The notes below the pieces were generated by a model. It had not been told where the DNA came from. It did no database searches and was given only the letters and a program-made list of their open reading frames with translations. A program made the position numbers and the translations under genes. A stretch of DNA of 64,000 bases from a virus, in IMG/VR virus record IMGVR_UViG_3300045988_101835, one strand, 5' to 3'. Positions 1-64,000 of the stretch are shown one piece after another. Numbering within the stretch: the stretch's first letter is position 1; each line of letters opens with the position of its first letter.

Positions 1-198
1 CACGACCGGGACTTCAATGCCGCTTGCAACATAAAAGAATTTGGCTTGAAAGCCCTACCCACGGAGCGTGGGAAAGTCAAGCCTGTGGACTGCCCTCTTG
101 TGGATGACCGACCTCGTGTCCTAAAAAGCAATGGCAGGAAGAAGCAGGAAAAGAGAGGAGGTATTGGTATCTCCGAAGCCGCTAAATCTTTAGTTTAG
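1..198 (+). CDS. tnpB: TnpB-family (IS200/IS605 OrfB) nuclease, C-terminal fragment; the 5' part lies outside the window
   Basis: Frame 1 reads HDRDFNAACNIKEFGLKALPTERGKVKPV... to TAG at 196-198. HDRD(F/L)NAA.NI is the last RuvC motif, also seen in both full copies here. Confidence 0.7.
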   Translation, partial: HDRDFNAACNIKEFGLKALPTERGKVKPVDCPLVDDRPRVLKSNGRKKQEKRGGIGISEAAKSLV

Positions 199-201
199 CG
201 G
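179..201 (+). repeat. Subterminal hairpin (ccgctaaa-N7-tttagcgg) at the end of the truncated tnpB; candidate IS right-end / omegaRNA stem
   Basis: Perfect 8-bp inverted repeat read directly from the sequence, straddling the stop codon. Confidence 0.5.
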
Positions 202-1383
202 TAGTTCACATTTGCAAAGCAATTATAGTCATCTATGCTGACATACAAATACAAACTTTACAGAACGCGTCGAACCATATGGTTGGATCGAATGCTTTGT
301 GAGTGTGCATTTGTATGGAACCACGCGCTGGCACTTCAACGTAGATGCTATCGCATGTATGGTACGTACGTTTCCACGGTAGACATGCAGAAGCATTTTG
401 TCAAACGCATCAAGCGGAATTTACTATATTCTCATAATAGTATTGAAGTTTTGCAACGTCTCGATGCGGCCTACCAGCGTTTCTTTAAGAAGCTTGCTAA
501 GCGGCCGCCTAAGTTTCGTCGTGCGGCCGACTTCCAATCATTCGTCTACAAACTCCACTATGGCTATAAAATAGATGGCAATTGCTTTACGATTAACAGA
601 CTTAAGAAAACTTATAAATTTCACAAATCACGTGACTTTAATGGCGCGATAAAGACGGTTCGCGTTAAGCGTGATCCGTGCGGTGACTTTTGGTTGTACG
701 TTACGACCGATGCTAAGGTTGAATCCAGCAACACGACACATGATGGTGCGGTTGTAGGCATTGACTTTGGTCTTAAGACGTACTTGACGTTATCCGACGG
801 ACGTACATACGAGAACCCTCAGTTCTTCAAGCAGTCGCTTCGTGATATTCATAAGGTGCACCGTCGGTTGAGTCGCTCTATAAAGGGTTCTAATAATTAT
901 CGTCGTCGCCGTTTGGAGCTTGGTCGGCTTTATCGTCGCATTAGCAACCACCGTGATGATTATCAGTGGCGCTTGACGCATGAGCTATGTCGTCGTTATT
1001 CTACGATTTGCTTGGAGACATTGAGTCTAGAGGGCATGCGTCGTTTGTGGGGCCGTAAGCTTTCGGACCTTAGCCACGCATCTTTCGTGTTTCGTTTGGA
1101 ACACGTAGCCGTTAAGTACAACACTAACGTTGTTCATGTTGACAAGTGGTTTGCTAGCAGCAAGACGTGTAGTGGTTGCGGGTACGTTAATAAGGAGCTT
1201 CGTTTGGTTGATCGGTCGTGGACTTGCCCACAATGTGGCGCACGCCATGATCGTGATTTCAACGCAGCGTTAAACATTAAGCGTTCGGGCATGGACGCGT
1301 TGATTAGTGGTTGTAAGCCCGCTTTTAGCGGCAGCCATGTTTGAGTCAAGAATCCAGCGTCTTTAGGCGTGGGAGTGTGTCAA
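199..1383 (+). mobile_element. tnpB-only IS605-family remnant with an intact right end and no tnpA or left-end hairpin
   Basis: The right-end hairpin foot is at 1373 and TCAA at 1380-1383, 10 nt past the foot, as in the complete copy at 33862..35517. Similarity to that copy starts only at 'atttgcaaa' (about 210). Confidence 0.5.
235..1344 (+). CDS. tnpB: TnpB RNA-guided endonuclease (IS605 OrfB family), copy A
   Basis: 369 aa. RuvC motifs VVGIDFGLK, ICLETLS and HDRDFNAALNI, plus zinc ribbon CSGCG...CPQCG. Close paralog of ORF 34370..35500. Confidence 0.9.
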   Translation: MLTYKYKLYRTRRTIWLDRMLCECAFVWNHALALQRRCYRMYGTYVSTVDMQKHFVKRIKRNLLYSHNSIEVLQRLDAAYQRFFKKLAKRPPKFRRAADFQSFVYKLHYGYKIDGNCFTINRLKKTYKFHKSRDFNGAIKTVRVKRDPCGDFWLYVTTDAKVESSNTTHDGAVVGIDFGLKTYLTLSDGRTYENPQFFKQSLRDIHKVHRRLSRSIKGSNNYRRRRLELGRLYRRISNHRDDYQWRLTHELCRRYSTICLETLSLEGMRRLWGRKLSDLSHASFVFRLEHVAVKYNTNVVHVDKWFASSKTCSGCGYVNKELRLVDRSWTCPQCGARHDRDFNAALNIKRSGMDALISGCKPAFSGSHV

Positions 1384-1403
1384 TGTTTTGTAAAATTTAA
1401 TAA
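1200..1403 (+). ncRNA. Predicted omegaRNA (reRNA) of TnpB copy A: scaffold over the tnpB 3' end and right end, guide about 1384-1403. Boundaries are approximate.
   Basis: By analogy with characterised TnpB systems. Hairpin at 1354-1373 shows G-U to G-C covariation against copy B. Element end TCAA at 1383. Confidence 0.35.
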
Positions 1404-1406
1404 ATC

Positions 1407-1667
1407 ATGAAAAGTGTAAAAGAGAAAGCGAAGGAGTATTTAGAGTCTTTGCCGCGCGATGCGTTATCATGTTATATTGGTATGCCGAAGGTGGTTATAG
1501 CTGTTTCGCTAGCGGAGCAGGAAGCCGAGGAGCGGATGCGGGCTAAAGCAATCAGCGCGTTCGATGATATGTGGTTCGAGAATGGTGAGGATGGAGAGTT
1601 CGAGCCGGATTATGAGTATCACCGAAGGAATTTCATCCAAAAACTGAACGAATATGAAAACGATTGA
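1407..1667 (+). CDS. Hypothetical protein (acidic C-terminus)
   Basis: ORF-track ORF. A-rich composition unlike the phage core. Overlaps the next ORF. Confidence 0.55.
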   Translation: MKSVKEKAKEYLESLPRDALSCYIGMPKVVIAVSLAEQEAEERMRAKAISAFDDMWFENGEDGEFEPDYEYHRRNFIQKLNEYEND

Positions 1668-1941
1668 TGAAAGGGCAAGGGAATGGGTGGATTCGCAGGG
1701 AGCCGGGAGCGTGCATCCATACAATAGGCTGGCGATGATAGACGCTTATATTGCCGCTTATAAGGAACTGGCGCGGTGGAACGACCCCAAAGAGGTGTTG
1801 CCCAAACCGCATAAAGATGTTCTCGTAAAATGTCCGGGCGGTCAAATTGCGATTGATTTCTATTCGCCCAAATTGGGTTGTTTCTTCATCGAACATTCAA
1901 CCGACGCCAAAGTTACCGGCTGGCGTGAAATTTATGAATAG
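1654..1941 (+). CDS. DUF551-like phage protein
   Basis: Pattern W.DPKEVLPK..KDVLVK...G.I....Y......F......KVTGWREI is typical of DUF551. Confidence 0.55.
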   Translation: MKTIDERAREWVDSQGAGSVHPYNRLAMIDAYIAAYKELARWNDPKEVLPKPHKDVLVKCPGGQIAIDFYSPKLGCFFIEHSTDAKVTGWREIYE

Positions 1942-2410
1942 GGGTATGCCGACAATCGCAGTGTGGTTTAGTTGTGGTGCTGCGAGCGCAGTAGCTGCTA
2001 AAATGACGATAGATAAGTACGGGAAAGATTATCGAGTCTTCGTGGTGAATAATCCGATTAAGGAGGAGGACGGGGATAACGTTCGCTTCAAGAAGGATGT
2101 GGGGCAGTGGATAGGTCAGCCGATAATCGAAGCTGTCAATCCGGAATTTCCGAATGCATCTATATGTGAGGTCTTTGATCGTAAGAAATATATGTCTGGT
2201 GTCGGCGGGGCGCCATGTACTCTAATGCTAAAGAAAATGGCGCGGTATCATTTTGAGCGCACGCATGAAATCGACTATCACGTGCTGGGCTTCACTAGAG
2301 ATGAGGTAGATCGCCATAAACGATTTACCAAGTACGAGCGTAGTAATGTAATACCTGTATTGATAGATGCAGGTATTTCCAAAGGTGACTGTTTTACGAT
2401 TTTGCAATGA
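1934..2410 (+). CDS. PAPS reductase / PP-loop family protein, N-terminal part (frameshifted gene)
   Basis: MNRGMPTIAVWFSCGAASAVAA is a degenerate SGGxDS PP-loop. It ends ...ISKGDCFTILQ* and the protein continues in the +1 frame. Confidence 0.6.
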   Translation: MNRGMPTIAVWFSCGAASAVAAKMTIDKYGKDYRVFVVNNPIKEEDGDNVRFKKDVGQWIGQPIIEAVNPEFPNASICEVFDRKKYMSGVGGAPCTLMLKKMARYHFERTHEIDYHVLGFTRDEVDRHKRFTKYERSNVIPVLIDAGISKGDCFTILQ

Positions 2411-2678
2411 TGCTGGTATTAAATTGCCACGTGTCTATTCTATGGGCTATCCGAATGCTAATTGTATAGGATGTGTCAAATCCTCTAGTCCGACTTATTG
2501 GAATTTGGTTCGTTCGATGCATCCGGAGGTATTTGCTGCTCGTGCAGAGCAGAGCCGCAGGATTGGCTGTCGCTTGGTTAAAGTGCGCGGTGAGCGGATT
2601 TTTCTAGATGAGCTTGATCCTCGTGCTCGTGGTGGTAAAATAAAATCGTATGACTGCGGAATATTCTGCGACTTGTGA
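2367..2678 (+). CDS. PAPS reductase family protein, C-terminal part (frameshifted gene)
   Basis: CNDAGIKLPRVYSMGYPNANCIGC is the conserved C-terminal Y..GY....C..C block of the PAPS reductase fold. Confidence 0.6.
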   Translation: MQVFPKVTVLRFCNDAGIKLPRVYSMGYPNANCIGCVKSSSPTYWNLVRSMHPEVFAARAEQSRRIGCRLVKVRGERIFLDELDPRARGGKIKSYDCGIFCDL

Positions 2679-2680
2679 TT

Positions 2681-2878
2681 ATGAAAGCCAAACTACTGAG
2701 ACGGCTGCGGTATGACGATGCGGGTTTATTTTACAGTTCTATGGGTATGACGGGCGCGGGGTGGCTTCATATCTTCGATGTACTTACACAGTGTAAGGTT
2801 GACTATCGTGGTTTGATTGGTTTGGGCAAGGCGATTGATGTTTATGAGCTTGGTTTAGACTCTTATAACGTTGTGTGA
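2681..2878 (+). CDS. Hypothetical protein sharing a DYRGLI..G.AI.V motif with ORF 54054..54557
   Basis: ATG at 2681 overlaps the upstream stop. Motif VDYRGLIGLGKAIDVYEL. Confidence 0.5.
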   Translation: MKAKLLRRLRYDDAGLFYSSMGMTGAGWLHIFDVLTQCKVDYRGLIGLGKAIDVYELGLDSYNVV

Positions 2879-3177
2879 TGGCTATGACTGTGTATGCTTT
2901 GGCTAGGGCTTTTTGCAACTTTTTGGAGTCGGAGGGAATTCTGGATAAGTTCTTAAATCGCTTTTCTTTGTCGATTTTAAATACACCGGAGGATCGTGAT
3001 GATTTGCGAGACTTTATTGTGTGTCGTTATTTTTATGTCCGTGCTGATATGACTTTTCAGGAATTTGCTAAGTCTTTGGTTTCGCTTGCTTTCAAGTGGC
3101 GGCTTACGCCGGAGGGCGAGAGTTTTTGGCGTGATGTATCTACCCGCTGGGTTGCTCATCTTCGAAGTTTAAAATAG
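2878..3177 (+). CDS. Hypothetical protein, paralog of ORF 33051..33329
   Basis: Shared pattern F.FLE.EG...F......F(K/R)W....EG..(F/Y)W.D....W. Confidence 0.55.
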   Translation: MAMTVYALARAFCNFLESEGILDKFLNRFSLSILNTPEDRDDLRDFIVCRYFYVRADMTFQEFAKSLVSLAFKWRLTPEGESFWRDVSTRWVAHLRSLK

Positions 3178-3184
3178 GGTGGTT

Positions 3185-3655
3185 ATGCAATACTTTCTTA
3201 TTATTGATATAGACGGTACGATTGCTTCGTGTGATCATCGTCTTCATTTTATTTCTGGAGCGTCTAAGGACTGGGACTCTTTTTATGCTGGGGTTGAGGG
3301 TGATCCTATTATCGAGAACGTTGCTTGCGTTATTCGTTCGTTGCTTTCTCCGTCTTTACCGCATAACCATTATACGCCTATTTTCATTACGGGGCGTCCT
3401 GAGCGCTGTAAGGAGGCTACCATTCAGTGGCTGTCAGGCTTTGGGTTATGGCGTTCAGACGCAGTCTATCTTTGTCGCCCGGATGCGGACCATTGTCCGG
3501 ACGTGGCTTTGAAGGCTCGTCATTTGGATTACGTGTCTAAGACCTACGGAGTAGCATCCCATAATACGATTATCTTTGAGGATCGTGCCCGTGTCGTAGA
3601 TATGTATCGTTCACGAGGTTTTACGGTGTTTCAGGTCGCTGACGGAAAATATTAA
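3185..3655 (+). CDS. HAD-superfamily phosphatase (nucleotidase / polynucleotide 3'-phosphatase-like)
   Basis: Motif I IIDIDGT, motif II FITGR, motif IV IIFEDR. Confidence 0.7.
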   Translation: MQYFLIIDIDGTIASCDHRLHFISGASKDWDSFYAGVEGDPIIENVACVIRSLLSPSLPHNHYTPIFITGRPERCKEATIQWLSGFGLWRSDAVYLCRPDADHCPDVALKARHLDYVSKTYGVASHNTIIFEDRARVVDMYRSRGFTVFQVADGKY

Positions 3656-3665
3656 TGGTTTATAA

Positions 3666-3697
3666 TTTGGAGGTGTTAATTTAATTTACTATCTTTG
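3666..3697 (+). promoter_or_regulatory. Bacteroidota-type promoter (-33 TTTG, 20 nt, -7 TAtcTTTG)
   Basis: tttg at 3666-3669 and tatctttg at 3690-3697. Lies in the intergenic gap before ORF 3726. Confidence 0.6.
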
Positions 3698-3725
3698 TTT
3701 TAGAAATAAAATTAACACTTTCCAT

Positions 3726-4028
3726 ATGAATCGCAACTTTCTATTTCCGGTTTTTGAGCGTGTCTACGCTTCTGTTGTTTCTGATTGGCGGAGACACTTG
3801 TTATCCTTACCCGTGGGTACGGTCCTGCTGGTTTCGAGTACCTTATCGCTGGGTGTTCGTGACGAAGGGTTGCAGGGGTCTCCGTCGTTGTTCGTCGAGG
3901 ACTGTAGTTCTGTTGTCGGCGGTCGTTTCAGCGTTGTTCGGGACTTCGATCAGCTTCCTCTTTCTGATCAGTTTGCAATCGTAGCATCTTTGGATCGCAC
4001 GACGCCTGTGCTGGTCAAGGAGTTATAG
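3726..4028 (+). CDS. Hypothetical protein
   Basis: ORF-track ORF downstream of a host-type promoter. Confidence 0.55.
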   Translation: MNRNFLFPVFERVYASVVSDWRRHLLSLPVGTVLLVSSTLSLGVRDEGLQGSPSLFVEDCSSVVGGRFSVVRDFDQLPLSDQFAIVASLDRTTPVLVKEL

Positions 4029-4060
4029 ATGCTTACGTTTATTGTCTTACTTAATATATT

Positions 4061-5011
4061 ATGTTCATGAGTTCTACTGTTCAGTCCTTCCTCGTCACTT
4101 CCTGTAAAAAGGCCGTAGCTAAGAACGGTCGTTACTATAATCAGCTTGTCGTAGTTGACGAGCATGGCACTTCCATTTCGTGCTTTTTTTGGGAGAACAC
4201 GGATGCTTTGATGGATCATGTCATTCTGCTTTATGACGGTGTTCCGGAGGCTAACAGTGCTGGGTTCCGGTCTTTCTCGGAGGATCGGTTCGCGGGCGAT
4301 CTTGGTAACTTCATGAAGGATGCCAAGCTTCAGGAGCAGTATCCTCATTGGGCGTCATTCGTCCATCCGTGCCCTACGTTTGATCGTTTTCAGGCATGCC
4401 TTTCGCATCTTCTCGCTGATTGGGTTACCGCTCCAGAGACGCCTGTTGAGTCACTCTCGGCGCGGCAAAAGGTCGTCCGTAAGCTTTTCGAGGAGCTTCC
4501 GGCTTTGTACCAGCTTTACTGTGCTTATCCGGCTGCTGCTAAATTCCATCATGCTTACGAAGGTGGCCTTGCTCAGCATACGTTCGAGATTCTTTACATG
4601 CTGTGGGGTCTTCGTAAGACTTTCCCTTATCAGTTGGACTTGTTCGTCATTACGCTTGCAGCTTTATACCATGACTGGGGCAAGACGAAGGAGTACACGC
4701 CGGAGGTCTTCGAGTATGACGAGACTTTGTGCTTGAAGCCCCATTCGGTTTCCTCCGCGGAGTATGTGAAGGATGTCTATGGTGAGTTCCTTTCGGAGGG
4801 GCTTTTGGAGCGCATTCAGCATTGCATCTATTCGCATCATGGCCGTAAGGAGTGGGGTGTTGCATCTGTTCCGGCTACGGTCGAGGCTTTCGTCCTTTCG
4901 GAGCTTGACCTTCTTTCGGGACATGGTGCTGCTTTCTTTGCGGTTCCGAATCTGGACTACTCGTCTGCTATCGAGCGTCGTGTTATTAACACACCTAATC
5001 CGGAGGAGTAG
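4061..5011 (+). CDS. YhaM-like OB-fold + HD-domain 3'-5' exonuclease / phosphohydrolase
   Basis: YPAAAKFHHAYEGGLAQHT, LYHDWGKTKE and YSHHGRKEWG line up with YhaM HD motifs. Size is 316 aa. Confidence 0.8.
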   Translation: MFMSSTVQSFLVTSCKKAVAKNGRYYNQLVVVDEHGTSISCFFWENTDALMDHVILLYDGVPEANSAGFRSFSEDRFAGDLGNFMKDAKLQEQYPHWASFVHPCPTFDRFQACLSHLLADWVTAPETPVESLSARQKVVRKLFEELPALYQLYCAYPAAAKFHHAYEGGLAQHTFEILYMLWGLRKTFPYQLDLFVITLAALYHDWGKTKEYTPEVFEYDETLCLKPHSVSSAEYVKDVYGEFLSEGLLERIQHCIYSHHGRKEWGVASVPATVEAFVLSELDLLSGHGAAFFAVPNLDYSSAIERRVINTPNPEE

Positions 5012-5014
5012 CTT

Positions 5015-5641
5015 ATGGCTTCAGTTTTGTTTTTGACGGCTACGGACAAGGAGCGGCTTAAGATTAAGCCCCTCCTTGCTCGTCATTCTATTTTAGAGGA
5101 GCTGGCGGTTTCGTGGCGTATTGAGTCGGTGGGTTATACTGACTTGGAGGCGGCGTGCAATACTTCCGTGGAGTTGACTCGTGAGTACGATCTTATTGTA
5201 CGCCTTGGGTATGCTTTAGTGAGTTATCCTACTAAGATTGTAGGCGGCACTCTCTTTTGTGGATCTTCACTTCAGGGTCCTGCTGCGGCGTCTTTGGCTG
5301 GCACGGAGTTTTATGCTTCGCCAGCAGCGGGTAATGGTTTAGTTTTGTCTCCTGTTTGTACTGCTGGGTGTTTTATCGGTGATGTTGGTGTTGCTTCCCG
5401 TGCTTGGCCTTACGATACTACTGTTGTGTATGATGACGCTATGGGAGGTATTGTTGTGGCTCGCAATTGCATTTCTCCGGCTACGGAGATAGGTGCGGTT
5501 TACCTCGGTGTTGTTGATCCGCGTCATGACTCTTATAGTGTTTCTGAGTTTGAGGCTTGCTGTGACGTTTATCCTAATGTTGCAGGCTTGGTTGACGCTG
5601 CTTGTGAGCTTGTTGAGTTTTGGGACATCAAATCTAAGTAG
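5015..5641 (+). CDS. Nucleoside phosphorylase-superfamily protein (Pfs/MtnN-like nucleosidase)
   Basis: FIGDVGVASRAWPYD resembles Pfs KVGDIVVSDEARYHD, and YSVSEFEACCDV resembles LSFDEFLAVAAK. The fold-level pattern is conserved. Confidence 0.45.
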   Translation: MASVLFLTATDKERLKIKPLLARHSILEELAVSWRIESVGYTDLEAACNTSVELTREYDLIVRLGYALVSYPTKIVGGTLFCGSSLQGPAAASLAGTEFYASPAAGNGLVLSPVCTAGCFIGDVGVASRAWPYDTTVVYDDAMGGIVVARNCISPATEIGAVYLGVVDPRHDSYSVSEFEACCDVYPNVAGLVDAACELVEFWDIKSK

Positions 5642-5644
5642 AGT

Positions 5645-5929
5645 ATGGCTCTAATTTCTCCATCTGAGTATGAGCGCGCTTTGCATATTGTGGAGCGGTT
5701 TAAGGCTCAGCAATCCACTTTCAAGCAACTTGCGGAAGATGCTCCCAAGTTGTTTCCTGTTGGCACGGAAGTTGGTTCTACGAAGTCTCTTATGACGGGT
5801 GTTGTTTACGGCTACGGGAGTTGGCGAGGCGTTCCATTGCTGAAGGTTCATTATCCCACGCATGGTGATAGTTTTGGTTCGGGTACTATTCTGGTTCCGA
5901 ATGCTTACGTTATTCGTTCTGCAGAGTAG
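5645..5929 (+). CDS. Hypothetical protein
   Basis: ORF-track ORF, tightly packed between neighbours. Confidence 0.55.
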   Translation: MALISPSEYERALHIVERFKAQQSTFKQLAEDAPKLFPVGTEVGSTKSLMTGVVYGYGSWRGVPLLKVHYPTHGDSFGSGTILVPNAYVIRSAE

Positions 5930-5931
5930 TC

Positions 5932-6348
5932 ATGCGTCTTTTGGTTCGTGATAAGTCGGAGTTTGTCAACTTCGTTCATAACATTTCGGAGCTTCGAGAC
6001 TTCGTTGAGGCTTATGTTCCGGGTACACGTATTGTTCTTGGGGACATCAGCACCTTTTCCAAGCAGATGGTTCCCATGCTTTTGAAGCTCACGGAGGAGA
6101 ATCCTCAGATTGACTGTTATAGTTCTTTGGATATTGTCGATCCGGTTTTGCTCAGTAGGTTTCGGGAGGTTGTGAAGGTTCCGCTTGAGATTCGTTCTGA
6201 GCATTCCGAGAAGGACTTTATGCTCAGTGATCGTTCTTTCTCCAGCACGGTTGCTCACTTGGAGCTTCCGGATACGAGTCGTCTTTTGGCGGTTGGTGCT
6301 TCTAAGACGGAGGTTGCTTTGTTGTCGTTGTCTTTATATAGAGGTTAA
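5932..6348 (+). CDS. Clamp-loader accessory subunit-like protein (delta'/gp62 analogue) lacking a P-loop
   Basis: MLLKLTEENPQ...DPVLLSRFREV resembles LLKTLEEPP...TI.SRC of AAA+ clamp loaders. Confidence 0.4.
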   Translation: MRLLVRDKSEFVNFVHNISELRDFVEAYVPGTRIVLGDISTFSKQMVPMLLKLTEENPQIDCYSSLDIVDPVLLSRFREVVKVPLEIRSEHSEKDFMLSDRSFSSTVAHLELPDTSRLLAVGASKTEVALLSLSLYRG

Positions 6349-6351
6349 ATT

Positions 6352-6624
6352 ATGTCGGGTCCTATTTTCATTATCAGTTTTCTCACATCTTTGACTTTTG
6401 CTTTCATCATTGCTTTGGGGATCTCCGGGCTTCTCAGGTCTTTGGTGCGCTCGCTTCGTGCTTTTTGGTCGCATAAGGAAGACAATGTTAATTCGTCTTC
6501 GAGTGCTGCTGCAGACCTTCATACGGTCGTTAAGGATGTGCTCCTTATGTTTGTGATCTGCTTCATGTGTGCTACGGCCTTTTGGTCGCTTAGGGTTTTG
6601 GTTTATCTTTTATGTCGGGTGTAA
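6352..6624 (+). CDS. Small membrane protein (two hydrophobic helices)
   Basis: Hydrophobic segments IFIISFLTSLTFAFIIALGISGLL and LLMFVICFMCATAFWSL. Confidence 0.5.
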   Translation: MSGPIFIISFLTSLTFAFIIALGISGLLRSLVRSLRAFWSHKEDNVNSSSSAAADLHTVVKDVLLMFVICFMCATAFWSLRVLVYLLCRV

Positions 6625-7292
6625 GGGTCATCTCATTATCTTCGCCGGATTACTTTCGGATTTTGCCGTTTCTCTTTCCGTCCTACGCTGTTTCCAAGAA
6701 TCCTACGTCGAGTTCTGAGTTCATCACTTATCGTGATATTAAGTCTAAGCAGGATCGGGAGTATTTGGATTACGACTACGCGGATTGTGTTTTCATTTCG
6801 CGTCAGATTTTTGATGAGGTCTGGGACGAGGATGTTATCCGCCGTGAGGTTCTGGCTTTCGCCCAGCGTGTCTTTGGTTCCCGCAAGCGTACTTTGAAGA
6901 CTTTGGCTACGGAGGGTCCTGATTTCATAGATGAGTGTCTGGCTTTCATCTTTACTGGGGTTACGTTCGAGGACGAGGAGTCTAAGTTTACGGAGCTATT
7001 TGACTTGTATGGAAGTGTTAAGTTCATTCCTCGGTTTATTCAGGAGTGCGGCAATACGTCTGTGGGTCATGTTTCAGCTTCTATGGATACATTCATACTA
7101 CGTTTACTCAATTCCACGGATTCCCCTTATTACCGTCGTGCTAAGATGCGCTTGGAGAGTAGTCTTCGTCCGTCCATTACGGGAGCTATTGAGGCGATGC
7201 GTACATTGGATAAGTTCTACACGTCGAAGTTTCGGGATTTGTGCCAGTTGTGGTTTTATATGAACTTGCTGCGTAGGCAGTATTTTAAATAG
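6612..7292 (+). CDS. Hypothetical protein
   Basis: 226-aa ORF-track ORF with no motif I recognise. Confidence 0.6.
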   Translation: MSGVRVISLSSPDYFRILPFLFPSYAVSKNPTSSSEFITYRDIKSKQDREYLDYDYADCVFISRQIFDEVWDEDVIRREVLAFAQRVFGSRKRTLKTLATEGPDFIDECLAFIFTGVTFEDEESKFTELFDLYGSVKFIPRFIQECGNTSVGHVSASMDTFILRLLNSTDSPYYRRAKMRLESSLRPSITGAIEAMRTLDKFYTSKFRDLCQLWFYMNLLRRQYFK

Positions 7293-7297
7293 TGAAG

Positions 7298-7684
7298 ATG
7301 GGTGTTGTAGATGCTAAGATAGACGCGGTTGCGATTCTGCAGGCTTACCGGGATAAGTTTGCGGATCAAGATACTATGATTAATAGTTTGTTTGTTCAGT
7401 TGGATACGGAGCTGGATAAGCTTGGTGACCCGTCGCGGTCCCGGTCGGATAAGAACGACGTTGTTCTGGAGTCGGAGTATTTGCTCACGCGCCTTCGTAG
7501 TAAGTTGCTTGTTGAGCTATCGTCCATCCAGAAGGTTTTGAATTCGGTTTCGAATGCCGGGGCCACGAAGTTGTTCAAGGAGCGCTTAAATACGGTCATG
7601 GTTTACTTGGGTCGCCTTAATGATCTGCGTGCGGATTTCGAGGTTATCCAGCGTACTCGGTACGTTGATAATTGGCGTCGATAG
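7298..7684 (+). CDS. Hypothetical coiled-coil protein
   Basis: ATG at 7298, with an alternative GTG at 7292. Confidence 0.55.
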   Translation: MGVVDAKIDAVAILQAYRDKFADQDTMINSLFVQLDTELDKLGDPSRSRSDKNDVVLESEYLLTRLRSKLLVELSSIQKVLNSVSNAGATKLFKERLNTVMVYLGRLNDLRADFEVIQRTRYVDNWRR

Positions 7685-7699
7685 GTACGTTTATGCTGT

Positions 7700-7771
7700 G
7701 TCCACTCTGAGGGCTTATGAGAGAGTGTAGGTCCTTTTCGAAGTCGGCGATGTCCTCGGGGTGGACTTTTT
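7700..7771 (+). terminator. Large stem-loop (13-bp stem including 2 G-U pairs, 41-nt interior) followed by a T-run; terminator or structured RNA
   Basis: gtccactctgagg (7700-7712) pairs with cctcggggtggac (7754-7766), then ttttt. The wobble pairs work only in + strand RNA. Confidence 0.5.
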
Positions 7772-7807
7772 AAGAATCTTTTTTTTTATTAACAAAATAC
7801 TTCGAAT

Positions 7808-8767
7808 ATGGGTCAGTTCATTCAGTTCGGCCAGAGTGCTTCTTCGGTGTCTATCAGTCGTGTAGACATTGCTGTAGGGTACACTGGTTATTGCATTCCT
7901 CTGGACAACAACACGTTGGCCAAGAATATCGTTTACGTTCGGGGTTTTGGTAACCTTGAGCTTGACAGTCAGTCTATGGTTGAGTTCCGGCTTGAGCCGC
8001 AGCTTTACTACTTCTTTTTGGTTGCTCGTCTCAACTGTGATCAGTATGGTCAGGTTGCGAGTGACGACATTACGGTTGAGTATATCCGCATGACGGAGAA
8101 GCAGTACTTCCGCTTTTTGGGTCTTCGTCGTGCCAATCCTAATGCTAACGCTATTATGCTGCAGAAGGAGAAGCGCACGAATCAGGAGGGCAAGGACGTT
8201 TCGTCGGTGGATTACACTCCGGCTACGCTTCAGTACTCGGATGCTATTCGTCAGCGCATCCAGTTGCTTACGGCTAAGCCTGAAGTTATTCAGGGTCTTT
8301 ACACGCAGGTTGATGCTGTGACGAGTAAGACTGCTGATGCTTATCGTGCTTACCTTTCGTCCCTTGCTGGTGGTGTTTCTCCGGCTCCGGGTCTTCCGAC
8401 GCCTCCGCCTCAGCAGCAGCTAGGTCCTATGCCTACGGTTCCGCCTACGCCCCCCGCTTACGGTGGTTATCAGGCAGCTCCGGGTCTTCCGCAGCAGACG
8501 TATCAGGCTCCCCCTGCGCAGGCTGCTGCACCTGTCCCTCATCCCGCTCAGGCTCCTGCTCCGGTTCCTCCTGCGGCTTCTTATCCTGCTTCAGGATATG
8601 CTTCTGCTCCTACTCCGCCGCAGGCTCCGGCTCCGGGTCTTCCGCAGGATGCTCCGGGTTTGGCTCCGGGCATGCCTATCACTCCGCCGCCTATGGACCC
8701 GTTTGCGGGCAATAGCTTCGGTGGGGGTGAGGACTTCCCGGAGGATTTCGGTGGTTCTAGCTTCTAG
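7808..8767 (+). CDS. Hypothetical protein with SSB-like architecture (folded N-domain, P/Q/A-rich linker, acidic-aromatic tip)
   Basis: About 110 aa of P/A/Q low complexity ending ...GGGEDFPEDFGGSSF*. Sits directly upstream of the RuvC and RecA-like genes. Confidence 0.6.
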   Translation: MGQFIQFGQSASSVSISRVDIAVGYTGYCIPLDNNTLAKNIVYVRGFGNLELDSQSMVEFRLEPQLYYFFLVARLNCDQYGQVASDDITVEYIRMTEKQYFRFLGLRRANPNANAIMLQKEKRTNQEGKDVSSVDYTPATLQYSDAIRQRIQLLTAKPEVIQGLYTQVDAVTSKTADAYRAYLSSLAGGVSPAPGLPTPPPQQQLGPMPTVPPTPPAYGGYQAAPGLPQQTYQAPPAQAAAPVPHPAQAPAPVPPAASYPASGYASAPTPPQAPAPGLPQDAPGLAPGMPITPPPMDPFAGNSFGGGEDFPEDFGGSSF

Positions 8768-8832
8768 ACCCCCGTGGATTGTTGGACAGCCGGAGGTCTC
8801 TTAGGAGGCTTCCGGTTTTTATTTGGACTATT

Positions 8833-9489
8833 ATGAGAGTATTGGGTATTGATCCGAGTTTTACACGGACGGGTCTTTCTATTTTAGATTCTGAGCTGGG
8901 TGTTATTGCTTATACCTCCATTGAGGTTCCGAAGGTTCTAAAGGAGGGTGGTAATATTTTTCATTTTGATAAGTCTTTTCAGGCCGCTACGTGGCATGCG
9001 AAGGCGGTTCGCTCATGGCTTACGGAGTACGATGATAGTGTTGATGCTGTGTTTGCAGAGATGCCTGCTATGCTTTCAGGGTCCGGCCCGTATCTCTTGC
9101 CTTTGCAGTGTATGCTTTACACGGAGTTTCAGGATTTACGGAAGTACTCTACTGCAGGTTTGACCAAGTCCCATTCGGGTCTATTTTCGCTTCTTACAGC
9201 CGATTTCTATCTCATCCCGCCTACGGCTATCAACTCTTTGGTTCGTCCATCTACGGCCAAGAAACGGGCCAAGAAAGGCGAGATTCCGGAAGCCCCTCCT
9301 AAGAAGATTTCCAAGGAGGAGGGCAAGAAGCTTATTGTTCAGTGGGTACTGGATCATTATAGTATTGCTATGAACCATGACGAGGCTTCGGCGGTTATCC
9401 TTGCTGCTATCGGCTTGGATATACTGGCTGGTACTTACAAGAAGACTTACCAGCTTTGCCCACGGCTACAGAAGGATCTATTTGATTGA
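8833..9489 (+). CDS. ruvC: RuvC-like Holliday junction resolvase
   Basis: MRVLGIDPSFTRTGLSIL at the N-terminus, with later AEMP and DEASAVILAAIG acidic motifs. Confidence 0.7.
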   Translation: MRVLGIDPSFTRTGLSILDSELGVIAYTSIEVPKVLKEGGNIFHFDKSFQAATWHAKAVRSWLTEYDDSVDAVFAEMPAMLSGSGPYLLPLQCMLYTEFQDLRKYSTAGLTKSHSGLFSLLTADFYLIPPTAINSLVRPSTAKKRAKKGEIPEAPPKKISKEEGKKLIVQWVLDHYSIAMNHDEASAVILAAIGLDILAGTYKKTYQLCPRLQKDLFD

Positions 9490-9606
9490 TTTACACAGAG
9501 TTATGCTTTATATCAATAATGGTTTTGGTTATTGGTTCTACGACCTAGTGTGCGATTTCTTGGATGGGCTTAGTTATATATCCGATTGGTTCCGGCGGAG
9601 CCACTA

Positions 9607-9622
9607 GTGCAATTCTATATCC
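9607..9622 (+). promoter_or_regulatory. Phage-specific promoter-like motif, C-variant (GTGCAATTCTATATCC)
   Basis: One of 9 copies of a conserved motif. A degenerate half-copy ttatatatcc lies at 9574-9583. Confidence 0.5.
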
Positions 9623-9633
9623 TATTTTTTTTT

Positions 9634-9744
9634 ATGTGTGAGTCTTCTACACAGGATACGGAGGAGGTCAAGATACCGATTCCGGTTTTTCCTTCGTCGG
9701 ATAATAGTGATGACGACGATTGGGTGTTCTACGCTGATTTATAA
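9634..9744 (+). CDS. Small acidic protein (36 aa)
   Basis: MCESSTQDTEEVKIPIPVFPSSDNSDDDDWVFYADL*. Lies 11 nt after the motif and is followed by two hairpins. Confidence 0.4.
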   Translation: MCESSTQDTEEVKIPIPVFPSSDNSDDDDWVFYADL

Positions 9745-9750
9745 TTCCCA

Positions 9751-9805
9751 GCGGAGGGAGTTCTCCGCCTTTGTTCCCAGCAGGAGGGATTCCTGCGATT
9801 TAACT
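9751..9805 (+). terminator. Two tandem related hairpins (gcggag-N6-ctccgc; gcagga-N5-tcctgc), each preceded by ttccca
   Basis: Read directly from the sequence. T-rich tails follow each hairpin. Confidence 0.5.
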
Positions 9806-9815
9806 ATTTTATTTT

Positions 9816-10925
9816 ATGGCTAAAAAGTCAGAGAAATCCGGGAAGTCGGAGTTGACTTCCCTTGCGGACGTGTTGAATGAGTATGGTATCGACCGTCCTA
9901 CTACGTTTGTCGATACGGGTATCGACACCTTGAATGACATCTTGGGTGGTGGTATTGCTCGTGGTAGCTCCTACGCTATGTGGGGTGTTGCGGGTTGTGG
10001 TAAGTCCACCATTGCGGCCCAGACGCTTCGTAGCTTCTGCCGTCAGGGTTTGAAGTGCGTCTTGGTGGATACGGAGCGCGCATGGAATGACCTTCAGCTT
10101 CAGTCTTTCGGTTTATGGGAGTACAAGGAGTCTGGTCTTCTCATTCACCTTACGGTCCGTGACTATGCTCAGTTGGAGGACGTATGCAAGGTTATATCTT
10201 CGGATCAGGACGCTGGTATTTCCTTTGCCGTCTTTGATAGTATGTCGGAGTTGGAGGCTTATGCGGATAAGACCTTAACGGTCAAGGATTGTCGTCCGGG
10301 TATTAAGGCACTGCAGGCATCCTTTTTGCTTCCTCGTATTAAGAACTGGTTTGCGGATGCCGACATTGCGTCCTTATGGCTCTTTCACGCCCGCGCTAAC
10401 CTCCAGATGGGTGTTCCTAACCCCTACGCCTCGAAGGACCGTCAGGATGGCGGATATGCTGCCCTTCACGTTCCGGACGCTATCATCAAGCTTTCTGTTG
10501 GTTTCAAGCTCAAGGAGAAGGAGGGTGACACCGAAGAGGTTTACGGTGTTGAGTTGTTCATGGAGGCTACCAAGAATAAGTTCAGCAAGCCTTTCCGTCA
10601 GAAGAAGGTCAAGCTCATTTTCGGTCAGGGTGTTAGCAAGCGCTATGCCACCATTGATGAAGCTGTGGCTTCGGGTGTCATCCGGAAGTCGGGTGCAAGT
10701 TATTCGCTTCCGTGGGGTGAGAAGTTCTTTGGTGTCAAGAAGCTTTATGCTATGGAGCATACCACCCTTAAGCGGTTATATGAGTATCTACGGACTAACG
10801 GTGCTTCGGAGGTGGGCACGAGTCCGGGCATTCCGGTCTATGTTGATCCTGCCGTTAATCCGTCGGACTTGGACCCGGAGACGGGTGAGCTCTTATCATC
10901 AGAAGGTTCCATTTCAAACTTGTAG
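9816..10925 (+). CDS. RecA/UvsX-family recombinase
   Basis: LNDILGGGIARGSSYAMWGVAGCGKSTIA is the RecA/RadA-type Walker A context. Walker B-like VFDSM. Confidence 0.75.
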   Translation: MAKKSEKSGKSELTSLADVLNEYGIDRPTTFVDTGIDTLNDILGGGIARGSSYAMWGVAGCGKSTIAAQTLRSFCRQGLKCVLVDTERAWNDLQLQSFGLWEYKESGLLIHLTVRDYAQLEDVCKVISSDQDAGISFAVFDSMSELEAYADKTLTVKDCRPGIKALQASFLLPRIKNWFADADIASLWLFHARANLQMGVPNPYASKDRQDGGYAALHVPDAIIKLSVGFKLKEKEGDTEEVYGVELFMEATKNKFSKPFRQKKVKLIFGQGVSKRYATIDEAVASGVIRKSGASYSLPWGEKFFGVKKLYAMEHTTLKRLYEYLRTNGASEVGTSPGIPVYVDPAVNPSDLDPETGELLSSEGSISNL

Positions 10926-11250
10926 TCATGGAGTTGTGTGATATTATTTCCATCACCTTGACAGCCGCGGGTGCTGCTCATCTTACGGAGTGTGATATGG
11001 ATTAGCGCGAGTATCATCATGTTTATAATGAGCTTCCGGAGAAGGAGATGCAGCGGTTCTATCCTGCGGACTATTATGAGGGTCAGGTTTTGACTATGTC
11101 TTTTTCCTCTCTTTTCTGTAGGTTTGAGCGCTATTCTTTCCATCTAGGTTCCGAAGTTCCATTTGTGGATTTGAAGCTAGTAGAATCCAACTAACATGTT
11201 TGGTTCTGCGTTTACGTATATGTAACGACTTACTATTTTATGATGATTAC

Positions 11251-11272
11251 AGGCCGGGGTTTTCCTCGGCCT
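11251..11272 (+). terminator. Hairpin aggccgggg-tttt-cctcggcct
   Basis: 8-9 bp stem with one G-U pair. Only a weak T tract follows. Confidence 0.4.
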
Positions 11273-11286
11273 TCGTTGTGGTTTAT

Positions 11287-11350
11287 GGGGGGGGGTTTGG
11301 GTTATGGGTTGTGTGTGGGTTGTGGTTGTGGGGTTCCGGGGTGCGTGGGG
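11287..11350 (+). repeat. G-tract cluster (G9, G3, G3, G3, G4, G4, G4) in a GT-rich non-coding spacer
   Basis: Read directly from the sequence. Lies between a hairpin and the motif at 11415. Confidence 0.6.
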
Positions 11351-11414
11351 CCGTGTGGTTTCGGTTGTTGCCTTCGTCGTATGTTGTGCTGGGTTGTTTT
11401 TGTTCTGGCAGAGG

Positions 11415-11430
11415 GTGCAATTCTATATCC
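11415..11430 (+). promoter_or_regulatory. Phage-specific promoter-like motif, C-variant (GTGCAATTCTATATCC)
   Basis: Identical 16-mer to 9607..9622. Confidence 0.5.
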
Positions 11431-11499
11431 ATATTTTTGTGGCATTGTTTATGCGTTGCACTGTTTTACGTTGATGTTTTTAATTAATTTGTTTTTCTT

Positions 11500-11799
11500 A
11501 TGAATGGTTATCCTCTGTTTGTAGGTTTTTCGTCTAGCAGCGATACGAGTTATACACCGCCGCAGACGTATTGTTCTCTTATGGTCATTCATTTCCGGAC
11601 TCTTGGTACTACAGAGCTTATTATTGATTATTGCTCGGGCTATGATTTCGGCGGACATCGTCTTCCTTCGGGTAGGCTGTGGTTGACCTTCGAGGATAGT
11701 CCTGCCTTGTCTTCGGGTCTTAGTGATCTTGTTGCTACTTTAGAGCGTGGTGGTCATTGTGTGTGCTTTGATTCGGTTACAGCGTTTAATTTATCTTGA
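11500..11799 (+). CDS. Hypothetical protein
   Basis: ORF-track ORF. Confidence 0.5.
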   Translation: MNGYPLFVGFSSSSDTSYTPPQTYCSLMVIHFRTLGTTELIIDYCSGYDFGGHRLPSGRLWLTFEDSPALSSGLSDLVATLERGGHCVCFDSVTAFNLS

Positions 11800-11802
11800 T
11801 TT

Positions 11803-12270
11803 ATGGTTCAGGTTCCTAGTATTGATAGCTACCTTTGGGGTTACATAGGTTGTGGTCTTAAGGTTCAGGATTGCCCTACGGGTTCTGTCTTCCGCTTTCG
11901 AGATGTCCGTCCGGGTAGCTGTAGTATGGACGGTGTTCGTCCTGTGTTGCGTCCTTTGCGTTGGTTGTTTACGTCGGCGGGCTTTCCTGTGTTGTGCGAT
12001 CTTATAGGGCTGTCTTATCCGGACGCCTATGATTTTGCCTTAGGTTCTGATTATGTTACCTTCAGGTGTCATGGGTCGGATAATGTTTACACGGCTTCGT
12101 GGGGCCATGATACACTCTGCTTCTTTGTAGGCTGCTCCGAGGTTGCATGTATTCCTCCTTATTTGGTGTATGATGTCTGCCATAGCTACTTTGTAGATTA
12201 CCGTGGTTTGCTGGATTGTGGTGCGGCTGTTCCTACGTCTTGTGTTGGTGACGTTTATGCGGAGGGTTGA
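11803..12270 (+). CDS. Hypothetical Cys-rich protein
   Basis: ORF-track ORF. Confidence 0.5.
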   Translation: MVQVPSIDSYLWGYIGCGLKVQDCPTGSVFRFRDVRPGSCSMDGVRPVLRPLRWLFTSAGFPVLCDLIGLSYPDAYDFALGSDYVTFRCHGSDNVYTASWGHDTLCFFVGCSEVACIPPYLVYDVCHSYFVDYRGLLDCGAAVPTSCVGDVYAEG

Positions 12271-12318
12271 TCCTTCGTGCCCTGTTCTGGTTTTGTTTTT
12301 TAGTGTTTATGCTGTAGG

Positions 12319-13509
12319 ATGGATATAGTTGTTAAGGATTACCTTGCTGCGCGTGACGTTCGGGTACGCGTCGAGGGGTTGACGGTGCTTCGTGGTGAGA
12401 GCTGTGCTGGTAAGAGTAGTACGTTCCGCGGTGTTGTTGCTGCTTGCATGAATAGGTTTACGTCGGGCTGCGTCCGTTGGGGTTCTGCGGGGTGTAGTGT
12501 CTCGGTTCGGTTTGCGGATGACGCCCGTGTTCTGCGTGTTACTAAGACGGAGAAGGGTGGTGCTGTTTATCGGCTTGGGGATGTTACTTATGATAAGACA
12601 CGGCGCGAGGTTCCGTCGGATGTTTGTAGCTTTCTGAACTTTGGTTTTCTGGAGGCGGGGAGCGATAGGCTTTCCTTGAGCTTCTGGGAGCAGTTTACGC
12701 CGCCGTTGCTTATGGGCTTCAGCCAGCGTCGTATTGGTGAGCTTCTAGGTTCTGGTTCTGGGTTATCGGACTGGAGTGTTTGCTGGCGTGGTCTTGGTGT
12801 TCGTCGTGACCGCTGCCGTGGTGCTTCTACGAGTTTGGGTAAGCTTTTGGATTCCGCTAAGCGTAGTAGGGAGTTGTATTGCTCGCTTCAGGCGTCGGGT
12901 TCTGCTCTTTATGGTAGGGTTACGGATGCCTATAGTAGACTTACGTCGTTGCGTTCGCGGTTGTCGTCCTTGCAGACGCTTCTTTCGTTATGCACGACGG
13001 ATTATGTCCATGCGTCTTCTGTTGTTTCGGGTTATTCACGGCTGTCTTCGATTTTGGACGCCTACGTCGCGTTTTTGTCCCGCCGCCGGGAGGTAGTATC
13101 GCTTCTGGATTTACATGCAGGCAGATCGCTTCTTTCGGGCCAAATTTCGAGTATTTTGGAGCCTTGCTTGGGGGTTTTAGATAAGCATTCGTCTTTGGTA
13201 TCGTCGTGTTCGTCGTTGGGTTCCCGTAGGTCGTTGCTTGTGTCTTTAGTGGATATGGTTACGCGCCGCGGTTCTCTGTCGTCGGGTCTTTCCGTCGCAT
13301 CGGAGTATGCTTCGTACCTTTCCGGGTTGGCGGATCTTGCCTCGCGTCGTGCTTCTCTTTTGTCGCGCCGTGAGCGCTTAGAGTCTTTGTTGTCGCTTCT
13401 TACTAGCCGTGGTTCGTTCGCTTCAGAGATTTCGCGTTTGGAGGGTTTGCTTGATAGTAGTGTTTGTCCTTTGTGCGGTTCCCCTTTGGGTTCGTTGGGG
13501 TGCTGCTGA
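12319..13509 (+). CDS. Rad50/SbcC-like ATPase, N-terminal half (P-loop, coiled coil, zinc hook)
   Basis: Walker A LRGESCAGKSST, a long S/L-rich coiled coil, and CPLCGSP hook 13 aa before the stop. Confidence 0.7.
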   Translation: MDIVVKDYLAARDVRVRVEGLTVLRGESCAGKSSTFRGVVAACMNRFTSGCVRWGSAGCSVSVRFADDARVLRVTKTEKGGAVYRLGDVTYDKTRREVPSDVCSFLNFGFLEAGSDRLSLSFWEQFTPPLLMGFSQRRIGELLGSGSGLSDWSVCWRGLGVRRDRCRGASTSLGKLLDSAKRSRELYCSLQASGSALYGRVTDAYSRLTSLRSRLSSLQTLLSLCTTDYVHASSVVSGYSRLSSILDAYVAFLSRRREVVSLLDLHAGRSLLSGQISSILEPCLGVLDKHSSLVSSCSSLGSRRSLLVSLVDMVTRRGSLSSGLSVASEYASYLSGLADLASRRASLLSRRERLESLLSLLTSRGSFASEISRLEGLLDSSVCPLCGSPLGSLGCC

Positions 13510-13551
13510 TTTACGTTTATGGTTTAGTTTTTAATTTTAATCATTTATTTT

Positions 13552-13974
13552 ATGGCTTTATCGTTGGAGGATATACAGCGTCGTAGGTCTGAGGTTGCTT
13601 CGAGCTTATCTGCCGCCCAGACGAAGTTGGGTGTTCTGGAGTCTCAGATTTCGTCATTAAGTAGTAGTTTAGGTTACGCTACGGTACCGTCTGAGTCACA
13701 GCTTCGTAGTGATCTTGCGGCTTTGGATCGTGAGATTGCGTCTTCGGAGTCATTGCTTTCGGCTGCGGAGTCGGAGATGTCTTCGTGGCTTTCTAAGTAC
13801 GATGCGCTTCGGGGTGTTTCTCCGGCTTCGGCCCCTTCGTCGCCGTCGCTTGCTGCCCCGTCGGGTTCTGGCTCGTCGGGTGTTGCTGCTTCGGCTTCAG
13901 GTCCTGTTGTTTCTTGGGGTCCTTCGGGTTCTGGTTCGCTTCCGGACTTCGATGATGATGATGCTCTTGCTTAG
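13552..13974 (+). CDS. Coiled-coil protein with an S/P-rich linker and acidic tip (LPDFDDDDALA)
   Basis: Heptad-like S/L pattern. The tail was read directly from the sequence. Confidence 0.55.
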   Translation: MALSLEDIQRRRSEVASSLSAAQTKLGVLESQISSLSSSLGYATVPSESQLRSDLAALDREIASSESLLSAAESEMSSWLSKYDALRGVSPASAPSSPSLAAPSGSGSSGVAASASGPVVSWGPSGSGSLPDFDDDDALA

Positions 13975-13977
13975 TCT

Positions 13978-14631
13978 ATGGCTTCTTTAGGTGATACATA
14001 CATAGGCTCTGGAGTCGAGCTTCGCTGTACGGATTGTATGGATTATATGCGGTCTTTGCCGGATAAGTCCTTCGACGTTGCTATTGTCGATCCGCCGTAT
14101 GGGATTCATGTTTCTAAGCGTGACTTGGGAGGTCTTTCGTCTAAGATTTACATGGGTTCATGGGATGACAGTATTCCGGATGGTTCTTACTTTTCGGAGT
14201 TGTTCCGTGTTTCGCGTCACCAGATTATCTGGGGTGCTAATTATTTTACGTCTTACTTGCCGGGTATTATGTCATGGGTTGTGTGGGATAAGAGTATTCC
14301 GGACAGCTTGAGCTTTGGTCAGGGTGAGCTTGCGTGGACGAGCTTCGGTGGTCCTTTGAAGATTGCGCGTATTCCTTACCGTGGTTCTGTTGGTGCAGAT
14401 GAGGTTCGGATTCATCCTACGCAGAAGCCTGTTAAGTTGTACGAGTGGTTGCTTTCGCGTTATGTTAAGCCGGGCATGCGTGTTCTGGATACCCATATGG
14501 GTAGTGGTTCTTCGGCCATTGCGTGCCTGAATGCTGGTCTTTCCTTCGTTGGATGTGAGCTTGATCCTATCCATTACGAGGACGCTAAGAACCGCTTTAC
14601 TTTCCATAGTAGACAGCAGCGATTGTTTTGA
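13978..14631 (+). CDS. DNA methyltransferase, beta-class N6A/N4C (N6_N4_Mtase family)
   Basis: Motif IV IVDPPYG precedes HPTQKP and motif I VLDTHMGSGSS. Confidence 0.85.
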   Translation: MASLGDTYIGSGVELRCTDCMDYMRSLPDKSFDVAIVDPPYGIHVSKRDLGGLSSKIYMGSWDDSIPDGSYFSELFRVSRHQIIWGANYFTSYLPGIMSWVVWDKSIPDSLSFGQGELAWTSFGGPLKIARIPYRGSVGADEVRIHPTQKPVKLYEWLLSRYVKPGMRVLDTHMGSGSSAIACLNAGLSFVGCELDPIHYEDAKNRFTFHSRQQRLF

Positions 14632-14633
14632 TT

Positions 14634-15224
14634 ATGAATTTGGATTTGTATACTAGATTTACGGAGTCCTATACTTCATTATGCCGTCGTCTTGAGGATG
14701 CCGACGAGCGTGTTCTCAGCTACGAGCGCCAGTTGGATGAGGTCCTTTCGGAGTCTTCGTTGCTTGAGCGCTGCCGTGACGCTATGGGTTCTGCTAAGGA
14801 GCTTCTTACGAAGTCTTCGCTTACACAGTGCGAGCGCCTTGCTACGCTTGCGGTTCGTTCTATCTTCGGTCTGGACGCTAAGGTTGTCTATGATTCGGAT
14901 GCCAGCAAGTTTCTGCTGGATTACGGTGACGGTAAAAAGAGCGATTTGACGACCGCGCAAAGTGGTGGTTTAATGGTCGTTGTGAGCTTTGTGTTCACGC
15001 TTTACTTGATCATGAAGCACAAGTCGCGCCGTGTTTTATTTATGGACGAGGCTTGGGTTCAGGTTTCGGCGGCTCATTATCCTCGGTTTATCGACTTTGT
15101 TCGGACCATCTGCCGTGACTTTGGTTTTGAGATTTTGCTTGTTTCGCATGATGCTCGCTTGACGCTTGACATGTGTGATAGGTGCTATGAGATACGTGAT
15201 GGGGAGGCCCATCGTTTAAAGTAG
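14634..15224 (+). CDS. Rad50/SbcC-like ATPase, C-terminal half (signature, Walker B, H-loop)
   Basis: AQSGG signature, VLFMDEA Walker B with D-loop, LLVSHD H-loop. Confidence 0.7.
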   Translation: MNLDLYTRFTESYTSLCRRLEDADERVLSYERQLDEVLSESSLLERCRDAMGSAKELLTKSSLTQCERLATLAVRSIFGLDAKVVYDSDASKFLLDYGDGKKSDLTTAQSGGLMVVVSFVFTLYLIMKHKSRRVLFMDEAWVQVSAAHYPRFIDFVRTICRDFGFEILLVSHDARLTLDMCDRCYEIRDGEAHRLK

Positions 15225-15233
15225 GATTTTATT

Positions 15234-15938
15234 ATGGATTGTTTGGTTAATAAGGATTTGCTGCCGGGTATTATTGCCGACAGTGGTCTTATGAAGTATG
15301 CCTTCGGTGAGCTTAAGGCTTTGGGTTATACTTCGGCGTCGGATGGTATAGATGGTATGTTGTATAATGATGTCATCGAGCTTTTAGCTGTGTTTGTGTC
15401 ACAGGGTCATAGTAATAATTCAGCTCCTATTATTTTGAATATGTTTCAGCGGTTGGCGCAGTATCAGCCGCTTTCACCGTTGCGGTTTACGGACGACGAG
15501 TGGGTTGAGTTCGCTGACGGGGAGTTTCAGAATATCCGCCGTAGCTGCTTCTTTAAGGAATCTCCGCATGATCGCGTTTATACTATCGAGGGTTATACGA
15601 AGTGTTCTTCGCGTCGCCGTGAGTTCGGGAGTTCTGAGATTACGGATGGTACGGGTTTCTGTTGGTCTGGCGGTGGTTTTCATGTCATGCATGACGGGGT
15701 TGTTCTTCCGGAGGCTTATACGCAGCGTTGTTACTTACCTGCGTCTTCTTATGCCGATGGCTTTAAGCCTTACGATTGCATATCGTTGCCTTGCACGGAG
15801 GTTGAGGTTTCTCCTAATAATTGGGAGTTTTTCGTCGAGGATACGTGCCCAGAGTTGCAGTTGTTGAAGACCCGTTACGAGTTGCAACCTATGCGTCCTG
15901 ATGTTTCCTTTGTTGGTAAACACATTCTACAGTTGTAG
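15234..15938 (+). CDS. Hypothetical protein
   Basis: 234-aa ORF-track ORF. Confidence 0.6.
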   Translation: MDCLVNKDLLPGIIADSGLMKYAFGELKALGYTSASDGIDGMLYNDVIELLAVFVSQGHSNNSAPIILNMFQRLAQYQPLSPLRFTDDEWVEFADGEFQNIRRSCFFKESPHDRVYTIEGYTKCSSRRREFGSSEITDGTGFCWSGGGFHVMHDGVVLPEAYTQRCYLPASSYADGFKPYDCISLPCTEVEVSPNNWEFFVEDTCPELQLLKTRYELQPMRPDVSFVGKHILQL

Positions 15939-15944
15939 TAGTTT

Positions 15945-16259
15945 ATGGGAGATTGTGGTTATAGCGGGTTTGTACCTGCAGGTGGTGAGTTTCAGTTTTA
16001 CGACCGTGTTTATAAGGTTGTTGCTTTGGTCGACTTGGTGAGTCCTATTCCTACGCCGTGTCCGGGCAAGACGGCATATTCCTATGCCCATTGCCCTAGT
16101 TGTGCATTTGCGGATAATCCGTGCCTTTGTGCACAGGCTAGGGATCTGATCGGCGGGTGCTGTGGTTCATGTCGCCGTGATGGTACGTCGGTCTGTATTT
16201 TCGAGCTTGGTGTTGCTGTCCGTGGGACGGGCGACATCGTTGATCCGGAGGAGGCTTAG
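15945..16259 (+). CDS. Hypothetical Cys-rich protein
   Basis: ORF-track ORF with multiple CxxC-like pairs. Confidence 0.5.
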   Translation: MGDCGYSGFVPAGGEFQFYDRVYKVVALVDLVSPIPTPCPGKTAYSYAHCPSCAFADNPCLCAQARDLIGGCCGSCRRDGTSVCIFELGVAVRGTGDIVDPEEA

Positions 16260-16262
16260 CTT

Positions 16263-16895
16263 ATGAACACTAAGGTTAAGATTTTCGAGTTGCAGGTTGG
16301 GGATTACCTTTATGGTCTCACCACGACTCTAGGCTTCAGCCCCTACAGGATTGCTTGCATTGAGCGTCATAAGGATATGGTTGACTTGGAGTTATCGGGT
16401 CAGGGTCCTTCTGTTGGCGAGTATCGTGTTCAGGTTTCGTGTAGAGAGGACACTGCGTTGCTGATGCTGGCGGGTACTATTTACTTTGATAGTATGCACC
16501 TTCTTTATTTGACGGGTTCTTTGTCGGCTTTATACGGCAATGCTACTTATATTGTGCAGTGCATTCAGGATATTGGGTATTCTGCTTTATCTTCGGGTTG
16601 GGTTTCTGCGGATTGTCGTGTTGCCAATTCGGGTTCCCTTGAGGTTGTCTGTGGGTACGATGAGGGTGCCTATCGTCGTGCTATTGTTGCGGGCATTAAC
16701 TTTGGGGGTGCTACTGGAGATTCTGGTCCTTACCTGCAGTTAGAGGTTAATTGCGCTCGTAATCTTTATTTTCGTCTGGGTAGCGATGGTAGAGTTTATA
16801 TGGTGGATGCGACAGCTTTCGAGTCTCGTCAGAAGGCACTTGCTGAGGAGATGAGTCGTTCGTGGTCCAATGCTTCGCCGAACAGCTATTTGTAG
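16263..16895 (+). CDS. Hypothetical protein
   Basis: ORF-track ORF. Confidence 0.6.
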   Translation: MNTKVKIFELQVGDYLYGLTTTLGFSPYRIACIERHKDMVDLELSGQGPSVGEYRVQVSCREDTALLMLAGTIYFDSMHLLYLTGSLSALYGNATYIVQCIQDIGYSALSSGWVSADCRVANSGSLEVVCGYDEGAYRRAIVAGINFGGATGDSGPYLQLEVNCARNLYFRLGSDGRVYMVDATAFESRQKALAEEMSRSWSNASPNSYL

Positions 16896-16924
16896 TTTTT
16901 TTTCTAACTTTCCTTCAATATTTA

Positions 16925-16956
16925 TTTGCATAATTAAATTAACTTTCTTATCTTTG
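16925..16956 (+). promoter_or_regulatory. Bacteroidota-type promoter (TTTG, 20 nt, TAtcTTTG), part of a repeated promoter-leader cassette
   Basis: tttg at 16925-16928 and tatctttg at 16949-16956. The cassette repeats at 32971-33053. Confidence 0.65.
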
Positions 16957-16987
16957 TGGTGTAGAGATAGTTCTACAGCTACTTAGT

Positions 16988-17356
16988 ATGGATTTGGTTA
17001 TGGCAAAGTATGTTTTGGAGAAGGTGATTTCGGGTTCGCAGTTCGTTTACACGGTATATGACGAGTCGGGTAATGTGGTTTCGACCCGCACGAGTTCTAG
17101 GAGTTATGTAGCGTGCACGGCAGACGGTGAGTTTTATTTCTGTCGTCTTAGCTTGATTGGGTCTGCTATTCGGAAGTACGAGCGTGCTATTTCGGATTTA
17201 TCGGCTATTGAGTCTGGTGCTTCTGCGCGTCAGGTTCTGGGCTACTATAAGCGTACTATTTACTCGGATTACAATCTTGATGATCTCCGGGAGCTTGCTT
17301 CTCGTGCGGAGGTTCGTCTTCCGAAGTTGCGGGCTATTGCTTATCTGGCGGAGTAG
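16988..17356 (+). CDS. Hypothetical protein
   Basis: ORF-track ORF with an alternative ATG at 17000. Confidence 0.55.
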   Translation: MDLVMAKYVLEKVISGSQFVYTVYDESGNVVSTRTSSRSYVACTADGEFYFCRLSLIGSAIRKYERAISDLSAIESGASARQVLGYYKRTIYSDYNLDDLRELASRAEVRLPKLRAIAYLAE

Positions 17357-17363
17357 CTATATT

Positions 17364-17405
17364 CCTGCGGGGAGTTCTTTTTCTCTCCGCAGGCTTTCAT
17401 TTTTA
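17364..17405 (+). terminator. Rho-independent terminator (cctgcggggag-N8-ctctccgcagg, then T-rich tail)
   Basis: 11-bp stem with one G-U pair, read directly from the sequence. Confidence 0.65.
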
Positions 17406-17430
17406 GTGTTGAATTTTAATTTTGTGGATT

Positions 17431-17637
17431 ATGATTGAGACAATGCGTGTTAAGGACTTTCTGAAGGATTCTCGCCGTCATGGGCGTTATGCTATCGGGA
17501 CTTCTCCGTCTAACTTGAAGACGGTTTCGGGGTACTCTGATAATACGTCGGGAGGACGCCGCTTCCTTCGTTTTTCGCATATGGAGGTTGTCGTTGATGA
17601 CTTCACGACGGTTGTCGTTGACTTTTCGCAGCGTTAG
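17431..17637 (+). CDS. Hypothetical protein
   Basis: ATG at 17431 within ORF-track ORF 17422..17637. Confidence 0.45.
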   Translation: MIETMRVKDFLKDSRRHGRYAIGTSPSNLKTVSGYSDNTSGGRRFLRFSHMEVVVDDFTTVVVDFSQR

Positions 17638-17675
17638 CGTCCTGCCATTTGGTTAACTTTTAATATGCAATCAGT

Positions 17676-18563
17676 ATGAGTAGTATGATGACTATGGGTT
17701 TGGGTTTAGCTGCTGGGTACACGAGCGCTGCTACGGATATTCCTATGAAGTTCTGCCCTAAGTGTGGTGTTTCGAAGCCTTTGTCTTTGTTTTCGCGTAG
17801 TTCTGCGAATAAGGACGGCCTTCAGTGTTGGTGTCGCTCTTGCCGGAGTATTGCCGCTAAGGCTCGTGCAGCTCGTCGCAAGGCTGCTAAGGCTGCTGCT
17901 AAGGAGGAGGGTGCTAGTAAGTCGGATGTTTCTACGCCTTCTACTGTGGAGGATGGTTCTACTCATATTCGGCGTTCGGATTATCATGTTGTTTCGGCTT
18001 CGGACGCGGAGGTTCTTGGCGGCGTAGTTCCGGCGGGTAAACCTGCGTCGAATTCGGTTCTGCGCGCTCATGGTTTTCAGCGTTGCTCTAAGTGTCATTC
18101 TATCCTGCCGCTTTCTGAGTTCACTTCGTCTTCTGGTCGTGTAGACTACTACTGTAAGGAGTGTCGTAAGTCGGCTACTGACTCGTCACGTTCTGCTGCT
18201 TCGTCTGCGAAGTTGTGTGCTTCCAGTGCGGAGTTGAAGAAGGCTATGTCGGTTGAGGTTCCGGCGGCTAAGGTTGTGGCCCGCAATGGTGTTCCTACGT
18301 CGGAGTCTATGCTTCCGCGTCGCCTTCGTAGGTTATCCCCCCCCCTTGCGGCGGATGCCGTTCCGGGGAGTTCCGACCGCGTGTCTTCAGTGGATGTGTG
18401 TATTGAGTCGGGTGTGTGCTCTGATTTGAGTGATACGCGCGGCTTTAACCCTTTGTTCGAGGGCATCTCGTCGGAGGAGTTGTTTTCGGAGCTTGAGGCT
18501 CGTGGTTTTGCTCTGGCTGGCGTTTACCGCCTTCGTGTCATTCGGGAGCGCGTTGTCAGGTAG
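17676..18563 (+). CDS. Protein with two repeated CxxC...CxxC zinc-ribbon modules
   Basis: CPKCG..KPLSLFS......DGLQCWCRSCR and CSKCH..LPLSEFT.....VDYYCKECR. Confidence 0.6.
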   Translation: MSSMMTMGLGLAAGYTSAATDIPMKFCPKCGVSKPLSLFSRSSANKDGLQCWCRSCRSIAAKARAARRKAAKAAAKEEGASKSDVSTPSTVEDGSTHIRRSDYHVVSASDAEVLGGVVPAGKPASNSVLRAHGFQRCSKCHSILPLSEFTSSSGRVDYYCKECRKSATDSSRSAASSAKLCASSAELKKAMSVEVPAAKVVARNGVPTSESMLPRRLRRLSPPLAADAVPGSSDRVSSVDVCIESGVCSDLSDTRGFNPLFEGISSEELFSELEARGFALAGVYRLRVIRERVVR

Positions 18564-18592
18564 TACGTTTACGGTTTATGTAGTTTATTGTT

Positions 18593-18892
18593 ATGGAAGT
18601 CACTCGTGGTTTACTGTTGGATTCTTTGAAGGGGTCTGACAACTTTGATAAGTGTATTTGTCTTGCTAAGTACCTGATTTCGGAGATTGGTGGGACATTT
18701 ACTATCGAGCATATGATGTCGGATACCTATGTGTTTACCTTTCGCTCTTATGATATTGAGGATGCGCTTGCTGTTGTATTCCGGGGTACTCGCTGTACGG
18801 TTTTTCAGTCTGGAGAGGCTCAGCGTATCTTCGTTGGTCCTTTCTCCGGGGATGATCTTAGTGTTCTTTTGGAGCTTTTCGGTGTCGAATGA
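18593..18892 (+). CDS. Hypothetical protein
   Basis: ORF-track ORF that overlaps the next gene by 4 nt. Confidence 0.55.
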   Translation: MEVTRGLLLDSLKGSDNFDKCICLAKYLISEIGGTFTIEHMMSDTYVFTFRSYDIEDALAVVFRGTRCTVFQSGEAQRIFVGPFSGDDLSVLLELFGVE

Positions 18893-19779
18893 GTCGCTTT
18901 CTTTTCATTACGGACTTGCATATAACCACCACGTGTCCGGTCCGCACGGGTAATCCTTTGGAGGATGTTTGTTCTAAGCTTCGGTGGTGTGTCGACTTCG
19001 TCAATGAGCATGATGCTACGTTGCTTCTTGGTGGTGACATCTTCGATAAGCCTACGGTTCCTCTGGAGGCTATTAACATGGTCATCGAGGTCCTTCGTGG
19101 TTGCCGCCGTATGCCATTAGGTGTCTGGGGCAATCACGATCAGCTTTACCGTGCTGCAGAGAATAATCCTAAGTGTGCCCTGTATACACTTGCTTCGTCC
19201 CGTGTCATTGCGCTGATTGATGACCGGGATGTTGAGTTTGAGGATTGTACTGTCACTAATGTTCTACCTTTGCAGACGAGTTCGAGTCCTCAGATTTTCA
19301 TTTATCACGGTTTCCTCAACCAGAAGGACGGTCGGTTCACGGTTCCGCTTTCGGACATTGCTTCTCCATCGAGTCCTACGTTGGTTCTGCTGGGGCATGA
19401 CCATATTGAGTATGCGGACTTGGAGTTGTCGGACTCGGTTACGGTTGTTCGTCCGGGCAGCTTGTTTCGGAATCGCCGTGTTGAGACGTCGGAGCGTCCT
19501 CCTAAGGGGGTCTATGTTGAGGTTTCGAATGGGTCTATTTCTCACCGCATGGTCGAGGTTCCGGCTCGTTCTTTCGACAGCATCTTTGCTGTTAAGACGG
19601 ATGGTTCCGTTGCGCCGTCGGAGGATGTTGATTATGACAAGCTTCTAGAGACGCTTCAGGCGAGCTGTGGTTCTGATGATCTCACGTTTATAGATGCTCT
19701 TTCGTCGGTTGCGGACGAGGACGTCGTTTTGTACTGCGAGGGTGTCGTAGCGGAGAGTCTTCAGTCTTCGGCGCGTTAG
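18889..19779 (+). CDS. Mre11/SbcD-like (T4 gp47-like) metallophosphoesterase nuclease
   Basis: Motifs ITDLH, GGDIFD, GNHD and GHDH in canonical order. Confidence 0.8.
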   Translation: MSRFLFITDLHITTTCPVRTGNPLEDVCSKLRWCVDFVNEHDATLLLGGDIFDKPTVPLEAINMVIEVLRGCRRMPLGVWGNHDQLYRAAENNPKCALYTLASSRVIALIDDRDVEFEDCTVTNVLPLQTSSSPQIFIYHGFLNQKDGRFTVPLSDIASPSSPTLVLLGHDHIEYADLELSDSVTVVRPGSLFRNRRVETSERPPKGVYVEVSNGSISHRMVEVPARSFDSIFAVKTDGSVAPSEDVDYDKLLETLQASCGSDDLTFIDALSSVADEDVVLYCEGVVAESLQSSAR

Positions 19780-19803
19780 TTCATAAACTTTTAACATTTC
19801 CAT

Positions 19804-21027
19804 ATGTCTAATATTAATGATTTTAAGTTAGAGGGGGCTGTGGCGTCGGATGCCATGTCCCCTCTTAGCACGTTAGGTCTTGATGATGTTTCCGCTTCGG
19901 AGCTTGCGGGCATTGCAGAAGCTTCGTCGGGTCTTCCTTATGACCATTACATTTCGTTTTCGAAGCTTCAGGCTACTCCTATGCTTCGTGTTCTGGATTG
20001 CCTTTCAAAGTTGGCAGCGGCTTTGTCAGGCAAGAACGTCCTGATTTCAGCCAATGAGAAGCTCATCACGGTCAAGTATGACAATGCTGCCTACCAGTTT
20101 GTTTTTCGCATTCCGAACTCGTCGGGTAAGACGTTGTCACCTTTTGCCATTCCCATTTCAACCCTGAAGGCATTGTTCGGGAATGTCATGGCTCACTTGG
20201 TTCTCGTCGAGCAGAAGAGTTCCTTCGGGGATCAGCCTGCGGGGCTGTACGCTCATTTCTCGGGGAACCTTGTCTTTGTAGCTACGCAGCCGTTCGACGA
20301 GGGTATGTACAAGTTTGCCTACGACAAGATGACGGATCAGCTTGATGGATCTTACATTAGAACTCACCTTCGTTCCTTTACGTCGCTGCTTGCTTTTTCG
20401 GAGCGGACGTCGGAGCGCCATTTGATCTGTCAGGGTGGGATGTCATATTTGAACATCGGCTCAATTCTGGGGCGCATGAAGTCATTCTTTGGTAATCATG
20501 ACTGCATCATCTCCCGGTATTTGGTTGACTGTATTGCCACGCTTGCTGAGTTCGACGGCACGTCTGTTTCGGGTTTCTTTGCGGACGATCATGCTTCTTT
20601 GAAGTTCGGTGATAGCTGCTACCTTCGATTCGCCTACACTTCGGGGGAGGCTGTTTCTAGGTTCATGAGTCCTTTGTTCCGCAATTCGTTCTCTTATGAC
20701 ACTTCCATCCGTATCGATGATACTCCTTTCTGTCAGTTGCTGACGGTTATCGGGTCTCTGGATTACTTCACGGACACTATTAAGGTTTCCTTCGCTACTA
20801 ATGACTTTACGGTCGTGGCTCACAAGAAGGATGGTTCGGATGCAACTTACAAGTTCCAGTACAAAGAGGGTACGAGTCCGTCGGGGACTATCATCGTGTC
20901 GATTCCGGTTTTGCTTGGTGTTCTGTCGAAGGCTTCGGATGTCACCAAGTATAGCTGTGCTTCTAGTAGCCTTGTTGTTGACTTGGGTGATTGCACTTAC
21001 TGCGTACGCTCTGTGCTAATGGCTTAG
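19804..21027 (+). CDS. Candidate DnaN-like sliding clamp
   Basis: 407 aa. LLAFSERTSERHLICQGGM resembles the DnaN domain-II block fA.s.de.R..L.Gv. Replication-gene context. Confidence 0.4.
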   Translation: MSNINDFKLEGAVASDAMSPLSTLGLDDVSASELAGIAEASSGLPYDHYISFSKLQATPMLRVLDCLSKLAAALSGKNVLISANEKLITVKYDNAAYQFVFRIPNSSGKTLSPFAIPISTLKALFGNVMAHLVLVEQKSSFGDQPAGLYAHFSGNLVFVATQPFDEGMYKFAYDKMTDQLDGSYIRTHLRSFTSLLAFSERTSERHLICQGGMSYLNIGSILGRMKSFFGNHDCIISRYLVDCIATLAEFDGTSVSGFFADDHASLKFGDSCYLRFAYTSGEAVSRFMSPLFRNSFSYDTSIRIDDTPFCQLLTVIGSLDYFTDTIKVSFATNDFTVVAHKKDGSDATYKFQYKEGTSPSGTIIVSIPVLLGVLSKASDVTKYSCASSSLVVDLGDCTYCVRSVLMA

Positions 21028-21055
21028 CCTTCGCGGAGTGCTGTTTGCTTCTACT

Positions 21056-21090
21056 TCCCGGTCCTTGTTTGGGGCCGGGATTTAATTTTT
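21056..21090 (+). terminator. Rho-independent terminator (tcccggtcc-N7-gggccggga, then tttaattttt)
   Basis: 9-bp stem with one G-U pair. Confidence 0.65.
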
Positions 21091-21096
21091 GGTATT

Positions 21097-21112
21097 GTGC
21101 AATTATATATCC
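21097..21112 (+). promoter_or_regulatory. Phage-specific late-promoter-like motif (GTGCAATTATATATCC followed by tATAAAT)
   Basis: Conserved 16-mer, intergenic, immediately after a terminator. Confidence 0.55.
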
Positions 21113-21154
21113 TATAAATTATATCTAGGCGTGATTGTAGAGCTTCTTTCAGGC

Positions 21155-21748
21155 ATGAGTGTTTCGGAGTGTCGGCGTCGTGGTCTTTCGTCGCTTCGTC
21201 CGTCGGGTTTTTCGGGTCCGGGTCTTTATAGCCTTTGTAAGGTTTCTGATTCGGCCTCATTGGTGCTGCTGTCTTCGGATGAGCTTTCCGGAGTTCAGGA
21301 CGCTGCGTCTGAGGGGTCTTTCGTCACGTTTGGAGGCATTAAGTATCGGTTATTACAGGAGACGCCTAATGCGTGGCTTGTAGAGCCACTTTCGGGCGAT
21401 GCTGGGGATTCGGATTCTTTCATCACGTTATTGAAGTCTCAGTATCCGGAGCCTGATCCGGAGGTAGATGCAGATCAGGAGTCGTTGGATGCAGCTACGA
21501 AGGCGCATGCTTCTACGCTTCCTTCGCCGTCGCGTTCTGCTTCTACGCCTAATGTTTCTGCATCGTATGATTTTACGAAGCCTTATAAGTCTTCTGATTT
21601 GAAGTTGGTTGCGTACCCGTACATGAATCCAACGCTGTGGGCGGATGCGGTTAGCGCTGTTGCTTCGCGTGATGGTTCCGATAAGATTATGGTTGGTAAG
21701 GTAGTTTTGGAGTATCGACGCTTGCGTCGTGCTTCTAAGAATAAGTAG
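21155..21748 (+). CDS. Hypothetical late protein
   Basis: ATG at 21155 in ORF-track ORF 21089..21748. The ORF-track start lies inside the promoter motif. Confidence 0.55.
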   Translation: MSVSECRRRGLSSLRPSGFSGPGLYSLCKVSDSASLVLLSSDELSGVQDAASEGSFVTFGGIKYRLLQETPNAWLVEPLSGDAGDSDSFITLLKSQYPEPDPEVDADQESLDAATKAHASTLPSPSRSASTPNVSASYDFTKPYKSSDLKLVAYPYMNPTLWADAVSAVASRDGSDKIMVGKVVLEYRRLRRASKNK

Positions 21749-21753
21749 TAGAC

Positions 21754-22509
21754 ATGCTTAGGGATAGCGATTATAGGGATTTGTGCCGTGTCGAAGACTC
21801 TTCGGCCCGTTCTGTTTTTGATGCCGACGGGGATTCTAAAGGCGTTCTGGGTGCTGTAGGCGGTATTGCTAAGAATGCTCTAAAACGTGGTCTTGGTGAG
21901 GCCGCTAAGGGTATACTTACGGATTTGCTATATGGTTCTACGGGTCTGAAGGGTTCGGATATCGCCAAGTTCCTTGACACGTTGGACAAGAAGCTTCGTC
22001 ATGGCGACCGTGCTGCTTTGTCTGCTGCGCTGTCACAGATTGCTTACGGCAAATGTAATCTTCAGGAGGGCTTCTATATTTTGAGTGCTGCGGATGTCAC
22101 TCCGTCGTCTATGGAGGATTACACTTTCAAGATGCCTATCTTTGCTGCTGTTGACTGGGATTCTTACAAGAAGCTTAAAGAGTACAAGCGTGGTTCTTGG
22201 GAGGATATTGACGATGCAGATGAGCGTGATGAGGCTAAGGCGAAGGAGGAGAAGGAACTTGCGGATTTGCAGTCTAAGTTCATTGACAAGCCTTTGACGG
22301 ACGCCTACGCTGGAGACGACTTTTTGGCTCATATCATTCCGAATCCTGTATCTGGCGACTTGTCGGTTCATTGGGGTTATATTCCCAATAAAAATATTGA
22401 GCAGGCTTTCGTTGCGAACGTATCCGGGGATCGTTCTTTCACGCTTAGTGTTTTTAAGGATGATAAATCTGCGGTTACGGCAGTGCGGCAGAAAGAGGTC
22501 TCGAAGTAG
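21754..22509 (+). CDS. Hypothetical late protein
   Basis: ORF-track ORF. Confidence 0.6.
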   Translation: MLRDSDYRDLCRVEDSSARSVFDADGDSKGVLGAVGGIAKNALKRGLGEAAKGILTDLLYGSTGLKGSDIAKFLDTLDKKLRHGDRAALSAALSQIAYGKCNLQEGFYILSAADVTPSSMEDYTFKMPIFAAVDWDSYKKLKEYKRGSWEDIDDADERDEAKAKEEKELADLQSKFIDKPLTDAYAGDDFLAHIIPNPVSGDLSVHWGYIPNKNIEQAFVANVSGDRSFTLSVFKDDKSAVTAVRQKEVSK

Positions 22510-22540
22510 TTGTGCCTTTAAATTAACTTTCTTATATTTG
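22509..22540 (+). promoter_or_regulatory. Bacteroidota-type promoter (gTTG, 20 nt, TAtaTTTG)
   Basis: tatatttg at 22533-22540. The -33 element matches 3 of 4 positions. Confidence 0.45.
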
Positions 22541-22556
22541 CATAAAATTTACACTC

Positions 22557-23123
22557 ATGAGTTTTACAGATATAATTTCGAGTAGTGTCATCACGGATGC
22601 GGATGCTTCGAGCTATGATTCGGATAAGATGGCTTCTCAGTTTACGGAGACGTTCGGTTTTCCTCGGAAGGGTAAGTGGGGGTCGATGAATTACATTCTT
22701 TCGGTTCCTAGTGGCAATTACGAGGATATTGAGTTGAACTCTGCGGGTGTTCCGGTTTATGCGGGGACGCAGTCTTCACCGTATGGTGGGGCTGTATTTC
22801 TTGTCGAGGTTCTGCCGTCGGGTGAGATGTCGGTCGTTGAGGACCTTTCTTACGCGGGTGTTATGGCGGAGCCTACGGTTGCCGATATTCTTCTCGACTA
22901 TGATCTTTTGGACTCGGATAACGAGTATTATGTTGAGTCCTACGAGAAGAAGTATGGTGCCACGCCGGATGAGGATGCTCGGTATTCTGCTGCGGAGGAT
23001 GTCGATGACAGTATTGATGCGCCTGCACCTTATAATGCGGGTGTGACTATGATGTCTGACATTGGCTCTCATGTTCCGGGTCAGTTTCCGGCTAAGCGCC
23101 GTCGTCGGACTTGTGATAAGTAA
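22557..23123 (+). CDS. Hypothetical protein (acidic body, basic KRRRR tail)
   Basis: ORF-track ORF. Confidence 0.6.
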   Translation: MSFTDIISSSVITDADASSYDSDKMASQFTETFGFPRKGKWGSMNYILSVPSGNYEDIELNSAGVPVYAGTQSSPYGGAVFLVEVLPSGEMSVVEDLSYAGVMAEPTVADILLDYDLLDSDNEYYVESYEKKYGATPDEDARYSAAEDVDDSIDAPAPYNAGVTMMSDIGSHVPGQFPAKRRRRTCDK

Positions 23124-23152
23124 TTCATTTTTCAATTTTTAGATAGTTCATT

Positions 23153-26100
23153 ATGGGAAAAGGTTTTTGGGAACACATGGTTGCGGACAGCACGTCATGG
23201 GTTCAGGATTCGAATGAGCGTCTTAAGGAGTACCTTGAGGGTTCTTTGAGTAAGGCGGGTCTGGAGTCTTTCGTTACGGTTATGCCGCGGCGTGACGGTT
23301 ATCGTATTTATGCTGGGGAGAAGCCGGACGCTCCTTTTGCATATGTAGATGTTTATTTGGACGGCAATGCTTTGGTTGTTGAGGGTTCCAGCAAGCGGCA
23401 TCTTTCGGAGCAGGAGATGGGTGACTTGGCGCGTTTCCTCGGCATTTCGGGTTCGGAGGCTGGTGAGAAGCTCAATCGCTTCCGCAAGTTCATCGACGCG
23501 CTTCAGAAGCACGCGGGCGAGGACGTTGACAAGCTTGAGGACTTGAAGGTTTCGGATGCCTGTGGCAAGGCCGCTAAGGGTCAGAAGATCGGCAAGGCTG
23601 CACCGGAGGCGATTGTGTCAGATGATTTTGGGGCTTCGGCTGAGGTTTACTTGGCTCATGATGGCGACATGTCTTTCGATGACGCTGCCGATATTATTTC
23701 TTCTTTCAATACTGATTACAGTTTGGAGGATGGTCTTTTGTGGGTTTCTGAGAAGTGGGTTGATCCGTCGGATTCTGCCACTGAAGTTAATCTTGCATTT
23801 GCGGCTGGTATTCTCGGTATTGCCAATGGGGATGATATTGTAGCTTCCGATCTTTACGCTAGCTTGTCGGATGACGAGGTTTACGAGAAGCTTGCGGTTA
23901 AAGATTTGGTTGTTCAGGTATATACCTCAGATCATCGCGAGCATCATGAGTTTATTTATAAGGACCCTTCTTATGAATTACTTCGCAAGGTTGCGCGTAC
24001 TGTTCTGTTCTTCTCCGAGGCTCGGGACAACTACAAGGACACTTATGAGGGTCTTAAGAAGATTTTGCCTGCTGCCCAGATCAGCGATTCTGTCTCTGTG
24101 AATTTTAAGAATTCGAAGGGTGGTTCTGTTGTTCGTCAGCTTGCAGGTCAGCGAATTGGCAAGGATGTTTCGAAGGCCCGTCCTGTTCGGGACTCGAAGG
24201 CTTCGGAGGTTGCTAAGATCGACAAGGCTTTGGACTTGGTTCGCAATGCCTATAAGAGCACTGGTAAGAAGTCGGAGGTCAAGGGCATGTCTTTGGACAT
24301 CAAGGGTCTCGATGACGCAGTTGTAGACCTGAAGGCATATAAGTCTGGTAAGGAGGATAAGATTGCCGTTGAGATTCGTTGGAAGGATGGTGAGCGCAAG
24401 GGCTTCGATTATGGTATCGACGCTAAGGCTTCTCATGTTTACGGTGACATTGTTTCGTTAAAGAAGGTCGCCGACAGCTTGGAGGACCCTACGGAGGATT
24501 TAATTGGCGTTGCTAGGGAGGGTGACGTTACTTACGCCGAAGTCGAGAGTATCTTCTCGTCTAATGGTGTCAAGCCGTCTCTTGATGATCGCATTTTTTG
24601 GGTCAACTATAAGTGGGACGATCCGGAGGCTTCGGGGGGTACGGTTCGTATTGACCTGTCTTCGGGTCTTGCAGGCATTGGGGTTCTTGATGAGTATGAG
24701 TCGCTGTTTGTCATGCAGGAGGATCGCTTCCTGCAGGAAGTTAAGGTTGACTATGCTTTAGTTCAGACTACCTTGTATCCGGATAGTAAAGATGCTGAGA
24801 TTGAGTACAAGGAATTCTATTATGAGAATCCCTCGAAGTTCACTCTTAGTCGTATTTCTCGCCTTTTTAAGGCTGTTAGCATCATGGCATTGTCTTATGA
24901 GGGTACTGTACAGCTCTTGGAGGCTGGTCTTCCGAAGGAGGGTCGCGTTTCTGACTCGGTTCATGTTGACATTAAGAATCGCAAGGGTGGCGCTTCGGTT
25001 CGTCAGGTTGAAGGTTCTTGCATAGGCAAGCCTGTTGCAAAGGCGTGCCCGGTTCGTGATTCGAAGCTTGCGGGTCAGAAGGTCGGCAAGGCCGCTCCGA
25101 AGGCTAAGGTTAGTGACTTTGCTGCAGTTCCTGAGTCGGCTTTGGTGCCGTTCCAGAATGCTTGGGCTAAGCTGCAGTCTAATTCCAAGCTTCCGAAGGC
25201 GAAGACGTCTATTGACTATATGGGCGATCTTATTCCTGTTGAGTTGGAGCGCAAGGGAGCAGATGCTGTGGATGTTCGCGTTAACGGCAAGTCTGTTGGT
25301 AGTTACGACTTGAAGAAGGACAGCGCTGACTACGTTTTCAATGCCATTATTGGTCGTGATGATACTACGGTGGGTGATCGCGTTGACAATGGTCTTTCGA
25401 AGACGTCGGATGCTGCTGGTAATTCGGGAATCGAGATGCTTAAATTGCTTTCCCACCTTCTTCTCAATGATATTGATTACACGTTGCAAGATGACGGTTC
25501 GGTTGATGTCGATATCCCTATCGGTTCAGGCAGTGATGGTAGTATTGCAATCACTTTGTCGGGGAATGCTCCTGATTTGAATTCGGCTTTGAAGGGTACT
25601 GTTACGAATGCGAATATTTCAGTTAGTGTGAATGGTTCTGGTGTGCGGTCTTGGGTTGTTTCTTCCTTAGATGCATCAAAGTTAAAGGATGTTCTTTTAG
25701 ATTTGCATGCCTTGTCTGGGAGTTCTTCGGCCACTGTCGATGAGGCTATTGCTATTCTTGACGTTGCTTATGAAGATTTTGCTAAGTCTGCTGTTGCGGA
25801 TGCTGTTGAGGGTACTTTTGCTCCGCAGACTAAAGTTCGCATTAAGTCTCTTTTGACAACCGATCCTTATGGCCATAGCGGCGATGCTGGTGTGGTTCTC
25901 GGTCGTTTGGATGTCGATCCGGATACGGTTGTTGTATTGTTCGAGTCGGGTGTTCCTGTTGCCTTGTATGACATTGACGCTATCGCGCTGGACGGCACTC
26001 CCGCGAAGACTCAGGATGCTGCTCCGGCACCCTTTGCTAAAGTGAAGGAGGGTCTGGAGTTGTTCGTTCCTTTAGCTATCACGGCTCATGGGGGTTCGGT

Positions 26101-26983
26101 AGGTGCTGATTCGGTTACTATTACTGAAGGTGCTGCTGGTCGCATCTCCGTTGGTCTGGCTGCTGACTTGGGCGATACTGAAGTTTCTGCGGCTGCGGCT
26201 GCACTTGACAACGTTGCTCGGGTCTTGGGTTATGCAGCATCGAAAGAAGCTGATGGTCGCACCTTCTTGTTGACTCCGCTTCGTGTTTCGGATTCTGTAG
26301 AGGATGCAGCTAGTTTAGTAGCTTCTCTGGAGTCTGACTCGTCTATCGAGAATCAGCGTCGTGTTGCCGACATAATGCTGAAGAATGATATGCATGTTCT
26401 GAAGGATGGTCGCAAGGAGATTATGGTCATTGCTAATGCCGATACTGATATTCCGTTGTTCTCCTTCAAGCAGCATGCGTGGATGAATATTCACGATAAG
26501 GCTTTGGATTCTGGCGATGCTTTTGGGGTTTATAATCTCAAAGAGCGTAGATGGTTCTTGGCTCCGGAGGATGCCCGTGCGGCTCGTTGGGGTTTTGAAG
26601 ATGCAGCTAAGCGTTATGCCAGCAAGGAAGATGCTGAGGCAGCTCTTAATGAGGTGGCGGAGCTTCAGCCCGGTACAGCCAAGAGTGCTTTTGTTGTGAA
26701 GCCGTTGGGTCGGGTTTCGGACTCGGAGAAGCGTTCGGATTTCGTCTTTCCTGCGGATTCCTCGGATGTGAATGACGGCAAGGGTCACTTTCCTTTGAAC
26801 AGTCTCCGTCGTGCTCGTGCTGCTATCGCTTACGCGAATAAGTATCAGGAGCTTCCTACGTGGTACTCGGGTGATCTTGACCTGAAGGGCTTCGTCGATA
26901 AGATTGTGTCGGAGGTCAAGAAGCAGTATCCGTCTATTGAAATTTCCCCGGAGTCTTATATTCCTGCTCCGGATCAGAAATAG
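23153..26983 (+). CDS. Very large (1276 aa) late protein with an internal duplication; possibly virion-associated
   Basis: Longest ORF in the window. Repeated modules at about aa 165-350 and 455-640. Terminator immediately downstream. Confidence 0.8.
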   Translation: MGKGFWEHMVADSTSWVQDSNERLKEYLEGSLSKAGLESFVTVMPRRDGYRIYAGEKPDAPFAYVDVYLDGNALVVEGSSKRHLSEQEMGDLARFLGISGSEAGEKLNRFRKFIDALQKHAGEDVDKLEDLKVSDACGKAAKGQKIGKAAPEAIVSDDFGASAEVYLAHDGDMSFDDAADIISSFNTDYSLEDGLLWVSEKWVDPSDSATEVNLAFAAGILGIANGDDIVASDLYASLSDDEVYEKLAVKDLVVQVYTSDHREHHEFIYKDPSYELLRKVARTVLFFSEARDNYKDTYEGLKKILPAAQISDSVSVNFKNSKGGSVVRQLAGQRIGKDVSKARPVRDSKASEVAKIDKALDLVRNAYKSTGKKSEVKGMSLDIKGLDDAVVDLKAYKSGKEDKIAVEIRWKDGERKGFDYGIDAKASHVYGDIVSLKKVADSLEDPTEDLIGVAREGDVTYAEVESIFSSNGVKPSLDDRIFWVNYKWDDPEASGGTVRIDLSSGLAGIGVLDEYESLFVMQEDRFLQEVKVDYALVQTTLYPDSKDAEIEYKEFYYENPSKFTLSRISRLFKAVSIMALSYEGTVQLLEAGLPKEGRVSDSVHVDIKNRKGGASVRQVEGSCIGKPVAKACPVRDSKLAGQKVGKAAPKAKVSDFAAVPESALVPFQNAWAKLQSNSKLPKAKTSIDYMGDLIPVELERKGADAVDVRVNGKSVGSYDLKKDSADYVFNAIIGRDDTTVGDRVDNGLSKTSDAAGNSGIEMLKLLSHLLLNDIDYTLQDDGSVDVDIPIGSGSDGSIAITLSGNAPDLNSALKGTVTNANISVSVNGSGVRSWVVSSLDASKLKDVLLDLHALSGSSSATVDEAIAILDVAYEDFAKSAVADAVEGTFAPQTKVRIKSLLTTDPYGHSGDAGVVLGRLDVDPDTVVVLFESGVPVALYDIDAIALDGTPAKTQDAAPAPFAKVKEGLELFVPLAITAHGGSVGADSVTITEGAAGRISVGLAADLGDTEVSAAAAALDNVARVLGYAASKEADGRTFLLTPLRVSDSVEDAASLVASLESDSSIENQRRVADIMLKNDMHVLKDGRKEIMVIANADTDIPLFSFKQHAWMNIHDKALDSGDAFGVYNLKERRWFLAPEDARAARWGFEDAAKRYASKEDAEAALNEVAELQPGTAKSAFVVKPLGRVSDSEKRSDFVFPADSSDVNDGKGHFPLNSLRRARAAIAYANKYQELPTWYSGDLDLKGFVDKIVSEVKKQYPSIEISPESYIPAPDQK

Positions 26984-27006
26984 GTTGGTATAATTTTTAA
27001 GTGAGA

Positions 27007-27032
27007 GGTGGAGTTTCGGCTCCACCTTTTTT
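27007..27032 (+). terminator. Rho-independent terminator (ggtggag-tttcgg-ctccacc-tttttt)
   Basis: Perfect 7-bp stem followed by T6. Confidence 0.8.
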
Positions 27033-27043
27033 ATTGCATTAAT

Positions 27044-27075
27044 TTGTTTATTAAATTAATTATACTTATATTTGT
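27044..27075 (+). promoter_or_regulatory. Bacteroidota-type promoter (TTTG, 20 nt, TAtaTTTG)
   Basis: tttg at 27044-27047 and tatatttg at 27068-27075. Confidence 0.65.
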
Positions 27076-27117
27076 AGCATGAAGTACGTTGATTGTGCAA
27101 CTTAATATGCTTTGGTA

Positions 27118-27465
27118 ATGAGTAAGTGTTTGTCATTTGCAGATGTTTATGAGGTGCTGGAGGCGTCTTCCTCGGCTGGCCATTCGTACGGGAGTGACGG
27201 CTGCTTTCGTGTCTTCTACGACGGTGCTTCTGTATCATGTTGCCTTGAGGTTCATACAGCATTGTCTACGTTTCCGTCGCGCGATATGCGTGAGGTTCCT
27301 GTTCATTCTTTGCTTGTAGATTTTGTGTCGTTTGCGTATCAGGGGTCTGCTCCTGACATGTCTCGCACTTTGGAGTTCCAGTCTCCGACGTCGTTGTGGT
27401 TGGTTTCGAAGGTTGTGTCTGTGTTGCAAGACCTTTGTGCATCATGTCGCGGGGGGTCTTCCTAA
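27118..27465 (+). CDS. Hypothetical protein
   Basis: ATG at 27118 in ORF-track ORF 27112..27465. Confidence 0.5.
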   Translation: MSKCLSFADVYEVLEASSSAGHSYGSDGCFRVFYDGASVSCCLEVHTALSTFPSRDMREVPVHSLLVDFVSFAYQGSAPDMSRTLEFQSPTSLWLVSKVVSVLQDLCASCRGGSS

Positions 27466-27469
27466 CCGT

Positions 27470-27553
27470 ATGGTTATTGTAGACCAAGTCGTTGCTTCGC
27501 TTCAGTCTTTGGGTTTCACTCTTGGTAACTTTCCGATTTATGGTGACGAGTAA
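27470..27553 (+). CDS. Possible 27-aa peptide (MVIVDQVVASLQSLGFTLGNFPIYGDE)
   Basis: ATG-initiated tail of ORF-track frame 27323..27553. It fills an intergenic gap. Confidence 0.3.
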   Translation: MVIVDQVVASLQSLGFTLGNFPIYGDE

Positions 27554-27926
27554 ACGTGATGCCTTCTTTGCAGATGTTGCTAAGCGGCGCATCGATAGCG
27601 AGTTCTGGGTTGATCCGACTGGCCGTGTTGTTCGTCTTCGTGTGTCGGACGATCTGGACTGGGCTGTTATTTCAAGTATTGTTTCTATGCATGGGAGTAT
27701 TGCAGAGCAGCAGTTCAGTGATTGTATTGGCTCTCCGGAGGATTATGCTAGGAAGTTGGGTTGGATTTCTGTTCAGCTTGATAACGAGTATCGTGCCCCT
27801 CATTGCTACAAAGAGCCTACGCAGTCGCAGATAAATACGATGTTTGATTTTGGTTACGCTCTTAATGATGGTACGGGGTTCTCAATGCTTGGTCCTGTGT
27901 GGTCGTTTCATAAATTGCCGAAGTGA
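27540..27926 (+). CDS. Hypothetical protein
   Basis: ATG at 27540 in ORF-track ORF 27492..27926. Confidence 0.5.
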   Translation: MVTSKRDAFFADVAKRRIDSEFWVDPTGRVVRLRVSDDLDWAVISSIVSMHGSIAEQQFSDCIGSPEDYARKLGWISVQLDNEYRAPHCYKEPTQSQINTMFDFGYALNDGTGFSMLGPVWSFHKLPK

Positions 27927-28156
27927 TGAATTGTTCTTTTCTGAAGCGGTTTTCGCGTTCTGCTTTCTTACGGGGCGGAGTTGTTAGTCACCATAAGTTC
28001 GCCTACTTAGTATTTGATTGGCGGCGTTTGTCTGTCGAGTTGGGTGCGGACTGGTATGGCCTTGCGTTTGGGCTTCGTCTGTCTTGCTGGGCCGTACGAG
28101 TTGACTTTTTGGTTTTCAACTTTGAGGTTTCTTTGGTTTCGGAGGATGAGTCATAG
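27926..28156 (+). CDS. Hypothetical protein
   Basis: ATG at 27926 overlaps the upstream TGA. Confidence 0.45.
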   Translation: MNCSFLKRFSRSAFLRGGVVSHHKFAYLVFDWRRLSVELGADWYGLAFGLRLSCWAVRVDFLVFNFEVSLVSEDES

Positions 28157-28165
28157 GGTTGGTGC

Positions 28166-30949
28166 ATGATGATACGTTCGGTGCGGTTTATAGAGTCTTA
28201 TTATAAGGTCCTGCATAACGGTTGTGAGTTTTACAACCGGGATGCAGGTCTTATGACGTCTGATGATTTTAAGTCTTCGGATGTCAAGTGGCTCATTGTG
28301 TTTCCGTCTTCGTCGTTCGACAAGGATAATTCGATGACGCCTACGGTTCTGTTGGACTTTGTTCGCAGTTCGTGTCCGGGTGTCTTCATTGACTTTGCTT
28401 TTCTGCCTTGCCGGGATGACATTCGGTGGTATGACAAGGAGAGTATGCCTTACGCTATTGGTGTGTCATCCCATCTGGACGCTTCTCACTTTGACATTGT
28501 AGGCTTTAGTATTTCGTGCTTGTACGAGATTCCGGTAGTTCCGTGGATGCTTCAGTCTTTTTCGCGCTGCGATAAGCCTATTCCGCTTTCGTGGTCGGAG
28601 CGGAGTAAGTATAATATTGATGAGCTTCCGGTCATCTATGCAGGCGGTGCTTCTGTGGTCTACTCAGACATTCTGTTTGGTGATTTAGGCGATGGTCGCA
28701 AGAGCTATCTGGATTTCATGCATCTGGGTCAGGTCTGGTCCCAGACTCGCCTACTGCAGCTCATGTTGAATAAGAAGTACAAGAATCCGATTCGTATTGG
28801 TCGTGTTCCTTATCTTCTTTGGGAGCGTGGTGATCGTCATTGCTATATGCCGCAGGCTTATGATATTGTCTTTGATGGTTGTCGTGTAGTATCGGTTACG
28901 CCGACGTCATCTTCCGTCCCTTCGTCGGTTGTTTTTAATACGGGTCAGGAGAAGCCGTCGGGGCTTCTTGGTGCTTCTCGGGGTTATCTTCGTGGTTCGG
29001 GTGGCAACGCGGGGCTGGCTATGGTCTCTGCTGCGGAGGGTTGTGGCTTTACGGGTAACTGTACCTTTTGTGCCGAGGGTCACATTGCGGGGGGCTTGCA
29101 TGAGGAGTCGCAGGATGATATTGTTCGTATGGCCCGGGCAGCTAAGATATCGTCGGGTGCGGATACGGTTAAGCTTGCGTCTTACAATTTGAATTATCTT
29201 ACGGATTGGAAAGGCACGGTTGCTAGGGTTCAGGAGGTTTTTCCTACTGTTTCCTTCAGCAATATGCGGATGGAGGAGCTTGGTCGGGATGAGGATGCTA
29301 TGGAGCTGCTTTTTCAGCTAGGGTTCCGTCGCGGCACTGCTCCTATTGAGGGTATTAGTCCTCGTATTCGTAATGGGTATTATAATAAGGGGCTGTCCGA
29401 GGAGGCGCTGGATTCTTACATGCGTTTCATGGTTCATAGGGGTTGCTTGGACATCAAGGTTGGTATTGTCCTTTGCGGCCTTGAGGAGGGTGCTGATTGG
29501 CAGTGGTTGTATGACTTCACTAAGCGCTGGAAGGACTACGCTGCTTCCCGCGGGGGTAAGCTACCTATTCGGTATCGTTGTACGCCTTTGGTTCAGTATC
29601 CTTTGACGCCTATGGAGTATACGGCTAAGTCCGCCGCTCGCATTAGTTATGAGGATGGTGAGTGGGTTCCACGGTATTGGTTTGACAAGTTTGCTGCGGA
29701 GCTTGATACGCGCATTCAGGTTAACGGCTATCGTTACAGTACGTTGCTGGAGCAGGTTTTTGTGAGCTTGGGTCGTAAGATGACTTCGTCCTTGCAGTCG
29801 GTTTTGTCTTCCGGGCATTTCCTGTACAACATGCGCGCTTTGACTACTTCGTCTTTTATGGATGATATCCGTTCGGTTATTTCCGCCGATGCTGCATCTT
29901 TCTTTGAGATGCCGGATATTGATTCCTATGTTTCCATTCTGTCGGCGGTGTCCTCTCCTTTTTCAGAGGTTTGTAAGTTGCAGGGACGTAACATCCAGTC
30001 GGGGCTTTCGGCGCTTCCTATGAGTCGTTGCCTTCGTACTAATGCAGTAGATCGCCTTACATGCTATGAGAAGATTTCAGGGGGTTGTACGGGGTGTGTT
30101 GGGAAGGCTGCCTCCTTGCGTCCATTTAACCGTCAGTTGCTATCTTCGGTCACTTCGAAGGATATTCTTGCCGTTGTTAAGCCAGAAACGGTCCAAACGC
30201 TTCGTTTCAGGATAAAGAGGTATGGTTACGCCACAGTTTTAAATCCGCGTCATACAGCGCATATTTTGGCCTCGGCATTAATGCAGCATTCTGAGGTTTC
30301 GGCTGCGTCCTTTATTCGTGTATCGAAGATTCACTCTATGTATGGTCAGTCTTATGCGGATAGTCATTGGGACGTTAGTGGGAGTCAGTTAGTAGACCTT
30401 GAGTTTAGGACATTGCTTTCTACAGATGTGGTTAATGCTGCGATTGCGTCTGCGAATTCGATACTACAGTCTTTTACGATTATGGGCTTCTCGGATGGGA
30501 GTCTTGATTCCGGTATTGAGTTGACAGACATGAATGTTTTCACGTTCCGGTCGGATTTGCCATTGGAGGTTTGGGATTTCGTTTTGCCGGAGTACGATGG
30601 TTCTGTCATGGTCCTTGAGGGTGACAAGTATTATCCTCATCTTTTGAAGTCGGGGCCGTTATCTGCCCCGGTTGTTGGGGGTGCTTCGGGAGGTTCGAAG
30701 GGTGTCTTCGTGCTTCCGGTCCGTTGCAATCCGTGGTACTATCTTCGTGCTGTTTTGCGTCCTAAGCGAGTACATCCCAATAAACTTTATAGAGATACGT
30801 TTATTGACTGCGTTACAACGGTTAGGGTTAGGGATTATGCTGCTTGTAGTGGCTGTGGTTCCTCGAATGCCGTTTATGATATAGGTTCGGGTAAGCCTTA
30901 TAACTTCTGCACGAGTTGTTTGGCAAAGTTATTATTGAAGAAGTTGTGA
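28166..30949 (+). CDS. B12-binding-domain radical SAM protein (TIGR03960/DUF2344-like) with an atypical CX5CX2C cluster motif and a C-terminal zinc ribbon
   Basis: AAEGCGFTGNCTFCAEG. GTAPIEGISPRIRNGYYNKGLSEE resembles TFAPEAGSqRLRdvInKgite. The N-terminal region resembles a B12 domain. CSGCG...CTSC at the end. Confidence 0.65.
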   Translation: MMIRSVRFIESYYKVLHNGCEFYNRDAGLMTSDDFKSSDVKWLIVFPSSSFDKDNSMTPTVLLDFVRSSCPGVFIDFAFLPCRDDIRWYDKESMPYAIGVSSHLDASHFDIVGFSISCLYEIPVVPWMLQSFSRCDKPIPLSWSERSKYNIDELPVIYAGGASVVYSDILFGDLGDGRKSYLDFMHLGQVWSQTRLLQLMLNKKYKNPIRIGRVPYLLWERGDRHCYMPQAYDIVFDGCRVVSVTPTSSSVPSSVVFNTGQEKPSGLLGASRGYLRGSGGNAGLAMVSAAEGCGFTGNCTFCAEGHIAGGLHEESQDDIVRMARAAKISSGADTVKLASYNLNYLTDWKGTVARVQEVFPTVSFSNMRMEELGRDEDAMELLFQLGFRRGTAPIEGISPRIRNGYYNKGLSEEALDSYMRFMVHRGCLDIKVGIVLCGLEEGADWQWLYDFTKRWKDYAASRGGKLPIRYRCTPLVQYPLTPMEYTAKSAARISYEDGEWVPRYWFDKFAAELDTRIQVNGYRYSTLLEQVFVSLGRKMTSSLQSVLSSGHFLYNMRALTTSSFMDDIRSVISADAASFFEMPDIDSYVSILSAVSSPFSEVCKLQGRNIQSGLSALPMSRCLRTNAVDRLTCYEKISGGCTGCVGKAASLRPFNRQLLSSVTSKDILAVVKPETVQTLRFRIKRYGYATVLNPRHTAHILASALMQHSEVSAASFIRVSKIHSMYGQSYADSHWDVSGSQLVDLEFRTLLSTDVVNAAIASANSILQSFTIMGFSDGSLDSGIELTDMNVFTFRSDLPLEVWDFVLPEYDGSVMVLEGDKYYPHLLKSGPLSAPVVGGASGGSKGVFVLPVRCNPWYYLRAVLRPKRVHPNKLYRDTFIDCVTTVRVRDYAACSGCGSSNAVYDIGSGKPYNFCTSCLAKLLLKKL

Positions 30950-31239
30950 GTGAGTTTGAGTGCAGCTTGAAGTGGCTTATTGCTGATCTGTGTATTTGTT
31001 CCCATTCTTTGTTGCGGGGTAAGTCCGTAACCCGGAGTTTTGGTTTTGCTGATTTCGGTGTTTATGGGACGATACGTTTTACACGGAGTGCTACGGATAA
31101 CTACTCATTGACTGGCGTATTCAGTGGCAATGGCTCGGATCAGTTTGGCGAGTTGGTCATTCCTTATTGCCCTTACGTGGGTTTTGACGAATACGCTCGC
31201 AATTTTGTTGATTTTATAAAAGAAAAAGTTTTAGTTTGA
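30946..31239 (+). CDS. Hypothetical protein (GTG start overlapping the upstream stop)
   Basis: GTGA overlap at 30946-30949. Confidence 0.45.
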   Translation: MSEFECSLKWLIADLCICSHSLLRGKSVTRSFGFADFGVYGTIRFTRSATDNYSLTGVFSGNGSDQFGELVIPYCPYVGFDEYARNFVDFIKEKVLV

Positions 31240-31242
31240 GTA

Positions 31243-31557
31243 ATGGGAAGAAGTGTTTCTCGTGAGAGTGTTGAGGTTCGTCCGGGTTTTTCCGTTGATA
31301 TGACGGGCCAGCAGCGAGCTTTTTGGTCTACGCTTACGTCGGTTCCGGTTGGGGATCAAGTGTCCACGGAGGAGCTTTCTACGAAGCTGGATATTGAGAT
31401 TCGCAATTTGCGTGTCTTGAAGAACAAGGTCGGGCGACTGGTATCACCTGCTTATATCATTAAGAGTAAGTGGGGTGGTTTTTACAGTTTGGTTCCGGTT
31501 TCGGATCAGGCTGCGGAGTCTACACCGACCGTTGCTTCGGAGTCGGTTTCGGAGTAG
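31243..31557 (+). CDS. OmpR/PhoB-type winged-helix DNA-binding protein
   Basis: MTGQQRAFWSTL...VSTEELS...IRNLRVLKNKVGRL...IIKSKWGGFYSL resembles the Trans_reg_C pattern. Confidence 0.5.
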   Translation: MGRSVSRESVEVRPGFSVDMTGQQRAFWSTLTSVPVGDQVSTEELSTKLDIEIRNLRVLKNKVGRLVSPAYIIKSKWGGFYSLVPVSDQAAESTPTVASESVSE

Positions 31558-31566
31558 TGGTGTTCT

Positions 31567-32172
31567 ATGAATCTTCCGGTGAGTCATATATGTCTACCTC
31601 CGGGGTTTCGTCACAAAAATTACCAGTGGTTAAAGTTGCTGGAGTTGTGGGGCGGTATTCGTGGTGGTGTTGAGGTTCGTGAGAACTTCATTACGGACGA
31701 TTTGGCTGTAGATGTTTTGGAGCATCTGCCGTGTGCATCGGGGGATCGTATTTCCTTTTGGTATACCCGAGACGTTGGGGGTCGTGGCAAAAATACTTCC
31801 GTTGACTACTTTGGTTTGGTAGGTTTATCCTTGTTGAACTTGTCGGACCGTCGTGTCATTATTACGGAGGGTGTTTCTGATTATTTGTCTGCTAAGTTGT
31901 GCTACCCGACCTTCAACGTTCTTGGGTTTACTTCTCTTGGTGGCAATTCGAAGGCTACCCGTATTGTCTTGTCGTTGTTCGACGAGCTTTATTATTTTGC
32001 GGATAATGACATGGATAAGCATGGGTTTAATACGGGTTTGCGTGCCGGGGGCAACGTTTTGAATTTTTATATGCGTCATGGTAAGCGTGTCCATGTTTTG
32101 ACACCGAATTTGCCTTATAAGGATACGACGCAGCAGTTTCTGGCAGACTTGGCGTTCGCGTTTAACAGTTAG
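31567..32172 (+). CDS. Toprim-domain protein (primase-like)
   Basis: VIITEGVSDYLS...LGFTSLGG...YYFADNDMDKHG...KD. Confidence 0.65.
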   Translation: MNLPVSHICLPPGFRHKNYQWLKLLELWGGIRGGVEVRENFITDDLAVDVLEHLPCASGDRISFWYTRDVGGRGKNTSVDYFGLVGLSLLNLSDRRVIITEGVSDYLSAKLCYPTFNVLGFTSLGGNSKATRIVLSLFDELYYFADNDMDKHGFNTGLRAGGNVLNFYMRHGKRVHVLTPNLPYKDTTQQFLADLAFAFNS

Positions 32173-32181
32173 GTTTCTTTT

Positions 32182-32958
32182 ATGGTTTACATGGGGTCTA
32201 AGGCGGCTTTGGTTTCGGAGCTTGGTCCTATTCTAAAGTCGCATTTGGTTTCGGATTCTCAGTGGTACATTGAGTGTTTTATGGGTGGTGGCAATATGAT
32301 TTCTATGATCGACCATCCTTTGCGCTGGGGTAATGACTACAATGATCTTCTGCCGGAGATGTTTTCGTATCTTCAGTCGAAGGTCTATTTTGATGAGCGC
32401 ACTTGTGAGTGGTGCTTTCCGGAGGATACTTTCCCCACGGAGGTATCTAAGGAGGAGTATATCTACATGCGTGGTCATAAGGAGGAGTTTCCGAAGTGGC
32501 TTGTGGCCTACGTTGGTTTCTGCTGTTCGTTTAAGGCTACGTTTTTTCAGGGTTATGCGGGTAAGATGTATCAGGATCGGAATCGCGCTTCTATTTTCAA
32601 GCAGTTCACGGCGCAGTATCATAACGGCATGCGGGGTGTTAAGCTGACTGCCGGGGATTATCGTGATATGGATATTCCGCGTGGGTCATTGTTGTACCTT
32701 GATCCGCCTTATGCCAATACGAGTGCTTATAAGTCTAGTGCAGGTTCTATTAATAAGTTCGATCATCCTGCGTTCTATCGTTGGTGTGTTTCACAGGTTA
32801 AGGACAATGAGTGTTCTGTGTTTTTGTCGGAGTATACGAAGCCGGATTACGGTACATGGGATACGGTTTGGCAGCAGATCAAGTTTAATAACATGTACTC
32901 GGGTGGTGGTCCTAAGCCGTTCAATGTAGAGAAGTTATTTCGCTGCATAGGTGAGTAA
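32182..32958 (+). CDS. dam: Dam-like DNA adenine methyltransferase (D12 class)
   Basis: MGSK, FMGGGN (motif I), ND.N, LLYLDPPY (motif IV), FLSEY. Confidence 0.8.
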   Translation: MVYMGSKAALVSELGPILKSHLVSDSQWYIECFMGGGNMISMIDHPLRWGNDYNDLLPEMFSYLQSKVYFDERTCEWCFPEDTFPTEVSKEEYIYMRGHKEEFPKWLVAYVGFCCSFKATFFQGYAGKMYQDRNRASIFKQFTAQYHNGMRGVKLTAGDYRDMDIPRGSLLYLDPPYANTSAYKSSAGSINKFDHPAFYRWCVSQVKDNECSVFLSEYTKPDYGTWDTVWQQIKFNNMYSGGGPKPFNVEKLFRCIGE

Positions 32959-32973
32959 GGTTTTTACCTTTTA

Positions 32974-33005
32974 TTTGGATTATTAAATTAACTTTTCTAT
33001 CTTTG
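32974..33005 (+). promoter_or_regulatory. Bacteroidota-type promoter (TTTG, 20 nt, TAtcTTTG), second copy of the promoter-leader cassette
   Basis: tttg at 32974-32977 and tatctttg at 32998-33005. Confidence 0.65.
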
Positions 33006-33050
33006 TGGTGTAGATATAGTTCTACAGGTAATTTAATATGGCTTTGAGTT

Positions 33051-33329
33051 ATGGGTACTACCTTCAAGGATTTGGCTTTGTTCTTTGTGTTTCTAGCTGA
33101 GGAAGGAGCTACGGCTCAGTTTTTCGAGAATTGGGTTCCCAACGATCCGTTTTGTCGTGCGTGTTCAGATATTGTAGGTTCGTTCACTTTGTGGGTTCAA
33201 AGATATGGCGTGGCTTGGGACTCTTATATTACTTCCTCTTTTCGTTGGGGGTGCTCCCTTGAAGGTCCTGCTTACTGGTCGGATTTAAACTTCAAATGGT
33301 TGAGTTATTATGGGACGGTTTGTAAGTAG
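33051..33329 (+). CDS. Hypothetical protein, paralog of ORF 2878..3177
   Basis: Shared F.FL.EEG...F......FRW...EG..YW.D...KW pattern. Confidence 0.55.
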   Translation: MGTTFKDLALFFVFLAEEGATAQFFENWVPNDPFCRACSDIVGSFTLWVQRYGVAWDSYITSSFRWGCSLEGPAYWSDLNFKWLSYYGTVCK

Positions 33330-33927
33330 CGACAGTGTGGTGTATACTCGCTTTTGCGAGATCATCAATGGGTTCACGGGTTATGCTATGACCCGTCAGG
33401 ACTTCGAGTCTATTCTGGAGCGATGTGGTAGTCCTTATGCGTGGAGTACGGTCCGGGCGTGGCTTAGGGGTTTGGAGCGCTTAGGCTTCGTTTATCCGTT
33501 GTATAACATCGACCAAGTGCGTTCGGGTGCTAAGCAGGTGTGGTTCTTGTATCATCCCTTGCTGCATCCTTTGCGTTCTACGGAGCTTAAGTACGCTAAG
33601 AGTCTTTCTCCTGTAGAGTCTATCCAGTTGAAGTTTTCTCCGGTTCTGTCTCGTTTAGGAGATACTCGTCCGTGGCATGCTGCTTTACATGCTATTAATT
33701 CTCGAGTTTTCCATGTAGACGTGAATCTTAAGTTCAAGATTGGTATGGGAGTTGTGAATCGGATTTTCGCTCCTCATGTTAATAGTTTGTTTGCGGCGCC
33801 TGTTGTATCTTCTATGTTTGTTATGAGCTTGATTGCTTCTGGGGTTTGTAAGAGGATTTACGAATTAAAGCTGCAGAAAGCCCACGCCTTTAGGCGTGGG
33901 ATGAATGCAGCCTATCTTTTCTTCTGA
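33310..33927 (+). CDS. Hypothetical (winged-helix-like) protein whose 3' end is replaced by IS605 left-end sequence
   Basis: The reading frame runs across the predicted IS boundary at 33861/33862. The last 22 codons are IS-derived. Confidence 0.6.
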   Translation: MGRFVSSDSVVYTRFCEIINGFTGYAMTRQDFESILERCGSPYAWSTVRAWLRGLERLGFVYPLYNIDQVRSGAKQVWFLYHPLLHPLRSTELKYAKSLSPVESIQLKFSPVLSRLGDTRPWHAALHAINSRVFHVDVNLKFKIGMGVVNRIFAPHVNSLFAAPVVSSMFVMSLIASGVCKRIYELKLQKAHAFRRGMNAAYLFF

Positions 33928-34310
33928 TCCTCGATATATCGACGTATTGTATCTTCAGAAATGTGTCCTATCGTCTCAACGTAATAGGATCGCGTCCAGA
34001 GGGTCGGCATGCGTGTCTGCAGCGACGGAAATTCAAGCCGGAGCGTATGTGATGTGTAACCCTTAAGCTGTGCCACAATCCGCGCAACCGGATCAATCGG
34101 GTTGGCCTTAATAAAAAGATGAACATGGTCGGGCATGACCTCCAGCGACTCGATAACCCATCCGAACTTGATAGCTTGCTCATGGAGCAAGACATTAAAA
34201 CGTTTTGCAATATCACCCGTTAAAACCTTTCGACGATACTTGGAGCACCAGATGATATGATAGGCTACATTATAGACGGAGCCTTTATTTATCTGCCAAC
34301 GGGTACGCAT
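33912..34310 (-). CDS. tnpA: IS200/IS605 Y1 (HUH) transposase TnpA
   Basis: MRTRWQINKGSVYNVAYHIIWCSKYRRKVL...MPDHVHLFI...GYTS...LWTRSYY carries the HUH and catalytic Tyr context. Internal ATG at 34310. Confidence 0.9.
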   Translation of the reverse strand: MRTRWQINKGSVYNVAYHIIWCSKYRRKVLTGDIAKRFNVLLHEQAIKFGWVIESLEVMPDHVHLFIKANPIDPVARIVAQLKGYTSHTLRLEFPSLQTRMPTLWTRSYYVETIGHISEDTIRRYIEDQKKR

Positions 34311-34318
34311 GGTTTTTA

Positions 34319-34350
34319 TTTGCAAAAATAGTATTCTATTCTTATATTTG
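34319..34350 (+). promoter_or_regulatory. Bacteroidota-type promoter inside the IS, driving tnpB
   Basis: tttg at 34319-34322 and tatatttg at 34343-34350, with 20-nt spacing. Confidence 0.6.
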
Positions 34351-34369
34351 TGGCATAAAGAGTACAATA

Positions 34370-35500
34370 ATGTTGACCTACAAGTACAAACTCTATAGGA
34401 CGCATCGGACCATATGGTTGGATCGGATGCTTCGTGAGTGTGCGTTTGTATGGAACCATGCGCTTGCACTTCAACGTAGATACTACCATTTGTACGGTAA
34501 GTACGTTTCGTCGGTAGATATGCAGAAGCATTTCGCCAAACGCATCAAGCGGCATCTATTGTACTCACATAATAGCGTTGAGGTATTACAGAGATTGGAC
34601 GCAGCTTACCAACGGTTCTTCAAGAAGCTTGCTAAGCGTCCGCCTAAGTTTCGCCGGGCTTCAGACTTTCAGTCATTCGTCTACAAACTCCACTATGGCT
34701 ATAAAATAGACGGCAATTGCTTTACAATTAACAGACTTAAGAAAACTTATAAATTTCACAAATCCCGTGACTTTGCGGGTGCAATAAAGACGGTTCGTGT
34801 TAAACGCGATCCATGCGGTGACTTTTGGTTATACATTACAACCGATGCCAAAGTAGAAGCCAGCAACACGACATATGATGGTGCGGTTGTAGGAATTGAC
34901 TTTGGCCTTAAGACATATCTGACGTTATCCGACGGGCGCAGCTATGCGAACCCGCAATTCTTCAAGCAGACGCTGCGCGACATCCGTAAGGCGCATCGTC
35001 GGCTGAGCCGTTCCGTCAAAGGATCCAATAACCACCGCCGTCGGTGGTTGGAGCTTGGTCGGATCTACCGTAGGATTAGCAATCATCGCGACGATTATCA
35101 GTGGCGCTTGGCACATGAGTTATGTCGTCGTTATTCTACGATCTGCTTGGAGACACTAAGCCTTGACGGGATGCGCCGGTTGTGGGGTCGCAAGGTTTCG
35201 GATCTCAGCCACGCATCGTTCGTATCGCACTTGGAATTCGTAGCCACTAAGTATGGCACGAGCGTTGTGCATGTCGACAAGTGGTTTGCTAGCAGCAAGA
35301 CGTGTAGTTGTTGCGGATACGTTAATAAGGAGCTTCGTTTGGTTGCTCGATCGTGGGTTTGTCCACAATGTGGTACGCACCATGATCGTGATCTAAACGC
35401 GGCGTTAAACATTAAGCGTTCGGGCATGGGCGCGTTGATTAGTGGTTGTAAGTCCGCTTCGGCGGCCGCCATGCTTGAGTCAAGAATCCAGCGGCTTTAG
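34370..35500 (+). CDS. tnpB: TnpB RNA-guided endonuclease, copy B
   Basis: 376 aa. VVGIDFGLK, ICLETLS and HDRDLNAALNI motifs. CSCCG...CPQCG zinc ribbon. Confidence 0.9.
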   Translation: MLTYKYKLYRTHRTIWLDRMLRECAFVWNHALALQRRYYHLYGKYVSSVDMQKHFAKRIKRHLLYSHNSVEVLQRLDAAYQRFFKKLAKRPPKFRRASDFQSFVYKLHYGYKIDGNCFTINRLKKTYKFHKSRDFAGAIKTVRVKRDPCGDFWLYITTDAKVEASNTTYDGAVVGIDFGLKTYLTLSDGRSYANPQFFKQTLRDIRKAHRRLSRSVKGSNNHRRRWLELGRIYRRISNHRDDYQWRLAHELCRRYSTICLETLSLDGMRRLWGRKVSDLSHASFVSHLEFVATKYGTSVVHVDKWFASSKTCSCCGYVNKELRLVARSWVCPQCGTHHDRDLNAALNIKRSGMGALISGCKSASAAAMLESRIQRL

Positions 35501-35537
35501 CCGCGGGAGTATGTCAAATATGGAGGTTATGATCTCG
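35350..35537 (+). ncRNA. Predicted omegaRNA of TnpB copy B: scaffold to 35517, guide about 35518-35537. Boundaries are approximate.
   Basis: By analogy with characterised TnpB systems. Hairpin gcggc-ttta-gccgc at 35491-35504. Confidence 0.35.
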
Positions 35538-35603
35538 CGGGTTGGGTCCTTAAGATTAAGTCTACTCTCTCGGATATGGGTGTTTCTTTGAACAGTGATT
35601 TTT

Positions 35604-37880
35604 ATGGCTGGGGGAAATAGTACTACTACTTTAGCGAATCTTTATCGTCCCAAGACTTTTGCGGACGTCGTGGGCCAGCCTTTGGCGGTTACCACCTTGA
35701 AGCGTATTGCCCATGCGGACGGTATCGCCGCACGTGCTATTTTTATGAAGGGTGCGTTTGGCTCCGGTAAAACTACGACTGCCCGTATTTTTGCTAGAGC
35801 TTTGAACTGTGATACTTTCAAGCAGACTGACGATGTTTGTAATACGTGTGATGGTTGTCTGGAGGCTTCGTCGGTTAATTCCTCTACGTATTGGGAGCTT
35901 GATGGTACAGTCATAGGTAACGTCGAGGGTATTCGTGCTCTGAAGGAGCGCTTGTCTATTGTTCCTAATGGTCGTAGGGTTGTCTGTCTTGACGAAGTTC
36001 AGAGTTGCTTGTACTATAATACACCTGTAGTGTGTGTATCAGATGACGGCAGTATTTACCGTCAGCCGATTCACAAGATTGTTAATAATCGGCTACCTGT
36101 GAAGGTTCTTTCGGTTAACGCTGCGGGAGGTCTTTGTGTTTCTCGTGTTACGGGTTGGTTTAAGAATCCTCTTAAGCAGTTATGTCGTATTAAGGTACGG
36201 GGCGCTTCTGGTCTTAAAAAGATTGGTTCTGGCTCGCGGGTAATAGTTTGTACTTTAGATCATCGCTTTTTACGTTCGGATGGTGAGTATGTTTGTGCTT
36301 CGGACTTACATTTAGGAGATTCGTTGTCATCTTTTTTTAGTGTGTGCGGGGATCGTTTTATTCAGGCAGAGCTTAATAAGCGTACTGAGTATATCATTTC
36401 CGATTCAACAAAGTCGTTCCTTTATGGGAGTCTTTTGGGTGATATGTACTTTTCTTCTGGTGATGTAAATTACAATTATCGTTTGAAGTGCACTCATGGA
36501 CATGTTCAGCTTTTTTGGTTACGTGAGAAGCATCGTATACTTGGGTGCTTAGCTGGGGCCTTGCGGGAGTTTGTTAGCTCGCCGGGTGCTTATGTTGATT
36601 CAGTTTCTGTTATGAATTCGTTGAGTCATCCTTTATTTACCGAGATGGCGAGAGTTTGTTGTGGTTCTGATGGGAAACGTCACGTAAATATGGAGTGGTT
36701 GTCTCATGTCGACGAGATAGGGTTAGCTGCTTGGTTTATGGATGATGGTTCTTATCATTTTCGTCGTTTGCGTAATAAACAGGTAACCTGCTTGCATGGG
36801 GTTCAACTGTCTACTCATAGCTTTACTTATGAGGAAAATGAACTTTTAGTTAAGTGGTTATCTGATCGTTGGGGTCTAGATTTTTATATTAGGGTTGATA
36901 AGAGATGTGGTAAGCCTTACTTAGTTTCTAGTCATGTTGAGTCTGCTAGGAAGTTTTTAGCACTTGTTGCTCCTTTCCTTTGCAAGGAGTTTCAATATAA
37001 GTTAGGTAACACTTTTGAGGCTGGTGGTGGTGTTAGGTCTATTCCAGCAATTTCCAAGCGAGTCCCGGAATACTTCGGCGGTTTTTTATTCGATGGGGTT
37101 GTCGAGAGTATTGAGATTTTTGACCCTCCGAAGTACTCATCTGTTAAATCTGGCTGTTTGTCTAGCGAGAATAAATATCCTTATGATAATGGTTGGGTAT
37201 ACGACTTGGAGGTAGCAGATACTCATTCTTATATTGCAGGCCGGGGATTTGTGGTTCATAACTGCAGCAGGAGTGCGAGTGACGCTTTATTGAAGGTTGT
37301 CGAGGAGGGAGTTCCTAATACGATCTTTCTCTTTTGTGGCACGGAGGATATCCAGCCAACTTTAAAGTCTCGTTGTGTAAATATTGACATTTCGGTTATT
37401 CCTTTGTCTTTGATTGCGGATCGCGTTCGGTTTATAGCTAACGACCGGGGTATCTCTATTACGGATGATCAGCTTCGAATCTTGGCTATGAAGTCTCAGG
37501 GTCACATGCGGGATGCCCTTCAGTTGCTTCAGTTTTACGAGCTTGCGGGCGAACGTGCTCTTGACAGCTCCTACTTCTTGTTCCGGGAGTTTGTGCGCTC
37601 TTGCTTCGCAAAGGGCGCCGATCCTTCGTCCGTTTTGCCAAAGCTGTTGGTTTATTCCACTGCAGATATAAAGATGTCTGTAGGGCTTCTTATTCGCAAT
37701 ATTTTCGGCAGTGTTCAGGATGACTCTTTGGAGTCTAAGTTCCAGCGTGCGGGTCTGGGTCAGACGTTGTTTAGCTTTTTCTTTTCTCCGTTAGCTCAGC
37801 AGGCTTTGGGTTCTGAGATTGGGACAGAGATTTTGCTTAGGTCTTTAATGGAGCGAACTGCGGGTTCTCGAAAGGTGTAG
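35604..37880 (+). CDS. Clamp-loader AAA+ ATPase (DnaX/RFC/gp44-like) interrupted by an intein
   Basis: LYRPKTFADVVGQ, Walker A GAFGSGKTT, Walker B CLDEVQS, then after the intein SASDALLKVVEEGVP and LKSRC. Confidence 0.85.
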   Translation: MAGGNSTTTLANLYRPKTFADVVGQPLAVTTLKRIAHADGIAARAIFMKGAFGSGKTTTARIFARALNCDTFKQTDDVCNTCDGCLEASSVNSSTYWELDGTVIGNVEGIRALKERLSIVPNGRRVVCLDEVQSCLYYNTPVVCVSDDGSIYRQPIHKIVNNRLPVKVLSVNAAGGLCVSRVTGWFKNPLKQLCRIKVRGASGLKKIGSGSRVIVCTLDHRFLRSDGEYVCASDLHLGDSLSSFFSVCGDRFIQAELNKRTEYIISDSTKSFLYGSLLGDMYFSSGDVNYNYRLKCTHGHVQLFWLREKHRILGCLAGALREFVSSPGAYVDSVSVMNSLSHPLFTEMARVCCGSDGKRHVNMEWLSHVDEIGLAAWFMDDGSYHFRRLRNKQVTCLHGVQLSTHSFTYEENELLVKWLSDRWGLDFYIRVDKRCGKPYLVSSHVESARKFLALVAPFLCKEFQYKLGNTFEAGGGVRSIPAISKRVPEYFGGFLFDGVVESIEIFDPPKYSSVKSGCLSSENKYPYDNGWVYDLEVADTHSYIAGRGFVVHNCSRSASDALLKVVEEGVPNTIFLFCGTEDIQPTLKSRCVNIDISVIPLSLIADRVRFIANDRGISITDDQLRILAMKSQGHMRDALQLLQFYELAGERALDSSYFLFREFVRSCFAKGADPSSVLPKLLVYSTADIKMSVGLLIRNIFGSVQDDSLESKFQRAGLGQTLFSFFFSPLAQQALGSEIGTEILLRSLMERTAGSRKV
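36006..37262 (+). mobile_element. Intein (419 aa) with a LAGLIDADG homing endonuclease, inserted after Walker B of the clamp loader
   Basis: Starts at Cys (CLYYNT), block B TLDH, LYGSLLGDMYF and LAAWFMDDGSY, ends VVHN followed by +1 Cys. Confidence 0.85.
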
Positions 37881-37889
37881 GTTTTTGTT

Positions 37890-38468
37890 ATGGTTGATCG
37901 CGTGGATATTGTAGATTTAGATTCTGCTGCTGAGGTTAGTGTTTCGTCGGCTCGTGTTGTTATAGATAAGCGGCTGTTGCTTTCTTTTTACATGCATCCT
38001 ACGGATGAGACTACGGAGGCGGAGCTTGCTGAGATTAATAAGGTCATCAGCATTGTTTTGAATACTCATTTTGGTAAGTATTACCGCATGTTTGATGACT
38101 TGCGTTCGCAGGCTCTTGCTACTATTATAGAGCGTCATGATCGCTTTGACTCGAAGATGGCAGCTTATCCTTATCTGTATACCATGATTCGCAATGAAGC
38201 GGGTAATTTGATTCGTCGTTTGCTTCGTGAGGATGACCTTGAGGTTCTGCCGCCGTCACGCGGTCGTGTTGCAGAGATTATTCCGAGTGTTTTAGACGAG
38301 CTTCTGCCGTTCTTGTCGGGTGACTCTCCGTTTACACGTATAGAGATTCCGCATGGTCTTGTAGGTCCGTTTCTTGTCTTTTGCCAATGTGGCTTAAACA
38401 AGAAACAGTCGGAGTCGGAGGCTATGGAGTCGGTTATCGGCAAATTGGTTGACATTTTTATTTTTTAA
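37890..38468 (+). CDS. Candidate phage sigma factor (sigma-70 region 2 / T4 gp55-like)
   Basis: 192 aa. HDRFDSKMAAYPYLYTMIRNEAGNLIRRLLRE resembles gp55 [30 protein letters not shown]. Hydrophobic tail LVDIFIF. Confidence 0.45.
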   Translation: MVDRVDIVDLDSAAEVSVSSARVVIDKRLLLSFYMHPTDETTEAELAEINKVISIVLNTHFGKYYRMFDDLRSQALATIIERHDRFDSKMAAYPYLYTMIRNEAGNLIRRLLREDDLEVLPPSRGRVAEIIPSVLDELLPFLSGDSPFTRIEIPHGLVGPFLVFCQCGLNKKQSESEAMESVIGKLVDIFIF

Positions 38469-38480
38469 TTTTATTATCGC

Positions 38481-39386
38481 ATGGACGAAAATACTATTTT
38501 AGGAGAGGATTCTCCCGTCACGAGTTTGGAGTCTTTGGTTCGTCTCGGCACGGCCACGGAGACGGATTTGGGTATGCAGATGCGTGCCATCATGGTAGGT
38601 GTTTCTACCGCTGCTTGTAACATTGTGGAGCGTCTTCACAATCAGTCTATGGCCTGCGCTAATATTATGCAGCGTCTTTCTGACAAGCATTTGGAGAAGT
38701 TGTCGGAGGAGATCGAGACGATGGATCGCACTGAGCTGGATGTTGAGTATAAGAATCTCATGGCTCGTCAGATCGAGGTTGCCAAGCTGGAGATCAAGAT
38801 TGCTCAGGGTAAGGCTATGTTCCCTGAGGATTCTTTCTCGGAGGAGGATCGTAAGATTCTGCGTATGCTTTCGGCGCTTCGTTCGAAGGAGGATCGCCAG
38901 CGCTTCGTTCGCATTCTGTCGGAGGAGTTCGGTGACGAGAATAGCTTCGATAGCGAGCCTGTGGTTCCTTCGGAGCCTATTTACGATGCAGTCGATCCTG
39001 CTGATTCGGAGTTGACGCGCGGTGGTCGTGTTCGTCGTGCGTCACGTAAGGTTTCGGCTGGCCGCGAGATGCCTCAGGATGAGTTCGCTGAGATGGAAAC
39101 TACGGTTACGGTTGCTCCGGAGAATCCCACGAAATCGGTGGATATTGACGTTGTGGTTCCGGATAGCAGTGTCGGCGTTCCGCAGCACGCTATCGAGCCT
39201 ACGCCGACGTCGGGTGTCGAGGTTGGTCCTGAGTCGCTTGCGGATGCTCCGTCGGATGTCAAGCTTCCGGAGCCGCCGGAGATTCCGGGATTCGAGCTTC
39301 CGCATGATGAGTCTCCGGCTCCTGCGCCTGCTGCTCAGCCTGCTCAGGCGATTCCTGACTTTGAGGACGAGTTCGCAGGCATGTAG
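38481..39386 (+). CDS. Hypothetical protein with a coiled-coil N-domain, P/E/A-rich linker and tip IPDFEDEFAGM
   Basis: ORF-track ORF. The tail was read directly from the sequence. Confidence 0.6.
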   Translation: MDENTILGEDSPVTSLESLVRLGTATETDLGMQMRAIMVGVSTAACNIVERLHNQSMACANIMQRLSDKHLEKLSEEIETMDRTELDVEYKNLMARQIEVAKLEIKIAQGKAMFPEDSFSEEDRKILRMLSALRSKEDRQRFVRILSEEFGDENSFDSEPVVPSEPIYDAVDPADSELTRGGRVRRASRKVSAGREMPQDEFAEMETTVTVAPENPTKSVDIDVVVPDSSVGVPQHAIEPTPTSGVEVGPESLADAPSDVKLPEPPEIPGFELPHDESPAPAPAAQPAQAIPDFEDEFAGM

Positions 39387-39400
39387 TCTCCAGCCTTTGA

Positions 39401-39415
39401 GTCAATTATATATCC
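39401..39415 (+). promoter_or_regulatory. Late-promoter-like motif variant (GTCAATTATATATCC) overlapping a 9-bp hairpin at 39415-39438
   Basis: 14 of 15 positions match the consensus. Hairpin is ccggaaatc-N6-gatttctgg. Confidence 0.45.
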
Positions 39416-39454
39416 CGGAAATCTTGGTAGATTTCTGGGGTATTTTGTTTGGTT

Positions 39455-39988
39455 ATGAATGAAGGTTTGATTTGCGGTTTATCGCGTGTTGAGGATTCTC
39501 TGGATGATTTGTATTCGGAGGCCTATGTTGCTTCTATGGGCCAGCTTTTGGAGATTGCGGCCTGCGAGGAGATTCTGGCTTGGGCACAGTATGCTGTAGT
39601 TTCTCCCTATCTTGTTGGCGAGGAGCGTGCTAACATCGAGGAGCTTTTCAATACGAATGCCAAGGACGAGCTTGACGATCATTTCTGGAAGCTCCAGAAC
39701 CGCATGAATGAACTTCAGTACGTCCCTAAGACGTTATTTGACTTTTCTAAGATTCAGTCTACCGCCCGTTGTGAGTACCATATCCCTACGGATGTTGCGG
39801 ACTTGATTACGCTTCTCAAGCAGAATATCGAGTCGGAGGAGTGCGCTATTCGCACTTACCAGAATATCATTATGGTTGCCCGTGATAATTCCGATTTTGT
39901 CACGGAGCGTATTGCTAAGGAGATTCAGGACGACGAGGCTCAGCATCTCTCGGACTTGAATGACTTTTTGGCCGACTTGGAGTCTTAG
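39455..39988 (+). CDS. Ferritin-like (bacterioferritin/rubrerythrin-fold) protein
   Basis: EEILAWAQY, KDELDDHF, SEECAIRTY and DDEAQH resemble the E...ExxH...E...ExxH di-iron pattern. Confidence 0.45.
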   Translation: MNEGLICGLSRVEDSLDDLYSEAYVASMGQLLEIAACEEILAWAQYAVVSPYLVGEERANIEELFNTNAKDELDDHFWKLQNRMNELQYVPKTLFDFSKIQSTARCEYHIPTDVADLITLLKQNIESEECAIRTYQNIIMVARDNSDFVTERIAKEIQDDEAQHLSDLNDFLADLES

Positions 39989-40108
39989 TTTTTAGATTGC
40001 CGCCGTCACTGCACTGATGGCTGACAGTTGCCTTTATATTGTGTGTGCCCTCTGGGGATCGCCATCGTGCAGGGTGGCGTCCCTTTGGGGGCTTTCTAGT
40101 TTGGGTCT

Positions 40109-43100
40109 ATGGGGTCAGTTAAGGATACGATACAGCGTCGGGGTGGTGTTGCTTCTGCCGTCAGCGACTTGCTTCTTACGGAGCGCAAGCTAGTAGGATT
40201 TCGGGAGTTTATTCTTTCTCCAGACTATATGGCTTTGGAGGGGGTCTATCCTTTCTGGTTGAAGGAGGCAGATAACATGCAGGATGACTTGTCTTCACTG
40301 GTGTTGACAGGCTCATTAGGAGGCGGCAAGTGCGTAGTTTACAGCGACTTGGTATCGACGGATCATGGGTACGTTCCTATTGGGTCTTTGGTTCCAGATG
40401 CGGGTTATGGCTTCACACCGTTCGAGGTTGGTGTCGAGCAGCCAGATGGTAGCTTTGCGCAGACGAGTCATTTCTACAAGGAGAAGGACGCGGAGGTGCT
40501 TCACTTGCGTTGTGCTAGTGGTCGGAGTTATAGTGGTACTGCGGATCATCCTCGGTTAGCTTATCGTGTCGGCTCGGATCGCGTTGAGTTGGTTCGCTGT
40601 GGCGACTTGCGTGTCGGTGATTATATCGCCCGCCGTTGGACAGGTAGTATCGAGTTGCATCCGGACGCAGATGAGGCTAAGCTTTATTGCTTGTATGGTG
40701 TCTGGCTTGGGGATGGTCATTTTGATAATGCTGTTCCTCACAATCCAGTTATAGGTTATTTGTCATGTGATACTTTAGCTGATTGGTGTCGTGAGGTTGA
40801 AGGCTATTTGACGAGTAATGCTCATATTTGTAAAGAGAGTGGCTGTCGGTTATATTCGTTGCCGTTGTATCGCTCTAGGCTTCGTGATTTTATAGGTGGT
40901 TACTGTGTCGCTAATACGAAGTATATTCACAGTGCTGCTTTCGGAAGTCGTGAGCGTGCATTTTACACGTTGTATGGTTTGCTTATTACAGATGGGTATG
41001 TAAATAAAGGTCATGGGACGCTTGGGTTTGCTACAGTTTCTCCGCGTTTGGCGGATGGTGTATGTAGCATTCTCGACTATCTTGGTTTGCAGTATAGCAT
41101 CCGGAAGCGTACAGATCGCAAGTATTTTTATAAGAAGGTTGGTGAGTGGCGTCCGGCGCAGGACAGTTATCGGATAACTATATCAGTTGAGTCATCGCAT
41201 GCTTTATACGATGCTATGCTAGCTTACGTTCCTCTCCTTGAGATGGATGCTCCGCATCAGCGTCGTCTTATTGAAGGGCTTCGTGCAGATTTTGAGGCTC
41301 GTGCTAGTAAGAGTTCTCGAATAAACTGTAAGACTACTTTCAAGTTAGAAGGTGCTGAGGTTGGCATAGTGGCGCAGCTGCGTTCGGTTCGTCAGTTGAC
41401 GGATGTGTCGACGCGAAATAAGTTTGATTCTTATGCTAGGACTACCCATTCTATGTTGGGGAATAAAGCTGCATCCAATCAGGCTTTCGAACGTTTGCGA
41501 GCGTGGTTGGAGGATCGAGGTCAGACGTTGCCGGACAACTTGGCTTCTTTTTGTGATGTTCGTTTTGACCGAATTGAGAGTATTGATACGACGGTTGAGG
41601 ATGTTTATGATGTTACAGTTCCTTCGACGCATTTGTTCATGTCGGGGAATGTGGTGAATCATAATACGTCTTACCTGAATATGGTTACTTGCTATAAGTT
41701 GTATTGCTGGTTTAGTCAGGGCGACTTGTATAACTATTTTCAAATCCTTCGTGGTACGCCTATTTACTTTTTGTACTTCTCTGTATCGATGAAGGCTGCG
41801 GAGCGTTCTGGTTTCAAGCAGTTGCGACAGATGATTGATAATGCCCCGTGGTTTAAAAATAATTTTCCGCGCCGTAAGGACATTCAGTCTTCCATTCAGT
41901 TTAATAATAATTTCTCAATTGAGTTTGCTTCGGGTGAGAGTCATGCTATTGGTTTGAATGTCGTTGGTGCTATTATTGACGAGGCTAATTTCAGGAATGG
42001 TGTCGGTCAGGGTACTGTTTCAGAGTATTCGGAGGTCCAGCGTTTGGCTCAGCAGTTGGAGGACCGTATGCATTCTCGTTTTACCCGTGAGGGCGGTAAG
42101 TTGATTTCTTTCATGGGGTACATTTCCTCGGCTTCTTATCAGTCTTCGTTTATCGAGGAGAAGGTTGCCGAGTTGGCATCTGATCCGCAGGGTCGTGTTA
42201 TTAATGCCGTTCAGTATAAGATTTGTCCTCAGAATTACTCGCCTAAGAAGTTCGAGGTGTTCTGTGGCTACCAGCAGATTTCCCCGTGTATTGTCCAGAG
42301 CAAGGAGCATAAGGCTACGCTTGTGAAGTCTATGAGTCTTCCGAAGTCTAAGGCGGAGGGTTATTTCGAGCGTGTTCCGGAGGATCTGAAGTCGCAGTTC
42401 AAGAAGAACATCTATCTGGCCATCCAGAATCATTGCGGACGTTCTACAGCGGCTAAGGGTAGCTTCATCACGAACTATGATGTCGTTCGCAAGGCGTATA
42501 GTGATGCGTTGCTTCGTGCGTGTCCTTTGGTTCAGAGTAGTATTGTTGTCTCGGATCAGGACGATACTCCTATCCGCTCTGTTCTGGATATTTCACGTTT
42601 ACAGTATACGGATCGTCCTCATGCCCTGTGCTTGGACTTGTCTTTGACGGGCGACCACGGTTCTTTGTGCTGTGTTCGGTTTGATGGCTATGCGGCAGAC
42701 GGCAGGGCTTTGCATAATGAGGTTTTCAACTTAGAGCTTGTTCCTCCGGCGTTTCCGGGGATGTTGAAGGTTTCGAAGGTCGAGGATTTCATTTTGTGGC
42801 TTGCAGAGCATTTGAATATTGTGGTTTTTAGTACTGACCAGTTCCAGTCCACGCAGCTTCGTCAGAATGTGTGCGAGGCTTTGATGCTTCCGGATATCCG
42901 CCTTTCTTTGGATAGTTCCGACATTCCTCATTTGTTGTGGCTTTCGATGTTAGTTGACGAGCGTCTTGGTCTTCTTTACTTGGAGCGTCAGGATCGAGAG
43001 ATTCGGGAGGCGGTCCATGATGTTGTCAAGCATAAGGTTGTCAAGCGTGACGGGTCTTCAGACGACCAGTTCCAGACTTTGGTCGGTGCCTTCTTCTTGT

Positions 43101-43414
43101 CGGAGACGATCTGTACGCAGGAGGGGGATATATCGTCCTTGCTTGATGCGCGCCTTAACTTGGTTGGTGCAGGTAATATTAACCGTATGCTTAAGTCGCT
43201 TGGCTATGGTGGCGTTGCTTTGGATGGCCGGGGTCAGGTTGCCCGTGCTGCTGTTTCGGACGTCGAGGCTCCGCGTCCGAGTGTCCGTTCGCTTCTGGAG
43301 GGTCGTGCTGCTTCGGGTCCGTCGTTTACGAGTTCTGATGTTATTGCTTCGATGACGCCGCGTCGTAGACGTGGTGGTGTCTGGGATTTGATTAATGGTT
43401 TGGGCGACAAGTGA
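40109..43414 (+). CDS. terL: Terminase large subunit interrupted by an intein
   Basis: The P-loop GSLGGGK|...|TSY is reconstituted after intein removal. Walker B-like GAIIDEANF. Sits upstream of the portal-size gene. Confidence 0.85.
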   Translation: MGSVKDTIQRRGGVASAVSDLLLTERKLVGFREFILSPDYMALEGVYPFWLKEADNMQDDLSSLVLTGSLGGGKCVVYSDLVSTDHGYVPIGSLVPDAGYGFTPFEVGVEQPDGSFAQTSHFYKEKDAEVLHLRCASGRSYSGTADHPRLAYRVGSDRVELVRCGDLRVGDYIARRWTGSIELHPDADEAKLYCLYGVWLGDGHFDNAVPHNPVIGYLSCDTLADWCREVEGYLTSNAHICKESGCRLYSLPLYRSRLRDFIGGYCVANTKYIHSAAFGSRERAFYTLYGLLITDGYVNKGHGTLGFATVSPRLADGVCSILDYLGLQYSIRKRTDRKYFYKKVGEWRPAQDSYRITISVESSHALYDAMLAYVPLLEMDAPHQRRLIEGLRADFEARASKSSRINCKTTFKLEGAEVGIVAQLRSVRQLTDVSTRNKFDSYARTTHSMLGNKAASNQAFERLRAWLEDRGQTLPDNLASFCDVRFDRIESIDTTVEDVYDVTVPSTHLFMSGNVVNHNTSYLNMVTCYKLYCWFSQGDLYNYFQILRGTPIYFLYFSVSMKAAERSGFKQLRQMIDNAPWFKNNFPRRKDIQSSIQFNNNFSIEFASGESHAIGLNVVGAIIDEANFRNGVGQGTVSEYSEVQRLAQQLEDRMHSRFTREGGKLISFMGYISSASYQSSFIEEKVAELASDPQGRVINAVQYKICPQNYSPKKFEVFCGYQQISPCIVQSKEHKATLVKSMSLPKSKAEGYFERVPEDLKSQFKKNIYLAIQNHCGRSTAAKGSFITNYDVVRKAYSDALLRACPLVQSSIVVSDQDDTPIRSVLDISRLQYTDRPHALCLDLSLTGDHGSLCCVRFDGYAADGRALHNEVFNLELVPPAFPGMLKVSKVEDFILWLAEHLNIVVFSTDQFQSTQLRQNVCEALMLPDIRLSLDSSDIPHLLWLSMLVDERLGLLYLERQDREIREAVHDVVKHKVVKRDGSSDDQFQTLVGAFFLSETICTQEGDISSLLDARLNLVGAGNINRMLKSLGYGGVALDGRGQVARAAVSDVEAPRPSVRSLLEGRAASGPSFTSSDVIASMTPRRRRGGVWDLINGLGDK
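40331..41665 (+). mobile_element. Intein (445 aa) with a LAGLIDADG homing endonuclease, inserted in the TerL Walker A loop
   Basis: Starts at Cys (CVVYSD), block B TADH, LYGVWLGDGHF and LYGLLITDGYV, ends VNHN followed by +1 Thr. Confidence 0.85.
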
Positions 43415-43427
43415 TGCTGTTGGTTAT

Positions 43428-43443
43428 GTGCAATTATATATCC
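43428..43443 (+). promoter_or_regulatory. Late-promoter-like motif (GTGCAATTATATATCC followed by tATAAAT)
   Basis: Intergenic, 20 nt before the ATG at 43464. Confidence 0.55.
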
Positions 43444-43463
43444 TATAAATTTATATTTTGATT

Positions 43464-44117
43464 ATGGTACGTAAGAAAGACGCTGCACAGTCTCAGAGTG
43501 CTGAAGTAGAAGTTAAGATTCCGTCGCAGTCTGCTGCGGACATTCCTGTTTTGTCGTTGGATGCTGTTCCTGCACCGCCTATGCCGGATGCGTCGGTTCC
43601 GTCCACTTCGGAGGATGCTATTGTTCCTCCTTTTGCAGGTGATCCTGCTTCGGTGAGTGTTGCACCTAATGGTGGTAAGAGCTTCGCCGAGTTGCTTTAT
43701 GAGGATGATGCTACAGGCGGTGTGGGTGCAGTTGCTTCGCCGTCTATGCCGAGTGCTTCCTTCGAGGAGCTTCCGGTTCTTGATATGGCGTTTATGCCTA
43801 AGCCTGACGCTGCTGTTGTCATGGATATTCCGAGTGAGAGTCCGTCTGTTGTTTCGCCGCAGCCTGCACCTGCTGGGAGTCTTCGTGATGCTATTGCTAA
43901 GCGTGGCGGCGCCTTTGGGTCGCGTGTTGGCATTAAGCAGCTCATTGCCGAGCGCGGTGGTGCTCAGCGTGAGGTTGCGGGTTTGGGCGTAAAAGCGGCC
44001 ATTGCTTCGCGTTCTTATCAGGGTGGTGGTGTTGGTGCATCTCGTGCCATTCGTGACCGCATGCAGGGCAGTATTCGTGCAGAGGCTGGTGTTTGCACGA
44101 CTAAGGTTGTAGGTTAA
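43464..44117 (+). CDS. Hypothetical late protein (A/P/S-rich)
   Basis: ATG at 43464 in ORF-track ORF 43458..44117. Confidence 0.55.
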   Translation: MVRKKDAAQSQSAEVEVKIPSQSAADIPVLSLDAVPAPPMPDASVPSTSEDAIVPPFAGDPASVSVAPNGGKSFAELLYEDDATGGVGAVASPSMPSASFEELPVLDMAFMPKPDAAVVMDIPSESPSVVSPQPAPAGSLRDAIAKRGGAFGSRVGIKQLIAERGGAQREVAGLGVKAAIASRSYQGGGVGASRAIRDRMQGSIRAEAGVCTTKVVG

Positions 44118-44128
44118 GACTTCATTTC

Positions 44129-45649
44129 ATGTATACTGGGGGTTTACAGTCATTAGGTTTAATGTTGGCGAATTTCCTCGGCATTCCGCCGGGGGTTTCG
44201 CTTCGTAGGACATACGGGAATCGCGGCACTTCCGCTAATGGGAATGGCTTGTCGGAGATTCTTGCCAATCATGATTTCATTAATTCGATTGTGGACATCA
44301 CGTCGGATGACGTGTGCGTAGGTAATTCTCCCGTGTACGTTTCGGGTCTGTCGTCTATTTCGAGTCCTGTTCTTAAGCAGCGCACGGAGGACATCTGTGC
44401 CGCTTTGAATAAGATCGTTCGTTGGGCTGCTGTCGACTTACTGAAGCATGGGTTGTCGATGTATGTTTTTCATTCTTACGAGGATCGTGTTGCGGGGCGG
44501 GTTAAGGCTTCGCTTGTTCCCTTCGTTGAGGATGTTAAGATTTACATGAAGCGTGACGGTTCTATTGTTTTCTATGATACGAAGGATCGTGTTGTCGAGA
44601 ATGTTCTTGTGTTCTTGAACTATTCTAAGGAGTCTCTGGTTAAGATTGAGTCCGGGTCTCATGACAATTCGATGTCGGACGCCGAGTGGGATGAGATGCT
44701 CTATGAGGTTACGCCGGAGCCTATTCAGCTTAAGAACGTTTCATCGGTTGCTCAGGACTTGTATGGTCTTGAGCGTTCTATGTATAGCTATCGCAATAAG
44801 TTGGCGCGTATCGTGCGGTTTATAACGGTTGATGTCGGTAACTCGCAGGGGGAGCGCACTCAGGAGATTATAGACGATATATCTCAGACTATCAATGCTG
44901 ATTCTCAGTCGTTACAGCCCACGATGACGCCCAACACGGATTTTGCGGACGGTATCTCTATTCATCCTCACCGTAAAGGTATCGGCAAGCCGGAGCTTGT
45001 TGAGAACGTTCCGGATTTCGATATTTCGAAGATGGCGGACTTGGATTATACGCTTGGTCGTCTTTTTCTGGCTACTCGCTTTCCTAAGACGTATGCCGAC
45101 TTTAACACGAATTTGAATGAGACTACTGTTTCGTTGATTCGTGGTGATATTCGGTATGCTCGTATGGTTGCTCATTGCCGCTTCAATATTGAGGATACGA
45201 TTAACAACTGGTTCCGGTCTTCGTCTAAGGAGCTTGACTCGTCGGATGTTTACTTCCGGTTGGTTAAGTTGCCTACGTCGGAGGATACGGATGTTGTCGA
45301 TACGCTTACGTCGTTTGCGGAGTTTTCCAATAATTTCATTGAGACTTTGGATAACGCAGAGACGCGTGAGGCGGCTCTCAATTACCTTCAGTCTATGGAG
45401 TCATTGTTGGATGATACTTCCAACTTGAGTTCGGTTCAGAATTGGTTCGAGCTTATGCGTTCGTACATCAACGATAAGTTCGATGCTTTGGACCGTGACG
45501 AGGAGAATGCTGCCGCGCAGGAGGCTGCCGCCCTTGAGGGGCTTGGTGCTTCGCTTCCGGCGGACGAGGGCGCTGCTGAGGATGCGGTTGCTGCAGATAT
45601 GGCTGCTGCCGCGGAGGAGTTCGAGGCACCGCCTGCAGTTCCGGAGTAG
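44129..45649 (+). CDS. Candidate portal protein (gp20-size)
   Basis: 506 aa. Lies downstream of terL in a T4-like head module, with an acidic C-terminus. No motif-level confirmation. Confidence 0.45.
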   Translation: MYTGGLQSLGLMLANFLGIPPGVSLRRTYGNRGTSANGNGLSEILANHDFINSIVDITSDDVCVGNSPVYVSGLSSISSPVLKQRTEDICAALNKIVRWAAVDLLKHGLSMYVFHSYEDRVAGRVKASLVPFVEDVKIYMKRDGSIVFYDTKDRVVENVLVFLNYSKESLVKIESGSHDNSMSDAEWDEMLYEVTPEPIQLKNVSSVAQDLYGLERSMYSYRNKLARIVRFITVDVGNSQGERTQEIIDDISQTINADSQSLQPTMTPNTDFADGISIHPHRKGIGKPELVENVPDFDISKMADLDYTLGRLFLATRFPKTYADFNTNLNETTVSLIRGDIRYARMVAHCRFNIEDTINNWFRSSSKELDSSDVYFRLVKLPTSEDTDVVDTLTSFAEFSNNFIETLDNAETREAALNYLQSMESLLDDTSNLSSVQNWFELMRSYINDKFDALDRDEENAAAQEAAALEGLGASLPADEGAAEDAVAADMAAAAEEFEAPPAVPE

Positions 45650-45674
45650 GCTTGGAGTATGCAGGTATAGGTTG

Positions 45675-45713
45675 GACGGAGGGTTATGCTATGGTGTTGC
45701 TCTCCGTCTTTTT
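45675..45713 (+). terminator. Terminator hairpin (gacggag-N20-ctccgtc-ttttt)
   Basis: 7-bp stem followed by T5. Confidence 0.55.
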
Positions 45714-45723
45714 GGTCTTAGGA

Positions 45724-45755
45724 TTTGCATAATAAAATTAATATCTTTATATTTG
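45724..45755 (+). promoter_or_regulatory. Bacteroidota-type promoter driving the toxin cassette
   Basis: tttg at 45724-45727 and tatatttg at 45748-45755, with 20-nt spacing. Confidence 0.65.
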
Positions 45756-45776
45756 TGTTATAAAATTGGTGACTTT

Positions 45777-46028
45777 ATGAGTGACTTTATAACTGCAATT
45801 TGTGATTTTGAAGATGATGATGCTCGTCCTCTTTCGGAGCGGGTCAATGATGCTGACTTTGACGAGGCTGCGTGGTTAGCACAGGCTACGGAGGATGCAC
45901 GTGCGGAGGGGTTTGCTGATCCTGAGCGTGTAGCTCGCAATTATCTTTACACTCTGCGTCATCCTTTTGAAGAGCGAGTGCCGTTGGAGGATGTTTTAGC
46001 TAAGCTTCGTGCGACTTACGGCATATAA
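45777..46028 (+). CDS. Small acidic protein, paralog 1 (candidate antitoxin)
   Basis: DFDEAAWLAQATEDARAEGFADP...PLEDVLAKL. Overlaps the toxin start by 20 nt. Confidence 0.6.
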   Translation: MSDFITAICDFEDDDARPLSERVNDADFDEAAWLAQATEDARAEGFADPERVARNYLYTLRHPFEERVPLEDVLAKLRATYGI

Positions 46029-46299
46029 GGTTGTTTTTCGTAAGTCTGCTTTAAAGGCTTTTGAGAAGTATATCGATAGGATTCAGCCAGCTAGGCGTGC
46101 GAGAGCTTTAGAGGTGGTAGAGTCTTTAGCTGTTTCTCCACGTAGTGGTATTGGAGCCAAGCATATGCTTAAGGGTTCTTTTAATAGGCGGTGGGCTTGT
46201 TCTGTGACTCCTTCGGCGCGGCTTTTGTATCATATTGAGGATGATGTGTTGGTAGTCGATATATTTGATTTTAGTGTTGATCATTATAGGGATGTTTAG
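46009..46299 (+). CDS. YoeB/Txe-like (RelE superfamily) toxin
   Basis: YKVVFRKSALKAF..., LKGSFNRRWACSVTPSARLLYHIEDDVLVVDIFDFSVDHY resembles YoeB [33 protein letters not shown]. GTG start. Confidence 0.7.
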   Translation: MRLTAYKVVFRKSALKAFEKYIDRIQPARRARALEVVESLAVSPRSGIGAKHMLKGSFNRRWACSVTPSARLLYHIEDDVLVVDIFDFSVDHYRDV

Positions 46300-46309
46300 C
46301 TTTGACTCT

Positions 46310-46477
46310 ATGGATTTTGATGAGTCTGCGTGGTTAGCACAGGCTACGGAGGACGCGCGTGCGGAGGGTTTTGCTAATCCTCGTGAGGTGGCTGTTTCTT
46401 GTTTGGATGTTTTACGCAAGCGTCCCATGAAGACAATCACTTTGTCTGAGTTTCTCTCTAAGTATCGTTCTGAGTGA
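46310..46477 (+). CDS. Small acidic protein, paralog 2
   Basis: MDFDESAWLAQATEDARAEGFANP...TLSEFLSKY. A 69-nt core is about 90% identical to paralog 1. Confidence 0.55.
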   Translation: MDFDESAWLAQATEDARAEGFANPREVAVSCLDVLRKRPMKTITLSEFLSKYRSE

Positions 46478-46505
46478 TGTGTGCTTTTAGGCATTTCGTG
46501 GGGTT

Positions 46506-46697
46506 ATGTGTTTAATTGATTACGATTTCGATTCTCCGGATTTTGATGAGTCATCTTGGCTTGCTGCCATGTCCGATGCTTTAGCGGCGGAGGGTTTTGC
46601 TGACTCGGATGCAATGGCTCGGGACCTGTTGGAGAGTCGACGTCATCCGGAGCAGGTATGCTCTCTGGAGGATGTATTTGCAGAGTTTGGGTTGTAG
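46506..46697 (+). CDS. Small acidic protein, paralog 3
   Basis: DFDESSWLAAMSDALAAEGFADS...SLEDVFAEFGL. Confidence 0.55.
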   Translation: MCLIDYDFDSPDFDESSWLAAMSDALAAEGFADSDAMARDLLESRRHPEQVCSLEDVFAEFGL

Positions 46698-46715
46698 TGT
46701 TAGTTACTGTGTGTT

Positions 46716-47345
46716 ATGGCCAAGCAGAATAAACCAATAAGATTGACCAAGTCGAATACCCGCAAGTATCCGAGCAGTTCGCCTTCGCGTAGTAGCTCCG
46801 TTATGAAGACGAAGCCGTCGTCTTTGAATTATAAGAAGTTTCTCTCTGAGCGAGATTTCTTGAAGGTCGCTAAGCGTGCAAGCATGGTGCAAGGTTGGTC
46901 CTTGTCCTCCATTGACTTCGCAGGCAATGAGCTTCGCTTCTTGGTTAATTCTGTAACACGTCCCGGCATTAAGTATACGATTATCGTTCAGGTCAATCCC
47001 ATTGCTAAGAGCGTGATGATCGACAAGAAGGCTAAGCTGTATAAGATACTGCAGGACGCGGGTTTGAAGATATTTTGCAGTTGTCCTGCTTGGGGTTACT
47101 TCGGCTACTCTTATAAGGCTTGGCGTCAGGGCTATGGTATATTTCCAGAGACACGTTATCCTCACATTCGCAATCCACATTTGCGCGGCTTCGTGTGTAA
47201 GCATTTGCATTATGTGATGCGGCTCTGGCCCTTCCTTTCTCGACAGATTGCGAAGCAGTTCCGGGATTACTGGACTAAGGAGCAGTTGGAGCAAATTGAT
47301 GATGCTATTGAATATGCTTTGAAGGGTATCAAGATTGATTTTTAG
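46716..47345 (+). CDS. SWIM zinc-finger protein
   Basis: CSCPAWGY...CKHLH is the CxC-Xn-CxH SWIM signature. Confidence 0.6.
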   Translation: MAKQNKPIRLTKSNTRKYPSSSPSRSSSVMKTKPSSLNYKKFLSERDFLKVAKRASMVQGWSLSSIDFAGNELRFLVNSVTRPGIKYTIIVQVNPIAKSVMIDKKAKLYKILQDAGLKIFCSCPAWGYFGYSYKAWRQGYGIFPETRYPHIRNPHLRGFVCKHLHYVMRLWPFLSRQIAKQFRDYWTKEQLEQIDDAIEYALKGIKIDF

Positions 47346-47399
47346 TTTTGTTTAGTTTTACATTTGGTTTCATATAAGGAGGTTTGGTCCTCCGGTTTG

Positions 47400-47445
47400 C
47401 CTCGGGTGTTGCATGACGTCAGTCGTGCAATGTCCGAGGGTTTTT
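47400..47445 (+). terminator. Terminator (cctcgg...ccgagg outer stem with an inner ttgcatgac/tcgtgcaa stem, then T5)
   Basis: Read directly from the sequence. Lies in the spurious 5' extension of ORF-track ORF 47364. Confidence 0.6.
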
Positions 47446-47449
47446 GTTT

Positions 47450-47465
47450 GTGCAATTATATATCC
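47450..47465 (+). promoter_or_regulatory. Late-promoter-like motif (GTGCAATTATATATCC)
   Basis: 27 nt before the ATG at 47493. Confidence 0.55.
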
Positions 47466-47492
47466 TTAAAATTAAAAATTGTTTTAGGATAT

Positions 47493-49307
47493 ATGGCAAA
47501 GTTGATTCCTATGGTTCGTGAGTTCAACACGTCTCCGGTTGCGGAGCTTGACGTGCTGTCTCACAACATTTCGGTTATAGCTTCGGAGCTTGGTGTTGAG
47601 TATGCTACTCCGGTCTCGACTGTTTCTTTCGTCCGTGCTGTTGGTGACGGTAACGAGTTCACGGTTACGGTTGATGCTGTTTCTGCGGAGTCGAAAGTGG
47701 GAGTTGTTACTCTCCTTGTTGATCGTGATTCGGATGTAGAGTATACTATTTCGGCGGAGGGCTTCGAGGATATTACGGGCACTTTGTATGTTTCGGATGT
47801 CAATGCTCAGGTCCTGCTTCCTCGGTTTACTGCTGTAAGTAGTGATGAGAAGTTTACTGTCACGGTGTCGGCCACTCCGTCGGATGCTACGGTTAAGATC
47901 AACGGCCAGTCTGTTTCGGAGTTGGAGGTTGCCGCGGGATCGAATGTTTCGTGGTCTGTGTCTAAGGACGGTTACATTCCTCAGTCGGGCAACATTCAGT
48001 CTATTTCCAAGGATGAGACTGTTACTGTTACGCTGGAGGCCGATGCTATCGAGTCGTATAGTGACGTTGCCGTTGTCCTGAGTTACGCGGGCACTCCGGT
48101 TGCTGCTTCCGGCGGTACGGTTACTCCTACTGTTTCTTATTCTCAGATTGCTTCTTATAAGTCTGGTAAGACGGAGACCATTACTTCGGGTGGTTCTGTT
48201 TCATTCTCCGGCGATGATGTAGATACTGTTTCGGGTTCTGTTGATGTTCCGAGCGCTGGTACTACTGTTTCGGATGTCACCTTGATTACCACGGCTACCT
48301 GCACTGTTTCGCTGAATGGCAAGAGCGGTTCTGCTTCTGCCGAGATTAACCGTGCTGCTAATACTGTAGAGTATAGTGCACCTGTTGTTTCGGGTGGCAC
48401 CTACGCTGAGATTCCTGCAGGCGGCGGCAGCTCGACTCCGTCGGGTCTTTCTTATACTCAGACTGCCACTTACAGTTCTGGTTCGTCTGAGGCCATCGCC
48501 ACAGGCGGTGATGTTACCTACAGTATGCCTACTGTTGAGGGTCTGACTTTGGCTAGTGCTTCGACGGGTGAGGTTTCGGGTACTGATCGTGGTTCTGTTG
48601 CAGGTGACGCTATCTCTGGTACTGTTACAGCTACGGTTAGCTTGAATTCCAAGTCTGGCACGCTGGAGATGCCTGTTTCGCAGGCCGCCAATGAGGCAAC
48701 CTACGGGGATGTTTCGGTTGTCGTAGGCGCTATCGCTGATATTCCTGCTTCGGGTGGCGAGGCTGTTGTTGGTGATGTTACTTGCACGCAGGCTGTGTCT
48801 TATACGTCTGGCGCATCTTTGGAGAATCCGATTGAGGATTATACTGTGTCTAGTCCTCTGCCGTCCGCTTCGGATTTGTCTACGACGGTTAAGGAGCGCA
48901 CGAAGGTTGGTACTGTTACTGTTACGGCTACGGGTCAGGGTGATAAGTCCGGTACGGGTTCTGCTGATGTCTATCAGGCGGCTAATGTTGCCACGTATGG
49001 TGACGCTACGGTTTCTTTGACTTATCCTGACATTCCTGCTGAGGGTGGTAGTGTTAATCCTAACGCTTTGACGGGTACTCAGTCTGTATCTTATACTTCG
49101 GGTGCTTCGGAGTCGGATGTTTTCGAGGTGGAGGGTTCTCCGGTGTATAGCGGCACGAATGTCGATCCGAGCACGGGTACTGTTACAGCAGAGGCTACGG
49201 AGTCCGCTTCTCGCACTCTTATTACTACGGCTTCGGTTTCTGTTCAGAGCCACGGCAAGACGGCTACGGCTTCTGCTGAGGTTTATCAGGCCGCTAAGAC
49301 GGAGTAG
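47493..49307 (+). CDS. Capsid-decoration-like protein (Hoc analogue) with PEGA/Ig-like modules and 4 tandem repeats
   Basis: FTVTVSATPSDATVKINGQ...SKDGY is PEGA-like. Four units of about 103 aa end in (Y/S)QAAN. Head-module context. Confidence 0.55.
   Translation: MAKLIPMVREFNTSPVAELDVLSHNISVIASELGVEYATPVSTVSFVRAVGDGNEFTVTVDAVSAESKVGVVTLLVDRDSDVEYTISAEGFEDITGTLYVSDVNAQVLLPRFTAVSSDEKFTVTVSATPSDATVKINGQSVSELEVAAGSNVSWSVSKDGYIPQSGNIQSISKDETVTVTLEADAIESYSDVAVVLSYAGTPVAASGGTVTPTVSYSQIASYKSGKTETITSGGSVSFSGDDVDTVSGSVDVPSAGTTVSDVTLITTATCTVSLNGKSGSASAEINRAANTVEYSAPVVSGGTYAEIPAGGGSSTPSGLSYTQTATYSSGSSEAIATGGDVTYSMPTVEGLTLASASTGEVSGTDRGSVAGDAISGTVTATVSLNSKSGTLEMPVSQAANEATYGDVSVVVGAIADIPASGGEAVVGDVTCTQAVSYTSGASLENPIEDYTVSSPLPSASDLSTTVKERTKVGTVTVTATGQGDKSGTGSADVYQAANVATYGDATVSLTYPDIPAEGGSVNPNALTGTQSVSYTSGASESDVFEVEGSPVYSGTNVDPSTGTVTAEATESASRTLITTASVSVQSHGKTATASAEVYQAAKTE
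48063..49304 (+). repeat. Four tandem coding repeats of about 310 nt
   Basis: Repeat units: ...YSQIASYKSGK...INRAAN, ...YTQTATYSSGS...VSQAAN, ...CTQAVSYTSGA...VYQAAN, ...GTQSVSYTSGA...VYQAAK. Confidence 0.75.
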
Positions 49308-49348
49308 TTCTTTTGGTTTAAAACTTACTTTTCTAAATTTTTGTACAT

Positions 49349-49714
49349 ATGGCAGATGCTAAATTACTGAGGATGGATCGTGCACGGTTCACCTCTCCGG
49401 TTGCACAGTTGGACGCTGTTAAGTTCAACATTCAGGTTCTGGCTGCAAAGGCAGGTCTGGAGTTTGAAGACCCCATGACGGCTGTTTCGTTCAAGGGTTC
49501 GGTTGGTGCTTACGCTCCGGCTTACACTATCACTATCAACAGCAATACTTACAATCCGGATGCTAACGGCGTTGCGGTTGCTGTGTTGCCGTCGGGTGAG
49601 TCTGTTTCGTTCACGGCTAAGGCTGAGGGTTATGTAGACATTACGGGTTCGATTACTCCTGAGGGTATCAACCAGATTGTTTACCTGACTTGGGCTGCTG
49701 CTCCTAAAGCGTAA
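49349..49714 (+). CDS. Small decoration-like protein sharing its N-terminal domain with ORF 47493
   Basis: FTSPVAQLDAVKFNIQVLAAKAGLEFEDPMTAVSF matches FNTSPVAELDVLSHNISVIASELGVEYATPVSTVSF. Confidence 0.55.
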   Translation: MADAKLLRMDRARFTSPVAQLDAVKFNIQVLAAKAGLEFEDPMTAVSFKGSVGAYAPAYTITINSNTYNPDANGVAVAVLPSGESVSFTAKAEGYVDITGSITPEGINQIVYLTWAAAPKA

Positions 49715-49724
49715 CGGGCACTAA

Positions 49725-49738
49725 GCAATTATATATCC
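49725..49738 (+). promoter_or_regulatory. Late-promoter-like motif (GCAATTATATATCC followed by cATAAAT)
   Basis: 13 nt before the ATG at 49752. Confidence 0.55.
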
Positions 49739-49751
49739 CATAAATTCGGAG

Positions 49752-50459
49752 ATGATGTTTAACAAGGTCTTTGCAACATACAAGAGTCAGTTTAAGGTTG
49801 TAGACTCTACGGAGGCGGCAGATGGTACCCGGATTCCTATTATTCGTGGTGCTGCGTCGCATACGGATGTTCAGAGCCAGAAGGGCTACCGTTATCGCTC
49901 TGGTTTCTGGGATAAGGTGATTAATGATCCTGCGCTTCAGCAGCGCATTGAGGAGCGGGATATGCTTGGCATGATCGAGCATCCTACGGATGACTCGGAT
50001 TACATGCGGACGCCTTTGGATAAGGCATCGCATGTTGTGATGCGTGCATGGGTTGATGAGTCTTCGCATGACCCGTGGATTGATTGTGGGTTGCTTAACA
50101 ATCCGGATGGTAACGCTATTAAGGCTTTGGTTGATGTAGGTTTTCGTCCGGGTTGCAGCACTCGCGGTCTTGGTGACTATTTGATGGATTCGATTTCCGA
50201 GTATCTGGACCCTGATACTTTCACGGTTATTACTTGGGACTTGGTCAAGTCGCCGAATTTCGGAGACATTAGGTTGGAACGCGTATCGGATTCCTTGCTG
50301 GCTTCGCCGATTTTCAAGGAGGCTGTGCAGATGTATCAGTTACGAGACTCTGTAGACGATGCTTATAATCCCGACCGTTTGTTATTGGAGACGCGCCGCG
50401 CCATTTCCGCGCTTCAGGATTTATGTTCTGCTCTTGAGCGCAGTTGTCAGCGGTCTTAG
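49752..50459 (+). CDS. T4 gp21-like prohead core protease
   Basis: MLGMIEHP resembles ALGELNHP, GFRPGCSTRGLGDY resembles GWIPGVSSRGLGSL, and WDLVKSPNF resembles VDAVWGPSAP. Confidence 0.75.
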   Translation: MMFNKVFATYKSQFKVVDSTEAADGTRIPIIRGAASHTDVQSQKGYRYRSGFWDKVINDPALQQRIEERDMLGMIEHPTDDSDYMRTPLDKASHVVMRAWVDESSHDPWIDCGLLNNPDGNAIKALVDVGFRPGCSTRGLGDYLMDSISEYLDPDTFTVITWDLVKSPNFGDIRLERVSDSLLASPIFKEAVQMYQLRDSVDDAYNPDRLLLETRRAISALQDLCSALERSCQRS

Positions 50460-50505
50460 TTTCCAGTAGGTTTTGATTATTTCATTTTAAGTTATTAAAA
50501 GTTTT

Positions 50506-52002
50506 ATGACTGATTATTTATCTTTGGACGCACGCCGCGTTACTGATAGTATCGCCGCTGCTCGTGCCGACAAGCGCACTGCAAAAGCCATGCTGAAGTC
50601 GGAGAAGCTTGGCAATCTGACTACGCTTAAGGAGCGTGGTATTCAGGCTGGTATTCTGAACAACTTCAGCCGTGCCATTCAGGATTCTATTGATGCTCCC
50701 GCTACTCGCGGTCAGCAGGTTAACATGATGTCGGACTTCGGACCTTACATTCCGGAGGTCTTCCCCATCGTTGCCGCTTGGTATCCCGACTTCCCGCTGA
50801 AGGACCTGATCTCGGTTCAGGACATGAATCAGGATTTGGCTTACCTGTTCTTCTCGAAGCTGGTTACTGGCACCAACAAGGCTCCCACGATTACGGGTCA
50901 GGTTGTTGAGACCGCTACGGGTATGCGTCAGATCAACGGCTACTATCCTACGGGTGAGATCATGGGTGAGACCATTCCGGAGGAGCAGCTTGAGTACGAC
51001 GCCACCACGAACGAGCTTGTAGCCATGACGGCTTACTACGCTCTGAACACCAGTGGTGATTATCTGGAGAAGTTCCTCATCAATGTTTACAAGGGCAACG
51101 CTATCGTTGCTACCCTGATTGCTACGACCGTTCAGAACGGCAAGGTTATGCTGGTCAACAGTGCTAACCCCGGTGTTTCGAATGGCTCGTACATGGTCGT
51201 TGAGTCGGGTGCCATCATGCTGGCTTCTGCTGACATCGACAACATTAAGGCTACGACAGGTGTTTGTCTGAACGTGAACTACGTTTGGAACCTCGACTAC
51301 GCTATTCAGGAGAACATTCCGAAGGTTAAGGAGCAGGTTGAGCGTGTTGAGATGCGCGCTATTCCCCGTGCTATCGGCATGGAGTGGACGATCTTCGCCG
51401 AGGCTCTGAAGAAGTCGCAGTTCAACACCGACATTCGCGTTGAGAACACCAAGCGCGTCCTTGATCTTCTGTACCAGTATCAGGTTCGTTACATCCTCGA
51501 TACCATGTGGACCTACGCTGCAGGTGCTCCCGGTACCATTACTCTCAACATGTCCAACAACTTCTCGCTGGACGTACAGGCCGCTGACCTCATGCGTCAG
51601 CTCAAGCAGTACGCTACGCAGATCGAGATCGCTACGGGCCGTATCGAGGGTAACCGTCTTGTCGTCGGCAAGAACCTGAAGTCGTTCCTCGAGTCGCTGC
51701 CCACCACGTGGTTCAAGCCTGTTGCTACACCGAGCGGCTTCTCGTCGCCCCGCGAGATCGGTACCTTTGGGACTTTCAAAGTGTACTACGATCCCTACCG
51801 CGCCGACAACGAGGCCTTCATGACCTACCGGGGGGATCAGTGGTTTGATGCTGCATTTTATTGCGGGATTTACTTACCTATCGTTCCGACGGATACTGTG
51901 GCACTTGGGGTTACGGTCCGTCAGTCTATGGTCAGCATGGAAGCGTATTTGTTCCATAAGAAGACGGCGGTGGTTCGCCTTACGGTTAACTACGGGGCCT
52001 AG
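50506..52002 (+). CDS. T4 gp23-like major capsid protein
   Basis: IEIATGRIEGNRLVVGKNLKSFLESL resembles IARQTGRGEGNFIIASRNVVNVLASV, and GTFKVYYDPYRADNEAFMTYRG...AAFYCGIYLPIV resembles GKYRVYIDQYAKQDYFTVGYKG...AGIYYAPYVAL. C/G-ending codon bias. Confidence 0.85.
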   Translation: MTDYLSLDARRVTDSIAAARADKRTAKAMLKSEKLGNLTTLKERGIQAGILNNFSRAIQDSIDAPATRGQQVNMMSDFGPYIPEVFPIVAAWYPDFPLKDLISVQDMNQDLAYLFFSKLVTGTNKAPTITGQVVETATGMRQINGYYPTGEIMGETIPEEQLEYDATTNELVAMTAYYALNTSGDYLEKFLINVYKGNAIVATLIATTVQNGKVMLVNSANPGVSNGSYMVVESGAIMLASADIDNIKATTGVCLNVNYVWNLDYAIQENIPKVKEQVERVEMRAIPRAIGMEWTIFAEALKKSQFNTDIRVENTKRVLDLLYQYQVRYILDTMWTYAAGAPGTITLNMSNNFSLDVQAADLMRQLKQYATQIEIATGRIEGNRLVVGKNLKSFLESLPTTWFKPVATPSGFSSPREIGTFGTFKVYYDPYRADNEAFMTYRGDQWFDAAFYCGIYLPIVPTDTVALGVTVRQSMVSMEAYLFHKKTAVVRLTVNYGA

Positions 52003-52025
52003 TCATTTTGACGGTGTGTTTTTCG

Positions 52026-52060
52026 ATCCGGGTGGTTTTTCCGCCCGGATTTTTGTTTTT
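52026..52060 (+). terminator. Rho-independent terminator after the capsid gene (atccgggtgg-N6-ccgcccggat, then T-rich tail)
   Basis: 10-bp stem with one G-U pair, followed by ttttgttttt. Confidence 0.75.
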
Positions 52061-52083
52061 GTCAATATTCTTACGTATATTTG
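52052..52083 (+). promoter_or_regulatory. Bacteroidota-type promoter for the homing-endonuclease gene
   Basis: tttg at 52052-52055 and tatatttg at 52076-52083, with 20-nt spacing. Confidence 0.6.
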
Positions 52084-52198
52084 CAGTGTTAGTATAGCTT
52101 CTCTCGACTTTATGCTATACGTTTATAGGTTTGGAATCCTCCGTTGGGGTCACGAAGTCGAGAGCGTGGTTCTGGCGGGGGATTTTCCTTTTTGAGTT

Positions 52199-53239
52199 AT
52201 GTTTTCGGGGATTATTTATTTACGTATTAGTCCTAGTAATAAAGGGTATGTTGGTCAGACTATTGACGAGGCGGGCCGCGATTGGGAGTTTGGTAATTTA
52301 AATAAGCGTTATGGTGGTGCAGCCATCGAGGCCGCACGCCGTAAGTATCCTCCTTCGTTGTGGCGTAAATTCACTATATGTACGGTTAACGCTCGTAATC
52401 GGGACGAGCTTCGAGTTTGGCTTGATGCTCTGGAGGTATATTACATTTGGGCTTTCCAGACTGCCGATAAACGGTATGGTTACAATGCGAAGCTAGGAGG
52501 TAATAGTCGTGGTGGGTATCGTCATTCGGAGGAGACACTACGCAAGATAGGTGCTGGTAATAAGGGGAAAGTTGTTTCTCCGGAGGCACGCGCTATAATT
52601 GCGTCTAAGCTGCGAGGACGTAAGCGTCCTTTGTCTGCTTGTGTAAAGACTTCGTTGGCTATGCGAGGTCATGTGTGGTCTCCGGAGACTTGTGCCAAAC
52701 GTTCGGCAGCTTTACGGGGTCGTAAGCTACCTCCTAATAGCGCTGTATTTTCGGAGGAGTATCGTCAGCGTCATCGTGAGTTGTCTGCTGGTCGTCTTCA
52801 TAGTCAGGCTGCTAAGAATAAGGTTTCTATTTCTAAGGGTTATCGTCCCGTTCTGGTTTATGATCGCGCTTCGGGTTCTTTTCTTGGTGAGTTTCAGACG
52901 CGCGTAGAGGCTGCTGCTCTTGGAGGTATACTTCCACATCAGATAGCACAGTCTTTTTCTGCACATCCGGGCGCGTTGTGGGTGTGCATTAAGAGTCATG
53001 TGTATGCATCGTCTGATCCTTCGTTGTCACGTGTTTCTCTTTGTGACAATGGGTATACTCCGGTTCTTCCTCCGTCGCAGCGTTCTATTAGCTGTGTCTC
53101 TTTACGCGGCAAGGACTTGGGTTGTGATAGCTTGTCAGGCTGGGAGTCTCGTCTAGGCATACGTCGTAATAATATTCTCCGTGTTTGCAATGGTGATCGA
53201 AATGTTGCTGGCGGCTACGTTTTCCGCTATGTAGGCTAG
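52199..53239 (+). CDS. GIY-YIG homing endonuclease with NUMOD3-like repeats (free-standing)
   Basis: GIIYLRISPSNKGYVGQT, YGYN, repeated H/S.E(E)T..K(I/L)....G modules, GGYVFRY at the C-terminus. Confidence 0.8.
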   Translation: MFSGIIYLRISPSNKGYVGQTIDEAGRDWEFGNLNKRYGGAAIEAARRKYPPSLWRKFTICTVNARNRDELRVWLDALEVYYIWAFQTADKRYGYNAKLGGNSRGGYRHSEETLRKIGAGNKGKVVSPEARAIIASKLRGRKRPLSACVKTSLAMRGHVWSPETCAKRSAALRGRKLPPNSAVFSEEYRQRHRELSAGRLHSQAAKNKVSISKGYRPVLVYDRASGSFLGEFQTRVEAAALGGILPHQIAQSFSAHPGALWVCIKSHVYASSDPSLSRVSLCDNGYTPVLPPSQRSISCVSLRGKDLGCDSLSGWESRLGIRRNNILRVCNGDRNVAGGYVFRYVG

Positions 53240-53275
53240 TGGTTACGTTTATGTTTTAAACTTTTCGATTTACTT

Positions 53276-53712
53276 ATGATACCTATTAGATTGTGTGACT
53301 ATAGATTCCGTGGCAGGGTTCTTGGCTCGAAGGATTGGGTGTACGGCGACCTGCAGATTGGGGATGACGATCATATTCCAATGATTGGCGTTGTCGGTCC
53401 GGGGCGTTATGTAGAGTATGTGCAGGTAGATGCTTCTACAATCGGGATGTCTATTGGGATTAGAGATAAGAATGCCAATGACATTTATGAGGGTGACATT
53501 TTTAAAGATGATGTTCTGCGGTATGTCCGAACCGTCTTCCGAGTTCCCGGGGCTTTGCTTTCGAGTCTAACCCTATATCGTTTGGGTACGATCATACCGA
53601 GCAGCTTTATCCGTATTCTCCTATTGCAGAGATGCAGATCGCTTCGTGGCTGTCTCAGTGCTGTGAGGTGATTGGCAATATTCATGATAATCTTGAATTG
53701 TTAAAACAATGA
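53276..53712 (+). pseudogene. YopX-family gene with a frameshift in the run cccgggg (about 53545-53551)
   Basis: The N-terminal part FRG...W.YGD...TIGMSIGIRDKNANDIYEGDIF reads in one frame. The canonical C-terminus GFAFES...CEVIGNIHDNLELLKQ* reads in the -1 frame and ends at 53712. Confidence 0.7.
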
Positions 53713-53885
53713 CTAAAGCATCGTTTGACACAGTAGCAGGTCTGCTGTTAGCAGTTGTGGGACTATCTTCTGTGGTTCCGTCCTATGAAGCAGGCGCTTG
53801 GGTTAAGTTGGTGCTTTATGTTGTTTTGACATGCTTAGGGATTTGGATGTTCTCCGACGGTTATACTAATCTTCCTAAAAAATAA
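53709..53885 (+). CDS. Small membrane protein (58 aa, two hydrophobic segments)
   Basis: ATGA overlap with the YopX stop. MTKASFDTVAGLLLAVVGLSSVV...WVKLVLYVVLTCLGIWMF. Confidence 0.45.
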   Translation: MTKASFDTVAGLLLAVVGLSSVVPSYEAGAWVKLVLYVVLTCLGIWMFSDGYTNLPKK

Positions 53886-54053
53886 GGCAATGACACCGCA
53901 AGAGCTTTATGACTTGGCAGTCGAGAAAGGGAGGGGGCTGAGGACTACGATTTAATGCTCTACCAAGATGAATTGCGTGTATGAGATGTTGTGACTTGTG
54001 CGGATGTATCAGTTGATGAATTAGTTCAAACAGTATACTTAAAAATTAAACAG

Positions 54054-54557
54054 ATGAAACGTGAATTAACGCTCACTGACATTGCTGGGTACCTACCGTA
54101 TGGTTTAAAAGTTCAAGAGGCGTATCAGGATATTTGGACAATACGCCAGCTTGGCAATATAGACCCTTGTAGGGACGGTGATGTTGGTTTGGTGTCCAGT
54201 GCCGGGAATTATGAGCAATACACCTATATCGACGATATAAGGCCCATCCTTCGTCCGATGTCCGATCTTGCCGGATCGATTACCCACAAAGGCAAAACAT
54301 TCATTCCGATTGAGTGTATTGCCGAAATGACCCGCGAGGATGGCAATGATTCGAATTGGACGTATGATTTAATAAATTGGTTTGGTAAATATGACCCTAT
54401 ATGGAGTACTTCCGAGTTATTGATGTCACTGCCTGAATGGCTTATAATACCTGTCATTGATAAGCTTTGTGAGTGGATGTTTGACTATCGTGGTTTAATC
54501 TACGAGGGGCTGGCCGTCAGCGTCCGAGACTTACAACAGAATCCTTACGAGAAGTGA
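54054..54557 (+). CDS. Hypothetical phage protein (the C-terminal motif FDYRGLIYEGLAVSV is shared with ORF 2681)
   Basis: ATG at 54054 in ORF-track ORF 53991..54557. A-rich island composition. Confidence 0.55.
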   Translation: MKRELTLTDIAGYLPYGLKVQEAYQDIWTIRQLGNIDPCRDGDVGLVSSAGNYEQYTYIDDIRPILRPMSDLAGSITHKGKTFIPIECIAEMTREDGNDSNWTYDLINWFGKYDPIWSTSELLMSLPEWLIIPVIDKLCEWMFDYRGLIYEGLAVSVRDLQQNPYEK

Positions 54558-54901
54558 AAACAATTCGAGCGTACGGGCATGGTTTCCTTCTTCGTCGAGG
54601 GTTACTGAGTATAGGCCGCAACTATAAGACTGGTAACTGGGCGATAGAGCTTCGATGGTCTTGGGGTTATATTCGGGCATGGTCACTCCGGTTGTATCTG
54701 GGTTGCGCTAAGCCGAGCCACGAGCGCATTAGGTTCTGCCATGTTATTTCTCCGCTGTTTATGGTGTTGCACTGGCTTGTTGCTATTCCAGTCTATCTTA
54801 TTGCTTATGGTGTTTTGTTCGCAGGCTTAGGGATTCTAGTGGGGATGGGCAGGCTGCTTTTATGGCTGGGTGATAGGCTCGATAGGCTTGGTAGGTTGTG
54901 A
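54554..54901 (+). CDS. Membrane protein (C-terminal hydrophobic helices)
   Basis: GTG start. ISPLFMVLHWLVAIPVYLIAYGVLFAGLGILVG. Confidence 0.45.
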   Translation: MKTIRAYGHGFLLRRGLLSIGRNYKTGNWAIELRWSWGYIRAWSLRLYLGCAKPSHERIRFCHVISPLFMVLHWLVAIPVYLIAYGVLFAGLGILVGMGRLLLWLGDRLDRLGRL

Positions 54902-54961
54902 ATATTGATGTAATCTGTTTCCCGGCGGTAGCTAGAGTTAGGCAACTTTAACAATCATATT

Positions 54962-55300
54962 ATGGAAATTTCGAAGGAGGAATTTGATTCTGTTATTGAT
55001 AGAATTCTGAGTTGTCATGTGGGAGTTTGCTCTTGTGAGAGTGGCACAGTTCCGGACGGTGCTCTGTATTCCGGGCATCGGAAGGTAGTTTTCACCTTCA
55101 CTCCGAGTTCTGTTGATGCAGCAGTTCCCACGACGGCTGTCATTCTGGTTTACGCTGCTCCATCGGAGGGCATGGTGTTTGTGACGGTTGAGGAGGTTGG
55201 GCCTTCTGCTATTTGGTCTACGACGCTGTCAGCGTCCGATGCTGAAGTTTTATGCCGCCGTCTTCTGGATCGTGCTCCCCATTCGGGTTCGATTCGGTAG
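54962..55300 (+). CDS. Hypothetical protein, tandem paralog A
   Basis: MEISKEEFDSVIDRILS... aligns with MKISKEQLISVVDKLVS... of the next ORF. Confidence 0.55.
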   Translation: MEISKEEFDSVIDRILSCHVGVCSCESGTVPDGALYSGHRKVVFTFTPSSVDAAVPTTAVILVYAAPSEGMVFVTVEEVGPSAIWSTTLSASDAEVLCRRLLDRAPHSGSIR

Positions 55301-55342
55301 ACGTGATATGCTTTCTTTCGTTCGATTTTTAACACTCTTGTC

Positions 55343-55696
55343 ATGAAGATTTCTAAGGAGCAGCTTATTAGTGTTGTTGATAAGCTTGTTAGTCTTCCTT
55401 TTGACTCTTATTCTTTTACACACGAAAAAGTTCCCGTAGATTCGTTGCATTCTGGTCTGACGAAGTCTGTAGTCAAGATTTGCCCTCATTCAGGTCACGG
55501 GTCTTTGCCTTCGTATCATGTGAGCCTTTATGGGAATGGTTCGTCATCGACAGTTACTGTTGAGGTGTTTAATCCTTCTGCTACATGGTTTTTGAATGAT
55601 ATGTTGAATATAGACGCTATTACGATCTTTAAACCACTATTGGTCCGTCTTGAGGAGTATGAGTCTTTTTGTTTGGCTCGGTTTCTGTCGGAGTAA
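55343..55696 (+). CDS. Hypothetical protein, tandem paralog B
   Basis: See ORF 54962..55300. Confidence 0.55.
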   Translation: MKISKEQLISVVDKLVSLPFDSYSFTHEKVPVDSLHSGLTKSVVKICPHSGHGSLPSYHVSLYGNGSSSTVTVEVFNPSATWFLNDMLNIDAITIFKPLLVRLEEYESFCLARFLSE

Positions 55697-55817
55697 CGTT
55701 TCCGTCCTTATAAGGAGCGAGGGAAAATCCATTTGGATTTTTTAACGCATTGGTTAGAGTTACACGGCCTCCTGTGCTGAGTAGACCGTATGTTTAGTAT
55801 CTTAAGTGGTTTTAGTT

Positions 55818-56234
55818 ATGTGTACTGTTGTATTTTCCTCGTGGGCTTCCGTTATTGGGCTTTTCTTAGTCGTGCTGTGTCCTTTGTTGGTTTTATTCTT
55901 GTGTTTCAAGGATTTTAGTTTGTGTAAGTTTTTCGGGTCCATCCGCTTTCTCATGCGCTTGCGTCGCGGGGTGGTTATCTATCAGTACGTGCATAGTGCG
56001 TCCGATCCTGATCCCTTTAATGCTGTGGTTCGGTATGCTGTGGTTCGAGATGTTAAGCGTAATTGTGAGGGCCTTACTTGGGTTTCGTATTGTATGTGTG
56101 ATGATATAGTTCATTATAGCGACTTTGTATCTTCTGATTTTCATCCGATGTTTACTAAGAACGATATGCGCACTTCTGCCGCTCATTCTTTGATTTATTC
56201 ATCGTGGAGGATTTCCGATAAGTGCTTTGAGTAG
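55818..56234 (+). CDS. Membrane-anchored hypothetical protein
   Basis: N-terminal hydrophobic segment VVFSSWASVIGLFLVVLCPLLVLFLCF. Confidence 0.5.
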   Translation: MCTVVFSSWASVIGLFLVVLCPLLVLFLCFKDFSLCKFFGSIRFLMRLRRGVVIYQYVHSASDPDPFNAVVRYAVVRDVKRNCEGLTWVSYCMCDDIVHYSDFVSSDFHPMFTKNDMRTSAAHSLIYSSWRISDKCFE

Positions 56235-56235
56235 T

Positions 56236-56556
56236 ATGCGATCTGGTCTTTATATTCTATGGTTTGTTTTTCTGATTGCTGTGGCTGCGGCGTTTTATCG
56301 GTATTATTGCTATCGTTGTTATTGCCAACGCCTTGTTCCCGGGACCGTTCTCCTTCATCCGGTAGATGAGCCGTTTGGTTCTCAGATGTTCTATAAGATC
56401 GTAGATCGTACTGTGTTTAGACGGACGTTGTATCTCAAGATAGTCTTAGTGGATGATAGTGGTAATCCTACGTTGTCGTCTCCGCGGATTAAGTCGGCAT
56501 ATGAGCTTTATGCATTAGGTTATAAAGTTATCAATCACCATTCAGGTATTATATGA
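56236..56556 (+). CDS. Membrane-anchored hypothetical protein
   Basis: N-terminal hydrophobic segment GLYILWFVFLIAVAAAF. Confidence 0.5.
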   Translation: MRSGLYILWFVFLIAVAAAFYRYYCYRCYCQRLVPGTVLLHPVDEPFGSQMFYKIVDRTVFRRTLYLKIVLVDDSGNPTLSSPRIKSAYELYALGYKVINHHSGII

Positions 56557-56666
56557 AGTTTGATTTAGCTGATATTCTATTTTCCATTAACAAGCATGAT
56601 CTGGCTTGTTACTATGCGGTATCCTATGCTAAGACTATGCCGTTGAGTTGGGGTGTCCATCGGTGA

Positions 56667-57209
56667 GTGTCCGTAGCCTTGTCTACCCTTGCTTGTGATT
56701 TATCGCTTTCTGCACGTGATGTTTTGCATCCTGTTCGCATGTCACGTTTTAGGTCGTGGCTGTTCAAGTATTTTGCGCGTTTTGGTATTGTCTCTACGGA
56801 TTGTCGTGTTGGTGACGACTGCTTTATAGATTACTTAGCTTATTACTATTCTGAATGGTTACGCAAGAGTTTTGTTGATTACTGGCGTACACATAGGATT
56901 GCAGATACACTTTTGGTAATAGATGAGGCTTCTTCGCTTTATAAGCAGTATATTGCGCAAGGAGATTTAACGGGGTTGTGCGATGTATTCCATGCTGCTT
57001 TTGTCAATCTCGGTTATGACTTTTCATGTATTTCGGTTAATGGCCACTATTTATCATTTCGCTGTACTATCTCAGATTTAATCCCTGAGTTTAAAGAGTA
57101 CTATTCTAGTGTCGCGGTTCCTTTGTTCTGGCGGTCACTTAGTGATACTGATCTTCGGTTATATTATTTGCAGGAGTTGCATTCTCTTTATGCTTCTAAG
57201 TTGATGTAG
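56667..57209 (+). CDS. Hypothetical protein (GTG start; an in-frame upstream 37-codon ORF is separated by TGA)
   Basis: ORF-track ORF. See the related finding. Confidence 0.5.
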   Translation: MSVALSTLACDLSLSARDVLHPVRMSRFRSWLFKYFARFGIVSTDCRVGDDCFIDYLAYYYSEWLRKSFVDYWRTHRIADTLLVIDEASSLYKQYIAQGDLTGLCDVFHAAFVNLGYDFSCISVNGHYLSFRCTISDLIPEFKEYYSSVAVPLFWRSLSDTDLRLYYLQELHSLYASKLM

Positions 57210-57211
57210 TT

Positions 57212-57526
57212 ATGGGATTCCGTCTTGGTCGCCATCGGAGGGTTAAGCGTGGTGATAGGGTTTATGTATACTGGGCTGGTCGAGGTTATGATGCAGAGGT
57301 TGTTGGCTTCCGCAGTTGTAGCTTCGTCGTTCGCTTTCTAGATAATGGCAATCAGGTTGAGTTACCTCCGTATAATCACGGACTGTTCTATGGCTTTTGT
57401 TATGAGGCGGGTATTGCCTTTTTCTATATGTCTCACCCGTCCCATTTGCGTTGGGTTTTGCTGTGTGAGAAGCTTCGGTTGAAGCTACCTCATAAGATTT
57501 GCCGCTTTTTGCGGTTGATGGACTAA
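57212..57526 (+). CDS. Hypothetical protein
   Basis: ORF-track ORF. Confidence 0.5.
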   Translation: MGFRLGRHRRVKRGDRVYVYWAGRGYDAEVVGFRSCSFVVRFLDNGNQVELPPYNHGLFYGFCYEAGIAFFYMSHPSHLRWVLLCEKLRLKLPHKICRFLRLMD

Positions 57527-57551
57527 CACACAATTCAAAATTTGGTACCTT

Positions 57552-57707
57552 ATGGTCGTTCTGGATGTCTTTGAGTTTCTCATTGGGGTTGTTCTATATC
57601 TTCTAGGGTTTTGGCTTGCCTGTGCGGTTCTTTTTGCGGTCTTGGGTTACCTTTATTGGTTTGTGGGCCTCCTAGTGCGCGCGTGCAATTATATATCCCA
57701 CAAATAA
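57552..57707 (+). CDS. Small membrane protein (51 aa)
   Basis: MVVLDVFEFLIGVVLYLLGFWLACAVLFAVLGYLYWFVGLLV... The 3' end overlaps the promoter motif. Confidence 0.4.
   Translation: MVVLDVFEFLIGVVLYLLGFWLACAVLFAVLGYLYWFVGLLVRACNYISHK
57683..57698 (+). promoter_or_regulatory. Late-promoter-like motif (GTGCAATTATATATCC followed by cAcAAATA)
   Basis: 21 nt before the ATG at 57720. Confidence 0.55.
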
Positions 57708-57719
57708 AATTTGGTGGTT

Positions 57720-58058
57720 ATGGATTTGTATAGTGTTTTGTCTGCAGACTTTGCTACGTTTCAGGAGGAGCTTGAGGCAACGGCGCCTAAGTCGGATGCT
57801 TGGGTTATCAGTGGTGAGGGTGATGCTGCTGTTTTGAAAGGTAAGCTTTCGCAGGCGTCTTTTGAGATTTCCAAGGATGCCGACAGTCAGGATGTCCGTA
57901 TGGATATTGTCGGCTCGGATATTCCTTCGTCGGTCCATGCTATTGTTCTGAATACAGTGTTCGACGACGCTATGTCTGCGGTTGCTGCTGCTGTTCAGAT
58001 CAACGGTGTTTATTCGGAGGCTTTGTCTTCTGTTAATGACATTCTGCGTAACGCCTAG
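57720..58058 (+). CDS. Hypothetical late/structural protein
   Basis: First gene after the motif. Confidence 0.55.
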   Translation: MDLYSVLSADFATFQEELEATAPKSDAWVISGEGDAAVLKGKLSQASFEISKDADSQDVRMDIVGSDIPSSVHAIVLNTVFDDAMSAVAAAVQINGVYSEALSSVNDILRNA

Positions 58059-58064
58059 TTTTCT

Positions 58065-58850
58065 ATGTCGGAGTCACCTGATATAAGGCTGAACGCGCTT
58101 ACGCTTTTTGCTGCGCGGATGGCGGATATTCGCATATCTCGTCATCCGCTTCGTTCTGACTGTTTCTTTATGGTCAATAAGACGGAGTTTGACATTTATC
58201 AGGATGGCACTTCTTTTGAGGTTGCTCGTATTTTCAAGCAGGTTATTGTGAAGAAGAATCCGGACATGTTTTATGTTCAGGAGTCTTTCGGTGATGATGC
58301 TTTGGTCGAGGACGGTGATCTCATTCCGTGGGTTGTTAATATGACATGCTTGGGGCTTCCGCGTTTGCCGATGCTTGATGATCGTTTTCTGATTGACGGC
58401 ATGGTTTATTCGGTCTCTGCGGTTAAGCCTGTAAATCGCAATTCTCAAGGCATCTTGGAATGCCTTGTTTATCCGGAGCGCCGAGATGATCATGATACGC
58501 TTTGCGTGTATGGGGTTTCTTTCCATCAGGCGATGAAGAGCGTCTCCCTTCAGGATGCCTACGGTGCACCTTCAGTTATGCGTGTTATTTACGGGGGTTC
58601 TCCGATTAGTATGTCTTGGGACAAGAAGTCATGGTTTCCGTTCGAGGCTGTGTCTACGGTTACTGTTCCACGTGGCACCAAGCGGTTCTATGTGAAGGAC
58701 GCTAGGGGTGTTGTTTCGGACTTTGTGTTCGGCGGGCGTCCTGTTCCGTCTTCTACGCCTTCGGTACCGGAGGGCTATTCTGCTATTCGGGATTGTAGTG
58801 GTCGGTTGTTTTTCTGCGCTTCGTGCCAGCATATGTACGTTAATGGGTGA
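58065..58850 (+). CDS. Hypothetical structural (neck / head-completion?) protein
   Basis: Position between the head and tail modules. Function was not recognisable. Confidence 0.55.
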   Translation: MSESPDIRLNALTLFAARMADIRISRHPLRSDCFFMVNKTEFDIYQDGTSFEVARIFKQVIVKKNPDMFYVQESFGDDALVEDGDLIPWVVNMTCLGLPRLPMLDDRFLIDGMVYSVSAVKPVNRNSQGILECLVYPERRDDHDTLCVYGVSFHQAMKSVSLQDAYGAPSVMRVIYGGSPISMSWDKKSWFPFEAVSTVTVPRGTKRFYVKDARGVVSDFVFGGRPVPSSTPSVPEGYSAIRDCSGRLFFCASCQHMYVNG

Positions 58851-58855
58851 GTTCT

Positions 58856-59422
58856 ATGGCGTCCTTGAGTTTTAAAGATAAGTTATTTGCGACGTATCCT
58901 ATTCCTCGGAGTGTTTCGATCTGGGAGGGTGATGGTGTTTCGTCGTTTGCGGTTAGCAGTTTGGATGATCTTATTTCGTCGTGTGTTGACGAGCTTCGTT
59001 CGGACTTGTACATCACGGAGTATGTTCATTGCTCGTCTCAATCCACGTCGCTCCCGGAGGATGCTTTCGCTGTTGTGAATGCTAAGATCGACTTTCAGTT
59101 TCAGGGTAACCGTAGTGTTCGTGTTGATTTTGATGCTGCTTCACATAGGGCTTTGATTCGTTACGTTCCTGCGGTTCTCACCTACCGTCGTTATTTGCGT
59201 CTTTCGGACTTGGATACTTTGGCGGGGGATCGCCTTATCTACGCTAAGATGTATGTTCTTTGGCAGATGGCAGAGAAGGAACTTACCATCTTGCGGTCTG
59301 TTGTTCTGGACGCAGATAATGGCTCGGTCAATCTTGATGCTTTAGCATCCTTTTCGGATAAGTGTCGTGATCGCTACGAGGAGATGAAGGCGGAGGTTTT
59401 CATTTACACATCTGGAGTATAA
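58856..59422 (+). CDS. Hypothetical structural protein
   Basis: ATG at 58856 in ORF-track ORF 58847..59422. Confidence 0.55.
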   Translation: MASLSFKDKLFATYPIPRSVSIWEGDGVSSFAVSSLDDLISSCVDELRSDLYITEYVHCSSQSTSLPEDAFAVVNAKIDFQFQGNRSVRVDFDAASHRALIRYVPAVLTYRRYLRLSDLDTLAGDRLIYAKMYVLWQMAEKELTILRSVVLDADNGSVNLDALASFSDKCRDRYEEMKAEVFIYTSGV

Positions 59423-59436
59423 TTTTTTTTTATATT

Positions 59437-59961
59437 ATGGGGGCTTTTTATTCACATGTTTGCGATTCCGAGAATTCGGCATCGGTAAACGATAAGGTTG
59501 CTACAGGCAAGCGCATTTCGAAAGGTCTTGCCGATTATCATCTTCACCACAAGGGCGGTGCGGAGGATATTCCGTCTATGGTTGATCTGAACGCCGAGGT
59601 TAAGGAGGAGGTTACGGACTCTACGGGTACGTTCAGCCTTCCTGCTGCTGCGGCATCTATTTTGTCTATGGTTCCGACGTTCGAGGTTGCGTCTTCGGAG
59701 CCGGATCGCCTTGAGGGTTTTTTTAAGTCGGTTGACGGGGATGAGGTTTATCTTGGCTTCGATGATTCTACGGTCACGGTTTACGCATACGAAGACCTTT
59801 CGGATGTATATGAAGACCCCATTGAGGTATCGTTCGACGCTTCGTCTTTGAACAGTGTGTACGCTTTGGCTGCGTTCTTGTCTGGGGTTGAGGATCTTCT
59901 CAGTAAGTCTTTGAACGTAGAGGACTATGTTTATGGGATTAAAAAGTTAGCATCGAAGTAG
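59437..59961 (+). CDS. Hypothetical structural protein
   Basis: ORF-track ORF. Confidence 0.55.
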   Translation: MGAFYSHVCDSENSASVNDKVATGKRISKGLADYHLHHKGGAEDIPSMVDLNAEVKEEVTDSTGTFSLPAAAASILSMVPTFEVASSEPDRLEGFFKSVDGDEVYLGFDDSTVTVYAYEDLSDVYEDPIEVSFDASSLNSVYALAAFLSGVEDLLSKSLNVEDYVYGIKKLASK

Positions 59962-59962
59962 C

Positions 59963-60604
59963 ATGTTTTTGCTTCAGTACGAGAAGGCGGTTTTGGAATG
60001 GTTTCATGCAGCGTATCCTCCGTTGCGTGAAGCCATTTACGCTTCCGACATAGATAAGCTTTTGGCGTTGGACGATCATCTTAAGTATCCGTCGTTGGTT
60101 TACAGCCGTGAGGATGCTGATCTCACGTTGCCGAAGGCTTACGACTCGTACTGCACTACTGCTGACGGCACTTTGGAGCACATGCGGGCTTTTCCTTTCG
60201 AGCAGATTTACGACGCTAAGCTTGTCGTCGAGAAGCAGGAGGACATCTGGCGTGTTGCTAATACTATTCGTCAGCGGTGGTCTTATGACTCCTACGCTCA
60301 TATTCTCCATCCGGACGATGACTGGCATCTAGACGTAGGCATGAGGTTACTTCGGTTCCGTGTTGAGAGCGAGCGTGACAACTTGGACCGGAAGGGTGCC
60401 CGGCGCGTGCTTCATATGCGCTGGCGTTCGAGTTTGATTCTTGAAGATTATGATGAAGCCCATCGTTGGGCCGGCTACCGTCTTTGGCTTGTTCCTAACG
60501 GTGTTATGGCGGAGAAGTATCTCATTGCGGAGGGTCCGCTTCCCATTGGCGGGGTTATTCCCGACGAGCCGCCTATGGTCGAGGGTACTATCTCGAAGGC
60601 GTAG
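59963..60604 (+). CDS. Hypothetical structural protein (possible tail-completion/terminator by position)
   Basis: Last conserved-looking gene before the sheath, separated from it only by the homing-endonuclease gene. Confidence 0.5.
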   Translation: MFLLQYEKAVLEWFHAAYPPLREAIYASDIDKLLALDDHLKYPSLVYSREDADLTLPKAYDSYCTTADGTLEHMRAFPFEQIYDAKLVVEKQEDIWRVANTIRQRWSYDSYAHILHPDDDWHLDVGMRLLRFRVESERDNLDRKGARRVLHMRWRSSLILEDYDEAHRWAGYRLWLVPNGVMAEKYLIAEGPLPIGGVIPDEPPMVEGTISKA

Positions 60605-60730
60605 CTTTTATACGTATATGTTTTTGCGAGGTGTTTGGTCTTGCGACCTCAAAATTTTTTCATTGATAAAGTGAAGCGGTGACTTAGGTTGCTGCTTCTT
60701 TTGTTGCGATTGTATACGTATTATCCTTAT

Positions 60731-61738
60731 ATGTATCGGGGTATTATTTACTTGCGGACTTCGCCGTCGGTTAAGTACTACGTCGGCTTGACCACGAATG
60801 AGACCAAGCGTCAGGAGTATTGGTTAAATACCAAGCGCGACTACGGTGGTTATCTAATTCGTGACGCCCGGAAGCGTTATCCGCCGGAGACGTGGGGCTA
60901 CACGGTTTTGGCGGAGGTCTTTAGTCCTTCGCGGTCGGACCTTATGGTTTGGCTTAATGCGCTGGAGGTCTACTTCATTTGGCGTTACGACTCTAATAAC
61001 CCGGAGCATGGTTATAACCTCACACGCGGTGGTGAGGGTCGTCTTGGCTACAAGTGCCGTCCGGAGGTTAAGGCGCGTCTTTCTGCTTTGTACAAGGGTC
61101 GCCCGCTTTCCGAGGAGACGAAGGAGAAAATCTCTCGTGCGGCTAAGGGCCGCAAGGCTTCGGAGGAGACACGACGGAAGCTGTCGGCTGCTCATAAGGG
61201 CAGAAAGCATTCAGAGGCTGCTAGGCGTGCTATGTCTTTAGCTTTGCGTGGGGTTCCGCATCATGCAGGTACTGGGCTTATTTTATCAGCTATCCACAAG
61301 GGGCGCAGACTTGATCCATCTCATGTTGCTAAGTTGCATGCTGCTAATCGTAAGGCTGTGCTACAGTATTCATTGTCGGGTGAGTTGCTGGCGGAGTTTG
61401 ATAGCGCTGTTGAGGCAAGTGCTGCGCTGGGAGTTTGTTATGGCCCTATTAGTCAGTGTTGTCGCGGCACTTTAAAGACGGCTTATGGGTTCAAGTGGGT
61501 TTTCAAGAATCCTGCACCGCCAGCCATCAAGCGTTCAGATCGTTATGTGGGTCAGTTCAGTTTGGAGGGCGAGTTGCTGCATGTTTATCCGTCTGCAGTT
61601 GCTGCCGCTAAGGCGACTTCTGGTCTTGTCTATGGTATTCGTGGATGCTGTAGAGGGGAGCATATTACGTCGGGTGGTTTCCGTTGGCATTATGTACATA
61701 AAGATACTCATGCAATTATATATCCCATAAATAAATAA
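60731..61738 (+). CDS. GIY-YIG homing endonuclease with NUMOD3 repeats, paralog of ORF 52199
   Basis: GIIYLRTSPSVKYYVGLT, YGYN, SEETKEKIS / SEETRRKLS / HSEAARRAMS repeats, YGFKWVF and GGFRWHYV. Confidence 0.8.
   Translation: MYRGIIYLRTSPSVKYYVGLTTNETKRQEYWLNTKRDYGGYLIRDARKRYPPETWGYTVLAEVFSPSRSDLMVWLNALEVYFIWRYDSNNPEHGYNLTRGGEGRLGYKCRPEVKARLSALYKGRPLSEETKEKISRAAKGRKASEETRRKLSAAHKGRKHSEAARRAMSLALRGVPHHAGTGLILSAIHKGRRLDPSHVAKLHAANRKAVLQYSLSGELLAEFDSAVEASAALGVCYGPISQCCRGTLKTAYGFKWVFKNPAPPAIKRSDRYVGQFSLEGELLHVYPSAVAAAKATSGLVYGIRGCCRGEHITSGGFRWHYVHKDTHAIIYPINK
61711..61725 (+). promoter_or_regulatory. Late-promoter-like motif (TGCAATTATATATCC followed by cATAAATA) embedded in the last codons of the homing-endonuclease gene
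   Basis: 26 nt before the sheath ATG at 61752. Confidence 0.55.
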
Positions 61739-61751
61739 CTGGTTTACAATC

Positions 61752-63575
61752 ATGGGAAAGAGCGCAAATCCCTTAATTTCAGTGCAATACACCGATGAAA
61801 CCAACTACGTCGAGGCTTCGAGTACTGATGACGTGATGGGTATGGTTATGGATGCTAACTGGGGTCCTTGTGGGACACCTGTTGTTTGCAATAGTACCAC
61901 TTTCCGTTCTATTTTCAATCCTCAGGGTTTGGGTCGTTTGAATGGCACGCTTGCCACGGCGCTTCGTGCTTTCGAGAAGAATCAGTCTTACATCGAGGTT
62001 GTCCGCTTGGGCAGTAAAGAGAATTGGCTGTTCGTGTATATTACGAGTGCTGGTACGGTAGGTACTTATTCGTATCCTTATAGTACCGATTCTTCGGCTA
62101 TTGACTTCTCGGCTGTAGCTACGGCTATCGAGACTTCGTTTGAGGGCGATCCTAAACCTACGGTTCAGGCTTTGTTCCGTCTTCGTTATCCGGGGGGCTT
62201 CCCAGCCCAGATTACTTTGTCGGCGTCGCCTAAGACGTTCTTGGGCACCCAGATGTATAGTCTGGAGCTTGCAGCTTATTCGGGTCAGACTTACACTACT
62301 GCAGGTGCTTCGGCTCGTGGTAAGAGTACGAAGGCTTCGGGTGCTACGGCGCAGCCGTCTTTCACCAATATCCTTGAGACCTTGACTTTCTCGCTTGTGG
62401 ACTTGACCTACAACGGTGTTTCGTATAATTACGCTGATGTCATTACGAATGACTCGACGTACTTTGTTTCGGACGTTGCGTGGGCTGCGGGTAAGTCTGT
62501 TAGCGTTGCTTTGACGAATGCGCCGTTCGTCTACAAAGTTGCAGATGCGGAGATTCCGGGCATTATTTCTCCTTCTTCTACAGTTCCGGCTTACGTGGCA
62601 GATGACTTCGTCGCAGCCTACGAGCTTTTCAAGGATCGTGACATTTCGTCGTCTACGGAGTTGGTTAATAGTTACCTTTGGGATGCTTATCTGGAAGGCA
62701 ATAGCGATCCTGTTTTTGATTCCTCTGCGGGTCCGGGTGCAGTCATGACTAAGATGTCTGAGATCGCCGAGCTTCGTCAGGACTGCTGCGCCTTGCTTGG
62801 CTTCCCTACGACGGTTAATTCGTCTGCGTGGATCAATCCTAACGAAGTTAATTGGGAGACTACTACCCGTACGAATGCTCGCACTTGGTTCGACGCTATT
62901 GCTAATGCGGGTCTGAACATGCACTCGTTCGGCATCGTTGGTTGGGAGCGCTATACGCTTCGTACTACGATGGGCGTTAAGGTTTATAACCTTGACTGTA
63001 CTGCAGGGTGGTGTGGACGTATTAGTGCTGTTGCTGCTTCTACTCGCAATCGGAACCAGCTTCCGTCTTACAAGGCTTATGGTACTTACCCGTCGACGCT
63101 TGTTCGGACTATGAGCTTTGAGAATGTCGTTGAGATGCATAAGGAGGACGGTATTGGTTCTGTTTATAGCACTGCTACGGGTAACTTCATCTTTGACGTG
63201 AAGGGTCTCTACGGAGTCGGCACTTCCTACTTTGCTCAGGCGAACGTTATGCGTGTCATCGAGTTCTTGCTTAGTAATAGCTACGACATCATTGAGCAAG
63301 TTATCCATACGGACGTTGCCGCTAACAAGGCTTCGCGTATTGACCTCGAAGGTCGCATGAATACGATGCTTAGCTGGTTCATTTCTCGCAATGAGCTTAA
63401 GGCCGAGTCGTATGTTGATATCGGTGATTCTTTGAACAGCGATGATCTGACGAACGGTGGTGAGTACTTGAATATTAATATTGTCTGCTACTTCTTGAAG
63501 TTGACGCAGGGTGTTAATATTAACATCATCGTCCGTGATGGTAGTGTTAGTTCGTCTGTTTCGATGGTTAATTAA
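61752..63575 (+). CDS. T4 gp18-like contractile tail sheath protein
   Basis: ANWGPCG resembles FQWGPAF, AELRQDCCALLGFP resembles GDARQDCLVLCSPP, and QANVMRVIEFLLSN resembles RINVRRLFNMLKTN. Confidence 0.8.
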   Translation: MGKSANPLISVQYTDETNYVEASSTDDVMGMVMDANWGPCGTPVVCNSTTFRSIFNPQGLGRLNGTLATALRAFEKNQSYIEVVRLGSKENWLFVYITSAGTVGTYSYPYSTDSSAIDFSAVATAIETSFEGDPKPTVQALFRLRYPGGFPAQITLSASPKTFLGTQMYSLELAAYSGQTYTTAGASARGKSTKASGATAQPSFTNILETLTFSLVDLTYNGVSYNYADVITNDSTYFVSDVAWAAGKSVSVALTNAPFVYKVADAEIPGIISPSSTVPAYVADDFVAAYELFKDRDISSSTELVNSYLWDAYLEGNSDPVFDSSAGPGAVMTKMSEIAELRQDCCALLGFPTTVNSSAWINPNEVNWETTTRTNARTWFDAIANAGLNMHSFGIVGWERYTLRTTMGVKVYNLDCTAGWCGRISAVAASTRNRNQLPSYKAYGTYPSTLVRTMSFENVVEMHKEDGIGSVYSTATGNFIFDVKGLYGVGTSYFAQANVMRVIEFLLSNSYDIIEQVIHTDVAANKASRIDLEGRMNTMLSWFISRNELKAESYVDIGDSLNSDDLTNGGEYLNINIVCYFLKLTQGVNINIIVRDGSVSSSVSMVN

Positions 63576-63592
63576 TTAAATTTCTTGCTTGT

Positions 63593-64000
63593 CCTATGAC
63601 ACGTAAAATACAGACTTTCACGGGTATCATCACGAACCCGATGAATATTCACAACTTCGCGTTGTCCATTCCGGGTTTTGAGGATTACAGCATCACGGTT
63701 CAGAGCACGTCGTTTCCGTCGGACTCTCTCCGTCAGACGCGGTTGTACGTTGCGGGCGAGGAGATTCGCTATCCTACGGTTGCTCAGAATTCGGGCACGT
63801 GGCAGTTTGTTGTTCCGGAGACGGACGACGGTACTATCAGTTCCATTCTGGATGGCATCCGTTCTGAGATTTGGAATCAGCTTACGGGTGGTTTGACGGT
63901 TGATCCTACGCAGTGGCGTGACATTGGTGTCATTGCCCGGGACCTCAATAGTAACGAGTCTTTCGAGGTCATTTTGCATGGTGCGTGGCTTGCGGGCCGT
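63593..64000 (+). CDS. T4 gp19-like tail tube protein (3' end outside the window)
   Basis: ATG at 63593, open to the window end. NIHNFALSIPGF...ITVQSTSFPS...YVAGEEIRYP...GTWQFVV fits the tube pattern. Lies immediately after the sheath. Confidence 0.65.

Follow-up and report, generated by a model that had tools for sequence, protein, structure and literature searches.

A four-gene cassette in the head region of an uncultured gut phage is probably, though with ample room for doubt, a polymorphic and decay-prone type II toxin–antitoxin-like moron, in which a divergent toxin of the YoeB/RelK family (T) is accompanied by small acidic paralogues (A1, A2 and A3). Judging from sequence comparison, the A proteins are most likely a new kind of antitoxin that, like PaaA2, carries no DNA-binding domain. 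An initial annotation of this DNA had offered three options: an addiction or exclusion module, antitoxin decoys directed against host toxin–antitoxin systems, and acidic DNA mimics. A toxin–antitoxin module for addiction or exclusion fits best. If A does neutralise T, it would found a new antitoxin family for YoeB-type toxins, one that is short, devoid of a DNA-binding domain and, so far, restricted to phages.

The window, by which we mean the whole 64,000-nt stretch of viral DNA analysed (IMGVR_UViG_3300045988_101835), includes a head region with terminase, portal, protease and gp23-like major capsid genes. Here the cassette is inserted, probably as a moron, between portal and head-fibre genes; the phage measures about 135–140 kb, has a T4-like head and probably infects a member of the Bacteroidota. 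Rfam and tRNA scans of the window gave no match, and neither did blastn of the region against cultured phages. The features of the locus are listed in Table 1.

Table 1. Features of the cassette and its surroundings, in window coordinates.
Feature	Position	Strand	Details
Intrinsic terminator, 3' of portal gene	45674–45714	+	Hairpin 45674–45709, then U-tract
Bacteroidota-type promoter	45724–45755	+	−33 TTTG (45724–45727), N20 spacer, −7 TATATTTG (45748–45755)
12-nt tandem repeat (family D6)	45769–45792	+	GTGACTTTATGA / GTGACTTTATAA; A1 start codon inside
A1	45777–46028	+	83 aa
69-nt core repeat, copy 1	45855–45923	+	In A1
23-nt repeat, copy 1 (family D5, spacing 681)	45985–46007	+	End of tail t1
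T	46009–46299	+	96 aa from GTG 46009; ends ...SVDHYRDV
A2	46292–46477	+	61 aa from ATG 46292, or 55 aa from ATG 46310
69-nt core repeat, copy 2	46313–46381	+	In A2
A3	46506–46697	+	63 aa
23-nt repeat, copy 2	46666–46688	+	End of A3
SWIM-like gene	46716–47345	+	209 aa; outside the A and T families
Strong intrinsic terminator closing the unit	47400–47449	+	18-bp stem, then GUUUUUGUUU

The initial annotation had placed a terminator after the portal gene and a host-type promoter in front of the cassette, and both were recovered. The terminator has an 11-bp stem with an internal 4-bp stem, folds as RNA with a ΔG of −20.1 kcal/mol (z −3.44; none of 200 shuffles was equally good) and is kept in relatives. 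The promoter belongs to a phage promoter family with a common ATTAAATTAA-like spacer; the window has 10 matches to its pattern, TTTG-N18-22-TAnnTTTG, against 1.98 expected, and all are on the + strand. All four annotated open reading frames exist; A2, given there as 55 aa, can also be read as 61 aa from an ATG that overlaps the stop codon of T, and the corresponding product P0001 is called at 61 aa. The annotation had also described the cassette as autonomous, which did not hold because its transcription unit is shared with the SWIM-like gene. A terminator was looked for between A3 and the SWIM-like gene and none was found; the unit closes only after the latter, at 47400–47439, with a terminator of ΔG −30.3 (z −4.49).

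Pfam, a PDB profile search and the predicted fold all mark T as a genuine RelE-superfamily toxin, probably a divergent member of the YoeB/RelK family, which upholds its earlier description as YoeB/RelE-like. It scored 26.8 bits against Pfam PF05016 (ParE_toxin), over the gathering cut-off of 23, 23.4 bits against PF06769 (YoeB_toxin), just under the cut-off of 27, and 21.4 against TIGR02116, for which the threshold is 51.8; it also matched phrog_1213 (RelE-like toxin) with an E-value of 5.4e-6. Two further toxin types in related loci, T' and T'', have precomputed PF06769 matches, and a profile of the three-type family retrieved RelK (1.2e-8) and YoeB (8.4e-8) from the PDB. The AF2 model of T (pLDDT 84) shows the Microbial RNase-like alpha/beta fold, with a pair of N-terminal helices lying against an antiparallel sheet, and Foldseek matched it to RelK (3oei), YafQ, YoeB (2a6r) and Agrobacterium tumefaciens YoeB/ParE (6n90) with a probability of 1.00 and TM scores of 0.73–0.84. 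T'' is 31–35% identical to annotated Txe/YoeB toxins of plasmids, and the plasmid relatives of T have Phd/YefM partners. When cellular relatives of T were sought, the only match in a genome scan was this same phage, which had been binned into a Muribaculaceae MAG. A word-based search yielded a single hit, a distant orphan YoeB from a 1.1-kb contig.

The catalytic residues of Escherichia coli YoeB are Glu46, Arg65, His83 and Tyr84. R71, H92 and Y93 of T align with the last three and do not vary among the three toxin types; at the position of Glu46, all three have a histidine (His52 in T) within an invariant KH motif. Conservation is concentrated in the PRxGIGxKHxLxG loop (69% invariant across types) and the FSxDHYxDV C-terminus (70%), compared with 23–27% elsewhere, and pN/pS within type T'' is 0.12–0.16. 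We propose from the sequence and the modelled fold that T is a ribosome-dependent mRNA endonuclease of the YoeB/RelK type. In the window, the ancestral toxin ATG (46018–46020) reads ACG, a change that the initial annotation had not mentioned. This start codon is polymorphic when compared with relatives, and loss of the ATG is a common allele. Lacking it, the window T may be weakly expressed or unexpressed.

The A proteins are paralogues, as had been noted: their alignment contains 18 invariant columns, including the common DFDE..WLA and AEGFA motifs. Each combines a core with a variable C-terminal tail. A1 consists of an N1 leader, a type A core and tail t1; A2 of a type A core and tail t2; and A3 of a type B core and tail t3. 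The pI values of A proteins range from 4.0 to 4.8, with a pI of 4.2 and a net charge of −11 for A1, a net charge of −3 for A2, and a pI of 4.05 and a net charge of −13 for A3. The AF2 model of A1 (pLDDT 78) has helices at 30–43, 49–61 and 70–81, and A is predicted to be a small acidic three-helix protein. The charges of A1 and A3 would suit the third of the original options, acidic DNA mimics acting against restriction or against other defences that bind DNA, but A2 departs from this with its −3, the predicted three-helix protein matched neither Ocr, ArdA nor any other mimic in the PDB and BFVD, and mimicry would leave the type-specific linkage to toxins (see below) unexplained. We give this explanation hardly any weight.

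A was without a match in Pfam, PHROGs, NCBIfam and PADLOC, and 11 members of the family remained without one in Pfam and NCBIfam at E ≤ 10, PF02604 included. The reported lack of an RHH or HTH domain was reproduced: with Pfam and NCBIfam models, none of the A proteins showed an RHH, HTH, Phd or AbrB domain. Against the PDB, the A-family profile gave only chance matches to HtpG (E 0.4), and Foldseek of A against the PDB and BFVD gave nothing below an E-value of 3. tblastn against plasmids and phages produced no meaningful match, and metagenome and viral scans returned the same phages only. A HMMER search of 1.84 billion representative proteins found A in the clade only, plus short stretches of a few unrelated proteins of 417–5,140 aa. 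To the depth of these searches, the A family is restricted to one phage clade and has no detectable outside relative.

One candidate origin for A, the C-terminal half of a YefM-type antitoxin, was tried and rejected. By eye, DE(A/S)AWLA of A resembles EETAYLL of YefM, ARAE resembles a stretch of the Prevotella partner, and LEDV..L resembles EL..FL. With hhalign, however, A reached a probability of only 0.1% both against the YefM proteins of E. coli, Mycobacterium tuberculosis and Staphylococcus aureus, where the alignment was an 11-column stretch of DEaaWLA with EETAYLL, and against the Phd/YefM partners from Prevotella and Elizabethkingia. Antitoxins annotated as 'putative addiction module component' (PF09720/TIGR02574) may also bear some resemblance to A; their models gave no match to the 11 A members at E ≤ 10, and a consensus-like query recovered no plasmid members for building a profile.

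The cassette therefore shares only part of its make-up with the YefM–YoeB and RelJ–RelK (Phd/YefM–Txe/YoeB) systems. T has the same fold, probably belongs to the same sequence family and keeps the equivalents of R65, H83 and Y84, and a small acidic gene lies directly upstream, translationally coupled to it. On the other hand, A is not Phd/YefM and has no N-terminal DNA-binding or dimerisation domain, T has the KH-motif histidine in place of Glu46 of YoeB, T is flanked on both sides by A paralogues, and the module lies among the head genes of a large phage. The lack of a DNA-binding domain had been called atypical for YefM/Phd antitoxins. A precedent exists in the same toxin superfamily: PaaA2, a 63-aa antitoxin without such a domain, partners a RelE/ParE-superfamily toxin in the paaR2-paaA2-parE2 module of the E. 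coli O157:H7 cryptic prophage CP-933P, a module in a phage genome that relies on outside regulation (PMC8630535). We regard it as the closest functional analogy, and as an analogy only. A is not a member of the PaaA2 family: the two have no sequence similarity, and the A-family profile did not retrieve PaaA2 from the PDB, which holds PaaA2–ParE2 structures (5cw7, 5czf). T is of the YoeB rather than the ParE type, the phage cassette showed no regulator gene of its own, and the phage loci have several antitoxin-like paralogues and three toxin types. By the logic of PaaA2–ParE2, an antitoxin without a DNA-binding domain would leave expression to be set by the phage promoter instead of by autoregulation.

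The association of A with T was followed through about 30 related loci, which fall into five architectures: A-T-A-A, A-T-A in two versions, A-A, and A on its own. A locus has between one and three A copies, which are chimeric. Neither family extends beyond the phage clade that they share. The three toxin types (the window type, T' and T'') are 44–47% identical to each other, and the tail of the upstream A copy differs with toxin type, t1 standing with the window toxin, t2 with T' and t3 with T'', a pairing drawn from three architecture types only. In every toxin-bearing locus read (L028–L031 included), A is present on both sides of T. The toxin and small partner genes are adjacent and served by one promoter; the A1/T and T/A2 junctions overlap, and in all three toxin-bearing architectures neighbouring A and T genes have start and stop codons that overlap or directly adjoin. 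When L007 is compared with L012, the sole diverged block (33–63% identity) is exactly the upstream tail plus the toxin, with conserved flanks. The A–T link thus looks functional on comparative grounds. Neutralisation receives indirect support from this co-variation of tail and toxin and from charge complementarity, acidic A facing basic T (pI 9.8 in the window; 9.7–9.8 across the toxin types).

The toxin–antitoxin reading that we prefer would work as follows. A proteins would bind the basic toxin directly and neutralise it, the cognate antitoxin being the upstream, translationally coupled copy, which for the window toxin type we propose to be A1. Specificity would be set by the variable C-terminal tail (t1 for the window toxin, t2 for T' and t3 for T''), and downstream copies would serve as additional or orphan antitoxin alleles. 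The pay-off may lie in excluding sibling phages or competing with them, or simply in the selfish persistence of the module. If correct, this would show how a toxin–antitoxin module evolves in a large gut phage, with toxin and antitoxin tail diversifying together. The natural set of three toxin types and three tail types would form a 3 × 3 specificity matrix for asking how antitoxin specificity is encoded, and could also be used to probe whether such modules are employed between phages or against host defences in the Bacteroidota-rich gut.

A more specific version places the locus in phage–phage conflict. Polymorphic toxin–immunity loci with orphan immunity arrays occur in CDI systems (cdiA-CT/cdiI), among T6SS effector–immunity pairs and in the acquired interbacterial defence clusters of Bacteroidales. 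The phage loci resemble these, by analogy only, in having diverged toxin types with a matching variable partner, extra partner alleles alongside and recombination through conserved flanks; unlike T, a predicted intracellular YoeB-type RNase in a phage, the toxins of those systems are bacterial and are secreted or delivered by contact. Under this scheme, each toxin type would be neutralised only by its matching tail (t1, t2 or t3). The additional A genes downstream would act as orphan immunity alleles, shielding the phage or its host cell when sibling phages co-infect and bring their own toxins. Phages of the toxin-less A-A kind would then be 'cheaters' that enjoy immunity, and cassettes would be exchanged or dropped via the flanking A repeats. 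We consider this unlikely; if true, the orphan-immunity arrays of CDI and T6SS would have an equivalent at the level of phages, with a new antitoxin fold.

Toxin-less loci also bear on whether A needs T at all. Every relative keeps at least one A, and T is found in only a subset. pN/pS was 0.11–0.59 for the t1 type (mostly 0.11–0.30), 0.04–0.15 for t2 and 0.07–0.38 for t3. Between the toxin-less lineages L001 and L005, t2 and t3 pooled differ by 14 synonymous and 11 non-synonymous changes (Fisher p ~1e-4); purifying selection acting where T is missing means that A may have a function independent of T. The A proteins could accordingly be accessory proteins whose main job does not involve T, for example counter-defence against RelE/YoeB-type abortive-infection toxins of the host or action on another host factor, with T a hitch-hiking moron inserted into an A array. 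T4 Dmd is an orphan antitoxin, or mimic, used by a phage as counter-defence. Orphan antitoxins are an established means of phage counter-defence: T4-like phages have DarG-like proteins (PMC11825919) and a vibriophage has an antitoxin mimic (PMC11481870), and the A-A and single-A relatives likewise have antitoxin-like genes without a toxin. The known orphans, unlike A, are homologues or mimics of host antitoxins and act on host toxins; here the toxin is phage-encoded in most lineages, and the forms without it can be shown to derive from deletions. Three toxin types only 44–47% identical in the same A-flanked position, with overlapping codons and co-varying tails, are not what independent insertions should produce. 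Retention of one A is a mechanical outcome of deletion between A repeats, and A decays in some toxin-less phages. The lack of a cellular homologue among the 1.84 billion proteins gives no sign of host-antitoxin mimicry. Taken together, a T-independent role as the main function of A is rather doubtful, and the initial option of decoys against host systems gains a little from the selection in toxin-less phages and nothing from homology.

The toxin-less forms can be traced to the repeats. The annotated 69-nt core shared by A1 and A2 was confirmed as 90% identical (62 of 69 positions). It had been taken as the mark of a recent duplication; this does not stand, because pS in the core is 0.33, divergence at least as great as that of the portal gene between strains (pS 0.02–0.16). 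Five of the seven differences are synonymous (pN 0.037), a pattern from which we infer that the identity is upheld by constraint at the protein level and not by recency. Toxin-less L001–L004 match the window arrangement except for the loss of exactly the 458 bp between the 69-nt repeats, and L016 matches it except for the loss of exactly 681 bp between the 23-nt repeats, leaving one t1/t3 chimeric A. T was thus deleted in at least two independent events. The conserved A cores act as direct repeats that make the locus unstable; in the toxin–antitoxin reading, recombination between them would delete or swap the toxin, each time leaving a chimeric A, so that the antitoxin paralogues on both sides of the toxin would be recombination handles.

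These losses weigh against a role for T as a phage RNase that shuts off or remodels host translation in the manner of T4 RegB, which has a RelE/YoeB-like fold, with A proteins as regulators of timing or dosage. Conserved active-site blocks across the toxin types and the use of the cassette's promoter class at several genome sites would suit such a function, but T is dispensable, as the deletions and the common ATG-less allele indicate, and its neighbours are head genes, not genes recognisable as early ones. We think this explanation improbable.

Where the toxin is missing, the A that is left may be without its start codon or carry a frameshift. Alignment showed that L005 has lost one copy of the 12-nt repeat, leaving the first A gene without an ATG; L006 has the same product, P0009. 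In L026, a toxin-less 135.5-kb contig, the sole A is frameshifted (three contigs carry that product), and the −33 element of the promoter is mutated to CTTG. In the toxin–antitoxin reading, A genes would start to decay once the toxin is gone, and the module would be lost stepwise, from loss of the toxin start codon through repeat-mediated toxin deletion to antitoxin decay.

The frameshift in L026 is difficult to reconcile with A proteins being prohead-core or internal head proteins unrelated to toxin neutralisation. In T4, the genes for gp67, gp68 and the IP proteins come after the portal gene, and the A genes, small and acidic in product, lie directly 3' of a T4-type portal gene in a module with a protease and a gp23-like capsid gene. 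But the A copies are chimeric and vary from one to three, A matched no PHROG head protein, the unit has its own promoter and terminator, and the SWIM-like gene within it is disrupted in some relatives, being split or truncated in L005/6 and L029/30. A structural role in the head is therefore very improbable. The SWIM-like gene itself matched the SWIM profile with an E-value of 0.011, under the family cut-off, and in Maribacter phages its homologue is placed outside the head module.

The A1–T–A2–A3 cassette was found to be part of a transcription unit that runs from a promoter through A1, T, A2, A3 and the SWIM-like gene to a terminator, with all cassette genes on the plus strand and overlaps at both the A1/T and the T/A2 junctions. 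No terminator was found between A3 and the SWIM-like gene, the first one after A3 being that at 47400–47439. The cassette therefore shares its transcription unit with the SWIM-like gene and is not autonomous, contrary to the initial annotation. The window has 10 occurrences of the Bacteroidota-type promoter motif, all on the plus strand, where 2.0 would be expected. A ATTAAATTAA-like spacer is common to four copies (16925–16956, 27043–27074, 32974–33005 and the cassette's own), indicating that the cassette promoter is one of the phage's own classes. Further matches to TTTG ... TAnnTTTG lie at 3666, 34319 and 52052; the latter two are bare motifs without the shared spacer, each 5' of a selfish gene, the first encoding a TnpB-like transposase (34370) and the second a homing endonuclease (52199).

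Main features of the cassette and its surroundings (window coordinates)
Feature	Position	Strand	Remarks
TnpB/IS605-like transposase gene	34370–35500		
Clamp-loader gene	35595–37880		LAGLIDADG homing-endonuclease insert
Large terminase gene	40109–43414		1101 aa; apparent intein
T4-type portal gene	44129–45649	+	Portal_T4 match
Hairpin terminator	45674–45709	+	3' of portal gene; U-tract; dG −20.1, z −3.4
Bacteroidota-type promoter	45724–45755	+	TTTG 45724–45727, 20-nt spacer, TATATTTG 45748–45755
12-nt tandem repeat	45769–45792		holds A1 start codon
A1	45777–46028	+	83 aa; first gene of unit
T	46009–46299	+	96 aa counted from GTG
A2	46292–46477	+	61 aa; 55 aa counted from ATG 46310
A3	46506–46697	+	63 aa; last A gene
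SWIM-like gene	46716–47345	+	209 aa; shares the cassette's transcription unit
Strong terminator	47400–47439	+	3' of SWIM-like gene; U-tract; dG −30.3, z −4.5
Homing endonuclease gene	52199–53239		3' of capsid gene

If the head-fibre gene began at the mechanically called TTG (47364), it would run across the strong terminator; ATG 47494 (MAKLIPMVREF...) is more plausible as its start. The SWIM-like gene is split or truncated in some related phage loci (L005/L006, L029/L030). Its only cultured-phage homologues, in the Maribacter phages Molly and Colly, adjoin a DNA ligase gene outside any head module.

The proposed paralogy of A1, A2 and A3 was confirmed by an alignment with 18 invariant columns, DFDE..WLA and AEGFA among them, and the 69-nt core of A1 and A2, described as about 90% identical, matches at 62 of 69 positions. 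The duplication was, however, wrongly taken to be recent: five of the seven differences are synonymous, giving proportions of synonymous and non-synonymous differences (pS and pN) of 0.33 and 0.037, whereas portal gene pS between strains of the phage is 0.02–0.16. Selection at the protein level keeps the core identity. Inside each A type pN/pS is mostly 0.04–0.38, so the A genes are real coding genes. Given these plus-strand values, two minus-strand ORFs that mirror the conserved A cores and T (46126–46494, 122 aa; 45758–45940, 60 aa) are most likely not genes.

When 1.84 billion representative proteins were scanned in full with HMMER, the only A relatives returned were from this phage clade. 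Family libraries did not recognize the A proteins even at E ≤ 10, and the A-family profile gave only chance hits in the PDB. The AF2 model of A1 (pLDDT 78 overall, 86–93 in the core) has helices at 30–43, 49–61 and 70–81, and its fold matched nothing in the PDB or BFVD. The initial annotation had also considered acidic DNA mimicry, a reading that is poorly supported, as A2 is hardly acidic and no fold match was obtained. An eye-catching likeness of A to the toxin-binding half of a YefM-type antitoxin was rejected (hhalign probability 0.1%).

The description of T as YoeB-like is supported. T scored 26.8 against Pfam ParE_toxin (cut-off 23) and 23.4 against YoeB_toxin, just below the cut-off of 27. 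A profile of the three phage toxin types (T and two others from related phages, T' and T'') matched RelK (1.2e-8) and YoeB (8.4e-8) in the PDB, and the AF2 model of T (pLDDT 84) superposed on RelK, YafQ and YoeB with TM 0.73–0.84. T belongs to a known toxin family, of which it is a new and divergent member. Residues R71, H92 and Y93 are the equivalents of YoeB R65, H83 and Y84, and YoeB Glu46 is replaced by His within a conserved KH motif. T is likely to be catalytically competent. Annotated plasmid Txe/YoeB toxins, those of Prevotella and Elizabethkingia among them, share 31–35% identity with T'' across 97% of the length of T''. The partners of the Elizabethkingia and Cupriavidus plasmid toxins carry a Phd/YefM antitoxin annotation; that of the Prevotella toxin has only a hypothetical-protein label, yet it aligns with the Elizabethkingia antitoxin.

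About 30 loci were then compared, read from related contigs (the largest 134–140 kb, portal proteins ~99% identical) from human-gut samples and one rabbit-gut sample. The A proteins are modular, consisting of a leader N1, confined to the first A gene of an array, a core (cA or cB) and one of three diverged tails (t1, t2 or t3; roughly 30–36% identical by eye). The arrangement [N1.cA.t1] Tw [cA.t2] [cB.t3], where Tw is T, occurs in the window, L010/11, L019, L020 and L028–31; [N1.cA.t2] T' [cA.t1] in L007–9; [N1.cB.t3] T'' [cA.t1] in L012–15 and L017; [N1.cA.t2] [cB.t3], with the toxin absent, in L001–6, L021, L022 and L027; and a single chimeric A in L016 and L026. The toxin types are 44–47% identical pairwise, and the upstream tail differs for each. 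L007 and L012 are closely alike from the promoter through N1 and the core, as well as in the downstream A gene; exactly over the upstream tail plus the toxin, their identity drops to 33–63%. Across toxin types, invariance is 69–70% in the active-site loop and C-terminal DHY block, compared with 23–27% elsewhere.

In relatives the A1 stop and the toxin ATG overlap, reading ATGGCATATAA. In the window this ATG reads ACG (46018–46020, in the start region 46009–46028), which leaves the residue encoded in the overlapping A1 frame unchanged (TAT to TAC). The window's T may be an attenuated or silenced allele, because the only remaining start is a GTG three codons upstream. The ACG allele is also present in L031 and L028 (the latter standing for another 16 similar, unread places), while ATG is kept in L010, L011, L019, L020, L029 and L030.

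Taking exactly the 458 bp between the two 69-nt repeats out of the window arrangement gives the L001-type loci, and removing exactly the 681 bp between 23-nt repeats (45985, 46666) gives L016; an intact chimeric A remains after each deletion. It follows that recombination between A paralogues has removed the toxin at least twice. Once the toxin is gone, A genes can decay. In L026 (a product present in three contigs, that shown being 135.5 kb), a 1-nt deletion frameshifts the sole A gene and the −33 element is also mutated. In L005 (aligned) and L006 (sharing its product), the first A gene has no ATG (~4095 in L005), because one copy of the 12-nt tandem repeat was lost. That A is a head protein is poorly supported, considering its variable copy number, the frameshifted sole copy and, again, the lack of fold matches.

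The tight links between A and T in position, translation and co-variation would be difficult to account for if the two did not act together. A toxin–antitoxin system is the simplest functional link, and we predict it with slightly better than even confidence. Both families are confined to one phage clade, and their charges are complementary (pI 4.0–4.8 for A, 9.7–9.8 for the toxins). That an antitoxin of this toxin superfamily can do without a DNA-binding domain has an accepted precedent in PaaA2–ParE2, from a cryptic prophage (PMC8630535); A likewise lacks such a domain and accompanies a RelE/ParE-superfamily toxin. The main counter-evidence is twofold: A is homologous to no known antitoxin, and it is under purifying selection between two toxin-less lineages (L001 versus L005, t2 and t3 pooled: 14 synonymous against 11 non-synonymous differences; Fisher p ~1e-4). 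A may thus have a T-independent role, for example in counter-defence or in immunity to sibling-phage toxins; phage orphan antitoxins of this kind are known for DarTG (PMC11825919, PMC11481870). A polymorphic toxin–immunity system, in which phages would use orphan immunity genes against one another's toxins, seems improbable. The A partner family is new to the type II toxin–antitoxin theme, and so is the A-T-A(-A) sandwich with its three co-varying types.

Among 185,579 species genomes, the sole match was the same phage, on a contig (L017; CANQWS010000007.1, 88 kb) assigned to a Muribaculaceae MAG from rabbit gut. This weak hint of the host is in line with the Bacteroidota-type promoters, as it is with the SWIM-like gene having its only cultured-phage matches in phages of Maribacter (Flavobacteriia).

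Mobile elements are dense near the head module. The apparent terminase intein, with a LAGLIDADG endonuclease, was called from Pfam matches on identical-length homologues in L005 and L007, and the clamp-loader gene has a LAGLIDADG insert too. The interval separating the SWIM-like gene from the head-fibre gene contains a TnpB insertion in L001/L002 (L001 5261–6451) and a NUMOD homing endonuclease in L005/L006 (L005 5826–7007).
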